Origin: Octopus sinensis | Taxonomy: Eukaryota | Length of the DNA stretch: 64,000 nucleotides | Reading direction: 5' to 3' | NCBI RefSeq assembly: GCF_006345805.1 | Contig: NC_043002.1 | Location: 43,524,001-43,588,000 of the forward strand | Part shown: positions 1 through 64,000 of the stretch, piece after piece | How positions within the stretch are numbered: the stretch's first letter is position 1 | How the letters are laid out: the number at the start of each line of letters is the position of its first letter | Translations under genes and position numbers: made by a program | Notes under the pieces: generated by a model | The model's database searches: none | Seen by the model: the letters and a program-made list of their open reading frames with translations, nothing else | What the model was told of the DNA's origin: nothing

Positions 1-177
1 ATCTCTTTTATCTTTTACTTATTTCAGTCACTGGACTGCAGTGATACCCTTGAAGGGTTAAGTTGAACATATCGGTCTGAATATATTTTTAAAGTCTGGT
101 TCTTCTTTCGGTCACTTAGGGCGAACCGCTAACTACGATGACGGTAGAGAGACAAACACAAAGGCGCGTGCGTGCAT

Positions 178-237
<60 letters not shown>

Positions 238-378
238 GATGGGCTTCAACACAGTTTCCGTCTAAAAAGTTCTCTCACGAGGTCAGCTCGGGAACTGCCG
301 TTTAAGACACTTGGCTAAGGTACCGTACTATAGCACTGAAACCGAAATAAACGTGGTTGCAAAGTGAACTTCTGAACT
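1..378 (-). mobile_element. tRNA-derived SINE family B (CORE-like body, internal microsatellite), degenerate copy
   Basis: Similar to the better copies at 25808-26170 and 35022-35704: tail ttt(c)agtca..gactgc, cgaaccgctaa, internal (CA)/(TA) tract, agacacttg.c.aaggt. Confidence 0.75.
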
Positions 379-670
379 ACAAGAGCGATTGTTGCAAAAA
401 AAAAAAAACATAAAAAAAAGCTGTTTTAAAAGATAATATATACCATGTGGATATTTTAACTCCAAATGATAAATTTGTAAGATGTATACATAATACCAAA
501 CTTTTCAATGACATTTCAATTTCCTGAAATAGGAATAAGAAAATTATTAGTTTATTCCATATTTCCATTAAGAGTATATGACACAAAGTGTTGCTTACAA
601 ATATTAAATAAATCAATGCATGAAGAAGGTGTATTGTCAATTAACTATGTTTCTTTTTTATAATTTACAG

Positions 671-715
671 GAATAACTTGAACTTTGTTACAGAAGAATT
701 GAAGAATCCTTATAG
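671..715 (+). CDS. SLC7A9: Internal exon (45 bp) of SLC7 L-type / b(0,+)AT-like amino-acid transporter
   Basis: Acceptor ttttttataatttacAG, donor GTttgt. Encodes (W)NNLNFVTEELKNPY(R), the conserved SLC7 light-chain W-N-x-LN-x-VTEE-L-x-NP motif. Its terminal AG joins the first A of the next exon to give Arg. Orthology to SLC7A9 versus other SLC7 light chains is not established. Confidence 0.88.
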
Positions 716-989
716 GTTTGTATACAATTAATTTCATGTGTGTGCGTTTGTATAGTAAAATCATAAAAAGGAGTAGAGTGAATTTTTCGTGGAGAGTGGA
801 AAATCGAACGTTTCGGACAGAGTCCTTCTTCGTATATACATATGTACTTTTTAATAAGGATAACTCAATGTGTGTTGTACTGAACATTCAGTTCCGTTAC
901 TATCTTAGATTTTCGGATTGATACACAAGTATATGCTTGAATTTCATATCATCAAGAGCATTTCTTCCCACAAAAATTGTCTAGAAAGT

Positions 990-1270
990 TTTGGGAGCTT
1001 TAAATCCCGGTGTTTATAAGCATGCAGTGCCAGAAAAGTTCAGTTAGATCAACATTATACACTTGTTCTGATGGGCAGCCTTCTTCAGAAATCATTTTCT
1101 ATTTGCATTGGCAATCTCACCAGTCATTTTAATGCTGCGTGAATTGGTGTAACTTTTAAATATTTCAAAATAAATTTTACTAAACAGAAAGTTTATGTCC
1201 GAAGCTGCACCCGCCTTCATTCGCAATTTATCAAAATAAGCTAGCTTTTGCTTCATTGCCCGTTGTGATT
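990..1270 (-). pseudogene. Tigger/pogo transposase remnant
   Basis: Minus-strand translation ..IKMTGEIANAN..ISEEGCPSEQVYNVDLTELFW resembles the Tigger I..GE..SA / EGY..EQVYN.DETGLFW region. A possible N-terminal HTH remnant lies at ~1690-1830. Confidence 0.6.
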
Positions 1271-1289
1271 ATCGGTATGTGTCCAGCCA

Positions 1290-1590
1290 GGTACGTCGTC
1301 TCTAGGGTAGGGTGTTGGCTGATGATCACAGGGCGGTGGGTTTGATTAGTGGACTGGGCGGCGCTTTGTGTCTTTAAGCAATACACATCATTTCACGCTA
1401 CTTTAGTCTACTCAGCTGAAAATGAGAACCAACCTAATGCTGGCTCAGGCCTTTCTACTCTCATGTGCCAAATCGACGTCTCACTAGATAAAGCGTGTGA
1501 GAACCGAGAGGTATTTATGTCAACTTGCAACTACATTAGTTCATTTTCATCACTAGAAGATAAAGGCTGGGATTTAAGTGTCATCCTTTA
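1290..1590 (+). mobile_element. Old tRNA-derived CORE-like SINE copy inserted in the Tigger remnant
   Basis: Aligns by eye with 59610-59760 (gg.ctgggcg.cgc.ttgtgt.ttt.agcaa.acac.tcatttcacg....cagctg..aaatgag). Confidence 0.55.
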
Positions 1591-2844
1591 GATCGACACC
1601 CGCATTCAAAAGTCTTTCCATTTCTAAAATCATTTCATATCTATAAAAATCAATGTCTAGGCATTAAAAAAGTATTTTGATTGAGCGGTTGACTTAATTT
1701 TGTGTTTATTGCACACAAGAATTGTTCTCACTATAAGTGTTGGATTCTTTAACATTTTTACAATGTAGCTGAGATTTACCTCTGTATCATTTTTTTCTTT
1801 AACGTCCAACGTTTATGACGCATTTTCGCACACCTACTCTTTACGTATTTGCAAAGAAATGAAGGCAAAACGGTGATAGGCAAGAAACTTACCCCAAATA
1901 ACAGTGAGCAGTGATGGTCAAAATCGGTAAAATGAGTGATAATCTTATTACCACAGGTACAATAACAGAAATGATAAAATGAAGAAATGGAGGAATGAAG
2001 TCGAAGTATGTGAACTGTCCTGTGTAGAAGACAGTACAGTATGGTTAAAGTCGGTAGGAAGACCTAGATCGTTTGAACTGATGCATGTACAAACATGTTG
2101 GAGTGCGGAGGTCAGAGGGAACGGGGAGAAGAGAAGTGTTGGCAAGAATATTGAGATCACTGGAATATATGATCAACCAGATTGTTGAGAGCAGGGAAAA
2201 ATAAATAAGCATGTAATGAGGGCAGGTGTTAACAGAATTGTTAAATACAATGAAAAATAACAAAGTTTGTTGAAAAGAAATAAACAAATTGCAAGAATTG
2301 AATTAGTAGACTGTGAACAATTAACATGTACAAAGAATTGAGAGAGATGTTAATGAAACAAGCGACAGATATATTCAGATCTCTCACCAGTTTTATATTA
2401 TTTGTAAATATAATTTTTATGCAATTATAAATTTTATGTATATATAACGACCGTTTTGGTTGTTAAATTTTATCTTAATTACCCATAGGTCTTCACGAGG
2501 TTGTATTTTGAAATAAATGGCCAAACATTATACAATTTCTGTAAATGCAAAGTTTTGTAACAAGAGTTGCTACAACCTGAGAATAAGTATGGGAATGCAT
2601 ATGTCTATGTGTTATCACGTATTAAGTTTTGTAATACCCAAATTTCTCTTTGCAATAATAACCTCATAAAATTATAAATATTTTCTACTTGCTTTCCAGT
2701 CATTTGGTTGATCCTATATTGTGTGCTTGAGAGTAATAAGATTTTTCTTGTTCTGACTTGAAATTCAACGTGTAGAGAGCTTAACCTTTCCTCTAATTAT
2801 ATGTGTTCGCGTATGTCTACATTCAACTATATACATGTGTATGT

Positions 2845-2955
2845 CATTATCCAGTTTATTTCAAGATTTCTTGCCAATATAGAAAGAACCGGTTTCTAAC
2901 CTAGATCCAAGGCTTCTTCGTTGGAATTTCAACATCAACAACAGGGTATTTTTGT
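2845..2955 (-). repeat. ~110-bp dispersed repeat attached to (TATG)n; inverted partner at 7912-8024
   Basis: Reverse complement matches 7912-8024 (accctgttgttgatgtt.aaattccaa.gaa..agccttggat.taggtt.gaa.ccgg.tctttct.tattggcaag). Confidence 0.75.
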
Positions 2956-4331
2956 ATGTATGTATGTATGTATGTACGTATGTATGTACGTACGTATGTA
3001 TGTATGTATGTATGTATGTATGTATGTATGTATGTATGTATGTAGGTAGGTAGGTAGGTACAAACTATAAATACATTTCGTCAAAATCATTTCCAAAGAA
3101 TTATTTCATCACTCCTGAGCATGGTCCTTTTCTTTTTAAAAAATAATTCCTTATAAATTCGCTGGCTTGAAACCCTATATTTATTTCCAAAAATATTACC
3201 CAGGACTCCTGTCAGCGGCGTCTTATGCGAGGTCTTCTTGCAGTTTTGAGAAATAATATGAAAGATAGGTTGAATTTCCTTAGCTCATCAATCTCTGTCT
3301 TTCTTTCATAGGAACCTGTCATACTTGGACTAATATTGGTTTAACAATATGGAAATATGTTAGAATTCTGAGAAGCCCATTGGTTTTATCTGTCCAAGAA
3401 GACTTCCTGTTACCAATTGTTTTGTTTTTTTCATAGGGGCCATTTTCTTTGTGGTTTTGCATATGAGCGAGGTAGAAGGCATTAGCTCCAAATTACAATC
3501 GGATTCCTGATACATATGTTTCATTACGTGCTGCAAACTCGTATTCATTGGTGTTAACGCATTGCTCCTTCTCCGAACAAAGGTCAGGAGAACAATCATC
3601 AAAAAATTCAATTTTACTAGGCTTAGTATAACAAGAGAGAGAGAGAGAGAGAGAGAAAGAGGGAGAGAGAGAATTTTAAACCAGCAAGTATCCCGGAACA
3701 ACATTTCTAAACTGGAACAGCTCTGATTTAACCAAGAAATGTAAAACGCACGCACGTACGCACACACATTCACATATATATAGATTAATCTCTATTTTTG
3801 TAAGCAGTTGTATGTCTTAATTTTTGTATGCAGTGTAAATTAACCAAATAGAAGCAAATTAACCAAATAGAAACACATATACGAACTGCTAATTTAACGG
3901 TAAATTCCACAATAATTATTATAGATAAATTTCATAATATATTCTATATTAAGCACATGTGTTAAATGTTAATTTAAGGGTTAATATGTAACTGTAAATA
4001 CCTTGCAACCTTGCAACTGCTGCGATAATTATTAACTGGTAATTGAACGGTACATGTGTATTTTTATATACCTTGACGCTGCCACCACATTGTTCTTTGT
4101 CAAGACTTTCATTTCCAGCCGTTCGTTATGTCAGTCAACACACATATACTGACACACCATTCCGCTGTCATGGCCGTAAAGACGGAAAGTTGGTGATGCA
4201 TAATGTTGTTCACATTATGATATAAATTATTCATTTATTTCAAATACTATAGAAATAAGATGATTTTAAATGTTATCATATTAGAATTTAAAGTGAAAGA
4301 ATAAAAGTGAAACAATATTATAGCCTTATAA

Positions 4332-4535
4332 GGCGGCGAGCTGGCAGAAACGTTAGCACGCCGGCGAAATACTTGGTGCCATTTCACCTGTCTGAGATCA
4401 AATTCCGCCGAGTCGACTTAGCCTTTCATCGTTTCGGAGTTGATAAATTAAGTACCAGTTGTGTAGTGGTCGATCTAATCTACTGGCCCCCTCCCCCAAA
4501 ATTTTAGATTTTGTGTCTAGAGTAGAAAAGAATAT
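4332..4535 (+). mobile_element. tRNA-derived SINE family A
   Basis: Head ggcggcgagctggcagaaacgttagcacgccgg and core gcctttcatc.tttcgg.gt.gataaattaagtaccag, shared with more than 10 copies in the window. Confidence 0.85.
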
Positions 4536-4539
4536 TCTA

Positions 4540-4800
4540 GTTTTATCACATTAGAATTAAAAATGGAAGAATAAAAGTGAAACAATATTATCTTTTGACC
4601 GAAGCAGGCTAAAAGATTGCTCCGGGTCCGCGTTAAGTTGAAATCTTTTTTGCCTATGACACTCAATGGACGCTAAGTAATGCATGTGTAAATTTTGAAT
4701 GAAATCGGTTGACTACTTCTCGAGTATTAGGGATTCACACATACAAACATATAGACAAACAAACAGACACATTTTCAGTTTACGTAGTCCACAAATTATC
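4540..4800 (-). mobile_element. Non-autonomous Helitron-like repeat fragment
   Basis: Similar in reverse complement to 12035-12410 (ctcgagaa.ta..caacc.atttcattcaaa.tt.acac) and shares aaagtgaaacaatat.atc motifs. Confidence 0.45.
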
Positions 4801-4843
4801 TACCTTGAAACACGTCACATTAAATGGACCCGACCCTGTATGA

Positions 4844-5325
<482 letters not shown>

Positions 5326-5327
5326 GG

Positions 5328-5660
<333 letters not shown>

Positions 5661-5709
5661 CTGTTTCAACACACGGTTTCACATCAAGAATCCTGCAAAG
5701 CATATATAT

Positions 5710-5798
<89 letters not shown>

Positions 5799-7810
5799 AG
5801 ATATACATACATGTATACGAATAGATATATGATTCGGGTAATAAAGCTATGTGGTTCAACAGCGTTTTATTCGTGGATCATACTATCGCAGCTAGACTAT
5901 GTTTACCAAACATATCGTACATGTCTTATGTAAACATATTTATTCAAAACCACGCTGCTTTGTTACACTGTTATTAAATCTCAATTGCCGATTTCGTATA
6001 GTTATGTAAATTTCTGTACAATCGTAATAGTTAGTTTACATTATCCATAGGAAGAGCTATTATTCTTAACTTCGCATTAACTTACTCCTAGTGAATCTTT
6101 GCCGATGCTTTTATGATTTATCCATGAGTTATATTTTCACAGTAAGGCTGCATCTGTATTTATAACCAATAAAGTGTACGACATATTTATTAATAACATC
6201 ATTGCTTTGCTATCTTTCTTATTAAGTATGCTTTTAAAAATAATTTACACTTTCACTAGATTCATTCGTTAGACTAGGTTCAGCTTTTCCTCTCTCTCTG
6301 TTACCCATAGATTTTTTTTTATTGCACCGGTAAATGTCAGTTTTGTTCCATTCAGGTTTCAGATTTTTCCAAAGGTGACCAGAGTTTGCGAATTTCATAC
6401 GGTATCCTTTGTTCCGAATACATGGTCAAATGTCACCTATAAGATTTAAATCTACTGTCTGACTTGGCTCAAACATAAATGTTAAGAGGGATTTCCTTTA
6501 ACCACGATCTGTTGCTTTTGGAGTATGCGGGCTATTTTGAAAAATAGCTTCTTTGCTTTGTTTGTATTTTGTTTTGCTTTGTCTTTTTTCCTTCTCCTGG
6601 AAATCATTGCTGCAAAAACAATCCTTTCCCTGGCATTTTTAGGTACTCCAAAGTAGTAACTGACGATTCACACCTTATAAGTTTACCATTGCTTGTAGAT
6701 GGAAATGCGCCTCTAACCATGATTCTACCTCCTCTATGTTCTGTAATTGTAGAAATTCACACAAATAATGGGATCTCTCACCAGCTCTGTAAAGGCACTG
6801 TTTTAGGCATCATTACCACGCTTAAATCTTGATTCTTCACTCCATTGGACTTTCTGAAACCTGTTTCAATTACAGTTACTATACTTGGTCAAAAAATGCA
6901 ATCTGTCACAATTTTTATCAAAGGCTCCTTAGAATATCTCTTAGAGGCAAAAACCAGTACTTTTCCCTCTTATAAAAGTGCATACTTGTTTCCAGCTGTT
7001 CTAAACTCTTTTAGCTGCCACTACAAGTTTTCCTTTCTTTCTAGAAGAATGAAGAATTTCAGTCTTCTGCCGTCTATATTTGTAATAGTTTCAGACTTGC
7101 CAGATCTTTTTATTTTATTTTCAGTAAAACTAGTTTTCTCGAATTGAAGATTTATTCCTTTTATGGTAGGCTGATAAAAATGGGTTATCTTCTTCAGAGT
7201 ATCTTGCAGGAAGGATTTCAGTATATCTGATGCTCGAATCACAAACAATAGTAATTTGATTTTTAATATACACACCAGAATGTAATTTCATTTTTCTTTG
7301 AAGGCATATGAAACACAATATGTTAACTGCTTTGATTTAGCTATCCAATTTTAATTAGAGCTATTCACGTATAACTTTTTATTTAAACGTTGAAAGAAAC
7401 TTCCTGCAGGCTTCCATTTAAAAGAATCCTAAAACTATATATGTTATTTCAGTACTTTCTCCAATTCTTTTTATTACATAGAACAATCCAATGCAAATTT
7501 ATCTTTCATTTTCTAGATATAGAAATATAATCTCTTCTCTTTGCTTGGGATAATGGAACACAATCTTTGAATTTCATTTGTTTTATAAAACTTTATAAAC
7601 GAGACTGTAAAACACGTTTGTGAGGAAAAAAATTGGCGTATATGGATTGAAAAAAAAACTGTTTGGGTAATTTTTTCTCTTTTTTTTTTGCCTAAGAATA
7701 TACCGATCTACCTTTCGGTATGTATATACACATGCAGAGCATACATATACACACATACAATACAAATACATACATACACACGCGCTTACACACTCACATA
7801 CATACATACA

Positions 7811-7844
<34 letters not shown>

Positions 7845-7911
7845 CATACATACATACATACATACATACATACATACATACATACATACATACATACATA
7901 CATACATGCAT

Positions 7912-8024
7912 ACAAAATTACCCTGTTGTTGATGTTAAAATTCCAATGAAAGAGCCTTGGATTTAGGTTTGAAGCCGGCTCTTTCTCTATTGGCAAGGAA
8001 CCTTGAAATAAAACTGAATAATGA
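7912..8024 (+). repeat. Second copy of the ~110-bp (TACA)n-associated repeat
   Basis: Inverted relative to 2845-2955; follows the (TACA)n tract at ~7797-7911. Confidence 0.75.
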
Positions 8025-8039
8025 ATCACAATGGAATCA

Positions 8040-8404
8040 CAAACACCAAGAAACATTTCGTTCGGAATTTGTGCACATACTCGTTTAATAGCTGTTATTT
8101 CTTGCTTTGTGGGGTTCATCGATGTCGCGGTCTTCTGGAACGATTCCTGTGAACATTCTCAACAGCTTCAAACTTATCTCTAATTCGAGTGATAGTAAGT
8201 CGCGTGGATAGATGTGATTGCAACTCCCTTCTAAACTGTCTCTGCTCTTCGACTGCGTTTTCAAACTTCCAGTAGTGCTTCAGGATATATTTCCTGTGTT
8301 AAACGCTTCATCAATTCTAATGGGTTAAATCTTAAAATAAGAGAAGAAAATTAAATGAGTTGTCAATTGCTAAAGTACATATACTGTTTTAGGACTCCCT
8401 GTAT
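8040..8404 (-). mobile_element. Internally deleted Tc1/mariner-type transposon
   Basis: End TA-CAGGGAGTCC on the minus strand (~8393-8404). N-terminal HTH-like ..ILKHYWKFENAVEEQRQFRRE..TRLTITRIRDKFE..HRNRSRRPR is joined directly to C-terminal-like ITAIKRVCAQIPNEMF..VC. Confidence 0.6.
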
Positions 8405-9049
8405 ATCAACATACAAACGTACAAATTATTTAACGTCACTTATAAAGTATGAAGTACTATTTAGTTTATAGACCCACTTGTTTCCTTTAGCGGCTGTAAA
8501 ACTGCAACCAACCAACTACAGCGATTTTAGTGACATTTATGTCTAGTGATATTACTGTCAGCAGCGCGTAGAGAAAGGGTAAGAGATAGGCAGTGTGAAG
8601 GAGAAATAGACAGAGGAAGAGGATGATAGACAATACATTACAAAAATTTACAACAAATCTATGTAAATATTATCTTTTATTTAGTCATTCATTTATTGAT
8701 TTAGTCATTTTATTTATCTAGTTATTTGACATTTGTAGTCACTGTTACATCAGGAATTGCTGTCAAATATCTATTTACCAACAACTAACATTACTGGGCG
8801 TTTGAAATAGCTGCATGGTGATTAATTTTACCACTTGACTGTTCAAATGTTAACTTGTAGTGATTTACAATTTGATGTTTTAGATGCTCAAAGAGGCTTC
8901 AAGTGATTTCAATGCTTATGTTAAAAGCTTTTCATTGCAATAAACTCACTCACAGAATTGATGACAATTTCCCGGCTGAAGAACCGTTAGTTCATATCTG
9001 TTCATTGGATGTTGTCAATGCTAGTGCTGCTGCTGCTGCTGCTGTTGCT

Positions 9050-9435
9050 GTTGAGCGAAGCGGTCTTCGTCTCAGAGCTCGCAAGATCGCGCCTCTGTAG
9101 TGGGAGAAGTCCGAAACGTGGTCTTTTGCTATTCGTAAGACCCGCAAAAGAGAAAGCAGGTCAATTCCCGACACCGAGAGCATCGACGGATGGATGAATG
9201 CGCATCCAGGCTCAGCGGTTGCGTAGGAAGTCGGGGACAAGAAACGGGAAGAAAGAGTGAGAGAAAGTCGGGGCGAAAGAGTACAACAAGGGTCGCCACC
9301 ACCCCCTGCCGGAGCCTCGTGGAGCTTTAGGTGTTTTCGCTCAATAAACACACACAACGCCCGGTCTGGGAATCGAAACCGCGATCTTCCGACCGCGAGT
9401 CCGCTGCTCTAACCATTGGGCCATTGCGTCTCCAC
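9050..9435 (-). mobile_element. tRNA-Arg-like SINE family C
   Basis: Minus-strand head gtggagacgcaatggcccaatggttagagcagcggacTCGcggtcgg..ggtttcgattccc (A and B boxes, TCG anticodon); body shared with 55436-55724 and 59836-60140. Confidence 0.85.
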
Positions 9436-10466
9436 TGCTGCTGCAGATGTTGTTTTTGTTGTTGTTGTTTAACCCCAGATCAACCGAATTCTATCGCAGC
9501 AGACCTATAATTAAAGATATTCCAGTCGTGATCATCCCGATTATATTCTATATAGAGAGAAAGCTTGATCAGATTATCCAACACGTTCTTTTTAAAGGTG
9601 GAAGATTGTAACTCAAGGTATGTTTTACCGTGCTTATTGTAAGTATTAGGCAAGTCATCAAACTTCCCATCAGGAACAGGCTAAACAGTTTTTGTCTACA
9701 CAATTCTACTCCCAAAGCGCAGCAACATACATACATTCATATGCATTGTGTGTGTGAGAGCATGTATGTGTCTGTGTATATGTGTGTACGTGTGTGTTTT
9801 CATTCTTATGTGTTGTGTGTGTACATGTGAGTGCATATATATGTATATATATATATACTCGGTGATTTATCACAGTTGTTCCCGCTTTTTGTTTCAAAGA
9901 AATATTTCCAAAGTTATAACTGGCTACACAATCAGTACCAGGTCAGCGCACGTGATTCTCGGTTCATAGTTTCCAATATATAATATTTGTCCCACCGTGG
10001 TTGACTTTGCCTTTCCTTGGAGTGATAACATAGCAGCAGTCAAGCATTTGGGTTAATATATATAGTAGACTATATCCTCAGCAACAAAAATATTTTTGAC
10101 CTTGTGCTTACGTTAGAAACCAGAATATAATCTTTATCTGTTAACTTACATTTTACAGGCATAAAATCTCGTGCGTCATATTTCATCTTCCTGTTTGTTT
10201 TTCTTTTGAAGCTGTCAAAAAAATCAGCACGCTTTCCGTGTACGAAAAAGAGTATATTAAGAGGTGTATATGCGTTATTTGCTGGAAGAAGCAAACAAAA
10301 TCTAGGAACTACAAAATATCTAAGTTCACAACACTATCACAATGTAACTTCTGATATCATTCTTTTATTTTTCATATACAATCCTTGCCAACGTCCATGA
10401 AACAAAGTCTTCGCAAAATCTTTAATTTTCTTTCATATATATATATATATGAATAAGGTGTATATC

Positions 10467-10517
<51 letters not shown>

Positions 10518-10649
10518 AAAATAGTAAAGTGTGAAAAAACGACAGAAGGCTTAAATGTTAAAAAATATATATATTTGTGTCAAAATGTCTGGAGAACATT
10601 GGAAAAATTTTTTTCCTTTCCTTAAAATGACATAATTTTAAAATTTTTA

Positions 10650-10689
10650 AAGAAATTACCGGTTTCGCGTGTAGCTTTTCAAATTTCTT
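10650..10689 (-). ncRNA. Second copy of the U3:A8 HHR (inverted arm)
   Basis: Exact reverse complement of 11805-11844. Confidence 0.7.
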
Positions 10690-11159
10690 GTGACGTTATG
10701 TTTATATTGCATGGAATTATCGTTGTTTTTATTTCCAGGAGATTTCTAAATAAGGGGAGGTAGTGAGTGATTTTTTCCGGTGTAGGGGAGATAATCGCTT
10801 AAAAAATTTTTTTTTCCATTTCCTTGTTAATTTCTCTGTGTCAGTATGTTCGGATGGTTGAGTCTGGGTTTGTACTTTTCAATGAAGAATGTTTCCTTGT
10901 TCAGTCTCATTTGTGTTGATGATCCGAAAGCACATTGGTAAAATGGGAAGATTAAAAATTGTGGCAGTAGTTGCTTTGCGCATTTCTCAATGTGCTCACT
11001 AAAAGGTATCATTCTATATTCTGGGAATGCAATCTGTTGTCGATGCAGTGTGCATCTGCGCCTGAGTGATAGTCCCGTGGAACCATCACCATCATCACCC
11101 AGAATTTACCAATACTTCATAAAAACCCAAAATTAAAGGAAATTCTAAACATACACCAA

Positions 11160-11667
11160 ATCATTAAAAGCTACAAACAGCCTAAATCACTTAAAAAGAT
11201 TCTCACAAAGGCAAAATTGTCTTCTAAAATTACGGATGCAAAAGTAAAAAAATGTGGTAGATCGAACTGTGCAACATGTCCTAACCTATTGGAAGGATCA
11301 GAATTCTTCTTTAAGAGGGACAGAAATTTAAGATCAAATCTAACTTTACTTGTGCCTCTGAAAACATAATTTATGTTATTAAATGCTCGGGCTGCCACCA
11401 GACTACGTGGGTTCCACGGGACTATCACTCAGGCGCAGATGCACACTGCATCGACAACAGATTGCATTCCCAGAATATAGAATGATACCTTTTAGTGAGC
11501 ACATTGAGAAATGCGCAAAGCAACTACTGCCACAATTTTTAATCTTCCCATTTTACCAATGTGCTTTCGGATCATCAACACAAATGAGACTGAACAAGGA
11601 AACATTCTTCATTGAAAAGTACAAACCCAGACTCAACCATCCGAACATACTGACACAGAGAAATTAA
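11160..11667 (+). pseudogene. PLE linker Zn-finger plus GIY-YIG endonuclease (frameshifted)
   Basis: IIY and YVG motifs, conserved R, H, E and LN residues; two frameshifts near 11315 and 11400. Confidence 0.85.
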
Positions 11668-11804
11668 CAAGGAAATGGAAAAAAAAAATTTTTAAGCGAT
11701 TATCTCCCCTACACCGGAAAAAATCACTCACTACCTCCCCTTATTTAGAAATCTCCTGGAAATAAAAACAACGATAATTCCATGCAATATAAACATAACG
11801 TCAC

Positions 11805-11844
11805 AAGAAATTTGAAAAGCTACACGCGAAACCGGTAATTTCTT
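11805..11844 (+). ncRNA. Minimal type I HHR, U3:A8 core variant
   Basis: aagaaat-TTGAAAA-GC tacac GC-GAA-ACCGGT-A-atttctt: 7-bp perfect stem I, 2-bp stem II, palindromic stem III, cleavage triplet GUA. Confidence 0.7.
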
Positions 11845-12034
11845 TAAAAATTTTAAAATTATGTCATTTTAAGGAAAGGAAAAAAATTTTTCCAATATTC
11901 TCCAGACATTTTGACACAAATATATATATTTTTTAACATTTAAGCCTTCTGTCGTTTTTTCACACTTTACTATTTTCTTATATATTCACCCACGTGCTTT
12001 ACCAAACAAACTTTCTTATATATATATATATATA

Positions 12035-12410
12035 TAAATAAAACACAGAATCTGTGTGACAGTCTGTATGTGTGAAGCCCGAAAACTCGAGAACTACCCA
12101 ACCAATTTCATTCAAATTATACACTAAAACTGAGAATGTGTATCTGTCTGTCTGTATTTATATATGTGTGTGTGAAGCCCTAAAACTAGAGAACAACGCA
12201 ATCGATTTAATTCAAACTTTATACATACATTACTTTGAGACCATGGAGTGTCATGGGCCGAAACAATTTTCAACTTCTTGCCTAATGAGGGCCCGGGGCA
12301 GTCTCTTAGACTAGTTCTGTATTACGTGTCAAAAGTGAAACAATATCATCTATATTGTAATGTGATATAATATGGTTTCATTCTTATTCTTTCACTTTTA
12401 ATTCTACTGT
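12035..12410 (+). mobile_element. 5' part of a non-autonomous Helitron-like repeat
   Basis: ataaaa..gtgtg..gtctgt start typical of this family; internal duplication (gtgtgaagccc.aaaact.gaga twice); similar to 4540-4800. Confidence 0.45.
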
Positions 12411-12419
12411 GAGACTCAT

Positions 12420-14490
12420 GTGGGTCTTGTATTAGCATGAATATATATATTAGACAAAATGAGATAACAAAGCCAATGCTGTAAGGGGTTTTCAGTACAT
12501 TTGTAAGGAATAAGATAAAGTTATAGTCTTACTGCTGTTTCTGGTATATTATGGAAATCATTTCATCAGAGACGATGTGAGATGGTTAAATAGAAGCAAA
12601 TATTTGAGTTCGAAATAAGGAATTATTATGGAAACGGAGAAGATAGGGAATACAGAAAGAAATAAGAGAATGAAAGTAGAAATAAAATATAAAGTATATA
12701 AAGATATTTTAGTTGCAGTTCCATTATTCGAGGAAAGTGGTGCATAGAAGTGGCAAAAAAGTTTCCAGTACATGATATATAAGTTCCAATAGTAGTTCAT
12801 GTTTAATCATTTCAGAGAATGGAGTCGTGGATTCTGCATTGTTCATTCGAAATGGTCTTGTGGTGTTAATGAAAATTTGAGAATCTATTGGTAGTATTTG
12901 TGGATAGAGGGGAGGGAGAGAGATGTGTATGATTAGAGTGAGGAGATAGGTCAAAATGAAAACAGGAAGAGAAAATGAAAGGAAAAAGAGAGAGAGAGAG
13001 AGAGAAAAGAACAGAGGAAAATGTGGAAAGAGTGAAGAAAAGCGAAGAAAGTGTGAAAGAAGTGAGAAAACGAGTGTTAGCTGGTGGTCAAGATAATGTG
13101 AGGGGAGGACGGAAGAGAAGCAGGGAGGGATTGGAAGAGATGGGTAGATAAGGAATGAATAAGTGTGAGATATGTGAGTAGGGGTAATATGACAGAGCTG
13201 CATTAAGGGATGGGTAGAGAAAATGTATGGGTGGGGTTTTAGTAGTAAAATTTAAAGTGGAGGGGTGTCAAATTTCTATAAACGTATGTAATCGTACAGG
13301 TTAGTGTGATAGTTAGGAATCAGAGAGGAGAAAAGGAGATATAATGACTTACGTACGCACACACACACGTACAAATACATGTGCGCATATGTATACATAC
13401 ACATACGCATCCGTAAATGTATTTATACATGCATATGTGTGCGCATACGTATACATATATACACATGCACACACTCACTCATATATATTTGTACATACAT
13501 AAGCACGTGCATATACATACACCCCCACCCCCATATATATATATATATATACATATATATATACACACACACACATACATATACCCATATACATATACAT
13601 ACACAAATGTGCAATCTCACACATTTGCACATACACATGTATCCGCTTGCATGTCCCTGTATGTAGTATTAAATGATTGAGATCTTTAAAGTAAGATAGA
13701 AAATTAGGATGGAGATAAAGGAATGTTAAGTAAGGTTGTTGGGGATTACCTAAGGGGTGTTGTGGACACATGCTGTGTGGTTATTTAGGTTGCATTTAGA
13801 TTTGTGGTAAAATTTGAAGGTATGAAAAAGGCGGTGGTTGCATGTATTTATTTAGTAGTGTCGAGGAGTTGTGTTTTGATATGTGGAATGCCTCCTTTAG
13901 GCATAGCTTAAAAGCTAAGCATTGATCTTGGTATGGAAGCCCTGAATCTATTATGGACCATGACAAAATGTAGGGAATATTTCTATTTTTGCGATGATGT
14001 ATGTGACTAGCGAGTGTTGTGGAACTGCTGTGTTCCTCGTATCTAAAAGATCAGCGGGATGTCACTATCTAAAAATTATAGTTGACTCTCTCTATATAGC
14101 TGTAGAATTGTGGAATGTGTTGAGGGCGGTACATTTATAAATTACATAAGATCTTCTACAATGGGTTTGTAGAGGGCAGATAGACCCAGGACGGTAGTTA
14201 AAAGTGGATGTATTTTGCAGATTGTTTTCAGGAATAAGAAGGTAAAACTGTCAGAAGAGACGTTAGAGATGGGGGGGGGGAGTAGAAATGCCTAAGTTAT
14301 TAGTATTCTTATTACTAATATCGTTATTATTGCTATCGCTGTTGTTAACTGTTCTATCTATAATGGCTCCATTCTTTGAAATGACTAACAGGAAACTTTT
14401 ACCACTTCTATACACCACTTTCCTCGAATAATGGAACTGCAACTATAATATCTTTATATATTTTATATTTTATTTCTACTTTCATTCATT
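12420..14490 (-). mobile_element. Degenerate Penelope-like element (Naiad-like GIY-YIG) with inverted segment
   Basis: Minus-strand 13840-14200 reads ICPLQTHC..VIYKC../FRYEEHSSSTTLASHIH..IPYILSWSIIDSGLPY..C..KLCLKE..I..LLNK, matching the CPL-x-x-x-C / WSII..PY..CxLC.E..LLN pattern of Naiad-type PLE endonucleases. 12668-12766 and 14391-14487 are inverted repeats. HHR at 12526. Confidence 0.7.
12526..12573 (-). ncRNA. Slightly degenerate type I HHR at the 3' end of the Naiad-like PLE
   Basis: Minus strand: gtct-CTGATGA-aatgat..atacca-GAAA-cagcag-TA-agac. Stem I is 4 bp; stem III is one change from the palindrome ACAGCTGT. Confidence 0.6.
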
Positions 14491-14499
14491 ACACACATA

Positions 14500-15000
14500 C
14501 TACAACAAAACACACACACGAGACATATACACGCACACACACACACCTCCCTGTTTCTGACCTGCCTTCCTGACTCGCTAGGGTACCCCCACACCACTTC
14601 TTTAATTCTACTGCTGCTTGCCACTAGCCATTGTCCACCATACACACACATACACACACATACACACACACGCACACACTCACACACACACCCTTCTCAT
14701 CTCGCACACCTTTGTTTACCATTCCTTCTTTGATTCAGCTCTCCTGTTTTTGAAAACATGTTCCTCCTTTTTTACCACTTCCGTCTTTTCAGTATGTGAC
14801 CTCGTGAAGACCACTTGCAATTTTTTTTTTCTGTCCTCCCACCTCGGGATCTTTCTTTCTCCTATGTTTCCGACGAAGAGCTCTGCTCGAAACGTCATAC
14901 CCTCCTTCTTCCCTTCTTTCCTGAGCGTCCAATAATACTTTATTTGTTCCACATCCTCGCGTTGTTGTCTTTTTGTTTTCTTGTTTGGATTAACTTTATA
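14500..15000 (+). mobile_element. pLTR-like non-coding repeat with degenerate HHR
   Basis: CCGACGA-A-GAGC tct GCTC-GAAA-CGTC at 14870-14896 (U4->C). The tail 14899-15000 recurs inverted at ~17337-17445. Confidence 0.55.
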
Positions 15001-15009
15001 TATACATAC

Positions 15010-15153
<144 letters not shown>

Positions 15154-15169
15154 ATGTATGTATATATGT

Positions 15170-15310
15170 AGGTCCCGGGTTGAGTCGAGGTTAACCACAG
15201 TAAATAAGGTACTCAATACATAGCAGAGTAAATTAATTTATTTTATAGAAGGAGCTTCTACAGGACTAGAACTGTTTCATTCCTGTAGAAGCTCCTTCTA
15301 TAAAATAAAT
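15170..15310 (-). mobile_element. Short PLE-like fragment with perfect 30-bp hairpin
   Basis: 15236-15265 and 15281-15310 are perfect inverted repeats (15-nt loop). The minus strand contains the 3' half of an HHR, GAAA-CAG ttctagtc CTG-TA-gaagct. Lies between (TA)n tracts. Confidence 0.55.
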
Positions 15311-15311
15311 A

Positions 15312-15366
<55 letters not shown>

Positions 15367-15543
15367 TATAGATATAGATATATATATATTATATATATAT
15401 GTAGATATATATATGTATTTGGTGGTACTGGTAAGGGCTTACGCTCGCTCTGATGCCACGAGTTGAGGTGATGTCTTCTAGTGCCTTCAAATTTAATACA
15501 CAATTATTAATAATTGAGACGCAATTATTTATAATTGAAGAGT

Positions 15544-15634
15544 CCTACGCTGAGGAGGAAAATAGTCAGGTAAGACATAATCATTTAATTTTTATGCTCT
15601 GCAATGACTTAATTCCGAAACGTACGTCCGTAGG
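15544..15634 (+). ncRNA. Type I HHR with long stem II
   Basis: cctacg-CTGAGGA-GGAA..AGTCA..CATAA..TTATG..TGACT..TTCC-GAAA-CGTACG-TC-cgtagg: perfect 6-bp stem I, palindromic stem III ACGTACGT, canonical GUC site. Confidence 0.82.
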
Positions 15635-15816
15635 TGATTTAATATAGAATGATTTTCGTCATTTCTTTCTCTTTTGCCTGCGTCGTTTGCTTTTTAAGTG
15701 CTTTGGTTTTACTGGGATCTCCCTTTTAAGTAGAAAGAATACCCAAAACTTTTTGACTGCTATTTCTAAATTCGGTGTGTGGTGAGGCAAATCGTTGCTA
15801 AACCCTTAATTATTTA

Positions 15817-15838
15817 GTATATATATAATATATATATA

Positions 15839-15869
<31 letters not shown>

Positions 15870-15885
15870 AATGTATATATATATT

Positions 15886-15928
<43 letters not shown>

Positions 15929-16067
15929 ACATATATATATGTATATATATGTGTACATATGTATATATATATGTGTATATATATGCATGTATATATGTAT
16001 ATATATATATGCATATATGTATATATATACATATATATACATACATACATATATATATATATATACA

Positions 16068-16098
<31 letters not shown>

Positions 16099-16127
16099 GT
16101 ATATATATATATGCATATATGTATATA

Positions 16128-16202
<75 letters not shown>

Positions 16203-16204
16203 AT
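15817..16204. repeat. (TA)n/(TACA)n compound microsatellite
   Basis: Direct inspection. Confidence 0.97.
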
Positions 16205-16208
16205 GAAT

Positions 16209-16505
16209 TATAGCCTCTGCCCGACCAAAGCCTTGTGAGTCGATTTTGTACACGGAAACGGAAACAAAAATGTTGTATATATGTATATATTTGTGTGATT
16301 GTCTCTGTGTTTGTGTTCCAAACATCGCTTGACAGCCGATGTTGGTGTATTTACGTCACCGTGTCTTAGTGGTTCGGCAAAAGATACTGATGGAATAAGT
16401 ACAATGGCTTACAAAGAATAAATCCTGGGATCTCTTTGTTCGATTAAAGGCGGTGCTCCAGCACAGCCGCAGTTATATGACTGAAAGAAGTCAAAGAATA
16501 AAAAA
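16209..16505 (+). mobile_element. SINE family B, 5'-truncated
   Basis: cccgaccaaagccttgtgagt..acggaaac..; tail aaaggcggtgctccagcac.gccgcagtt.tatgactgaaag. Confidence 0.8.
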
Positions 16506-16874
16506 ATTATGCCATTTAAATCACGAACAACGCCGGGTATTTCTACTAATATAGTAGAATAGTGTGTCTATAGCCAGCTGGAGGAGATATCTTCCTGGGG
16601 CTACAAACTACAGTAGCATCCACCCTTATGGGTTAGCCATATTCAAATGGCAAATATGCATCACGATGATAAATCTCAGAGCGAGTTATAAACAGTAGCG
16701 GTAACACATCGTGACGCATATTTGCCATTTGAATATGGCTAACCCATAAGGGTGGATGCTACTGTAGTTTGTAGCCCCAGGAAGATATCTCCTCCAGCTG
16801 GCTATAGACACACTATCTGTGTCCTCTCAGTATTTGTGAAGGGGAGTCATCCTCCCCGTCTTCAACACATGATA

Positions 16875-16919
16875 CACACGTACCCGAGTTTCAAGGTGTT
16901 TACCTTTCATCAGCGTGTG
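16875..16919 (-). ncRNA. Intact type I hammerhead ribozyme (minus-strand copy)
   Basis: Exact reverse complement of 17119-17163. Confidence 0.88.
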
Positions 16920-17118
16920 ACAATCATGGTTGTCGACGAGAAGTCAGATCCCTTCACAAATACATTTACTTTTTCCAGTGTCGATTGACACTGATATTGA
17001 AAAAGTGAAATCAAACAATGATAAATCTCAGAGCGAGTTATAAACAGTAGCGGTAACACATCGTGACGCATATTTGCCATTTGAAGGGATCTGACTTCTC
17101 GTCGACAACCATGATTGT

Positions 17119-17163
17119 CACACGCTGATGAAAGGTAAACACCTTGAAACTCGGGTACGTGTG
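17119..17163 (+). ncRNA. Intact type I hammerhead ribozyme
   Basis: cacacg-CTGATGA-AAGGT aaac ACCTT-GAAA-CTCGGG-TA-cgtgtg; stem I extends via catga/tcatg; cleavage triplet GUA. Confidence 0.88.
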
Positions 17164-17336
17164 TATCATGTGTTGAAGACGGGGAGGATGACTCCCCTTC
17201 ACAAATACTGAGAGGACACAGATAGTGTGTCTATAGCCAGCTGGAGGAGATATCTTCCTGGGGCTACAAACTACAGTAGCATCCACCCTTATGGGTTAGC
17301 CATATTCAAATGGCAAATATCCGTCACGATATATAT

Positions 17337-17445
17337 ATATAAAGTTTATCCAAACAAGAAAGCACAAAAAAACACAACAACGCGAGGACGTGGAACAAAT
17401 ATAGTATTATTGGACGCTCAGGAAAGAAGGAAAGAAGGAGGGTTT
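17337..17445 (-). repeat. Short copy of the pLTR-like tail seen at 14899-15000
   Basis: Reverse complement accctccttctttccttctttcctgagcgtccaataatact.tatttgttccac.tcctcgcgttgttgt matches 14899-15000. Confidence 0.75.
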
Positions 17446-17618
17446 ATATATATATATATATATATATATCCTGCGGCTTAAAACAACTAGTCATTGCATT
17501 CATTTTATTATATTCCTTTTCCGTATACAAAAGACATTCATTCTTGTCGGGGGAAGAAAAAAAATTGCGTAGCTATTTTGTGTACTAAATCTTTTCTTTT
17601 GTGTGTTTTTTTTTTCAG

Positions 17619-17742
17619 AGATTTGCCTCTCTCCATCATAATTGGCATTCCTCTCACCACTGTTTGTTATGTTCTCACCAATATTGGATACTTCAGTGTT
17701 ATGTCTAAAGAGGAAATCAATGCATCTCATGCAGTGGCTGTC
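17619..17742 (+). CDS. SLC7A9: Internal exon (124 bp) of SLC7A9-like amino-acid transporter
   Basis: Poly-T acceptor ...tttttcAG, donor GTatgt. Encodes (R)[41 protein letters not shown], closely resembling the SLC7A9 segment RNLPLAIIIGIPLVT..Y...N.SYF.VM.....L.S.AVAV. Phase is compatible with both neighbouring exons. Confidence 0.92.
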
Positions 17743-18091
17743 GTATGTACCATTTATTTTTCTCGCTTTAATTGATTTTTAATTTTCTACTTGTTCATTT
17801 TCAACAATTCTACATACTTTTGTTTATTAATGTTTATATGCTTTTGTTCTTTTTAATTCCTGTAATTTTGATGTAACGATGCTGGAATATCGTATTTAAG
17901 GGTTTTAGTCGAATATATTGATCACAATATTTTACCTGGTACTTATTTCTTTGCTCTCTTAATGTAAGCTGAGCATTGGTGTAAATATTAATAAATTGGT
18001 TGCACAGAGATACTACGGAGTGTTTCTGTTCAAATGTACTGGTTTTATTCAGCCCATGATCGATGATACACTAATATACTAATACGCACAT

Positions 18092-18146
<55 letters not shown>

Positions 18147-19349
18147 TCTTACTCAATATATTCAAAGTCAGCGGAAAATTAAGAAGAGAGAGTTAATCAT
18201 GCTTAATCCCCTCCCTATAAATGAGATGTCTCAACGAACGCAGTCAGAAATTTTCTATTCCTTGCAGAATACCACTTCCCATCAGATTGCAAATATCATA
18301 AGCTTTTTAATGCAAACAACGTTAAGTTTAACTATTCGTGCCTTGACAACATCGCTTGCATCCTATTCTACAAGCGAAAACATACAACTCAATATCTATC
18401 AACAACAGCCAACTCAGTCATCTTATTCGCCCAGAGGATCCTACCTCTCTAAATGAGTGACATAACAAGCATCGTGTATATTTATTTTTGCGGGTATGTA
18501 TTACACAGCTTATGAAGTAAGTAGTAGTAACAAAATAGTTTTCCCTCGATCGTTCATATTAATTTACACATACAAATGGTGGATTGCACAATCGTTAGAT
18601 AAAATACCTTATAGTATTTAGTTCTACATTATAACTGGCATACAAATCGAAATTCTGATACCAAACTGTGCAACCAAAAACGGTAAGTCGACTTATACAC
18701 CAAGACAACTTCGGAGGACCAAAATTTCCGTATGAAATGCAGCAGGGTTTGGAAAGAGAGTGACGATGTTTGGATGCTTATGTCACTTGTTTACACTATA
18801 TACTACGTGGACTCGTATGCCGGAAAATATGGTGAACGAACATGAGTGAAAAAGGCTTCAAAATTTCTTTGTATTTAGTAATAATAAATTAGCCTAATTT
18901 AGAAGAGAACAGTTGGGCGAATGATGATGATGGTGGTGATGATGATGCTTATGATGGGAATGAATTGGCGTCTTCAGATTCCTATATCCCATTGTATTTA
19001 CGATTTATCGTCAATCTAGTTTCTTCTCCAGACTCTCTATCCCGCTTTTTCCCATCTACCTCCTCTTTTTTACTCTCGCTTTCTCTCTCTTTCTCTCTCC
19101 CTCTCTTTCTCTCTTCCTCTCTTTATCTCTTTCTTTCTCCCTCTCTTTCTCTCTCTTACTCTCGCGAGCAGATGTAGAGTTTCTAGCGTATGTATTGAAT
19201 ATTTTTTCTCACGACATTCCACTCAAATTTGTATATATATGTATATACATGCATGCGTACTTGTGTGTGTATACATACATATATATATATATATATATGT
19301 GTGTGTGTATATATATATGTGTGTGTGTATATGTATATATATATATACG

Positions 19350-19413
<64 letters not shown>

Positions 19414-19622
19414 AAACGGAGTCTGGATAGATTCCTTCAAAGAATACCAGATAAGCCACCCATAATTGGATACAGCTCACCCAACAAGAACTCACTACTT
19501 GAATGGACCATAAACAAAACTTGACTTAAACAGGATTCGAATAATCCTATCAGGTGGTGCTATTAAGTTAGACATGGCCTGGACCAATCTTTGGTCGAAA
19601 CATATCTAAGTTTTATCTAAGT
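19414..19622 (+). mobile_element. 3' end of a CR1-group LINE
   Basis: [28 protein letters not shown] is a CR1-group ORF2 C-terminus like that at 26300-26400. Tail ggtggtgc..catggcc..gaaac followed by short repeats. Confidence 0.7.
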
Positions 19623-19884
19623 TTTATATATATATATATATATATATACACGTGTGGTGGTGAGACTAATTGGAAAGAACAAAAAAAAAGACCTGATATA
19701 AAAATTCAGATATTCACAAAAAAGAACTTGAGTGATTGTAGTATTGTAGTAATGTCGTAGATAAAATAGATAGGTCCTGGAAGCGTGTAGACAAGTTAAA
19801 CGGCTATATATATACGACAACCGGTCTACTAGCTGATTAAAGAATCTTTCTTTCTTTTTCCCTCTCACACCTTTCTTCTCTATT

Positions 19885-19962
<78 letters not shown>

Positions 19963-20419
19963 CTCCTCTCTCTTCTCCTCTCTTCTCCTCTCTCTCTCTC
20001 TCTCTCTCTCTCCCTATCCATCCATCTATTTATCTGTCTCTGTCTGTCTTGCTTTTGCACCCACTTTCTCAATCCATTAATGCTTTCTACTACTGACACA
20101 AAATCTGAAATTTTGTGAGTGGGACTACGCGATCATATATATCTACCTCAGTACCCAATCGGTACTTAATTTATAGACCCCGAAAGAAAGAGTAGAAAAG
20201 TCGACCTCGGTAGAATTTGAACATATTTATGTGTCCTTTCTCAGTGTGTAAGTTGTTCTAATTATTTAAATTTGAATCAACCGGATATCATCAGTTTTCC
20301 CACGACACAAGTTTTGTTGATGTATGAAAGCCTAAGTTTGATTTCCAAAGAAATGTGAACCTTTGCGTATGTACTCTCTGAATGACAAGTAAAATGTACA
20401 TTATGAGAGTGTGCGATGT

Positions 20420-20420
20420 C

Positions 20421-20511
<91 letters not shown>

Positions 20512-20759
20512 GACTATTACTACTACTACTACTACTGCTGCTACTGCTGCTGCTCTTTTTGTTGTATAACTCCAGATCGAACTTCATTGATCTACTCAAT
20601 AACAATAATAATAATAAAAGAAAATACTCCAGCTGTGGCCAACACGACGTCTTAGTAGCTGCTGCTGCTGCTGCTGTTGCTGTTTCAGCTGTTTCAATTA
20701 CAAATACTACTACTGCTGCAGTCCCACCACTATTACGACAACTACTACTACTACTGCTG

Positions 20760-20810
<51 letters not shown>
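20420..20810. repeat. (CTA)n/(CTG)n trinucleotide tracts
   Basis: Direct inspection; generates the poly-L, poly-Y and poly-S ORFs. Confidence 0.95.
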
Positions 20811-22500
20811 TATCTAATATCAAAAACGAAAGGCTGTGATTTGAAGACGGTATATTTGATGCCTACGATGACAAACGAAGGCGTACAATTTCCATCTCAC
20901 TGTCTTTCGCGCTCCCAATCTCCAGAAATTATATTTAGTTATTTGGGTGGTTGAGTAGCAAAAGGGTGTGAGATACAGCATTGATTTAGACATGCACTCC
21001 CAACTGCTGAATCCGAGTTCTGGTTTCAATACCCGGTTGAAATTGATATACTTGACACGTGCGTTATATACCATCAAGAAAAAGTATAACCTACATACAA
21101 TTTCACCTACTTTATTAACAGCAGTGGAGCTTTATGGCCAATTAAAAAAAAAAAATCATTATATATCTTTTGTAACTAGAGTTGAGGGTCGAATGATATG
21201 TGTGCGCTTGTTTATCTATCTTTCTGTCTGTCTATCTATCTATCTATCTACGTATTTCTATGTTTGCTTCAAAACCCTAGCGTTTCGGAAATTGTGATTT
21301 AGATATTGGGCGAATGATGAGGATTATGATGATGGTGGTGGTGGTGATGGTGATGATGATGATGATGATGAGAATGAATTGGCGTCTTTGCTAATATGAC
21401 ACTGTGAAACAGAATTTTTGGCGTTGGATAGCAACTGTTATTTTCTATTTGCTTATGCCTAGAAAGTACGAGAAATTGTTAATATTTCCTTTAAACTTAG
21501 CTTTTCTTACATTTATTCAAACCTCAAAGAATCTCTCTCAACACATGGCTATGATGCTACCTTCTACTCCTGCTCATGATCAGAGATGCACACATTGTCA
21601 GCTACTAAGGAACACGCTCAAGTGGGTATGTTCAAGCAACCGACAAACAAATCTGTGATACTGAGCAGAATTTTTGCTATAACGATATTTCTGCTTCAGT
21701 AACTCAGCGCTGAATCTATCTGAATGTAATGGAAAATACGTCAGTTACAAAACATTGATGACCACATAACAAAAGCAAAGTGTGAAGGGAATAGTAGTCA
21801 TTTCTTTTGACTTCTAGAAAGAAGCAAAACTTAGTAACCAAAGACAAAAAACAATGAGAGGTTGTTACACAGTGTAACAAACTTTCTGGCCTTGTGTCAA
21901 AACTTGCAACAAATGCTATCATCATGTATGTGCGTATTTACGCAATGTATGCATGTATGAATGCATATATATATATATATATATATATCTTGATAGTTTC
22001 ATGACTATACCCACTATGATTTCTGTCGACTCCCTCAGTCCCTTTCGTAACAGACACTGCTCCTTGGCCTTAGATTTTGATATACAAAGATTTGATAAAC
22101 AAGACTATAAATTAAATCTGACCCCCGAAAACAGTGACAAGCTAGATCTGTAACAAATCTTTTTTCCTGATAACTTAGTAGTTTCTAAGCTGAAGGGAAG
22201 ACAGCATGATCTTTGTCTATCTCCTTACCTTCTTGGAGGTTTTAGGTAAAATTATACTAATGTGCCCATCTGTTTTAATTTAATTTAATTCTATGTATCT
22301 ATGCAACTGAGGATTGCTCTGCATTTAAATTGATGTAACAGTTGCATTGTTCAATTAAATAGAGTCGCTTTAAACGATCGTACTGCATTACTTCTGGATA
22401 TCCTGTTGCTTATTTTGATTTTAATCACCTTACTTTGAAACTGTATGGATAATACCACAGTAAATTCTTGTGCCTCAACTTAAGTACCTAATTCATTTGA

Positions 22501-22540
<40 letters not shown>

Positions 22541-22562
22541 AGAGAGAGAGAGAGAGAAATAC

Positions 22563-22613
<51 letters not shown>

Positions 22614-23565
22614 TACATACGCATACACACACATACATACACATACACATACATACATATACATGTATATACGAACCCTGCATCCTTCTGTTGGCGTTGA
22701 GGTGTCGGTCCAAGGCCGATCTCACCGCCAAAACTTGGGGTGCAGAGCCCATTCTCAGCGCCTCAGTTGTCTTGCTTCTGACTAGTGTTTGAAGCTAGTC
22801 CTATTTTTATCGGAGGTTCACGGCTCAAATTAGTATGTTTTAAATAGGATTTGATTGGTAGAGGATTGTCACATGACTGGTCTTAGAAATTTTCGTAGGT
22901 TCCCCGCTACGTCCGTGTGTTAGTGTCACGTGGCAATATTTGGCGTCGTAAGTTAAGACTGACACGGTTGACTGAACAAGTCCAGACAATGTTCTGAATG
23001 TTTTCTGTCAAGTGTTTGTAGAGAATGAACACATGATTAAGTTTATAACCTATTGTACGTTTCCCGCTACGTCCGTGCGTTAGTGTCACGTGACAGTATA
23101 TTTTGCGCCTAAAAAGAAGGCCGATACCGTTGAGTGAGTATGTTTAGCTATAACCAAAGCACTCCAAATTTAATCTGTCTGGTGGGAGAGTGGAAAGGAG
23201 TTGTTTTCATGACGAATTCCAACCACACTTCGTGGTTCAATACCTCGACAGCTCCTTTATAGGATCTAGTGGCTAAAGCATCATCAGGTCGTTCCTCCTG
23301 ATGAAGACTTTAGCCACATAATCTGTCTGGTAGGAGAGTGGACAGGAGTCGTTTGCATATAGTCCAGTGGCTAAAAGTTTAGGTTTGTTACCTGTGTAGG
23401 TTCCTCATGATAAGTGGCAGAATGGGTTTTATGTGTGGATAGTTCTTTGTGTATGTACTCTGTTAAAGTTTGCCTTCGTTCGTACAGATTAAATTTGGAG
23501 AAACCGATTAAAGCTTTAAATATTTTAATAAAAAATATTCTAACAGTTCAACTTTTATTTTCCCC

Positions 23566-23795
<230 letters not shown>

Positions 23796-23937
23796 ACAGC
23801 TGTGTATTATGCAACAGAATGCGCTAATCCTTGGCAAGATCAAGTGTCATACAAGTGCCTCACATTGCATCATCAATGACTCATTTCAATGATTCTTTCT
23901 AGCATGGGTTTGCTTGTATGAAAGAAAGCAGCTACTG

Positions 23938-23970
<33 letters not shown>

Positions 23971-24239
23971 ATATATATAATGCATGTGTAACATGAATAT
24001 ATAAATATATGTGCGTGTATGTATGTATTGTGTGTGTGTGTGAATGTTAATCTGTGATTATTTTCCTGTAATAGTATATTGATTGTCTGTGGAGCTCGTG
24101 TGGGAGTGTACGAATAAGTTGAAGAAAATAACCTTAGAATTCTTATTAATATGCATTTGTGCACGCCCTTATACACACACACACATACGTACGTACATAC
24201 ATACATACATACATACATACATACATACATACATACATG

Positions 24240-24460
24240 TGCGGGTGTGCTGAAAATTTCCTGGCATTGGGTAAAAAAAAAATACAAGAGAATTAGTTTA
24301 TTACGAATTTATTGAACATATTCCTCTATCCTACTCACACACTTATTGCAGTGGTTCATTAGTTTTTATATATTAGTCTTGTAAAGGACCTCAGAAGGTT
24401 GGGCCTGCAGCCAGGCCTTTCACGACACCCTTACAGCAAATAACTTTTCAGCACCCCTCA
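24240..24460. mobile_element. Mariner-type MITE
   Basis: Imperfect TIRs tgcgggtgtgctgaaaatttc and aacttttcagcacccctca; no coding capacity. Confidence 0.55.
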
Positions 24461-24807
24461 CATATGAATACTACACGCATTTTAATATGAGTAGTAGCCC
24501 AGGTGTCTGGAAGATATACTTGTGTTTGTCACACCTGTTTCCACTTGCGCGTCAAATGAATGTGGTGGAGGGAGTACCTGTGCGTATGTGTGAGTGTGTC
24601 TATGCGTCGGTGCGCGTGTGTATAAAGCTAAAACGAAAGGGAGAAAGTTTACATTTTTGTATACGTGTCAAAATGATTGTGTTAAATTTTTTGTGTTTAA
24701 ATTCATAAAATATTAGTTTACTATGTAGGTTATATTATTCCTGTTTTATTTTCTAATTTTCTTATAAAGGAGTGTTATTTTCATGTCATATATATGTTTA
24801 AAGGAGC

Positions 24808-25392
24808 GGCGAGCTGGCAGAAACGTTAGCACGCCGGGCGAAATGCTTGCCGGTATTTCGTCTGCCGTTACGTTCTGAGTTCAAATTCCGCTGAGGTCGA
24901 CTTTGCCTTCCATCCTTTCGGGGTCGATAAATTAAGTACCAGTTACGCACTTAATCCGTTTGTCTGTCCGTGTTTGTCCTCTCTGTGTTTAGCCCCTTGT
25001 GGGTAGTAAAGAAATAGAAATAGGCATTTCGTCTACCTTTACGTTCTAAGTTCAAATTCCACCGAGGTCGACTTTGCCTTTCATCCTTTCGGGGTCGATT
25101 AAATATGTACCAGTTACGCACTGGGGTCGATATAATTGGCTTAATCCGTTTGTCTGTCCTTGTTTGTTTCCTCTGTGTTTATACCCTTGTGGTTAGTAAA
25201 GAAATAGGTATTTCGTCTGCCGTTACGTTCTGAGTTCAAATTCCGCCGAGGCCGACTTTGCCTTTCATTCTTTCGGGGTCGATTAAATAAGAACCAGTTA
25301 CACACTAGGGTCAATGTAATCGACTAAATCCCTTTGTCTGTCCTTCTTTGTCCCCTCAATGTTTAACCATCTGTGGGCAATAAAGAAATAAA
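24808..25392 (+). mobile_element. SINE family A, trimeric array
   Basis: One full head followed by two ~180-bp units that restart at g(t/c)atttcgtct after ..aaagaaatag. Confidence 0.88.
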
Positions 25393-25743
25393 TATATGTT
25401 TAAAGCGAGACATTTATATGCAAAGTGTAGTTAGAGCTATTTTTATTGTTTTCTAGTTCACTGTCCACCCAGCTCGATCTAAGATTACAACTGTTGTAGT
25501 TTTTTGTTTGTTTTTGTTGATTTTTTTAATACGCTCGCTCGTGAGTTAAAGGCATTTTGGCTTCTATTTCTAGCGACAGCTTGAGTAACCACATTGGCTT
25601 TAGCTAGGCATTTTGATAAAGGTACTGAACAACTAACCTAAGTATTTAGCGTATTTTGTTTGTTTCATGTTTATTTTAATTAATCAAAAAATATTTGCAG
25701 AACTTTGCAAGTATATATATGTATATATATATATATAATATAT

Positions 25744-25807
<64 letters not shown>

Positions 25808-25809
<2 letters not shown>

Positions 25810-26170
25810 CTTGTTTCAGTCATTTGACTGCGGCCATGCTGGAGCACCGCCTTTAGTCGAGCAAATCGACCCCGGGACTTATTCTTTGTAAGCCCAGTAC
25901 TTATTCTATCGGTCTCTTTTGCCGAACCGCTAAGTGACGGGGACGTAAACACACCAGCATCGGTTGTCAAGCAATGCTAGGGGAACAAACACAGACACAC
26001 AAACATATTCACACACACTTATATATATATACATATATACGACAGGCTTCTTTCAGTTTCCGTCTACCAAATCCACTCACAAGGCATTGGTCGGCCCGGG
26101 GTTATAGCAGAAGACACTTGCCCAAGATGCCACGCAGTGGGACTGAACCCGGAACCAAACAGCCACTCCT
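25808..26170 (-). mobile_element. SINE family B, near full length
   Basis: Minus-strand head aggagtggctg..ggttccgggttcagtcccactgcgtggcatcttgggcaagtgtctt; tail ggcggtgctccagcatggccgcagtcaaatgactgaaacaagta. Confidence 0.88.
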
Positions 26171-26187
26171 ATTATTTTAAAAAAAAT

Positions 26188-28100
26188 TTTTATTTTATCT
26201 AGTTTCAGTTCATGAGCTGTGGCCATGCTGGGGCACCGCCATTTGGTGTTGCTACATAATTTTACTTCACGAATGTGTTTTAGGAATTCACATTTGGTTC
26301 ATGAGATAGTTTGATGCAGCTGCCCTCATCTGCATCTCCTGCCCCGAAGTTGGTTCATCTGGGATACTTGACAGTAAGAGACCCAGCTTTATTTTGCAGA
26401 CACCTACATCCACCCTATGCGGGTCTCTCAGGTCCTCCGGAAGGATATTGAAGAGCTGTGGATCTCTGAAGCCCAGTCTATTGCAATATCTTGTCCTACA
26501 TCTTGATGGCAAATTTGGAGTCCTTGGCACTATGGATCTCAGTCATTGGCACTATGGTGCCCAGTTCTAGTATTTGTGTAACTCACAATGCCAAAGTTTG
26601 GGATGTCCAGTGAGGAGAGACATTTAGGCCAGTTTTGTTTGAGAATCTCTTTCTCAATTTGTTTCCAGTTTGCCTTATGGAAGTTCAAGCTGGAAAGATT
26701 CTGAGAGTTTCTTGTAGGCTGCATGTCCATGATTTCCTTTGGTCCGTACATGGTCAGCTCTACCATGCTGTGATCCGAGAGTAGCGTCGGTGTCACTTTC
26801 ACATTATGGATGAGATCCATATTATTTGTGAAGCAGAGATCCAGTATGTTACCTGCCCTGATTGGAGTACTATTTGTTCCATGTACAAAGTGTTGATGAG
26901 GTTTAGGAGGGATTTCATCTATTCTTTTTGGCGTCAAGTCATTCCTGGGAGAGAAAGGCCCTCGGGCCATCTGACATTGGGCAGAATGAAGTCTCCCATA
27001 AGAAGTACACTTACGTGTTGTTCTAATTTGACTATAATTTCTACTATTTTTGTAAGGCAGTCTTCAAACTTGCCTACATGATTCGGAGCATCTGGAGGGC
27101 GATATGTAGCACATATAACAACATCGAGTTGTCTTATATGTACAATTAGTGTGCCACATACTGAATTTGAGTGTGACAAAAGGACCTGGGATGTGATGTC
27201 TTCACGGATGTACATAGCAACTCTACCATGACTGCTTTCTTTCCTGTCGGTCCGTAATACAAGACACTGTGGTATGTGTATTTCTGCATTTGCTATATCT
27301 GGTTTCAGGTGTGTTTCTATAAGTGCTATGCATAAGGCTTGATTGCATGCAACAAGGTCTCTGAAGAAAGGGATTTTTGTCCTGTTACTAAGTGTTACAG
27401 TTCTCTGATGTTCAGTAAGAGCACCCATATGATGTGTGTGTTGTTGCCAGAAGTGTCCACCTTGGGTCTATTTGCTGTGGTGGTCTTGTGTATTGGGGAT
27501 AGTCCCATCTGTGAGATTGATGTAGCAGGGTCTGCTGCTGTACATTCTTCTGTGCCATGCACAAAAAAGAGATTGTTGTCCAGCAGCTGTCCTTTCAACA
27601 ACATGTTGATAGGTCTGGTTTGTAGCATCCACTACATCTGCATACCTCCGTTTTGGGGCAGGTGGTGCGTAGTCCTTTCCTTTTGACAGGTGGTTTCTGC
27701 ACTGTTTCATGTTTATGTGGCGGGGCCTTTGGTGTGCAAAACGGCAGCTTGCAACTTCTTCTCCACGCCAGCAGACACCTTTCAAGTAGAATTTGCACAT
27801 TCGTGCTTGCTGTATCTTTTTATCCTTTTTGTTATATGGGTAGTCAGGTTTGCTTCTTTCTTTGGCTGTTTCATCTTTTGTTTTAGTTTTAGTTTTTCCT
27901 TCATTTAGTTGTTCTTTCTTCGCTCTTTCACCTCCATGGTTTTTCGTTTTGATGGTGGTAGGGGTACTTGCACTTGGGTTTACTTTCCGGACAGGGTTCC
28001 CGCTTGAATCCTCTTCTTTGTTTTCTTGAGTGTCTACCAAACGGGGGTTACTTCTTTCATCTGCATCCGTGCCTCCATTCTTGTCATCTTTGCTGTATTC
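26188..28100 (-). mobile_element. CR1-group LINE with CCCH zinc-finger ORF1, APE endonuclease and deleted RT
   Basis: ORF1-like [25 protein letters not shown] motifs IALIETHL, YRPPD, MGDF.LP, GNILDLCFTN, SDH. Jumps at ~26610 to C-terminal GFRDPQLFNILP..IPDEP, then a 3' tail. Confidence 0.85.
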
Positions 28101-28167
28101 GTATATATATACATATATATAAATACATATATGTATATCTATTTGTATGTATATGCATCTATATATG

Positions 28168-28199
<32 letters not shown>

Positions 28200-28239
28200 T
28201 ATATACATATATACATATATATATGTATATATACATATA

Positions 28240-28468
28240 TATATATGCGTGTGTGTTCTTTGTGTCTGTGTTTGTCTCGCACCGCTGCTTGAAAGCAGGT
28301 GTCGGTATGTCTAAGTCTCCGAAACTTAGCTGTTCGGTTAAGAGACCGATGGAATAAGTACCAGTCTTTAAAGAATAATTACTGGAGTCGATTATTTCGG
28401 CTAAAATTTTTCAAGGCGGAACTCTATCGTGGCCGCAGTCTAATGACTGAAACAATTAAAAGATAAAA
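28240..28468 (+). mobile_element. SINE family B, 3' half, degenerate
   Basis: gttcgg..aagagaccgat.gaataagtaccag..; tail tggccgcagtctaatgactgaaacaa. Confidence 0.7.
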
Positions 28469-29095
28469 GGTATTAGTTTGAGTTTTAGTCTTCTATTTAT
28501 AGTATCCAGAGGATACGAGAGGTTTGAACGATATATTTGGAGCAGTATCTATTGAGATGACGAGAGCTGGAAAAGAAGCGGATGCATCAGGTTGCTGCTA
28601 TTTTGTTGCTGACGTGCTTATCATTGTTGTTAATGTTTATCCCCAGATCAACGCAGACCAAATCAATTTATCCTCCAAAGCATTACATCCATGAACAGCC
28701 TCTCTGTCTAGAAGCATGTCTGGGACACTACTATCCAATGTGTCCAACTCTTATTTAAGATAGTAAGATAGTAAACTGCAGTTTGATGGAAATTTTGCTG
28801 CTGTTTGTAAAATCTTAAACAACTATGTAGAGTTTATGGACCTGGATTCAGAATGCATGCATTTCATTTACTTTAGAGGAGCCAAAACCTCTACAATAAC
28901 ATTAACAGAAGACGAAAATGAGAGAAAACGGCTTGACTGTGAACTAGTGTTTTAGTGTGAACTGACTGATCTTTGTCACTCAGCCAAATGAACTTCTTTT
29001 GGGTGCAATTTAGTACTTGCGCGCGCGTGTGTAGTAAAAGCACTGACCCATGAATATCAGCAGTATTATAGTGCAAATCTTATAGTGCAAAAAGG

Positions 29096-29297
29096 CGGGC
29101 GAGCTGGCAGAAACGTTAGCATGCCGGGCGAAATGCGTAGCCGTATTTCGTCTGCCGAGGTCCACTTTGCCTTTCATCCTTTCGGGGTCGATTAAATAAG
29201 TACCAGTTACGCACTGGGGTCGATGTAATCGATTTAATCCCTTTGTCTGTCCTTGTTTGTCCCCTCTGTGTTTAGCCCCTTGTGGGTAGTAATGAAA
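29096..29297 (+). mobile_element. SINE family A (small internal deletion)
   Basis: Head and core as in other copies; apparent target duplication tatagtgcaaa on both sides. Confidence 0.85.
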
Positions 29298-31293
29298 TAT
29301 ATAGTGCAAATCTTACTTGAGTTTAGGGAAGTATAAATAGTAACCTGTATTGTCCTATTTTCGTACTCTAAAGAAAATAAAATAAAACACTTAACCTTTG
29401 TGATTCTATTTTAGCAGTGCTGTGTACGCGAGGTCGCCTTGAGAGATCATTAGAGACTGTGAGGTTTTGAATGTTTAGTGATTTGAGGGTTTCAGATGTG
29501 TATTGTACCATGTAGACAGACTGTTAATACGCGTTGCAATACATCTTTATGTTGTGAAATGAGAGCAAGTGGGCATCATCTCACTGATTCTGTTTAATAA
29601 GGGTACATCAGATGTGGAATGAGATATTTAGGTTACATGTGGAAGTAATTTGTGTGAAGAATGTTAGCGAAGAATAGCATCTGCAAACGACAGTGTTGTT
29701 AACAGTGACAGCAAATAGGTCGCTAACGATTGATAGAAGAGTATGTAGGTCATGAAGCATATAGTAGAGTCCACGCTCACACACTACTATGGGATGGTCT
29801 GAGAAGAAGCTTTTATTTTAAGAAGTGAGAGACAAATGGAGGCCATATGTCTGCAGCTTAGTTAGATGCAGCCAAAATTCAGATACAGTTAAATGCTTTA
29901 CTGAGTTCAAGTGCAAGAAAGCTTTCGCCGATTTTCTCTCTGATAGTTTGTCGATATATAATCATTTTGAGAGCGCATAAAGTGAATGCATATTAGCACA
30001 GAATGAATGTATAAGGGACATGTCATTTATAGGTCACAAGATGTGACGAATAATTCTTGAAAAAACAATTAAGTAATCAATTAGTTGATTGATGATAGAA
30101 CAGAGGTGAATTACAACAGGTTTTCGTGGCAGGTCACCCTTCCACAGTACAATGATATTCGCTTCAACACATGATTCCACATTAGGGTGAAGTTTAAAGA
30201 ATATAAAAGCTTGCTAAATAATACTAATTAGATTCACTAACAAACTACTTTCCTTAACATGCATAATCTTAACAGTAAGATAGTTCATATCGACAAACGG
30301 AATTTCATATACTATAACTCCTTTATACATGTGTACGTTTATGCATAAATATGTGTATGTGGTAGTGTGTAGTTTATATGTGTATCAGCAATATTTACTG
30401 AGAGTAAATATCTTAAGTCACATATATAATATGATGAATTGAAGAACTTGAGGCATCTGAGATTATCCAAGTAATTAACAAAGAAAACTCTCACAATGAC
30501 GAAGGAGTTAAATGCTATAAACAGCGTGATAAATCCAATAAAATCAATTGAATTAAATTTTTAGACAATATAGACAATCTGGAACGGGGGGCGGGATCTG
30601 GTCTTTAAAGTCAATGGTGAAATCAACGAAGGTGTTCCACTTTTATTAGATCGCGTCAGTGGACCATATTCGCCAGAGATGCTATAGTGTCATGTCACAT
30701 AACCAAACTTCTACATAATTTTCAGTTTGATAACTGCCTGAACAATTTTGTAGTTTGCTATTCTGACATTTACTTTGAAAATACGCTCCGTGTATATAAT
30801 GCGAATGCAAAACAGGTTCCTATATCATTTTAGCTTTCACAGGTCATGATCGTTTCCTCAATCTCATATTTCATATTCATATTCTGTGTTGGGTTGTTTA
30901 CAGCTCCGTAAATAAGTGATTCGGCAAAAGAGAAAGCTAGACTATAGAATACGTACTAGAATTTAAAAAAAGTATAAGTACTGAAGTTGATTTGATCGAC
31001 TAAGCCCTTCGAAGCGAAGTCCCAACATGGATGTACTCCCATGACAGGAACAATTAAGAGAAGAGATGAGTGTGCGTGTGCATATGCATATGTATGTGCA
31101 TTTCTATATTTTTGTATGGATATGCATACGAGCATATATGCGTAAGTTTTTGTGTATGTACATATAGAATATCGAATTCATATGGAAGAATTATCTCTTA
31201 CAATGCAAGATTGTTATCGATAAATAATAGTTCTTCGCGTATAATTCATTCATTTATTACAGTTTTTCTCTTTTTTTTTTTTGCATCTTGTAG

Positions 31294-31397
31294 TTTTGGG
31301 GCGAAAGCGTCCTCGGAATCATGGCTTGGATAATGCCAATGTTTGTTGTTATGTCATGCTTCGGAGCGGCCAATGGTGTCTTATTCTCAACCGGAAG
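31294..31397 (+). CDS. SLC7A9: Internal exon (104 bp) of SLC7A9-like amino-acid transporter
   Basis: Poly-T acceptor ...catcttgtAG, donor GTaagt. Encodes FWGESVLGIMAWIMPMFVVMSCFGAANGVLFSTG(R), the SLC7 TM8 motif W-I-x-P-x-FV-x-x-S-x-x-GAANG-x-x-F-x-x-GR, in frame with the previous exon. Confidence 0.92.
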
Positions 31398-31451
31398 GTA
31401 AGTCAATGTTTTACATTTTATCATTATATTCTATTATTTCTAAGTCGTTAA

Positions 31452-31655
31452 GGTAGCGAGCTGGCAAAATCGTTAACATATCGAATAAAACACTTATCGG
31501 CATTTCGTCCGTCTTTTAAGTTCTAACTTCATATTTTGTCGAAGTCGACTTTGCTTTTCATCCTTTCAGAGTCGATAAAATAAGTACTGAGGTTGATGTA
31601 ATCAATTAACCCACCCACAGCAAAATTGCTGGTCTTGTACCAAAATTTGAAATCA
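31452..31655 (+). mobile_element. SINE family A, diverged copy just downstream of the 104-bp exon
   Basis: gcgagctggcaaaatcgtta..gtcgactttgcttttcatcctttcagagtcgataaaataagtact. Confidence 0.75.
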
Positions 31656-33184
31656 TTGTTCTAAGTAGTTACTGCTGTTATTTAACCCTCATCCGCCATG
31701 ATTTCATAGATCTATTGTGAAGTACTTTTCATCCATCACTATCTTCTTTATTAAGGGATATTACCTACCACAAAAACATCAAGGTGTCATTTGAGAGAGA
31801 TATAGTTGTTATATCTACTAGGACGAGCAGTTACAGAGAGGCTTCTTTATTGGCTCTATACCTTTTCTAGTTTAGTTAGAGGGGGTGAAGCAGTGGCCGT
31901 TACCCCTCAAGACCGTTTCAAACTGGCGAGATTGATATGATGGTGTTCAAGGACAACATATGCAGTTACGTAAAGTATTTGCAGGGAATATTTGGTAGAA
32001 GTGCTGTTATTCCAGAGGATTACTATTCTAATCCAAATACTTGGAACCGAGTGAACCCTGTTAAAGGCTGCCATGGATATTGGGTAGCGATATTAAATCG
32101 AGTGATGTTTTATTCAAAAGCTTGCCGCGAAGTAGGCTTTGTTAAAGCAAAAACAGCAAAGGGTCAGACGGTTTGTTAAACTTATTACTGCAAAATTGCA
32201 GCAGCAGTTGAAAGAGCTCTGAAAGTTACTCAGGAGGTCTGATGTTGTGATAGTAAACCGGGCGATAAGCATAATGCTTTAATTTTCAGTCAAATTTATT
32301 CAGTAAACTTTAATAGTTTTGTTAGGAAGATGGGTCAATGCCTATGACATTCATAGGCAGAACCTGGTATGAGCGACATGATTAATTTTAAGTATTTCAA
32401 GCATTTCTCGCAAAACACTTGGGCGTGAATGAACTTTCAGACAGTTAATACTCTGATGCGAAAGGATTGGAAAAAATGGTTTGGATATGATGTGACGAGA
32501 AGAGAAGAGGAGGATGTGTAGGGTGGACTTAAATGGATTTGGTCTGCAGAACATTAGTTCAATGGAAATGACGTTGTACACCGTCTCTTATCTCGTCACA
32601 CCTTGCATACGCCACTGATGAGATACTGTGTCTATATATTAGCATATTAGTAAGACTTTGTCCAACCGTCGAATAGCCTTGCTTTTAATGCAGTTAGATA
32701 TTTCTGCGTGTAGCAGCAATACCGACCCATCTTGAAACTTGCTAAGAGTTTGTAGCTGATGAAAGCCGACGTATTCTTTGTGACTCCGAGAGATAAGTTA
32801 TCGTTTGTGATGCAAGATTTTGGTGTGATGTCCTGTATGTGGAAACGTTTGGAAAACCCATTAGAAACTGTGTGCCAGGCCTAACATGAACTGTTTTAAT
32901 CTACATCTCGAAAAAAATGTCAGCTAGTGAGTGTGCAGTCTTATTAATTACAATAAAAAGGAGTAGACACGATAGTATTCTGCATATGAAGTTAAAGTAC
33001 AGCAATTTTCTGTCTTCCTGTCTCGTTAAATTTTATTTTCTGTCACTTTATATCTCTCTGTCCGTCACTATGTCACCATATTCACTTATTGCTTTCTCTC
33101 ATCCCAGCCTTTTCTCTTACCTTTCTTCCTCTCTCTCTCTACATCCATCTTTCTCTGTACACTCACGTCTATGTGTATGCATAG

Positions 33185-33530
33185 ATAGGCACTTGAGTCT
33201 GAGGCGGTGTGGGAAGATGAATGGAGGCATAACGTCGCTATCCCTAATGATCACTCCAAACACTATGATGTTGTCTGGATGTTTGATTTTTATCCCTTTC
33301 GGTACATGTCCCCCGATTGCACTCTCCTCAGATTGACCTCCAAACACTCTGAAATGCTCGTATTAGAGTTTCCGGCGCGAATGTCAAGTAATACAGCATG
33401 CCGTCTCCAAATTTCTGGTAGAGTGAATTGCGTCATGGTGCTGTTTTTGTCACAGACGGTGCTCAACTGTCCCTACTATACTGTGTAGTCGACAAAATCA
33501 AAAACAAAAAATGCGCATGCGTGATGTATA
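33185..33530 (-). mobile_element. Tc1/mariner (maT/DD37D-like) fragment
   Basis: KIKHPDNIIVFGVIIRDSDVMPPFIFPHRLRL matches the family at 63230-64000 (MVFGCISSEFDIMPP). Confidence 0.65.
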
Positions 33531-34078
33531 CACTCACACACACCTGAACACACTTTTAGCTTATTATTACGTGAGATGAACACTGAATATACTTTGGGCC
33601 ATGGATAGTATCGTTCGATCAACCCTTTTGTTTCCAAGAGGCTGACGTGTATAGTTGAGAGAAGGGCCGTAGTCTTGGTTTGTAATCTTAGTTTATCTTA
33701 CACATAAATATGCTTATATCAAGATAAGAATACTGAGTATATAAAGGCTTACACATTTACGCGCGACCGTTTGTGTATGTACTTATACATACACATTGAT
33801 ATAAATATATGCACATACGTGCGTGTGTCTGTATTTGTTTCTCTCTCAGTTTCTATCGATCTGTCTGCATGAATGTCCTTCCATCTGTTCTGCCTATCGA
33901 TGTCTGTATAAGTATGTCACTTTCTCAACAGTTTCACGAACACACATGTTCTTAGATTACTGTTCTATAATATCTAATTTCGTAAAAAATCATTCTTAAC
34001 AGACTGTAAGCTAGCTATACGCATCTGTTTATCGATCGCATCAGCCCGCGCAGTTGCATGCATTATGTATATGTATAT

Positions 34079-34191
<113 letters not shown>

Positions 34192-35021
34192 TGTATGTAT
34201 GTATGTATGTATATGTATGTATGTATGTATGTATGTACAGACACACAGACACATACAAGCAGATCTCACCCTACGTCGTCAATTGATTCCAGGAGACATG
34301 ACTTAAGTCGAAGTCGAATTAACTTGTCTCTAGGCTAGGCTAGGCCGAATTTACTTGTCTCTAGGCTAAACCGATAATAACCATTCCCAGTTCTGTTCTT
34401 TATTTTATGAATGCATTTTCAATAATACATAGTTAATTAAAACCTATTTTAAGCTTACGAACAAATAATATTTATTTTTAATAAAGTCCAGTAAAAAGAC
34501 AGTAATCTAAATTTACGAATACAATTTGGCAGTGTTTAAAATAAAACCCAGTTTTAAGTTTAAAAAACAAATTTAGTAATTATTATTCTTTAATAGTAAA
34601 AAAAACAAAACTACTTTAAATTTACCAATACGTCATACGATTTGGTCGTTTACATCGCGGATGTAGATGGCTGTAGATCGTCAAAATCAACAACTGACTC
34701 AGGCTGTTCTTGTTCGATGCACATAAAAAAACCCAGTTGACAGTTCCTTGAACTGTCTTCGTCTTTTCCTCAAGGATTACATTATAAGGAGCAAAAGCTT
34801 CGTGACAAGCCCCCGCTCTATAATCTTGGAAAAGCGTTGAGCATTTGGATCCATATCCTCGAACATAAAAAAGACCTTTTTTGATATATGCAAATGCTTG
34901 CTGCATTTTCTTAATGGTAAAGTGACGTGGCTCAGGTTCGGATTTGTTATGTGCTAAAATCTTGTCCTTATTATTACAATCGTCGATATAGTTGTCCAAC
35001 TCACCCCAAATGATCATGCAA

Positions 35022-35248
35022 TTTACTCTTTACTCTTACTCTTTTACTCTTTTACTTGTTTCAGTCATTTGACTGCGGCCATACTGGAGCACCACCTTTA
35101 ATCGAGCAACTCGACCCCGGGACTTATTCTTTGTAAGCCCAGTACTTATTCTATCGGTCTCTTTTTGCCGAACCGCTAAGTCACGGGGACATAAACACAC
35201 CAGCATCGGTTGTCAAGCAATGCTAGGGAGACAAACACAGCCACACAA

Positions 35249-35281
<33 letters not shown>

Positions 35282-35704
35282 ATATATATATATATATATA
35301 CATATATACGACGAACTTCTTTCAGTTTCCGTCCACCAAATCCACTCACAAAGCTTTGGTCGGCCCGAAGCTATAGTAGAAGACACTTGCCCAAGGTGCC
35401 ACGCAGTGGGACTAAACCCGGAACCATGTAGTTGGTAGGCGGTGCTGGCAGAATCGTTAGCACGCCGGGCGAAATGCGTAGCAGTATTTCGTCTGGCGTT
35501 ACGTTCTGAGTTCAAATTCCGCCGAAGTCGACTTTGCCTTTCATCCTTTCGGGGTCGATAAATTAAGTGCCAGTTACGCACTGGGGTCGATGTAATCGAC
35601 TTAATACCTATGTCTGTCCTTGTTTGTCCCCTCTATGTTTAGCCCCTTGTGGGTAATAAAGAAATAGGTTGGTAAACAAGCTACTTACCACACAGCCACT
35701 CCTG
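35022..35704 (-). mobile_element. SINE family B, full length, interrupted in its tRNA head by a family A SINE
   Basis: Tail (tactctt)n at 35022-35055; head ..cttaccacacagccactcct at ~35685-35704. Confidence 0.9.
35438..35667 (+). mobile_element. SINE family A, full-length monomer with 7-bp TSD
   Basis: Flanked by GTTGGTA at 35431-35437 and 35668-35674; defines a ~230-bp monomer. Confidence 0.92.
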
Positions 35705-36273
35705 CTACCATTTTTTCACCTTTTTCATGGCATTTTATCATAGTCAGTTTATCTTCCAGTGTTATAGCATTATGCCTAGCACTTTCCCTATAAATTTTCT
35801 TAGGAGCCAGGGGGGCAAAAAATAAAGTCACAAATGAATAAGAATGAGAAAGTAGCCAATAAACAGACGTAAACAAATCTGAATTCAAAACAATCGCGGG
35901 AATCACTAGTGACAACGACGCCTAACGGTATATATTGGAACTACAGTATAATATGAGCTCCGAAAGACCGATAAATAGGACAATGCAGCTTATTTCATGA
36001 TTTCGTTCACTAAGATGCACTACTTTATGGTGTGTATCTTAACATTTATTGTACATGTTTTAGTATGCTTTTATATGTTATATTGTACAGTAACGTGGTT
36101 TTTTGTGTTTTTAACGGTTTTCTAGTGATTTTACGATTCCAATACTTGTGGTAGACAGATGTAAAGTTGAGTAAAATGACTTAATTTGATTTTTATTTTT
36201 CCATATATTATTTTTGAAAACAGACGTATAATCGAGAACAACTTAAATCGAAACGGCTGAAGCCGAGCTATGC

Positions 36274-36303
36274 CTGTGTGTGTGTGTGAGTGTGTGTGTC
36301 TGT

Positions 36304-36342
<39 letters not shown>

Positions 36343-36343
36343 T

Positions 36344-36379
<36 letters not shown>

Positions 36380-36447
36380 CGTGCGTGTGTGTGTGTGTGT
36401 GTGCGTGCGTGTTTGTGTGTGTGTGTGTTTGTGTATGTGTGTGTGTA
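36274..36447. repeat. (GT)n microsatellite
   Basis: Direct inspection; source of the CV/TH-repeat ORFs. Confidence 0.95.
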
Positions 36448-37669
36448 TTCTGGCGTCTTGAATAATCGTTTCCTTCCGCTTATTAATTTTTAAGGCCACT
36501 CCCACTTTTACCCCAACCTTCCCCCTCATTAAAAAAAAGTTTGCTAATCTATCTCACGTGAAATTTTATTCTAAACTATGTATATTGATTCAACAGCTGG
36601 AGAATCAAATGATAATTTTATTTTACGTTAAAGGCATTATATACATACATACATACATACATACATACATACATACATACATACATACAAATATATATAT
36701 ATATATATAAAAAGCATTACAAGTAATACTATATGTTATAAAATAAATAAGATATATAAACTAAATAACTTATTCTGGTTGAAAAAAAAAGTCAAGGTCG
36801 ACAGCCTAGAAAGTTTTAAGTAATGATTTTTCATTTAGACACAAGGCCAACAACTTGTGGAGAGGGACAAGTGGATTAAAGTGACCCAGTACATTACTGT
36901 TGCTTTATTTATTACTGTTGTTTTATTCATTCCTACGGAGTATCGACCCCGTAGGGATGAAAGGTAAAGCTAACCTCAGCGGGATTGAACTCAGAACGTA
37001 GTAGGCCATAACTCTATGCTGCAAGGCACGTTGCTCGATGCTTAGGTACAAGGTCAGCAATTTAAAGGGGAGTGGAAAGGCGATTAAACTGACTCCTGTT
37101 ACTAGTACAAAACAACTAACTCTGGGGAATTCATTATTATTTTGACTGACACAAATTGTGAATCAGCATGATAAAAAAAAAAATGACAAGAATGGGAAGA
37201 AAATTTGAAGCGTTCTGTTTGTTTTCATAACGTATGGATGAAAAAATATTTCTCCTCAGTATATGTAGCCAACGTTCATGCGTGTGAGCCTTCAATATTT
37301 TAGGGCATTGATAACCTTCAACTCTTAGATCAATCATTTCGAGACACAACACGCCTGCTTCATGACACAGAAAACAAAGAAATTGCTGCCAGAAGATATG
37401 CTTTAAAACGAGCCAGAGTTTATAAAAACTTGAGGCTGGATAACTGCCCCAGTCAGTAACATACGCGTAAGTTAACTGCTCCTCCACACTGTAGTCAACA
37501 AAACTTCATTTTCAATTTCTCTATGCTTTCTCTTCCAATAACCGACACAAATTCCACGCCAAGAACTTCAATGACGAACAGTTTATCCTTACAGGATAAG
37601 CTTTTTACAGTATAAGGATTTAACAACATCAACACGACTCAAGTAATTTCGCTTTGAACTTTTTTTCAT

Positions 37670-39110
37670 AACATCATGAGAGAAAAGAGTATTTCGTAGT
37701 GCGACGTATAAAAATTATTCTATAGAAGAAAAGGAAGTACTTGCTATCGAGGTGAACAAATGCAAAGAGGAGTATGATTCTGAATTAGGGCGAATGAAAG
37801 GGAAAACTCATTGGGATGCTAAAAGGAAACGCCATGTCTCAGACACCTCGAAACAGGGATATCTAGCCACAACAGTTCGTTTGTTTTACTTGAATGTGGC
37901 CGGTGTCAAAAACTCTGAATGACTATTTGATTCCGCTGTTAAAGTAGCCAAACGCTGCCATGAAAAATATTTGAAACGAATTTGACAGCGCTGAAAAAAA
38001 GTCCAAAGAAACGTTTCAGAGTCACTGAAGGAGGTTGTAAAGCAAGAGCACCTGGGTGTGAGAGACGCCTTGTTTGAAGGGTTTGTAGATGTTAGAACAT
38101 CGATGCATATGAGATTACCACAAGCTCTTTTCCTATTACAGGCTGAGAAATTTTATGAGGAGTGGATTTGCCGACACCCAGATACTCCATCTGAAGAAAA
38201 GATTTGTTTTTTCAAAAGGCTGGATGAAAGGTTGGCAAAAAGAGTATGGGGTATCACAGAAATTTCTAAACAAACGCATTTCAATCTCTAAAGAGCAATG
38301 TGATGGGTGCATTCAGGATTTTTGAATAACAAATGGAGTGTGCATCGTTATTTCCTTGAAAAATTTGGCGTACATCCTCCCATTATCAATGAAGATCAAA
38401 TGCTCTTGCACCGGAATGAGAGTAGCGGACAAGCTACATTGTCATTCAGAAATCAAGATACCTTTGTCGAAGAATGACACCATTTGTCAAGGAAACGTAT
38501 CACAGCATTCACCCAGGTTAGCAATGATACCAAGATCAATCTTTTCCCAGAGCTTGTATTCAACGGAACTGGAAAAAAAACACCACTACTGAATGCCCTG
38601 CCTACAATGAAATATCAACGGTCTCCTAAATGTTCTTATAGATCAAACCGATTTAATATATTTTCACATGCAAACTTTGCCTTTTATGTGCTCGATGATT
38701 ATATGTGCATTTGATGCCGGAGGTTAGAGATGCTCTCTGGAAAAGGGGTTATGTGCTAGTTATCATTGGCGATGGCATCAGTGGATTTGTTCCAGTTAAC
38801 GACCCGCAGTTGCACAAACAACCGAAAGCAAAATACCGAGTTATAGAGAAAGCAAAGATACTAGAAAAGTTAGTTCAAACACCGAATAAAATAACCATGC
38901 CCGATCGATCCAAAATGATGCAGATGCTACAGTCAAGCTTATGCAAATTGCATGATTGATATCGAAGCTGCTTTCAAATCGATGTGGGCCACAAACGCTT
39001 TCGGTGGCTCTGAACATTATAAAGGAGTCGGACCGAATCATTCACCTCGTCGGTCCGTCGATGCGAGAGTTTCGTCTAGAGATGATGTCAAAACCTTGTC
39101 CAAATACTAT
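37670..39110 (+). pseudogene. pogo-family DDE transposase pseudogene
   Basis: Fragmented frames: VRDALFEGFVDVR..RLPQALFLLQAEKFYEEW (CENP-B/Tc5 HTH), INEDQMLLHRNES, RKRITAFTQVS..PELVF.GTG, YVLDDY..HLMPEV..IGDGISGF..VND..HK; stops and frameshifts. Confidence 0.8.
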
Positions 39111-39749
39111 TCACAGCTGAATCTGTCTGAAATGAAATGGAAAATAAGTCAGTTTCAAAACATTGAGACCCAGACCACAAAAGCAAAGTTAGAAGGGAAT
39201 AAAAGTAATTTCCTTTGATTTCTAGATAGACAAAATAAAATTAAAATTTTGTAACATTGTGCAATGAGTTGTCTAATTTCAAAGAGTAAAATCCGTAAAA
39301 TCGTCAATGCGATTGATGTTCAGTTCGATCTTCTCTTGGCGCAGTAATGATGACGAGGGGGGTAGGTAGTGTATCAGATGGGTTTCATATAGTGACTTCT
39401 GAGGATAGCTTTAAATTTTATTGCAAGAGGTTCTCAACCCCATTATAGAGGAATCCTATTAGATTGCTCAAGGAGTAATTGTGTCCTCTTTTCAATATAC
39501 TGACAAAAACTTGTATTAAGATTATTTCTTCTTATGACTATGGAGGTGATGAACTAGTGAAGGAGTCTTTGTACAGCAACTAGATCTGCTAGAAACAATA
39601 GTCAAATCTTCTTAAACACAATACCTACCGTCTTATTAAGAAGGAGAACTCTGGACAATGTGATCCATGATATATAAAATGATCAAAGCTAGAATATCTT
39701 TGAAAATAGATTTGCCCGTCGCTAAACAATAACAAGAACTATAAAGCTT

Positions 39750-39875
39750 ATCACCGTGATCACCGTGACCGACCAGGCCATCAGATGTTGTTACACATTG
39801 CTGGTCACAATGCTCTTCGCATTGTTTTAGCCTTCAAATGACGCCACCCCGCTGGCTAAGCGAGCAGGCCAATAA
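39750..39875 (-). mobile_element. 3' tail of SINE family C subtype (as at 55436-55560)
   Basis: gaccaggc.atcagatgttg.tac.cat.gctggtcacaatgc.cttcgcattgtttt.gccttcaaatgacgccacccc is shared with 55450-55555. Confidence 0.8.
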
Positions 39876-41104
39876 AGCTTATATAACACCTATTTGTTTT
39901 GAAGGAACAGAAGATGATGTATACAATTATATGTCTAACACAGAGGGGTTCAATATAGTATTGCTTCCCAAAATTACTATTCGTAAAATGCTGTCGCTTG
40001 TTTAGAAACTTGGAATAGCGGAAAGACAAAAAAAAAAAGAGGGAGAAGTTTCTTGAACTAATGACTGATGAATACAAAGCGGGCCGAAGTTCTCTGTTGC
40101 ATTGCCAATATTTTGCAGGTATGGTTCAGTGCTCGTTGTTGATCCAACACTTAGAAGTTAGATATTATTGTAGTGATTATATCAATTACTTCATTAGTGG
40201 TGGTGGGGGCACTCCAGTATGGTCCCAACCTTATAACTGGAACCAGTTAAATAAGAGTGTAGTGATGTAAGATCTTCAATATTATATCTATATATTGGTT
40301 TCAATTTTTGGCACAAGTCCAGTAGTTTTGAGGGAGAAGTAAGTCGATTACATCGACCTCAGTGTTCAACTGATACTTATCTTATCGATCTCGAAAGGAT
40401 GAAAAGCAAAGTCGGCATTGGTGATACCTGTATATAAAGCGAAATCATAGCTAGAAACGTTCCTTTCCTTCCTTTTTTACTTTTTTACTTTTTTAATTCA
40501 TGCGAGCTCCCATTTACTATTCATATATTCATTCATAACTGATTGTTTTTGTTGATTTATGAATTAATAGTCTAGATTGTGTTTTGTAAAGACTATAAAA
40601 TATATTTGTATTCTACTCGTTCAGCTTCAGATATCGGATTTATATATATAATTTATTGGTAGAAAACACCTGCTCACTGTTTTCAAGCAGTAGCTAACAA
40701 TAGCAGAACAACGTTATGAAACAGGTCATGTATCCATAATTGTGCATGATTTAAAATGAAACTGAAAAATCATGAATATCATTCTATTTAATCAACTCCG
40801 AAACAGAAACGTTCATCAGCTGATTTTGATTTAAGCGTTGCTACTATTAGCAAGAATCAAAGAAGAAATCAGAACGTGTATAATTAAAGATCTAAAGAAA
40901 CATTTAAAAACACCATGTATAAGTATTGGCATTTATGGAAACAATGGAAAAAGGGCTATTATTTTGGACAGAAGTTAAAGCCAATATCACAATACCCATA
41001 TGTAAATATATATATGCCTACATATATATGTGTACATGTGTGTGTGTGTGTGCGTGCGTGTGTATGTGCGTGTGTGTGTGCATGTTTATATACGTGTATA
41101 TAGA

Positions 41105-41400
41105 TATCTATTGTATAAAATCCGTTCCGTCTGTCTGTGTGTTTGTCTTCTAGGATCTTGGGCATCCTCCATCCGATTGCGCTCAAATTTGATATGTAGA
41201 TACCGACGGTATCAGGGAGTGTATAAGTCTTGAAAAAAATTATAAAAATCGATTCTAGGTGAGAATGCGATCGATAAAGCCGTGGGAACGTGCATTTGTA
41301 CGCATAAGTACATCAGTCGAAATCCGTCTTTTGCTGGTGTCTCGAATTTAGGTTAAATCAGTGTTTCTCAAAGGGGAGGCCTATGGGACGGTCGGACAAG
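41105..41400 (+). mobile_element. 5' part of a non-autonomous Helitron-like repeat
   Basis: A|TCTATTGTATAAAA followed by (gtct)n/gtgt microsatellite, the same 5' architecture as the complete element at 53230-53741. Confidence 0.45.
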
Positions 41401-41568
41401 TTGTTTTGAGAAAATTTTGTTTAAATGTTTGACAACTCAGCAGTCCATTGGACGGCGGTGGGGGGGGGCGTTTTGCTCGTATGTACATAAAAATATATCT
41501 GCATAACTTGTTATATTTATGTATGTGTATGTGTGTGCGTGCGTGCGTGCGTGTGTGTAGTGAGAGAA

Positions 41569-41599
<31 letters not shown>

Positions 41600-42536
41600 A
41601 GAGAGTGGGAGAGATAAAGATTCACTATAGAGCAAACATTTTTCTTTATTACAGATTTTCCATATTTTTATAAGTTTCTTGCAGTCATTTTGGAAGAACA
41701 ATGTTTCTACATCCATATTAAACATTTGCAGACCTTCACTGATTTGGCTTTTGTGTTGCTTCTTTTATAGTGGTCGAATTCTTGTAGATTTTTACCACCA
41801 AAGGTGTTTTTCTAGCGTTAGACTTATACGTTAGAAGCGATATGTTAATAAGTTATGTAATGGCCAAATTAATGTATGCTTTAGCACCTAAATTTTTATT
41901 ACCGTTACGCTTCCATTTCAACAGCCACTTGTTAATTTTTAGGTATGTAGATTGTTTGCGTGTATTTTTTGATTATTACTTCGCGATATGAGCGAAGCTT
42001 CCACAATTCTATTAGTTTCCTGAGGAATTTTATAGAGTATGCAAGTATTATCTACTCGTATTTTTTCTTTCTAACTTTGTTTTTGGTTTGTAGTAATATC
42101 TACTTCTTCTCACCGGGACATTTTTCCACACATTGTATTAATAAATAAATAAATCACAAGATTTTGCATGTGAGTACTTGAAATGTCACGCGTTTCGGTC
42201 ATGGAGATGGATATGTTAACGTGTTACGCATTCTCTACAAGCCAATCTCGAAGTGCAACTAGCAGGGGTATGTTCCGTTGTGCTTGAGAATATTCTGGCT
42301 AATGCATTGCCATGCTACTTTCCCTTACTTCAGTCGTTTAAGCAATCTGAATTATGAAAGCCGGCGATATAATCCCAAAGGTTTCAGTATTCTAAATATT
42401 ATACAATCTGTTGTACGTTTCCCACACACAAACACACATATACACACACACGCACGCACACTAACTCATAAAAAAAGCACGTATTTATCCCTCTCTCTTC
42501 CACTCTCTTTCTCTTTCTAGCTCTCTCTCTCTCTCT

Positions 42537-42638
<102 letters not shown>

Positions 42639-42653
42639 TATAGTGGTTGTATA

Positions 42654-42822
42654 GTGGTTGTATACTGTCAACTTAACGTGACAGTCCCGTAAAGGGAATC
42701 ACACCACCGCTATTTAGCCCTAGGAAGCATCGACGCTTCCTGTCGGCTTTGACACATTTCCAGTGTCCTTATATTTGGAAGGGGAGACAAGCCCCCCCCC
42801 CACTAGCTAGTATACAACCACT
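42654..42822 (-). mobile_element. Diverged relative of the 352-nt retrozyme-like element, with 14-bp inverted ends
   Basis: Collinear similarity to 16743-16850; agtggttgtatact and agtatacaaccact are inverted; no HHR core retained. Confidence 0.55.
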
Positions 42823-43280
42823 CTATCGCTCCACCACCGCTCATGTCTCTCTGAGATATTTAGAAATTTAATATTTCTAATTTTGGTGATCAGTGAATAG
42901 ATTTCACTGAAAAAATATATATTTGCGAAGGCTTGGCAAACATCTGAACTAGCAGGCCTTTTTTTTTTGTTTGTTTTTTTAAGCTAGTCCGGTGAAAACG
43001 TTATACTGTTGTAAAAACAGCGTTACACGTTCGGTTCTCTTGGGAAGTCGGAAAAGTCGGTTTGAGTTAAAAGGTTTATTTGTTTTTATTGTTTTTCACT
43101 GAAGAATTTAGTCTGTCTGTTTGAGACAGACGAAGGATGTGATAATTTGACCAAAAGAACCGGTTATTTTGAGCAAAAATATATACTAACAAAAAAAAAA
43201 GCGCATTTGGACAAATTTGGACATACCACAGTTTAACATAATAGCAACGATATATATATATATATAGACAGATACACATG

Positions 43281-43322
<42 letters not shown>

Positions 43323-44959
43323 ACACACACACACACATACGGATATAATCAATATAAAACCAACCCTTTAAACCCTTAAGAAGGCATATTACTGTTTGTA
43401 GTTACTGACATTATAATCTGTGAGATCTGTTTAATGATACTACCACCAAAATATAAGGGATTACAACACTGGACCATAACAGACACGAAACGGCAATTAC
43501 CTTCTTCTGATCACTGCTGACTCTTCTATATTAACAAAAGCGAAATTTTGTCTGTCCGTCTGGGACCCCTGTATCTACATTTTCTCTACATAAACATATT
43601 GTACCTCTTTTGAAATCAGGATGATCCTGATTTCGAAAATCTGCCCTTAATTTGGTTCTTAAACATCCAGCATTAGGATCTGATTTAAAAGCATTTGGGT
43701 TGCTATTTCTAGCAGGTGACGATTAGATGATTCAAGCTATCTTGGTGGCATTTTTCAAATGACGTCAGAGATCAAGGGGGAGATAAATGACATTTCTTCG
43801 TTAATTTTACGTCGAGATAAGAAATTTGGGACAAATTGACCAACAGTTGGAATTCAACTTGGGACTAGAACAATAGAATGATTGTATTACAGAATTAATT
43901 CTTATCAGTCCTTATCCTCTGATCAAACATAACCGGATCATATAGTCCTTATAAACGCATCATAGTCATGCTTTCCAGCTCTCTTAAGTTTTGGGCGACA
44001 GGCCCAGTTATCCCTCCACGGGAGCAAGCTTAAATGTCCGTACGGACTGCGGCTTTTCTGCTAGTATTTGATATTATGTGGTTTTCCAATGCGTTCCTTT
44101 ACGTTGCGTGTTCAAATAACACCCGGATCAATTCTGAGATCGATTGAATTGAATGATGTTTGCGTTCACCTTTTTGGCCTTGTGGTTAAGAAACAATGTT
44201 TAAAACTAAAGCCCAAATTAGTACACATCACTACCGGAAATCTTTTCAATTTGTAGCTACATCAAGTGCATTAACGAAATTACTGCTTCTTCCGGAATCA
44301 GTGCAATCAATTTATTGATGGAATTAAAGTGTACATACGTTTGTGTGTGTGTGTCCGCGTGTATACATAGGTTCTGAATTCAATCACGTGTGTATTAGGG
44401 TCTGAATTCAATCACTGCTGGGGTAGTCTTTGTTTTTCATCCTTCCGGAATCGATGAAGGAAACAACATTCAATTAGTGAAGCTGATTTAACTGGTAGTG
44501 TCCTCTTCCAAACTCCGTGACCTCTTCGTCGATGACTGAGTTTTTCATATGTTTTGCAACAAAATTTGTCAATTCTACTCCTTTTAAACAGCAGATACCT
44601 TCAAATGATAAGACAATAGTGATAAATAACAGCACATTTTTATTGCCGAAGTATAAAAATCACAAGAGGTGTGAGTCATTTCAATTCAACACTGGACTTG
44701 ACATTTTATATTTAAAAACAGTCTTTATTTTTTATCAAATATCACCGCTTGAAATGATTTACTATCTAAGGAAACAAACAGAGCAATGAAAACTACAGTA
44801 TCTTCATCAATGGTGTCTTTAGCGACTGGGTTCTCTTTAGGAATGTACACGATTCCACTTTTAATTTTTTTTTTTCAGTAAGGTAGCCAACATACTCGGT
44901 ACGACAGCGCCAACAAGGAAACCTGTGCGTAATCATTTTACCTACCAGAACGTGTGTGT

Positions 44960-45168
44960 GTGTGTATCCTTGTGATTCTGTTTGCTTTCCACCGTTTGGC
45001 AACCAGTGTTGGTTTGTTTACGTCCTTAAAATTTAGCGGTTCAGCAAAGAACAAACTGGTAAATTATGTACCAGATTTTAAAAGAATAAGTCTGGAGATT
45101 GATTAGATCGACTAAACCCTTCCAGGTGGTACCCAAGCATGGCCGAAGACAGTGACTGAAACAAGTAT
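44960..45168 (+). mobile_element. SINE family B, 3' half, degenerate
   Basis: gttggtttgtttacgtcc..ttagcggttc.gcaaa..; tail ggtggtacccaagcatggccg..tgactgaaacaagta. Confidence 0.65.
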
Positions 45169-47074
45169 AGTGCACACACACGAGTGTGTGGTATTTTGTG
45201 TGTGTGTGTGTGTTATATGTAGCTATGTATGTATGTATGTATGTATGTATGTATGTATGTATGTATGTATGTATGTATGTATGTATGTATGCATGGTGCA
45301 TGTATGTCCTGGGTATGACTTGAAACCTCATCCAGTTATGGGGCTCTGGTACAGGTGTTCCAAAGTTTTCGGGAGTGTGTAATCACCTCTTAGTTACTAT
45401 CGTTCCCAAGTCTATTCCGACCCGGAGTAGCAGCACCTGTCAGGGTCCGAGTTATGAGTAAACTAGCATGTAAACCAATGGGAATGAAGAACCACTAGTT
45501 CTCGTTAGAACTTCCATTTAGAAGAAAGTAAACTCGTATAAAAAAAAAACCTCAAGTGCAGTTGGTTTCTGGTTGTCTCAGTCTCTGCTGCACCACTGTT
45601 TCATAGCTGATTGCAAAGAAAAGATGGTTCAGTGCTGTGCATCATTTTATCCACTTGAAACAAATTCACGCAATGGAACTTCTTGAACTCTCAGGACGTT
45701 TGCACGGACTTACGAAGCTTACTGAGGAAGTGGTGTTACTCGGTGACTAGTTGGCTTCCTTCATGTATGTGAATGATCGTGTATTAGTGTGTGCATGTGT
45801 ATGTATGTATGTATGAATGAATTTCATTGTGTACGTGCATGTATCTTTTTCCCAAGTATATCGATGAAAGAAATGAAAATATCGACGAGAAAACCAAAAG
45901 CGAATACTTTGCAAGTAACAAAAAATTACCTTGTGTAGTATTTCTTCTGTCCGATTCGCATTATAAACCCCTACTCACTCTCACCAACATAACTGCAGTG
46001 AATGGAAAAGATTGTTTCACTGGAAGCATATAACCAACAACGCTATTTTTCACCAAACGGGATTTAAAACAAACTTATGAATAAATAACAATCCGGATAT
46101 CGAAATATTTCTCTTTCATCCTGTACAGTATGCTAGAAAAACAAAATCAGGAACATCTGTTTCATAAACTTTACATATAAGCTTGCAATACAAAGACACC
46201 TTGGTAAATAAAATATACCGACAGCGTATTTGCATATAACCTCATGGATAGATACTACGTGCTGAAATCTTGTAAATTCTTACCATCAATATTTACAAAA
46301 TCTATAACAAGCCAACGAAAGGACTACAATGTGCTATCGGTCGACCTTTTAGGAATAATACCCAAATGTCAATCTACCTCAAATCATCTGTATCGTCTTA
46401 GAAACTGGGAAGGACGATCAGTCATGGGCGAACTGCTTCCCGTTTTGAGGTACATTGGCATTTAGGTATTCTGAAATGCACACCCAACGAAAAATTACCT
46501 TGCATTTTTTTTAGTAGTGCATCCAGCCTTATGGTGAGCCATGTCTCATCTTAAGGCGAACCGCACTACAAAACTTTCTGGCAAAGGTTGCCTATGTCTG
46601 ATATTGACATAGATATATAAAAAAAAGTGATAGGATGCACACAGCTAGAACACCTTTGGTCATATGCCTGTTTTATTATACTGTCCCGAGACAAAGCAGA
46701 AGAACAACAGTAGAATCTGTATCTGATCATATTAATGATAGATTAGCAGAATCGGCAGAGCGTCGTACAAAATATCCTTGAGATATTTAAGTACATCTTT
46801 ACTACGTTTTGACTTTAAATTTCGGACCCCGTTAGAGTCAATTTTCCCTTTTATTCTTCCGGAATCAACAAAGTGTCAGTTAGGAAATGGGGCAGATTGT
46901 AATTGACTACACCCTCGTCCACAATTTTAGGGCCTGTACCTATATTAGAAATCATTGCTTACTCACCTAATAAAAAAGAAAAACAAATGTTTCTGATATA
47001 CCCTCTTTTTTCACTTCTATGAAATAAAATCCTAAAAACAGGGAGTGAAAAGGGCACTAAACAGAGTTTACCTA

Positions 47075-47582
47075 CCGTAAATCCTCAAGTATAGTCCGCC
47101 CTTGAGTATAATACGCAGGGGATTTTTAGGGGGCTGTACCCCTGAAAAACCTAAACCTTGTGTATAATACGCACCCCTTCTCTAACTTGAGTCAAGGAGG
47201 TCTATATAACGTCCTTGGTTTGTAAAACTGTATACGGTAACGTCCTTTATTATTATTTTATATATAACATAATGTAAACGTGTAGCTTTTGTGCGCATTT
47301 TGTTTGCAGAAAATAAAGAAATAACAGTAATAACGTTTAATAAATGTTGCTTACTGCAAGTTATGGATGATTCTTTTATGACTTCATTGCTTTCAGGCTT
47401 CACTTAAGGTATTTTCTCGTCCGACATCACAAAATGCGTCGGACTAAACATTGCCGGACAGCAGAGACGCGGACATTGCTTAGAAAATAATTTTCATTTT
47501 TAACCTCGTATATAGTACGCACTAGGGATTTTGACCTTTAAATTTTTGGGAAAAAATGCGGATTATACTCGAGGATTTACGG
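47075..47582. mobile_element. pogo-type MITE
   Basis: TIRs CCGTAAATCCTC(A/G)AGTATA(G/A)TCCGC at both ends; TA target duplication (47073-74, 47583-84). Confidence 0.88.
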
Positions 47583-47943
47583 TATTTCAATTTATTGGGT
47601 TTTCTCCTCCCCAACCAAATTTTTATATTACTTCTATTTTCGTTATAAATGAGGTTTCTGTTTATCTTTTTCGCAATGTTTCAGTGGTCTGTTTATTCAT
47701 GTAACTATATATCCATGATAACACAAGACAAATTAAAAATGGTCTAATCTAATCTAACAAAATTTCTCTCTTTCTCTATCTCCACCCCCTTTCTTTCCAT
47801 ATATACGTATGTGTGCGTATTTGCATATCTGTATATTTGTGTTTGTGTGTTTGTAGGTGCATTTCATTTTATGACGTCAACAATACATACATATATACAT
47901 TATATGTATATGATATAATATAATATATATAATATATATATGT

Positions 47944-48021
<78 letters not shown>

Positions 48022-49137
48022 TTTGACTATTTATCTATTTATCTATCGTAATTACTAGAAAAAATTCCAGCTGTTAATATATTCCAATACTCCGTCTTTT
48101 GCTGTTTTATACTGCATAACATAAAGCTAATGATATTACAGACATTTGCAAAATCTTCATTTTTAAATTTAACAATTTTTATAATTTTTGCATAATAATA
48201 ACGCTATATCGCCGAAAATTTACATAGACATATTTATACAGATTTAGACGCGCTACATCCACAGATTAAGACACATACATGCCTTCCTGTACTGGTACAC
48301 ATCCCCATGCGCTTGTGATTCAACACACATATTCGTACAAATAAATACATACGCATTTAAAAATCCAATGTGTGTGTGTGTCTTCCTGTTTGCCTGTGTG
48401 TACGGGTTTGTGTATATGCGTGTGTGCGCGTGTGTTTGTGCACGTGTATAAAAGGCAGCGAGGGACCCTCTAAATGGTCACTCGACTAGCTGCAACTAGC
48501 AACCAGATCTCCTACAAATCACACCCTACTATTTTAAAAATAACACATCGACTGATGTCCAAAATTTACTGCCTGAACGTCATATCTTTTTTCAACAACT
48601 TTCTTTGTCGATGAATCTTTTTTTTATCACATTTACACCCAACACTTTTAAAAATTACGCATCATATATGTAGCATATGTGTGGGTTCTAATTTTCATGA
48701 TTTAACCGGAAGTTGTGATCAACAAGTGTTTGATCTAAGAAATAAATGTTTATATAACTAGTCATTTTTATAACATCCATATGCTTCTTCTATAAACATA
48801 ATCCCGAGATATATTTATTTGCAATGCTATATTTTGCAAGGTTAAGCATCTTGCTTGCAGACTTGACTTTATCTCCTATTTAGCTTACCTTGCATCTAAT
48901 GCGACTGTATAATGGATGAAAAACTGAATAACATAAGCTAGGAAGCCGGATAAGCAAATCCGCTGGGCACTGTAATTGTTGCTAATAATACAACATTGGA
49001 AACAAACCAAATTATCTCAGGCCGTTAGCAAAAACTTATGAAAAATTGCGTACGGGATATCAGCATTTACGTGAGGTCACATTATCTCACTATACTTTCT
49101 TCCACGCATACATAACTTATACCTTATATATGACTTA

Positions 49138-49702
49138 TTGGGTTGTCCGGATAGTTCGTGCCGATTTATAGCAGCTTACTTTTCGACTTATTTATGAACA
49201 TGGTTGAGTCCATAAAATAGGATTTAACCACACCTCCATTTAGAGCTCAGTTTAAGCTATCTTTTCTTGGAAGAAGGTTTATGTTCCTATAACCTGTGTT
49301 AATTCTGTAACCCTTTAAAATGGAAGAGAAGAAAGTTTATTTTCGGCACTTAATGCTTTGGGAACCAGACAAAAATTGCTGCAGCTCGGTTAGGATGTGT
49401 TAGCCACCCTACATATTCACCAGATATTGCTCCTTCGGATTTCCACTTATTCAGGTCTCTGCAAAATAGTCTTAATGGTAAAAATTTCAATTCCTTGGAT
49501 GGCGTAAAAAGATACCTTGATGAATTCTTTGCCATGAAACCACCTCAATTCTTGGAAGAGGGTATTTTCAAGTTGAAGGAAAGATAGAGACGCATTGTGC
49601 AACAAAATGGTTCATATTTGGTTGATTAAAAATGTAATGACAAGTATTTATTGACCTTTTTCTTTCCTTTAAAAATCGGCACGAACTTTCTGGACAACCC
49701 AA
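49138..49702 (+). mobile_element. Internally deleted mariner element
   Basis: 30-bp TIRs TTGGGTTGTCC(G/A)GA(T/A)AGTTCGTGCCGATTT with TA TSD. Start MEEKKVYFRHLML is joined to C-terminal YSPDIAPSDFHLFRSLQNSL..GIFKL.ER. Confidence 0.92.
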
Positions 49703-51597
49703 TACATTATTCGATTTCTTTGTTACCTTTGAGAAACGTTTTATATTTATCTAAATGTGAATATCTCAAGGAAAGACTGAAAGAATGTTGAACTTCCACC
49801 CACCATGGCACTGGGAGCAATTGCAGCAACACAAAACGTTACAGCCAGAAATTTGAGTTTCACATTCTGTACTGCAATTCTCTTAACCAAAATATAAACA
49901 AATTGTACAGTTGATATATAAGGAGATGCTGTTTAAATATGATATCCCATAACGTGATATATATAAATTCAATGTTTTATGTTTGACTCCAATATACTGT
50001 AAACAATATTGTACTTAGATGCACAGAATAGCATATTTTCCCCTACGACACCATTTTAGAATATCTTTCAATAAACGTATGATGGAATGTACAGCATTTA
50101 TTTTATCACAAAATATACTCAGGTGTACTTACAAACTCGAACAATGTCCTATACGGTATTTTCTAGATCTAATATTTTAAAAACGTTTTCTTATTTTGTG
50201 CTCTTCTGTTGTTGTTTTTTTAACTTTTTGTGCTGTTTTTTTTTTTTTTTGCTCTGCTTTATTTTATATTTTTTTACTTATTTTTCAATGCGAATAAGTT
50301 TTAAATAAAATAAACTATCTTGATTACAGCTATATCGTCATGATTTGGATATGAAATATCACGTTTGTGTCAGGCGCATGAACACTCATACACACACATA
50401 CACGCACACATTCACTCACAAACACACACCCTCACTCTTATACACGCGTACACACATACATATACACACCAACACACACAAGCACGCACACACAGTCTCA
50501 GATGCTCACAGACCACATGCATATATGCATATTTTCTTGATTAATTAATATGACGTTAATTGATATTTTGTATAGCGGAGGTTGTATTTTAGACGAACGT
50601 TTATTTTCCATCACACAATGTCTGGCTTCTGTTGTTAATTTCCTGCTAAACGTAGACTAGATTTCCTTACTTCGTTTCTGTACCAGAACCGTCTTCATTT
50701 GTTTAATTATAAGTTGTTTATTTTCTTCGTCTATTCTGTAATGACCTTACGCTCTGTCTGCAAAGAGTGCACATTGATTTAGTTAGATATCGAAAACTTA
50801 AGCTCGGCTGAGCCGATAGACTGGTTTGCATTAGATATTCATATCCTGTTAATGTTTCAACGTTGGACAGAATCTGAAATCAGAGGAACTTGTTCCGATA
50901 TGCATCGATAATGATTAGTATATAGGAGAGATCAATAATTTTAATTGTCGCCATGAGTGTAGAATCTAACGTTTGTGATCCTTGCTGTTCGTCTGAGACC
51001 GAGGAAGAGAAAGATGTGGCCTTCCCGCTTGGGCTTTAGACAAGTATTTTAATATGACATATTTCATTTTAATTAGCCTAGTTGGTTGTAAATGATGACA
51101 GAAAGACAGATCTTACACAAAACTACCATATAATTTTCACAAGTGTTTAGTTTTGTTTCACACATTAATTTGGCGTGGGTAGGATTTATTTGTATAAGAA
51201 AACTTCCATGCTGCAACGATTCAGTGGATTATAGAAATGATTTCATTAAGTGCAATAACTATTAACTATTGAATTAAGACTAACAAACATTGACTACATT
51301 TTATTTTAGTCTTGCAGCTGTGTTATACTGTTCGGTTATCGTTAAAAACTGGATTCATATAACGTGATTCAAGAAAGGCTCCGTCAGTTGATGCTTTTCG
51401 CGAGTAATGTCGTTATCACGTTATGGAAGATTCAAATGCAGTTCAGAATGGTTTGATTCTATTAGCCACGACACAAATAAATGTGGCAATATCGTGGAAA
51501 GCATTTCACTTGCGCTTCTGATTTTCTACAGAAACCATGAGCACCATGACTCTTTATATATATATATATATATATATATTCCGTAGGGTACAGTATT

Positions 51598-51710
51598 ACA
51601 TATCCATCACGGCCGATTTTACCAATCGGTTTCGCGCTAGGGATACAACAGAGTGTTAGGTAACAATCCGATTATATAACTCTGCGCTCATCAGAGGTAG
51701 CTGATATGGA
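51598..51710 (-). ncRNA. HHR-like motif with long stem II (degenerate)
   Basis: Minus strand CTGATGA-GCGC-agagt..actct..-GCGC-GAAA-CCGAT tggtaaa ATCGG-CC. U16.1 appears mutated and stem I is weak. The host segment lies between (TA)n tracts. Confidence 0.5.
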
Positions 51711-51828
51711 ATGAAATATAGCGCCATATTTCATATGATACTGTACACTTCGGATAACATACCCACTCTGTTGACAAATACACGAGTGCAATCTTTTTTC
51801 CTGACTTATTGACTTTTTGACGACTTAC

Positions 51829-51876
<48 letters not shown>

Positions 51877-52249
51877 TCTCTTTTTACAATCCAGTCGTCC
51901 TTTCACACGGAATTTCATCTTTTTCTAAACCAAAGACCCCGAAGTGACTGATATACGTTATGTGTGTCATTATGTATATCAGAAAAAATATATATAAGCC
52001 GAACCAATTTGTTGGCCTTTTTGGGGCTTTATAATTATTTATGTTATATAACACTATGTTATATATTATATTCCTGGTACTTAATGTAATATTGTAATAT
52101 AAATAGATTATTGTCAATAGAATGTCAGTATATTTATCTTTATAATTGAACTATACCTATATTTATATGGTGTCCAACTGAAGTACCAGTGAATTGGATG
52201 TTTAACACACCCCTTTCAAGGATTTATTTTCCTCAGTTTGTTACTTTAA

Positions 52250-52339
52250 ATGTGTGTGTATATATATATATATATATTTATGTATGTATATAAATAAATA
52301 TATATATAACACACACACATATATGTGTATATCTATATG

Positions 52340-52384
<45 letters not shown>

Positions 52385-52462
52385 ATATATATATATATAT
52401 ATTTGTATATATATATATATAATATATATATATATATTTGTATATATATATATATATATATT

Positions 52463-52508
<46 letters not shown>

Positions 52509-52531
52509 GTCTATATATATATATATATATG

Positions 52532-52569
<38 letters not shown>

Positions 52570-52625
52570 TAGTTAGTTAGTTATTTATTTATATACATAT
52601 ATACGTAAATATATATATATATATA
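52250..52625. repeat. (TA)n compound microsatellite
   Basis: Direct inspection. Confidence 0.97.
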
Positions 52626-53229
52626 ATCTGTGGCTTTGTTCCTTATTCCTATATTAGAAATCAATCTGTGTGAAATGAGATTATCATAATGTGTCAGTAA
52701 AACATTTACCCTTACATTAAAAACGTCTATGAACCAGATGAAATACAATATCCGGTCAGAAGTAATTTATATGGGGAAACAGAAACAGTAACCATGGAAA
52801 TAAACCTCGCCATTAACGATTTGTAATATATTGAAGCATTTACGTATTGCTTTATCAAACTCAAAGTTTAGCTGAAGTTATGCCACAAACATTCATCTGA
52901 GCATTATTTCACCACAAGTATCAGTAGTATTTACATAATCTAGGATGAAGCAAAGAGACGAATGAGAACTCACTTTTACCAACATCTAGACTTCCTCTCT
53001 TGATATATTTGTTGTCAAACGGTCGAGTGAATTACATGTTTTCCCTTTCAAGAGAAATCTATTAATGTCTGGCCGACCCAATTAACGTCTATGAGATTGT
53101 AGGATCTGACATACATACATGCAAAACTTTTGTTCTCATTTTACAAAGCTGCTGCTACTGTTTACAAAGCGACTTATTCGTTATACGTCACATTTGCCAG
53201 CGTATAAGACGCACTATTTTATTTTTAAA

Positions 53230-53741
53230 CTAGCAGTATCGCCCGGCGTTACTCGGGTTTGTAAGGGAAATAACTATATAAGCATTTTTAGAGAGTTACT
53301 TCCCTTATAGATGCCAATTCGGGCTTTCTTAGCCATTTCTGTTTTGGTGTCTTCAAGCCATGAAGTCGTTGTTCTAAAAGAACGCTGGTCTCCTTGACAA
53401 CGCTTTACGACGTTGATTTCCTTACACTCCCTTCCCCACAGCTTCACGAGGGAGGGAAGAAGGGGGAGAAGCAAACAGGTGCAGGTGTGACCATGGACGC
53501 CAACTCCGCCGCCATCGACACACGAAAAATATGCATTAAAATGGAATAAAAAATGATGTTAAATTATTTTTAAAATCGTAGACTCATCGTTGACGCGCGC
53601 TAATAGTCAGACGGGCTCGATATGAATCACGACTATAAGATACCCGAATTTGGTTAAACTGCACCGCAAAATGTGGGAGTAGTTAGGAATCTAAATCGAA
53701 GGGGACAGACACTCACACAACTACAGTTTTATATATATAGA
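53230..53741 (-). mobile_element. Complete non-autonomous Helitron
   Basis: Minus strand A|TCTATATATATAAAA ... subterminal hairpin CCCGAGTAACGCCGGG ... CTAG|T: TC/CTAG termini, inserted between A and T, no TSD. Confidence 0.8.
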
Positions 53742-54145
53742 TGTACCAAACTGTTGTCTTGCGTCTAATGCAAGCAGTATTTTGGATAAGAGACCGAGTG
53801 TCGTGAACTAAGGGAGCTGGATGAGTATAAACCCACCAGATACAATAATTGTTACTAATGATAAAATATTGAAAGCAAGCCAAAATATCAGTCTGCCATC
53901 ACAAACTTACGAAACATTCCTCACGGTTCGTTATGTGGGGAGGTCACATCATTTCATTGAAGGTGTGTATCCCAGCATACATATCCTTCGCCCGATATGC
54001 GTTTTATATCATTTAATGACTATTACCTTTAAGAAACATATTCTTAATAATTTTAATGAAAAATTCTCGGTACTGCTTAAATATTGAGGGCCCTTAGCGG
54101 TACTACTTTAATTTGAGAGGTCCCGGTGCATCTAAGTAACCATAA

Positions 54146-54247
54146 AACTAACCCTGACCCTAACTAACCCTAAAACTAACCCTAACCCTAACTCTAACAC
54201 TAACCCTAACCCTAACTAACACTAACCCTAACCGTAACCCCCTAACG
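54146..54247. repeat. Degenerate (CCCTAA)n telomere-like tract
   Basis: taaccctaaccctaac units with variants, ~100 bp. Confidence 0.8.
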
Positions 54248-55204
54248 AGTGTGCACTGTAAAACATATCGTTATGTACATCCATCAGGACCTGTTTTTAA
54301 GTGGGATCTCTACATATAAGTAGTGCCAAACTCACTCCTAATCTGTCAGCAATTTGCAATGTGCAGATGACCGATTACGGTTACATAAAATATGATAAAG
54401 AAATATGAGTTTTACTGCCGATGTGTCAACTGTCTTGACTAAAATACAAACAACTATACAGTTGACCTGAAAGAAGATAAGTTGAAATACAGTCACAACA
54501 TATACTCTCGTAAAGTATCACGACGAATGCACAACGTATATTGTCACAACATTGTATTTTACATGCAATGAATCACATATTTCCCTTACAAAACTACTTA
54601 CAAAAACTTTCAACACGACAATAACGAAACATACTTATTTGTGTTTTGTCCCACAAAATATACTTGTAAAATTGGAATGAGTTTTAAAGGCTGACAAACA
54701 CTGCTAAGTAGAATGTATTCTCTAAATATTTAAGTGTCCTAGATACAAACTCACTGTTTTTGCAACTTGATCATACCCGTTCAGCGTCTGTCAGATAGTG
54801 AAATTGCTTTTCTTATGTAATCATTATTTTCTTCTTTTTTTTTTCTTTTTTTTTTTAGAAAATATTAATATTTTCTGCCTCAGCCACAATGTATATAATA
54901 TGATTGTATATTTTAAGTGGCTTCCCATAGCTTTTCCTCCAAGTATAAATGGAAACTAAGAGTTTAGAGGGAAGAGTAATGTTACTTCTACAATAAGAAG
55001 ACAAAATATTTTCGCACAGACACAAGTCCATTCACAAATGTACATCGCCACACAGAACAAGGATGCGCGCACACACATACGCTAACATATTTAATCCATC
55101 CATCTTCGACGCATATTATTCCTAGAAGGATCGTCTTCAGGTACCTCCTCCACGGGGCCTTATCAGAGGTGTAACAAACTGAAACAATTCCTTTATTCTA
55201 TTAT

Positions 55205-55852
55205 TATTTTACTTGTTTCAATCATTTGACTGCGACCATGCTGGAGCACCACCTGAAGGGTTTTTTTAGTTAAAGAAATCGACCAGAGAACTTATTCTTT
55301 GTAAGCCTAGTATTTATTCTATCGGTATCCTTTGCCGAGCTGCTTATGTTACGGCGACGGAAACACACCAACATCGGTTGTCAAGTGATGGGGGGGGGGA
55401 CAAGCGCAGACACAAAGACATACAAACATAAATATATCACGTGATCACGTGACTGACCAGGCTATCAGATGTTGCTACGCATCGCTGGTCACAATGCGCT
55501 TCGCATTGTTTTGGCCTTCAAATGACGCCACCCCACTGGCTAAGCGAGCTGGCCAACAGAAGAAAGAATGAGAGAAAGTTGCGGTGAAAGAGTACAGCAG
55601 GGATCGCCACCACACCCTGCCGGAGCCTCGTGGGGCTTTAGGTGTTTTCGCTCAATAAATACTCACAACGCCCGGTTTGGGAATCGAAACCGCGACCCTA
55701 CGACCGCGAGTTCGCTGCCCCAACCATATATACGACGGGCTTCTTTAGTTTCCATCTACCAAATCTACTCACGAGGCCTTGGTCGACTCGAGGCACTTGG
55801 CCAAGGTGTCACCCGGAACGATGTGGTTGGGAAGCAAGCTTCTTACCACATA
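55205..55852 (-). mobile_element. SINE family B interrupted by a family C SINE
   Basis: B tail at 55205-55435; B head at ~55725-55852. Confidence 0.75.
55436..55724 (-). mobile_element. tRNA-Arg-like SINE family C
   Basis: Head and body shared with 9245-9435; the 3' tail differs. Confidence 0.85.
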
Positions 55853-55869
55853 ACCTATGCAACCGTTTC

Positions 55870-56170
55870 GTTCTTGGTTTACGTCTAGGTTTCCTATCGG
55901 TTGGCTAGGCTCGAAGAATTAGTCTTGAGATACTTTTCTGCGACTTTCTAATAACGTGTCCATAGTAGCGGAGCTGTAACCTCTCAAAGCGGAGAAGTAG
56001 CGGCTCCACCCTGAGAGACCACCTGATCTCCGAGATACGCACCCTGTCGCGTAACGTTACTACAGAGATCCTCCAGAAGAACATCATTCCAGTCATTTGT
56101 ATTCACGATCGTATTCTTTCGGTCATTACCTAACATTCAAGACCATAATCGAGGATAGGTACGAAACCGG
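55870..56170 (-). mobile_element. RTE-clade LINE fragment
   Basis: RISVVTLRDRVRISEIRWSLRVEPLLLRFERLQLRYYGHVIR matches the RTE ORF C-terminal RDRVRN.EIR..QLRW.GHV.R motif. Confidence 0.75.
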
Positions 56171-56409
56171 AATTGAAGTTCTTGTTTAGTTGAAGAATCA
56201 CTGTACCTAAATTTTGCTTGAGAATTATCTTTCAAAATTTATCAGGAATACATCTTTAAAGTAGGAATCCTTTCGTCACATAAACAATGTTTCCAACTAT
56301 ATAACTTAATAAATGTAGACAGATTTTTTCTCTCTTTTTTTATAAGCATTCAAAACGTATATAAATATGTTACTCACAAAATTTTATTGTAATAGTTTTG
56401 CTTCGAATA

Positions 56410-56670
56410 AAGTAGCAGAGTCGTCAGCACGCCGGGCGAAATTCTTTGCAGTATTTCGTCCGTCTTTAGATTCTGAGTTCAAATACCATCGAGGTCGACT
56501 TTGCCTTTCATCCTTTCGGGGTCGGTAAAACAAAGAACCAGTTAAGCGTTGGGTTCGATGTAGTCGTCCCCCTACATGGCCTTGCTATTTGCTTTTGAGC
56601 CAAATTAACTAACTAACTAACTAACTAACTAATTCAACCCCTCCTTCGAAATTGCTGGCCTTCTGCTAAA
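56410..56670 (+). mobile_element. SINE family A, diverged
   Basis: agcacgccgggcgaaat..ttctgagttcaaat..gaggtcgactttgcctttcatcctttcggggtcg. Confidence 0.8.
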
Positions 56671-57813
56671 TTCTGCAAAGCATTCTCTCCAGGGTGCTAC
56701 TGATTATTGCCAGCACGTCACCTAAATATTACTAAATTATCTTTTCTATCATAGATTCAAAGCCTGAAATATTGGAGCGGAAGAGGCAAGTCAGTTACAT
56801 CGCCCCTAGTACTCAGCTGGTACTTATTTTAGTGACTGCGAATGAGACTAAATAACGACATCTACTGATATCCGCAAACACTAGTTTCACACACGATATA
56901 AATGTAGTTGTAGGAATGCAACAACAAAAAAAAAAAACCAGCGACTTGAAGCATTCTAAGAATTACAGAATTCCGCATTTCCGAAAATATTACTGTAACA
57001 CGAAACCTATTTTTCAGTCGATTGCCATCATATAAATTGAGATGCGTCCCCAAAGAATCTCTTTGACAACACACAAAAAAAAATAGTGCAAGTAATAAAA
57101 CCTCCGATCCTCTTTTTGGAACCCCCACCCCACTGTACGGCGCGCTTTGCATCATCTAGAAACGGCACAGAAAGACTGAGTTCAAGCTTTCTTTTCAAGT
57201 CACTCACATTGCTATTTCTACCGAAGAAAACATGGATACCAAAATATTCATTTCTTTCCCTCTACAATAAACTGTTTTGGTATCTATTTAAGAAACCACT
57301 GTACAAGTGGGCTGAACTATTAAGAAAGGTCTCTGTCATGTGCACAAAGCGATGATAGGATATGTACCATAAGCTTTTCGACCGACCGATTCACCTTGTA
57401 AATTAAAATGCTTCAATATATTTTTGTATCCGATTTCATCGTATTCTTTCCCATAAACAAATCTCGAACTTAAGAGTTTAACCTTTCACCCCACTGAAAT
57501 TTAATGCTATGGTTGAGTCAATCAACTGATTACATTCGACTCCCACTAAGTATATATATTTCATGCAGTTAACGTTACACAAAGATTGGAGTTCAAACAA
57601 TGGCTATATCGAATCTCAGCATGTTGAAAAAGTACAAGCTACAGTCATTACATTACGTTTAGAGATGACAATGGACTAACAGTAACCAGTGTAAAATAAA
57701 TAGAATCATTCAATATTGCAAATGTGGCCCACTGTGTGGCACTTTCGGGAGGTTTTTCCCACTGTAGCCCCGGGCCGAAGCTTTGTGAGTGAATTTGGCA
57801 GACAGAAACTAAA

Positions 57814-58411
57814 AGGCAGTGAGCTGGCAGAAACGTTAGCACGCCGGGCGAAATGCGTAGCCATATTTCGTCTGCCGCTGCGTTCTGAGTTCAAATTCCG
57901 CCGAGGTCGACTTTGCCTTTCATCCTTTCGGGGTCGATAAATTAAGTACCAGTTACGTACTGGAGTCGATATAATCGACTTAATCCGTTTGTCTGTCCTT
58001 GTTTGTCCTCTTTGTGTTTAGCTCCTTAAGGGTAGTAAAGAAATAGGTATATTGTCTGCGTTACGTTCTGAGTTCAAATTCCGCCGAGGACGACTTTGCC
58101 TTTCATCCTTTCGAGGTCGATTAAATAAGTACCAGTTACGCACTGGAGTCGATATAATCGACTTAATCCGTTTGTCTGTCCTTGTTTGTCCTCTCTGTGT
58201 TCAGCCTCTTGTGGGTAGTAAAGAAATATGTATTTCTCCCGTCTCTACGTTCTGAGTTCAAATTCCGCCGAGGTCGACTTTGCCTTTCATATTTTCGGGG
58301 TCGATTAAATAAGTACCAGTTACGCATTGGGGTCGATATAATCGACTTAATCCGTTTGTCTGTCCTTGTTTGTCTCTTCTGTGAGTAGCCTCTTGTGGGC
58401 AGTAAAGAAAT
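57814..58411 (+). mobile_element. SINE family A, trimeric array inserted in a family B copy
   Basis: Head plus three ~182-bp units ending gtaaagaaat; flanked by family B sequence (57725-57813, 58412-58435). Confidence 0.88.
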
Positions 58412-58476
58412 TAGAAACAGAAAGAAGTCCCTCATATATATATATACATATTCACACACGCACACATATATATATA

Positions 58477-58650
58477 TTTCTTTACTACCCATAAGGGGCT
58501 AAACACAGAGGGGACAAACAAGGACAGACAAACGGATTAAGTCGATTACATCGACCCCAGTGCGTAACTCGTACTTAATTTATCGACCCCGAAAGGATGA
58601 AAGGCAAAGTCGACCTCGGCGGAATTTGAACCCAGAACGTAACGGCAGAC
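58477..58650 (-). mobile_element. SINE family A unit in inverted orientation next to the trimer
   Basis: Reverse complement of the repeating unit; lacks the head. Confidence 0.88.
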
Positions 58651-58672
58651 GCACACATATATATAGGACATC

Positions 58673-58764
58673 TTCCTCATGAAGGAGACATTACTTATAA
58701 GGATGAGTTAAACTTTTGAGCTTTATTTCTTTACTGAAAATGTAGTCCAGAAACGGCCGTCGAA
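58673..58764 (+). ncRNA. Degenerate type I HHR with long stem II
   Basis: ttc-CTCATGA (G5->C)-agga.acatt..aatgt.gtcc.a-GAAA-CGGCCG-TC-gaa; palindromic stem III ACGGCCGT, GUC site. Confidence 0.55.
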
Positions 58765-59089
58765 TGGACTTCCTCTAATAACGGGACTTTTACATTAATT
58801 GTAAATTTTTGATTTGTTCTAGTCATGTACTTATTTGCTCTCTGAACTGTCTTAGCTTTTTTGCTGTTCGATGACTTAGACGCCTTCCTACTTCTATATT
58901 TGTTGTATTTATCATTATTTTCAATCTCTATTATATTTCTGTTAACGTGTTCTCTTTCGTTTGCACTCACCGTATTTACACCTCGCGTATTTTTAGGTTT
59001 TTTCATTTATATTTTAATTTATATATTTATATGTTTTTATATATATATATAGATTTGTATTGAACTGTATAAATATGTATTAATGTGAA

Positions 59090-59262
59090 AGCGGCGAACT
59101 GGCAGAAATGTTAGCACGCCGGGCGAAATTCCGCCGAGGTCGACTCTGCCATTCAACCTTTCGAGGTCGATAAATTAAGTGCCAGTTGCGTACTGTGGTC
59201 GATCTAATCGACTGGCCCCCTACCAAAAATTTCGGCTCTTATGACTAGAGTAGAAAAGAATA
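59090..59262 (+). mobile_element. SINE family A with internal deletion
   Basis: Head joined to aaattccgccgaggtcgac; same short tail variant as 4332-4535. Confidence 0.8.
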
Positions 59263-59335
59263 TGCATTAATGTACATGTATTTTTGAAAATTTTAAACCT
59301 ATGTGTTTTCCGTTTGGGAATTTGCGGGTTTAATA

Positions 59336-59373
<38 letters not shown>

Positions 59374-59374
59374 C

Positions 59375-59535
59375 ATATACGATGGGCTTCTTTCAGTTTC
59401 CGCCTACCAAATCTACTCACAAAGCTTTGGTCGGCCCCGGGCTATAGCAGAAGACACTTGCCCATAATGTCATGAAGTGGGACTGACTGAACTCGGAACC
59501 ATGTGACTGGGATGATCACTTCTCACCACGCAGTC
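59375..59535 (-). mobile_element. SINE family B, 5' half
   Basis: gggcttctttcagtttccg.ctaccaaatc.actcacaaagctttggtcggccc..gaagacacttgccc. Confidence 0.8.
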
Positions 59536-59567
<32 letters not shown>

Positions 59568-59609
59568 TCTTTCGTGTTCGTGGTTGTCTGCCACCACCGC
59601 GCCTGAGAA

Positions 59610-60140
59610 GGCGCGTGGCTTAGTGGTTAGGGTGTCAGCACCATGATCGTAAGATGGTGGTTTCGATTCCTGGACCGGGCGACGCGTTGTGTTCTTGAGC
59701 AAAACACTTCATTTCACGTTGCTCCAGTCCGTTCAGCTGGCAAAAATGAGTAACGCTGCCATGGACACATACGCCATAGAAACCAGGAAACCGGGCCCAT
59801 GAGCCTGGTTAGGGTTTAAAAGGGCGCATTTATTTGTGGAGGCACATGGCCTAGTGGTTAGAGCAGCGGACTCGCGGTCGAGGGATCACAGGTTCGAATC
59901 TCAGACCGGGCGATGTGTGTGTTTATGAGCGAAATACCTAAGCTCCACGCCGCTCGGCAGAAAGTAATGGCGAACTCCTGCTGACTCTTTTACAACTTTC
60001 TCTCGCTCTTTCCTCCTGCATCTTGCAGCTCACCTGCGACGGAGTGGCGTCCCGTCCAGGTGGGGAACCTATACGCCAAGGAAACCAGAAACCGACCCTA
60101 ATGAGCCAGGCATGGCTCGAGAAGACACAAAAAGAAAACA
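59610..60140 (+). mobile_element. Two adjacent tRNA-derived SINEs (CORE-like copy 59610-59830; family C copy 59836-60140) nested in a family B tail
   Basis: A boxes TGGCTTAGTGG and TGGCCTAGTGG, B boxes GTTTCGATTCC and GTTCGAATC; both end in a gaaacc.g.aaacc..ccc..atgagcc tail. Confidence 0.8.
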
Positions 60141-61169
60141 CCCCGCCTGAAAACGATATTTGTTTGTTTATGTCCTAGTTAACCACCGGTTCGACAAAAG
60201 AGATCGATAGAATTAGTACCAGGTTTAAAAGTAAGTACTGGGTGTGGAGGTTGTTCCATTCAACAAACCCTGTCAAGTAAAAGCTAAAAGTCTTTGTTAG
60301 ATTTCTTATGGTTTCAAGTGTTTCTTCATAAGTATTTCTGCTTAAATATAGGTCAGCTCTATTGAAGGAGACGAAGAGGGGAAAATACTCAGAACCAAAA
60401 ACATATCAGCAGCTATCATATTATAATACTTTGCCAAATATTAAGAAGCTACGATAAATTCTTTGGATAATTGTCTGTAGGAAAACAGAAAAGCATTTTT
60501 AACTCTTTTTCATGGCATTTACCATATATGAAAAGAAGGAAATTAGAAAAATAGATGTTAAGATCAGAAGTAATTTCATCCACTCGGTATGGAAATGATG
60601 TATTTACTAGAGAAATGAAATGATAGGCAATCCTGTAGATTTTAATTTGTTGTTTTTCGTTTTCTTCTATCGTTATTGGATAGGCATTTTATTGCGTTTT
60701 AGCAGTCTTGCTGCAGCTATCTGTATTTTTTCTGAGTAATAAGGTCAAAAGTATAATACTAGAAATAGGAATTCCTGTACAGACATACTACGTGTTACGT
60801 AACCTTGCACCTATTTCGGGATGCAGTCGGTAATTTTGCTCTTAAGGAAACAGATAAATTTTGAGAAATTAAAAATTACACTTTCTTCCGAGCCAAACGG
60901 TCAATTATCGGCAAGTAAACAATTTATAAAATTATAATCCTGATACGTAATACACACACACGCACGCGTACGTACACACACACACACACACACATTTATA
61001 TATGTTGCTGTTGTGTATTTGTGTGTGTGTGTATGCACGCACACGCGTAAGTTTTTTTGTTTACCTTCGGAGAGTGAAGTGCAATTTTTCATTGTGAATA
61101 TTTAAGTGTGTTTGTGTATATTTTCTAGCCGCAAAAGTATCTATCTATCTAGCTATCTATCTATCTACA

Positions 61170-61239
<70 letters not shown>

Positions 61240-61289
61240 AAATAAGACAAAGTAGAAAAAGCTAAAATAATTTTATCGTGAAGTACATT

Positions 61290-61327
61290 TTAGTACAGGT
61301 TTCCGTCTTTTAGACTTTTTCAACTAA
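61290..61327 (-). ncRNA. U3:A8-type minimal HHR-like motif (degenerate)
   Basis: ttag-TTGAAAA-A-GTC taaaa GAC-G-GAAA-CCTG-TA-ctaa; stem III is one change from ACCGGT. Confidence 0.5.
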
Positions 61328-61391
61328 GTGTAATGTTTTGTAGATATTTCCATAATCTTTAAATAGTTAAATATTTCCATAGTCTTTAGAT

Positions 61392-61439
<48 letters not shown>

Positions 61440-61549
61440 ATTCTTTTGTGAATGCCTCGCAAGTGAGTAGTAGTAAATCTGAAGGAATAGTTTAGGAACA
61501 AAGAGTTGATGATTTAAGCAGGAGCAGCCAAGGGAAGAGAAGAAGAAGA

Positions 61550-62600
61550 ATGTTTATGTCAAGTCCATTCAGAAGTGCTTGAAATTCCTTAAGTCTTTCT
61601 ATACCTTCGTGCCAAAGAATGAAAAAGTCATCTAGATATCTTTTCCAATTATTTTCTATGTACAGGGAGAATGGGTTTCCGTATTTTTCTAGGTACTCCA
61701 TGACTAGTTTAGCAAAGAAGAGGCAGGGGCATTCGCGTGCCTATGGCAGTCTCCAATTTCCGTTGATAGAAGTTGTCATTAAATACGAAGAAGTTATTCT
61801 CCAAGATGAATTTTAGCCCTTCTATTACGAATTCTTTGTTGATGCGATGTGGGAGTTCATTGGAGTAATTCTCTAGCCAGAATTGGATTGCCTCTATTCC
61901 TAAGCTTTGAGGGATATTGGAATAGAAGTTGACTACATCAAAGGACACTAGTAGGGTGTTTTCATTTTTTGTTTCAGGGAGGTGATTGATCGTATCTAGG
62001 TCGTCCCTTATGTAGCTTTTTATATGCTTGAAGAATGGTTTTAAGAGGATGTCTAAAAAGTTACTGAGGCGGTGAGTTTCGCATGCTGGGCCTGCTATTA
62101 TGGGTCTTAATTTGAGGTCATTTAGAGTAGGTACCTTGACTATTATGTCTGTGACTCACCTGTATGCGTTACTTACTTATTCACTTTTGTGTGTCTTAAG
62201 AATACCGTAGAATTGACTGGATTTACTAATGAAGTTAGTCATGTAGTCGTATTCCTTCTCGATGAGCCCTTCTCTGTAAAGGCTTAACATTATTTTTAGT
62301 TTCTTATTTTCTGCGGACTGTAGTGTTGTACTTTTTCATAATATGTTGTGTCTTCTCATATGGATAGTACTAAGGTTGTATAATATAACATGTCCATTAA
62401 TATAATATAACATGTCCATTATTTTCTACAGAATTCCGCAACGCCTTCTTCTATTTCATTGCAGCTGGGGCGTTGGGGTGGGTGTAAATTTGAGCCCTTT
62501 GGAGAGTATTTTGATTTGGTCTGGTGTTAGTTCTTTGTGGTTTAGATTGATGATGGTTTCTCCTGTCTGCCTGATGTTATCTCGTATCCCTGTGTTTGCG
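61550..62600 (-). pseudogene. PLE reverse transcriptase (frameshifted)
   Basis: RT motifs listed above, including the catalytic RYLDD, spread over several frames. Confidence 0.88.
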
Positions 62601-62873
62601 TGCTGGGTCTAAAAAATGATTGAGGTGAATGGAACGGTTGCTGTTATGTAGCTGTCCCCTATCGTTGTAGGGTGCTCTGTTGTGATTTATGGTGCGAGTT
62701 CTTGGATGGCGATTGTAAAATATTTCTCTATATCCCATGTTCGATGTTGGATGGTGATTGAAAAGTGTGTCCCTATATCTCATGTTTGGATATGGTGCTT
62801 TAGTGGGCCGTCGTTGATAATAATTTCTTGTGGTATGGCGTATTTAAATATTTAAGATTTTTAATATTTAATT

Positions 62874-62968
62874 GTTATCACTGATGAGTTCCAAATGGCG
62901 ATATATAATAATATGCATTACTTTTATTGAAATATGGTTTTTGCGACAGAAACAGCTGTCTGACTAAC
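62874..62968 (+). ncRNA. Type I HHR with long stem II
   Basis: gtta-tca-CTGATGA-gtt..(~60 nt)..gac.a-GAAA-CAGCTG-TC-tga.taac; palindromic stem III ACAGCTGT, GUC site; base of stem II is imperfect. Confidence 0.65.
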
Positions 62969-63179
62969 TTAAATAAATAATCCATATTAGCATCAAAACC
63001 TTTTCTATTTATTTGATCACATTTATTGAACGGTGTCTAATAAACTGATTCTTATAATTATATTATTTTTATATATTCATACGGAAATGAAAGGAATTCC
63101 TTAAATAAAGTATGATAAAAAAAAACTTTGGAAACCTTAGGAACAATGCTCTAAACTGAAGAAGTATTTTCATACGGAA

Positions 63180-63213
<34 letters not shown>

Positions 63214-63229
63214 CGCGCGCGCGCACGCG

Positions 63230-64000
63230 CAGGGTATTCGGGTTAAATTTTACTGCATGCATAAAAGTAAAAGGAAACACAATATCACATCCAAATAAAA
63301 GTAATTAAAAAAATTTCTAAAACCAACTAGATTAAGGCTGAAAAATAACAGTTTATTCAAAATAGCCGCCCCCGGCTTCCTCCTCAGCCTCAGGACACTC
63401 CAGAAACCGCTGCGTACGTTCCTCACTGTGTTTCTGAGATTTTCGAACGCGTCCTTGACCTTGACTACCAGCTCGGTCTTGGTGTTGCAGGCAGAGCAGT
63501 TGGTGTCTTCCTCAACTGCGCCCTACACGTAGTAATCCATGGGGTTACAATCAAGGAAAATAGGAGGTTAGACACTGGGGCTGATGAAATCATAGAAATT
63601 TTCGAACCACTTCTGACTCCTTCTGGGCGTATGGTAAGGAGCTGAATCCTGCTGCCACACATGTGACATTTCAGCAGCAACCCCCTCCAGCCAGAGTTTC
63701 ACCACAGTCTCGAACATCTTCACATAACCGTCTGAATTGAGCGTAGGGCTTGGTTCAAAGCTGTAGGGCGGCATGATGTCAAACTCACTAGAGATACACC
63801 CAAAGACCATCAGGAAACTTAGTTTTCGTGATATGTGGTATATCACATGGATTGTAGACAAGTCACCTGTTATTTTGGGGTTTGTGCAAATGGTCTTGGC
63901 AGAAGTTCTTTTCATCTGTGAAGAACCGGATCATCTTCGGCTCCATAAGATGCCTCAGCTTGTTCAGGAGTTGCTTTGCCTTCGTCAACAGATTCTCTAT
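63230..64000 (-). mobile_element. Tc1/mariner (maT/DD37D-like) transposon remnant running off the window
   Basis: FFTDEK..MVFGCISSEFDIMPP..VWQQDSAPYHT..DCNPMDYYV..EAGGGYFE; terminal CAGGGTATTCGG at ~63230. Confidence 0.85.

Follow-up and report, generated by a model that had tools for sequence, protein, structure and literature searches.

Metazoan non-LTR retrozymes, as described from coral, Mytilus (~350-390 bp) and axolotl (330/350 bp), are non-coding units of 170-400 nt with a type I hammerhead whose short stem III carries a self-complementary loop, a GC content below 50% and strong self-pairing, and they occur as head-to-tail copies in genomes that also harbor Penelope-like elements (PLEs) (PMC7229834). 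Validated animal retrozymes are circular RNAs within this size range (PMC7229834). The enzyme that moves them has so far been argued from co-occurrence and from homology to the pseudo-LTRs (pLTRs) of PLEs (PMC7229834, 10.64898/2026.07.22.740005), and a 2026 preprint on 35 species, mainly vertebrates, leaves the mobilisation mechanism open (10.64898/2026.07.22.740005).

PLE insertions are reported to contain an inverted 5'-truncated copy and a tail of 30-40 bp at one end (10.1101/2021.04.23.441226, PMC3846280), and an anole PLE studied in vitro used two internal RT start sites, produced a tail and extended both strands (PMC11167929). LINEs of the Tx1 clade, for their part, insert precisely into multicopy targets, as with Xenopus Tx1 in Tx1D, Keno in U2, Kibi/Koshi in microsatellites and Tx1-Mar in Mariner (PMC4494074). 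The targets named in the published accounts are transposons, U2 and other small RNA genes, microsatellites and unnamed satellites (PMC4494074, PMC4640811), one figure legend giving only 'satellites', unspecified.

A 352-nt hammerhead-motif unit in an octopus intron

The window, by which we mean the whole 64,000-nucleotide stretch of Octopus sinensis DNA that was analysed, contains a repeat that brings these systems together. We consider the window locus to be a dead-end copy of a dispersed non-coding 352-nt hammerhead repeat, a non-LTR retrozyme likely inserted by a PLE reverse transcriptase (RT) and GIY-YIG endonuclease, probably from a circular RNA, and we assign this reading a probability of about 0.78. 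The unit is numbered in hammerhead sense, with position 1 the first base past the predicted GUA cleavage site (window 16880, minus strand), and the genome searched comprises 2.72 Gb in 30 chromosome-scale contigs. The features of the locus, including the putative priming sites A and B discussed below, are as follows.

671-715, plus strand: SLC7 amino-acid transporter exon, upstream of the element-bearing intron
16559-16667, plus strand: extra sense arm, 5'-truncated, unit 65-174, ending at priming site A
16666-17085, minus strand: central arm, 420 nt (1.19 units), unit 148-352 continuing into 1-215, with its outer 3' end at priming site B
16666-16733, minus strand: terminal redundancy, copy 1, recurring at 17018-17085
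16666-16707, minus strand: PLE-type 'tail', unit 174-215, between priming sites A and B, at one end only of the two-armed insertion (assigned in part from PMC11167929)
16875-16919, minus strand: hammerhead, type I motif, predicted cleavage between 16881 and 16880
16920-16939, minus strand: LINE target, 20 nt, unit 294-313, unoccupied in the window copy
17018-17085, minus strand: terminal redundancy, copy 2
17082-17330, plus strand: right arm, unit 277-352 continuing into 1-173, with its outer 3' end at site A
17099-17118, plus strand: LINE target, 20 nt, second copy, also unoccupied
17119-17163, plus strand: hammerhead, second copy, in sense to the host pre-mRNA, with cleavage predicted between 17157 and 17158
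17331-17340, no strand assigned: (AT)n target tract at the right end of the element
17619-17742, plus strand: SLC7 exon, downstream of the element

A first-pass annotation made from the letters alone had described about 1.2 head-to-tail copies of the unit on the minus strand, with terminal redundancy and with sense fragments of different starts on both sides. This anatomy was reproduced throughout: the 420-nt central arm contains a direct repeat at a spacing of 352 (71 nt, 99%), and the flanking fragments are unit +[65>174] and +[277>173]. An inverted repeat of 249 nt (100%) relates 16708-16956 to 17082-17330. The central and right arms form a standard B+A pair joined head-to-head with a 4-nt overlap at the junction, and the A end of the left arm meets the B end of the central arm with an overlap of 2-3 nt. 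The resulting +-+ layout is unusual, being found at one of 69 census loci, and its oddity lies only in the extra left piece. The simplest reading is that the left arm is a short earlier insertion whose (AT)n junction was cut again. Alternatives are a single event followed by CpG decay at position 166, a polymorphic site that reads A in the left arm and G in the other three passes through the unit, or an aborted third cDNA. The window locus shows no evident target duplication.

With one hammerhead per strand, the window locus cannot release a unit-length monomer. The host intron (716-17618) belongs to a plus-strand gene, and in its pre-mRNA the arms are predicted to pair as one ~250-bp duplex that would bury, and thus silence, the sense hammerhead. 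Two-armed intronic copies in general would supply long perfect RNA duplexes.

Several minor features accompany the element. The host gene encodes a b0,+AT/LAT-like SLC7 transporter, with three plus-strand exons at 671-715, 17619-17742 and about 31300-31400; it is not among the listed matches of a PF13520 profile search of the genome, and the exons were located by motif instead. The left junction (16540-16558) carries a short fold-back (TTCTACTA/TAGTAGAA), possibly insertion filler DNA. A (TA)n-flanked repeat at 17330-17443 and 14899-15008, the two copies being 90% identical, is very deep in sequencing contigs. Finally, a short dispersed repeat of SINE-like appearance occurs at 16406-16503, 25809-25894, 35042-35139 and 55195-55307, and the first of these copies adjoins the left side of the element.

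The window hammerhead combines the CUGAUGA and GAAA core motifs and a GUA site with a 6-bp stem I, a 5-bp stem II and a 2-bp stem III closed by a 4-nt UCGG loop. In animal type I hammerheads, a short stem III capped by a palindromic loop is the common arrangement (PMC4209133). The first-pass annotation had called this ribozyme perfect, a description that suits the core motifs and the cleavage site but not the rest of the motif: stem III has only two pairs, stem II opens with an A-U pair in place of G-C, the minimum free energy (MFE) structure omits stem III such that forcing the hammerhead fold costs 5.6 kcal/mol, and no Rfam hammerhead model was matched either at the gathering score or at E<=10, where only hairpin miRNA models were returned, on the inverted repeats. 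Because the stem III octamer self-pairs at -8.9 kcal/mol, the motif could take a dimeric form. The predicted monomer fold (-134 kcal/mol, z -8.35, with none of 100 shuffles as good) contains the long gtatttgtgaaggg/cccttcacaaatac stem and the additional hairpins named in the first-pass annotation. The proposed lack of credible coding capacity likewise holds, given that no open reading frame (ORF) within the element exceeds 106 aa.

The unit has a GC content of 42.6%, is multicopy, and lacks an LTR and an RT of its own. It shares with the metazoan retrozymes outlined above (PMC7229834) their size, non-coding character, type I hammerhead with short stem III and self-complementary loop, low GC content, strong self-pairing, head-to-tail copies and coexistence with PLEs. 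The unit thus matches a non-LTR retrozyme in every feature that can be judged from sequence, its ribozyme activity being predicted. Two differences should be recognized. The octopus copies are mostly dispersed fragments of 0.1-3.5 units, not arrays, and the unit is known here from DNA sequence, whereas the published retrozymes were validated as circular RNAs (PMC7229834). The words 'octopus' and 'cephalopod' do not appear in the main text of that study. A giant squid genome paper counts 235 hammerhead-1 loci without description in the part that treats them (PMC6962438), and a paper on O. vulgaris repeats reports recently active L1-Tx1 and Penelope families in a main text from which the word 'ribozyme' is absent (PMC13282606).

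Exact searches of the genome returned 96 copies of a 38-nt core and 455 of a 37-mer, with none for the reversed controls, bearing out the earlier proposal of a young multicopy family. A related query recovered older subfamilies that are 69-88% like the window unit and that keep the hammerhead core and three stems. Across 22 copies from several subfamilies, the positions of the named structure pair in 88.9% of cells, compared with 35-48% when the structure is slid along the alignment, and cells changed on both sides number 57 versus 26 in shuffled data, including stem II and the helices around the ribozyme. The 12 double-changed pairs do not exceed shuffles (139 of 500), and most of the covariation separates two subfamily groups, so that few events are being counted. 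Just 7 of the 22 aligned copies have a standard pair at the first position of stem II, and the hairpin bearing site A is poorly conserved (57.7% paired). When RNAalifold derived its own consensus from an alignment of copies, stems I and II were recovered, and stem III and the downstream junction were not. Among 147 loci, no core position varies at the 10% level, all 20 variable columns lying elsewhere, and the cleavage base is A in 87 cases, C in 32, T in one and G in none.

Two further observations concern relatives of the unit. A far more diverged unit-like copy with an altered hammerhead region lies directly behind a LINE-bearing unit (L232:7830-8200), which points to the existence of still older subfamilies. 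At two other loci (L032 and L139), units are joined at about position 300-319 to a GCGCATGCGCAGTCACAC-type minisatellite, with a 7-nt word common to both.

Insertion ends and the mode of mobilisation

To describe where copies end, we took all 93 of the 37-mer matches listed on contigs C1-C3, which resolve into 69 loci and 115 segments; since each copy carries the exact 37-mer, this census describes the young subfamily. Outer 3' ends fall 51 times at unit positions 158-179 (site A, ~170) and 51 times at 212-223 (site B, ~216), or 102 of 108 in all, within windows that together span 34 of the 352 positions and that were set after the first end sets had been viewed, some census loci overlapping those sets. 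The two sites are about 45 nt apart. A (TA)3 sequence lies within 20 nt of 91 of the 108 outer 3' ends. Unlike the 3' ends, the 5' ends of the units are scattered.

The form seen most often, at 39 of 69 loci, is the two-armed head-to-head insertion, the layouts being 35 '-+', 28 single arms, two '--+', two '-++', one '--' and one '+-+'. Where two outer 3' ends are present (39 loci, scored with slightly wider windows), 35 are A+B, none is A+A, none is B+B and four include an unclassed end. Where there is one (30 loci), the sites are used 15 times each. The 40 head-to-head junctions comprise 18 with an overlap of 1-6 nt, six that are blunt and 16 with inserted bases. Target duplications of 12-14 nt that are not (TA)n occur at five of the 69 loci, compared with 0.1 in shuffled pairings.

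These results alter the picture that had been drawn from the window alone. Copies are not freely permuted, contrary to what the first-pass annotation had proposed: variation is confined to the 5' ends, and the 3' ends keep to two internal sites. Nor is the inversion a template-switching accident peculiar to this locus, as had been suggested, or an assembly artefact, a concern raised at the same time, given that the same two-armed form recurs at 39 of 69 loci.

Two other readings of the ends were considered and set aside. Microhomology alone does not account for the end sites, in that 53 unit positions end in AT or TA and just eight of them lie in windows A and B. An apparent accumulation of 5' ends at the cleavage site (4 of 55 versus 1.0 expected) is matched by other 4-nt windows that reach five, and a non-census set contained none.

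The unit ends carry the 'tail' signature of PLEs, and mobilisation of the PLE type, as the earlier annotation envisaged, is likely, in view of the two fixed 3' sites, the A+B pairing at 35 of 39 two-armed loci and the (TA)n targets. EN+ PLEs of the Neptune/Nematis type resemble the unit in having two internal 3' end sites, a tail at one end only, head-to-head inverted arms, AT-rich or (TA)n targets and target duplications of ~10 bp (10.1101/2021.04.23.441226, PMC11167929, PMC3846280). The unit differs from them in that it has no ORF, bears a tail of about 45 nt, closes on itself and does not match the pLTRs of the PLEs sampled. A further difference is that the PAc study reports no difference in start site between strands (PMC11167929), whereas the two classed ends of one unit insertion always differ. 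We did not find two fixed 3' end sites or two-armed anatomy described for metazoan retrozymes in the account cited above (PMC7229834). The class of element is a known one. The novelty lies in evidence for PLE mobilisation from the insertion ends themselves, with a strict rule of one site per strand, and in the Tx1-like LINE described below. This rule constrains how PLEs make the tail and the inverted arm, and the presence of a PLE signature in a protein-free 352-nt unit provides a minimal substrate for an in vitro test.

The genome does contain PLEs with RT and GIY-YIG domains, including intact frames of 775-781 aa with the linker CxxxxCxxC motif, and in members of the 781-aa family the 3' ends before (AT)n come in a short and a long form separated by about 25-40 nt. 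A unit-like pLTR is absent from all 49 GIY-YIG loci examined (of 5029 candidates), and so a PLE partner is inferred from insertion anatomy. One candidate for a direct PLE-unit fusion (L147) was rejected on finding a microsatellite between the two.

We envision that the few loci with two tandem hammerheads would be transcribed, cut to unit length and ligated into a circle. A PLE protein would then bind the stem region at unit 110-190, cut both strands of an AT-rich target and prime one cDNA per target strand, one at A and the other at B, on the same template. The two cDNAs would stop at variable points and be joined head-to-head, often via 1-6 nt of microhomology. In the window, such an A/B pair (16666-17330) may have inserted at the 3' junction of a short arm that was already present and ended at A.

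A Tx1-like LINE with the unit as its target

Seven unit loci have a common upstream sequence joined at unit position 294. The inserted element is a LINE of 5.3 kb, represented by natural copy L153:3917-9245, whose ORF1 has a zinc knuckle and which also encodes APE, RT and zf-RVT domains. Its ORF2 aligns with Xenopus Tx1 ORF2 at 244 bits and 36% identity (58th of 120 matches listed) and with human L1 ORF2p at 149 bits; by these pairwise scores the LINE is closer to Tx1 than to L1, and we call it Tx1-like on that basis.

When the LINE 3' end was used as a query (30 of 40 scored matches examined), 18 of the 19 loci of the closest subfamily ran into unit position 294, compared with none of 11 in a sister subfamily. 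A pattern of the last 32 nt alone found 18 subfamily matches, 17 of them at the unit. Exact LINE-unit junctions number 19, reduced to about 16 places once two duplicated groups are removed. At nine loci with both LINE ends, unit 294-313 is duplicated over 20 bp with 0-2 mismatches, and at one locus two LINEs lie in tandem around the target. The sister subfamily occurs outside the unit on contigs C28 and C2 (L191-L198, L200) in a repeated region with a common downstream flank, which is either a second target or a segmental duplication.

Insertion was repeated and independent, in that similar LINEs lie in divergent units. At 15 loci, the mean difference is 2.6% for the 3' 500 nt of the LINEs and 9.6% (maximum 18%) for the flanking units, with no correlation between the two (Mantel r -0.16), and LINEs that are 1.2% apart sit in units that are 13-14% apart. 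In one cluster of four loci, LINE and unit alike are closely similar. Among 5'-truncated LINE copies, two have unit sequence upstream and five do not, and at one locus (L157) an inverted internal LINE arm ending in (TA)n lies opposite a unit arm. The five copies without upstream unit and the inverted arm suggest that some chimeras were moved whole by the PLE route.

Tx1-clade LINEs as described in PMC4494074 share with this element the zinc knuckle of ORF1, the APE, RT and zf-RVT domains of ORF2, a precise 3' junction in a multicopy target, target duplication and occasional tandem insertion. Its own target is distinct, being a hammerhead retrozyme entered 6 nt upstream of the catalytic core, which we did not find among the Tx1 targets listed in published accounts. 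Literature searches pairing hammerheads with Tx1 and with octopus or cephalopods, and retrozymes with LINE targets, gave no report of the unit or of a retrozyme-targeting LINE; Repbase or Dfam may list either under another name. A LINE aimed at a ribozyme retroelement, and accurate to the single base, brings a further class of target to Tx1 biology.

What the LINE endonuclease recognises is likely the sequence of the unit itself. An intact hammerhead lies 6 nt downstream of the duplicated target, placing 59 nt between the LINE end and the predicted cleavage site, and the LINE may use this downstream ribozyme. More tentatively, and with odds that we judge to fall somewhat short of even, the elements may form a three-tier stack. 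A PLE would use two different sites on a single circular retrozyme RNA to prime the two strands of the target, and the Tx1-like LINE would have evolved to target the retrozyme just 5' of its hammerhead. The borrowed ribozyme would cut the LINE read-through transcript 59 nt past its end, leaving target-matching sequence for precise re-insertion, and the LINE-retrozyme chimeras would also be moved by the PLE machinery. The LINE-retrozyme pair is a testable case of one element using the ribozyme of another.

Template, partner and competing explanations

Fifty-four of the 115 census segments cross the cleavage site, 25 exceed 352 nt and two exceed 704 nt; arms that run through the cleavage site fit a circular or an uncleaved multimeric template. 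Repeated units within one arm differ by 2.0% compared with 4.9% between loci, and the two arms of one insertion differ by 2.1% compared with 4.6%. Alleles at 11 polymorphic sites agree within insertions in 501 of 533 comparisons (299 expected), indicating that one template or haplotype gave rise to both arms. This combination of read-through and haplotype agreement fits an uncleaved multimeric transcript as well as a circle. Sequencing data do not distinguish the two. Over half of the unit words are present in 20 of 24 sequencing runs with five organism labels, none recorded as RNA. Eight of the runs were compared, all of them in contig form; a 313-nt contig in X9 spans the hammerhead and a contig in X20 reaches back 352 nt. 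Genomic tandems would produce such a junction as well, and therefore neither contig demonstrates a circle.

A PLE might accordingly have copied this non-autonomous element from linear multimeric or read-through transcripts that were never cleaved, with the hammerhead kept and no circle needed. The anole PLE makes such a route plausible, since its insertion in vitro was indifferent to hammerhead mutants and unprocessed RNA was the dominant substrate (PMC11167929), and stem III of the unit is weak. Head-to-tail loci with two intact same-strand cores, able to release a monomer, also exist in the family (4 of 69 in the census), the window locus not being one of them. However, there is no long tandem array among the 96 core matches or the 100 37-mer matches listed, and the longest arms reach about 3.2-3.5 units, so a linear-only route would shrink at every round. 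In addition, the core is invariant among propagating variants, and validated animal retrozymes of similar size are circular (PMC7229834). We consider copying from linear RNA unlikely for these reasons.

The partner could also be closer at hand than a PLE acting in trans. If the unit were the pseudo-LTR of an autonomous PLE, with ORF-bearing copies that are scarce, have been lost or are missing from the assembly, its hammerhead and its arrangement would be expected, in that pLTRs bear type I hammerheads and occur as tandem and inverted pieces with a tail (10.1101/2021.04.23.441226) and Xenopus retrozymes are homologous to pLTRs (10.64898/2026.07.22.740005); moreover, the GIY-YIG loci examined number only 49. 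We nonetheless regard this as very improbable. The unit closes head-to-tail on itself without an ORF junction, no copy examined is joined to a PLE ORF (in keeping with the original proposal that it is not an ordinary pLTR), the sampled PLE pLTRs are unrelated to it, and the sole PLE beside a unit (L147) is the one set apart by a microsatellite. Among the unit loci within L001-L150, the sole coding element at a fixed unit position is the Tx1-like LINE. That LINE might itself be the mobilising partner, with the unit as a 3'-derived, SINE-like passenger, which would account for the 17 of 18 subfamily 3' ends that abut the unit and for the five truncated copies without unit upstream. This explanation is hardly credible, because full-length LINEs lie inside the unit between two copies of unit 294-313 that represent a target duplication, the 3' ends of the unit fall at A and B in (TA)n and away from the LINE target, and 19 LINE junctions compare with 455 unit matches. 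Insertion of a retrozyme by a PLE thus remains our preferred reading.

Some properties of the octopus PLEs deserve mention in their own right. No canonical hammerhead was found by motif scan in the 781-aa family. The pLTR of the 775-aa family carries a minimal hammerhead with a palindromic GTAC stem III (L165:5132, plus strand; L147:3736, minus strand), and this hammerhead is unrelated in sequence to the 352-nt unit. The 3' region of the 781-aa family (L148:4875-5600 and relatives) contains a run of repeats rich in ATTGG and TGACGTC, which we take to be promoter-like. Canonical EN+ PLEs are described as single-ORF elements. Three octopus RT/GIY-YIG PLEs (L148:1174-4874, L150:4239-7939 and L147:4245-7318) have a separate upstream ORF, without a Pfam match, that overlaps the start of the RT ORF and encodes 479 aa in L148 and L150 and a 280-aa remnant in L147.
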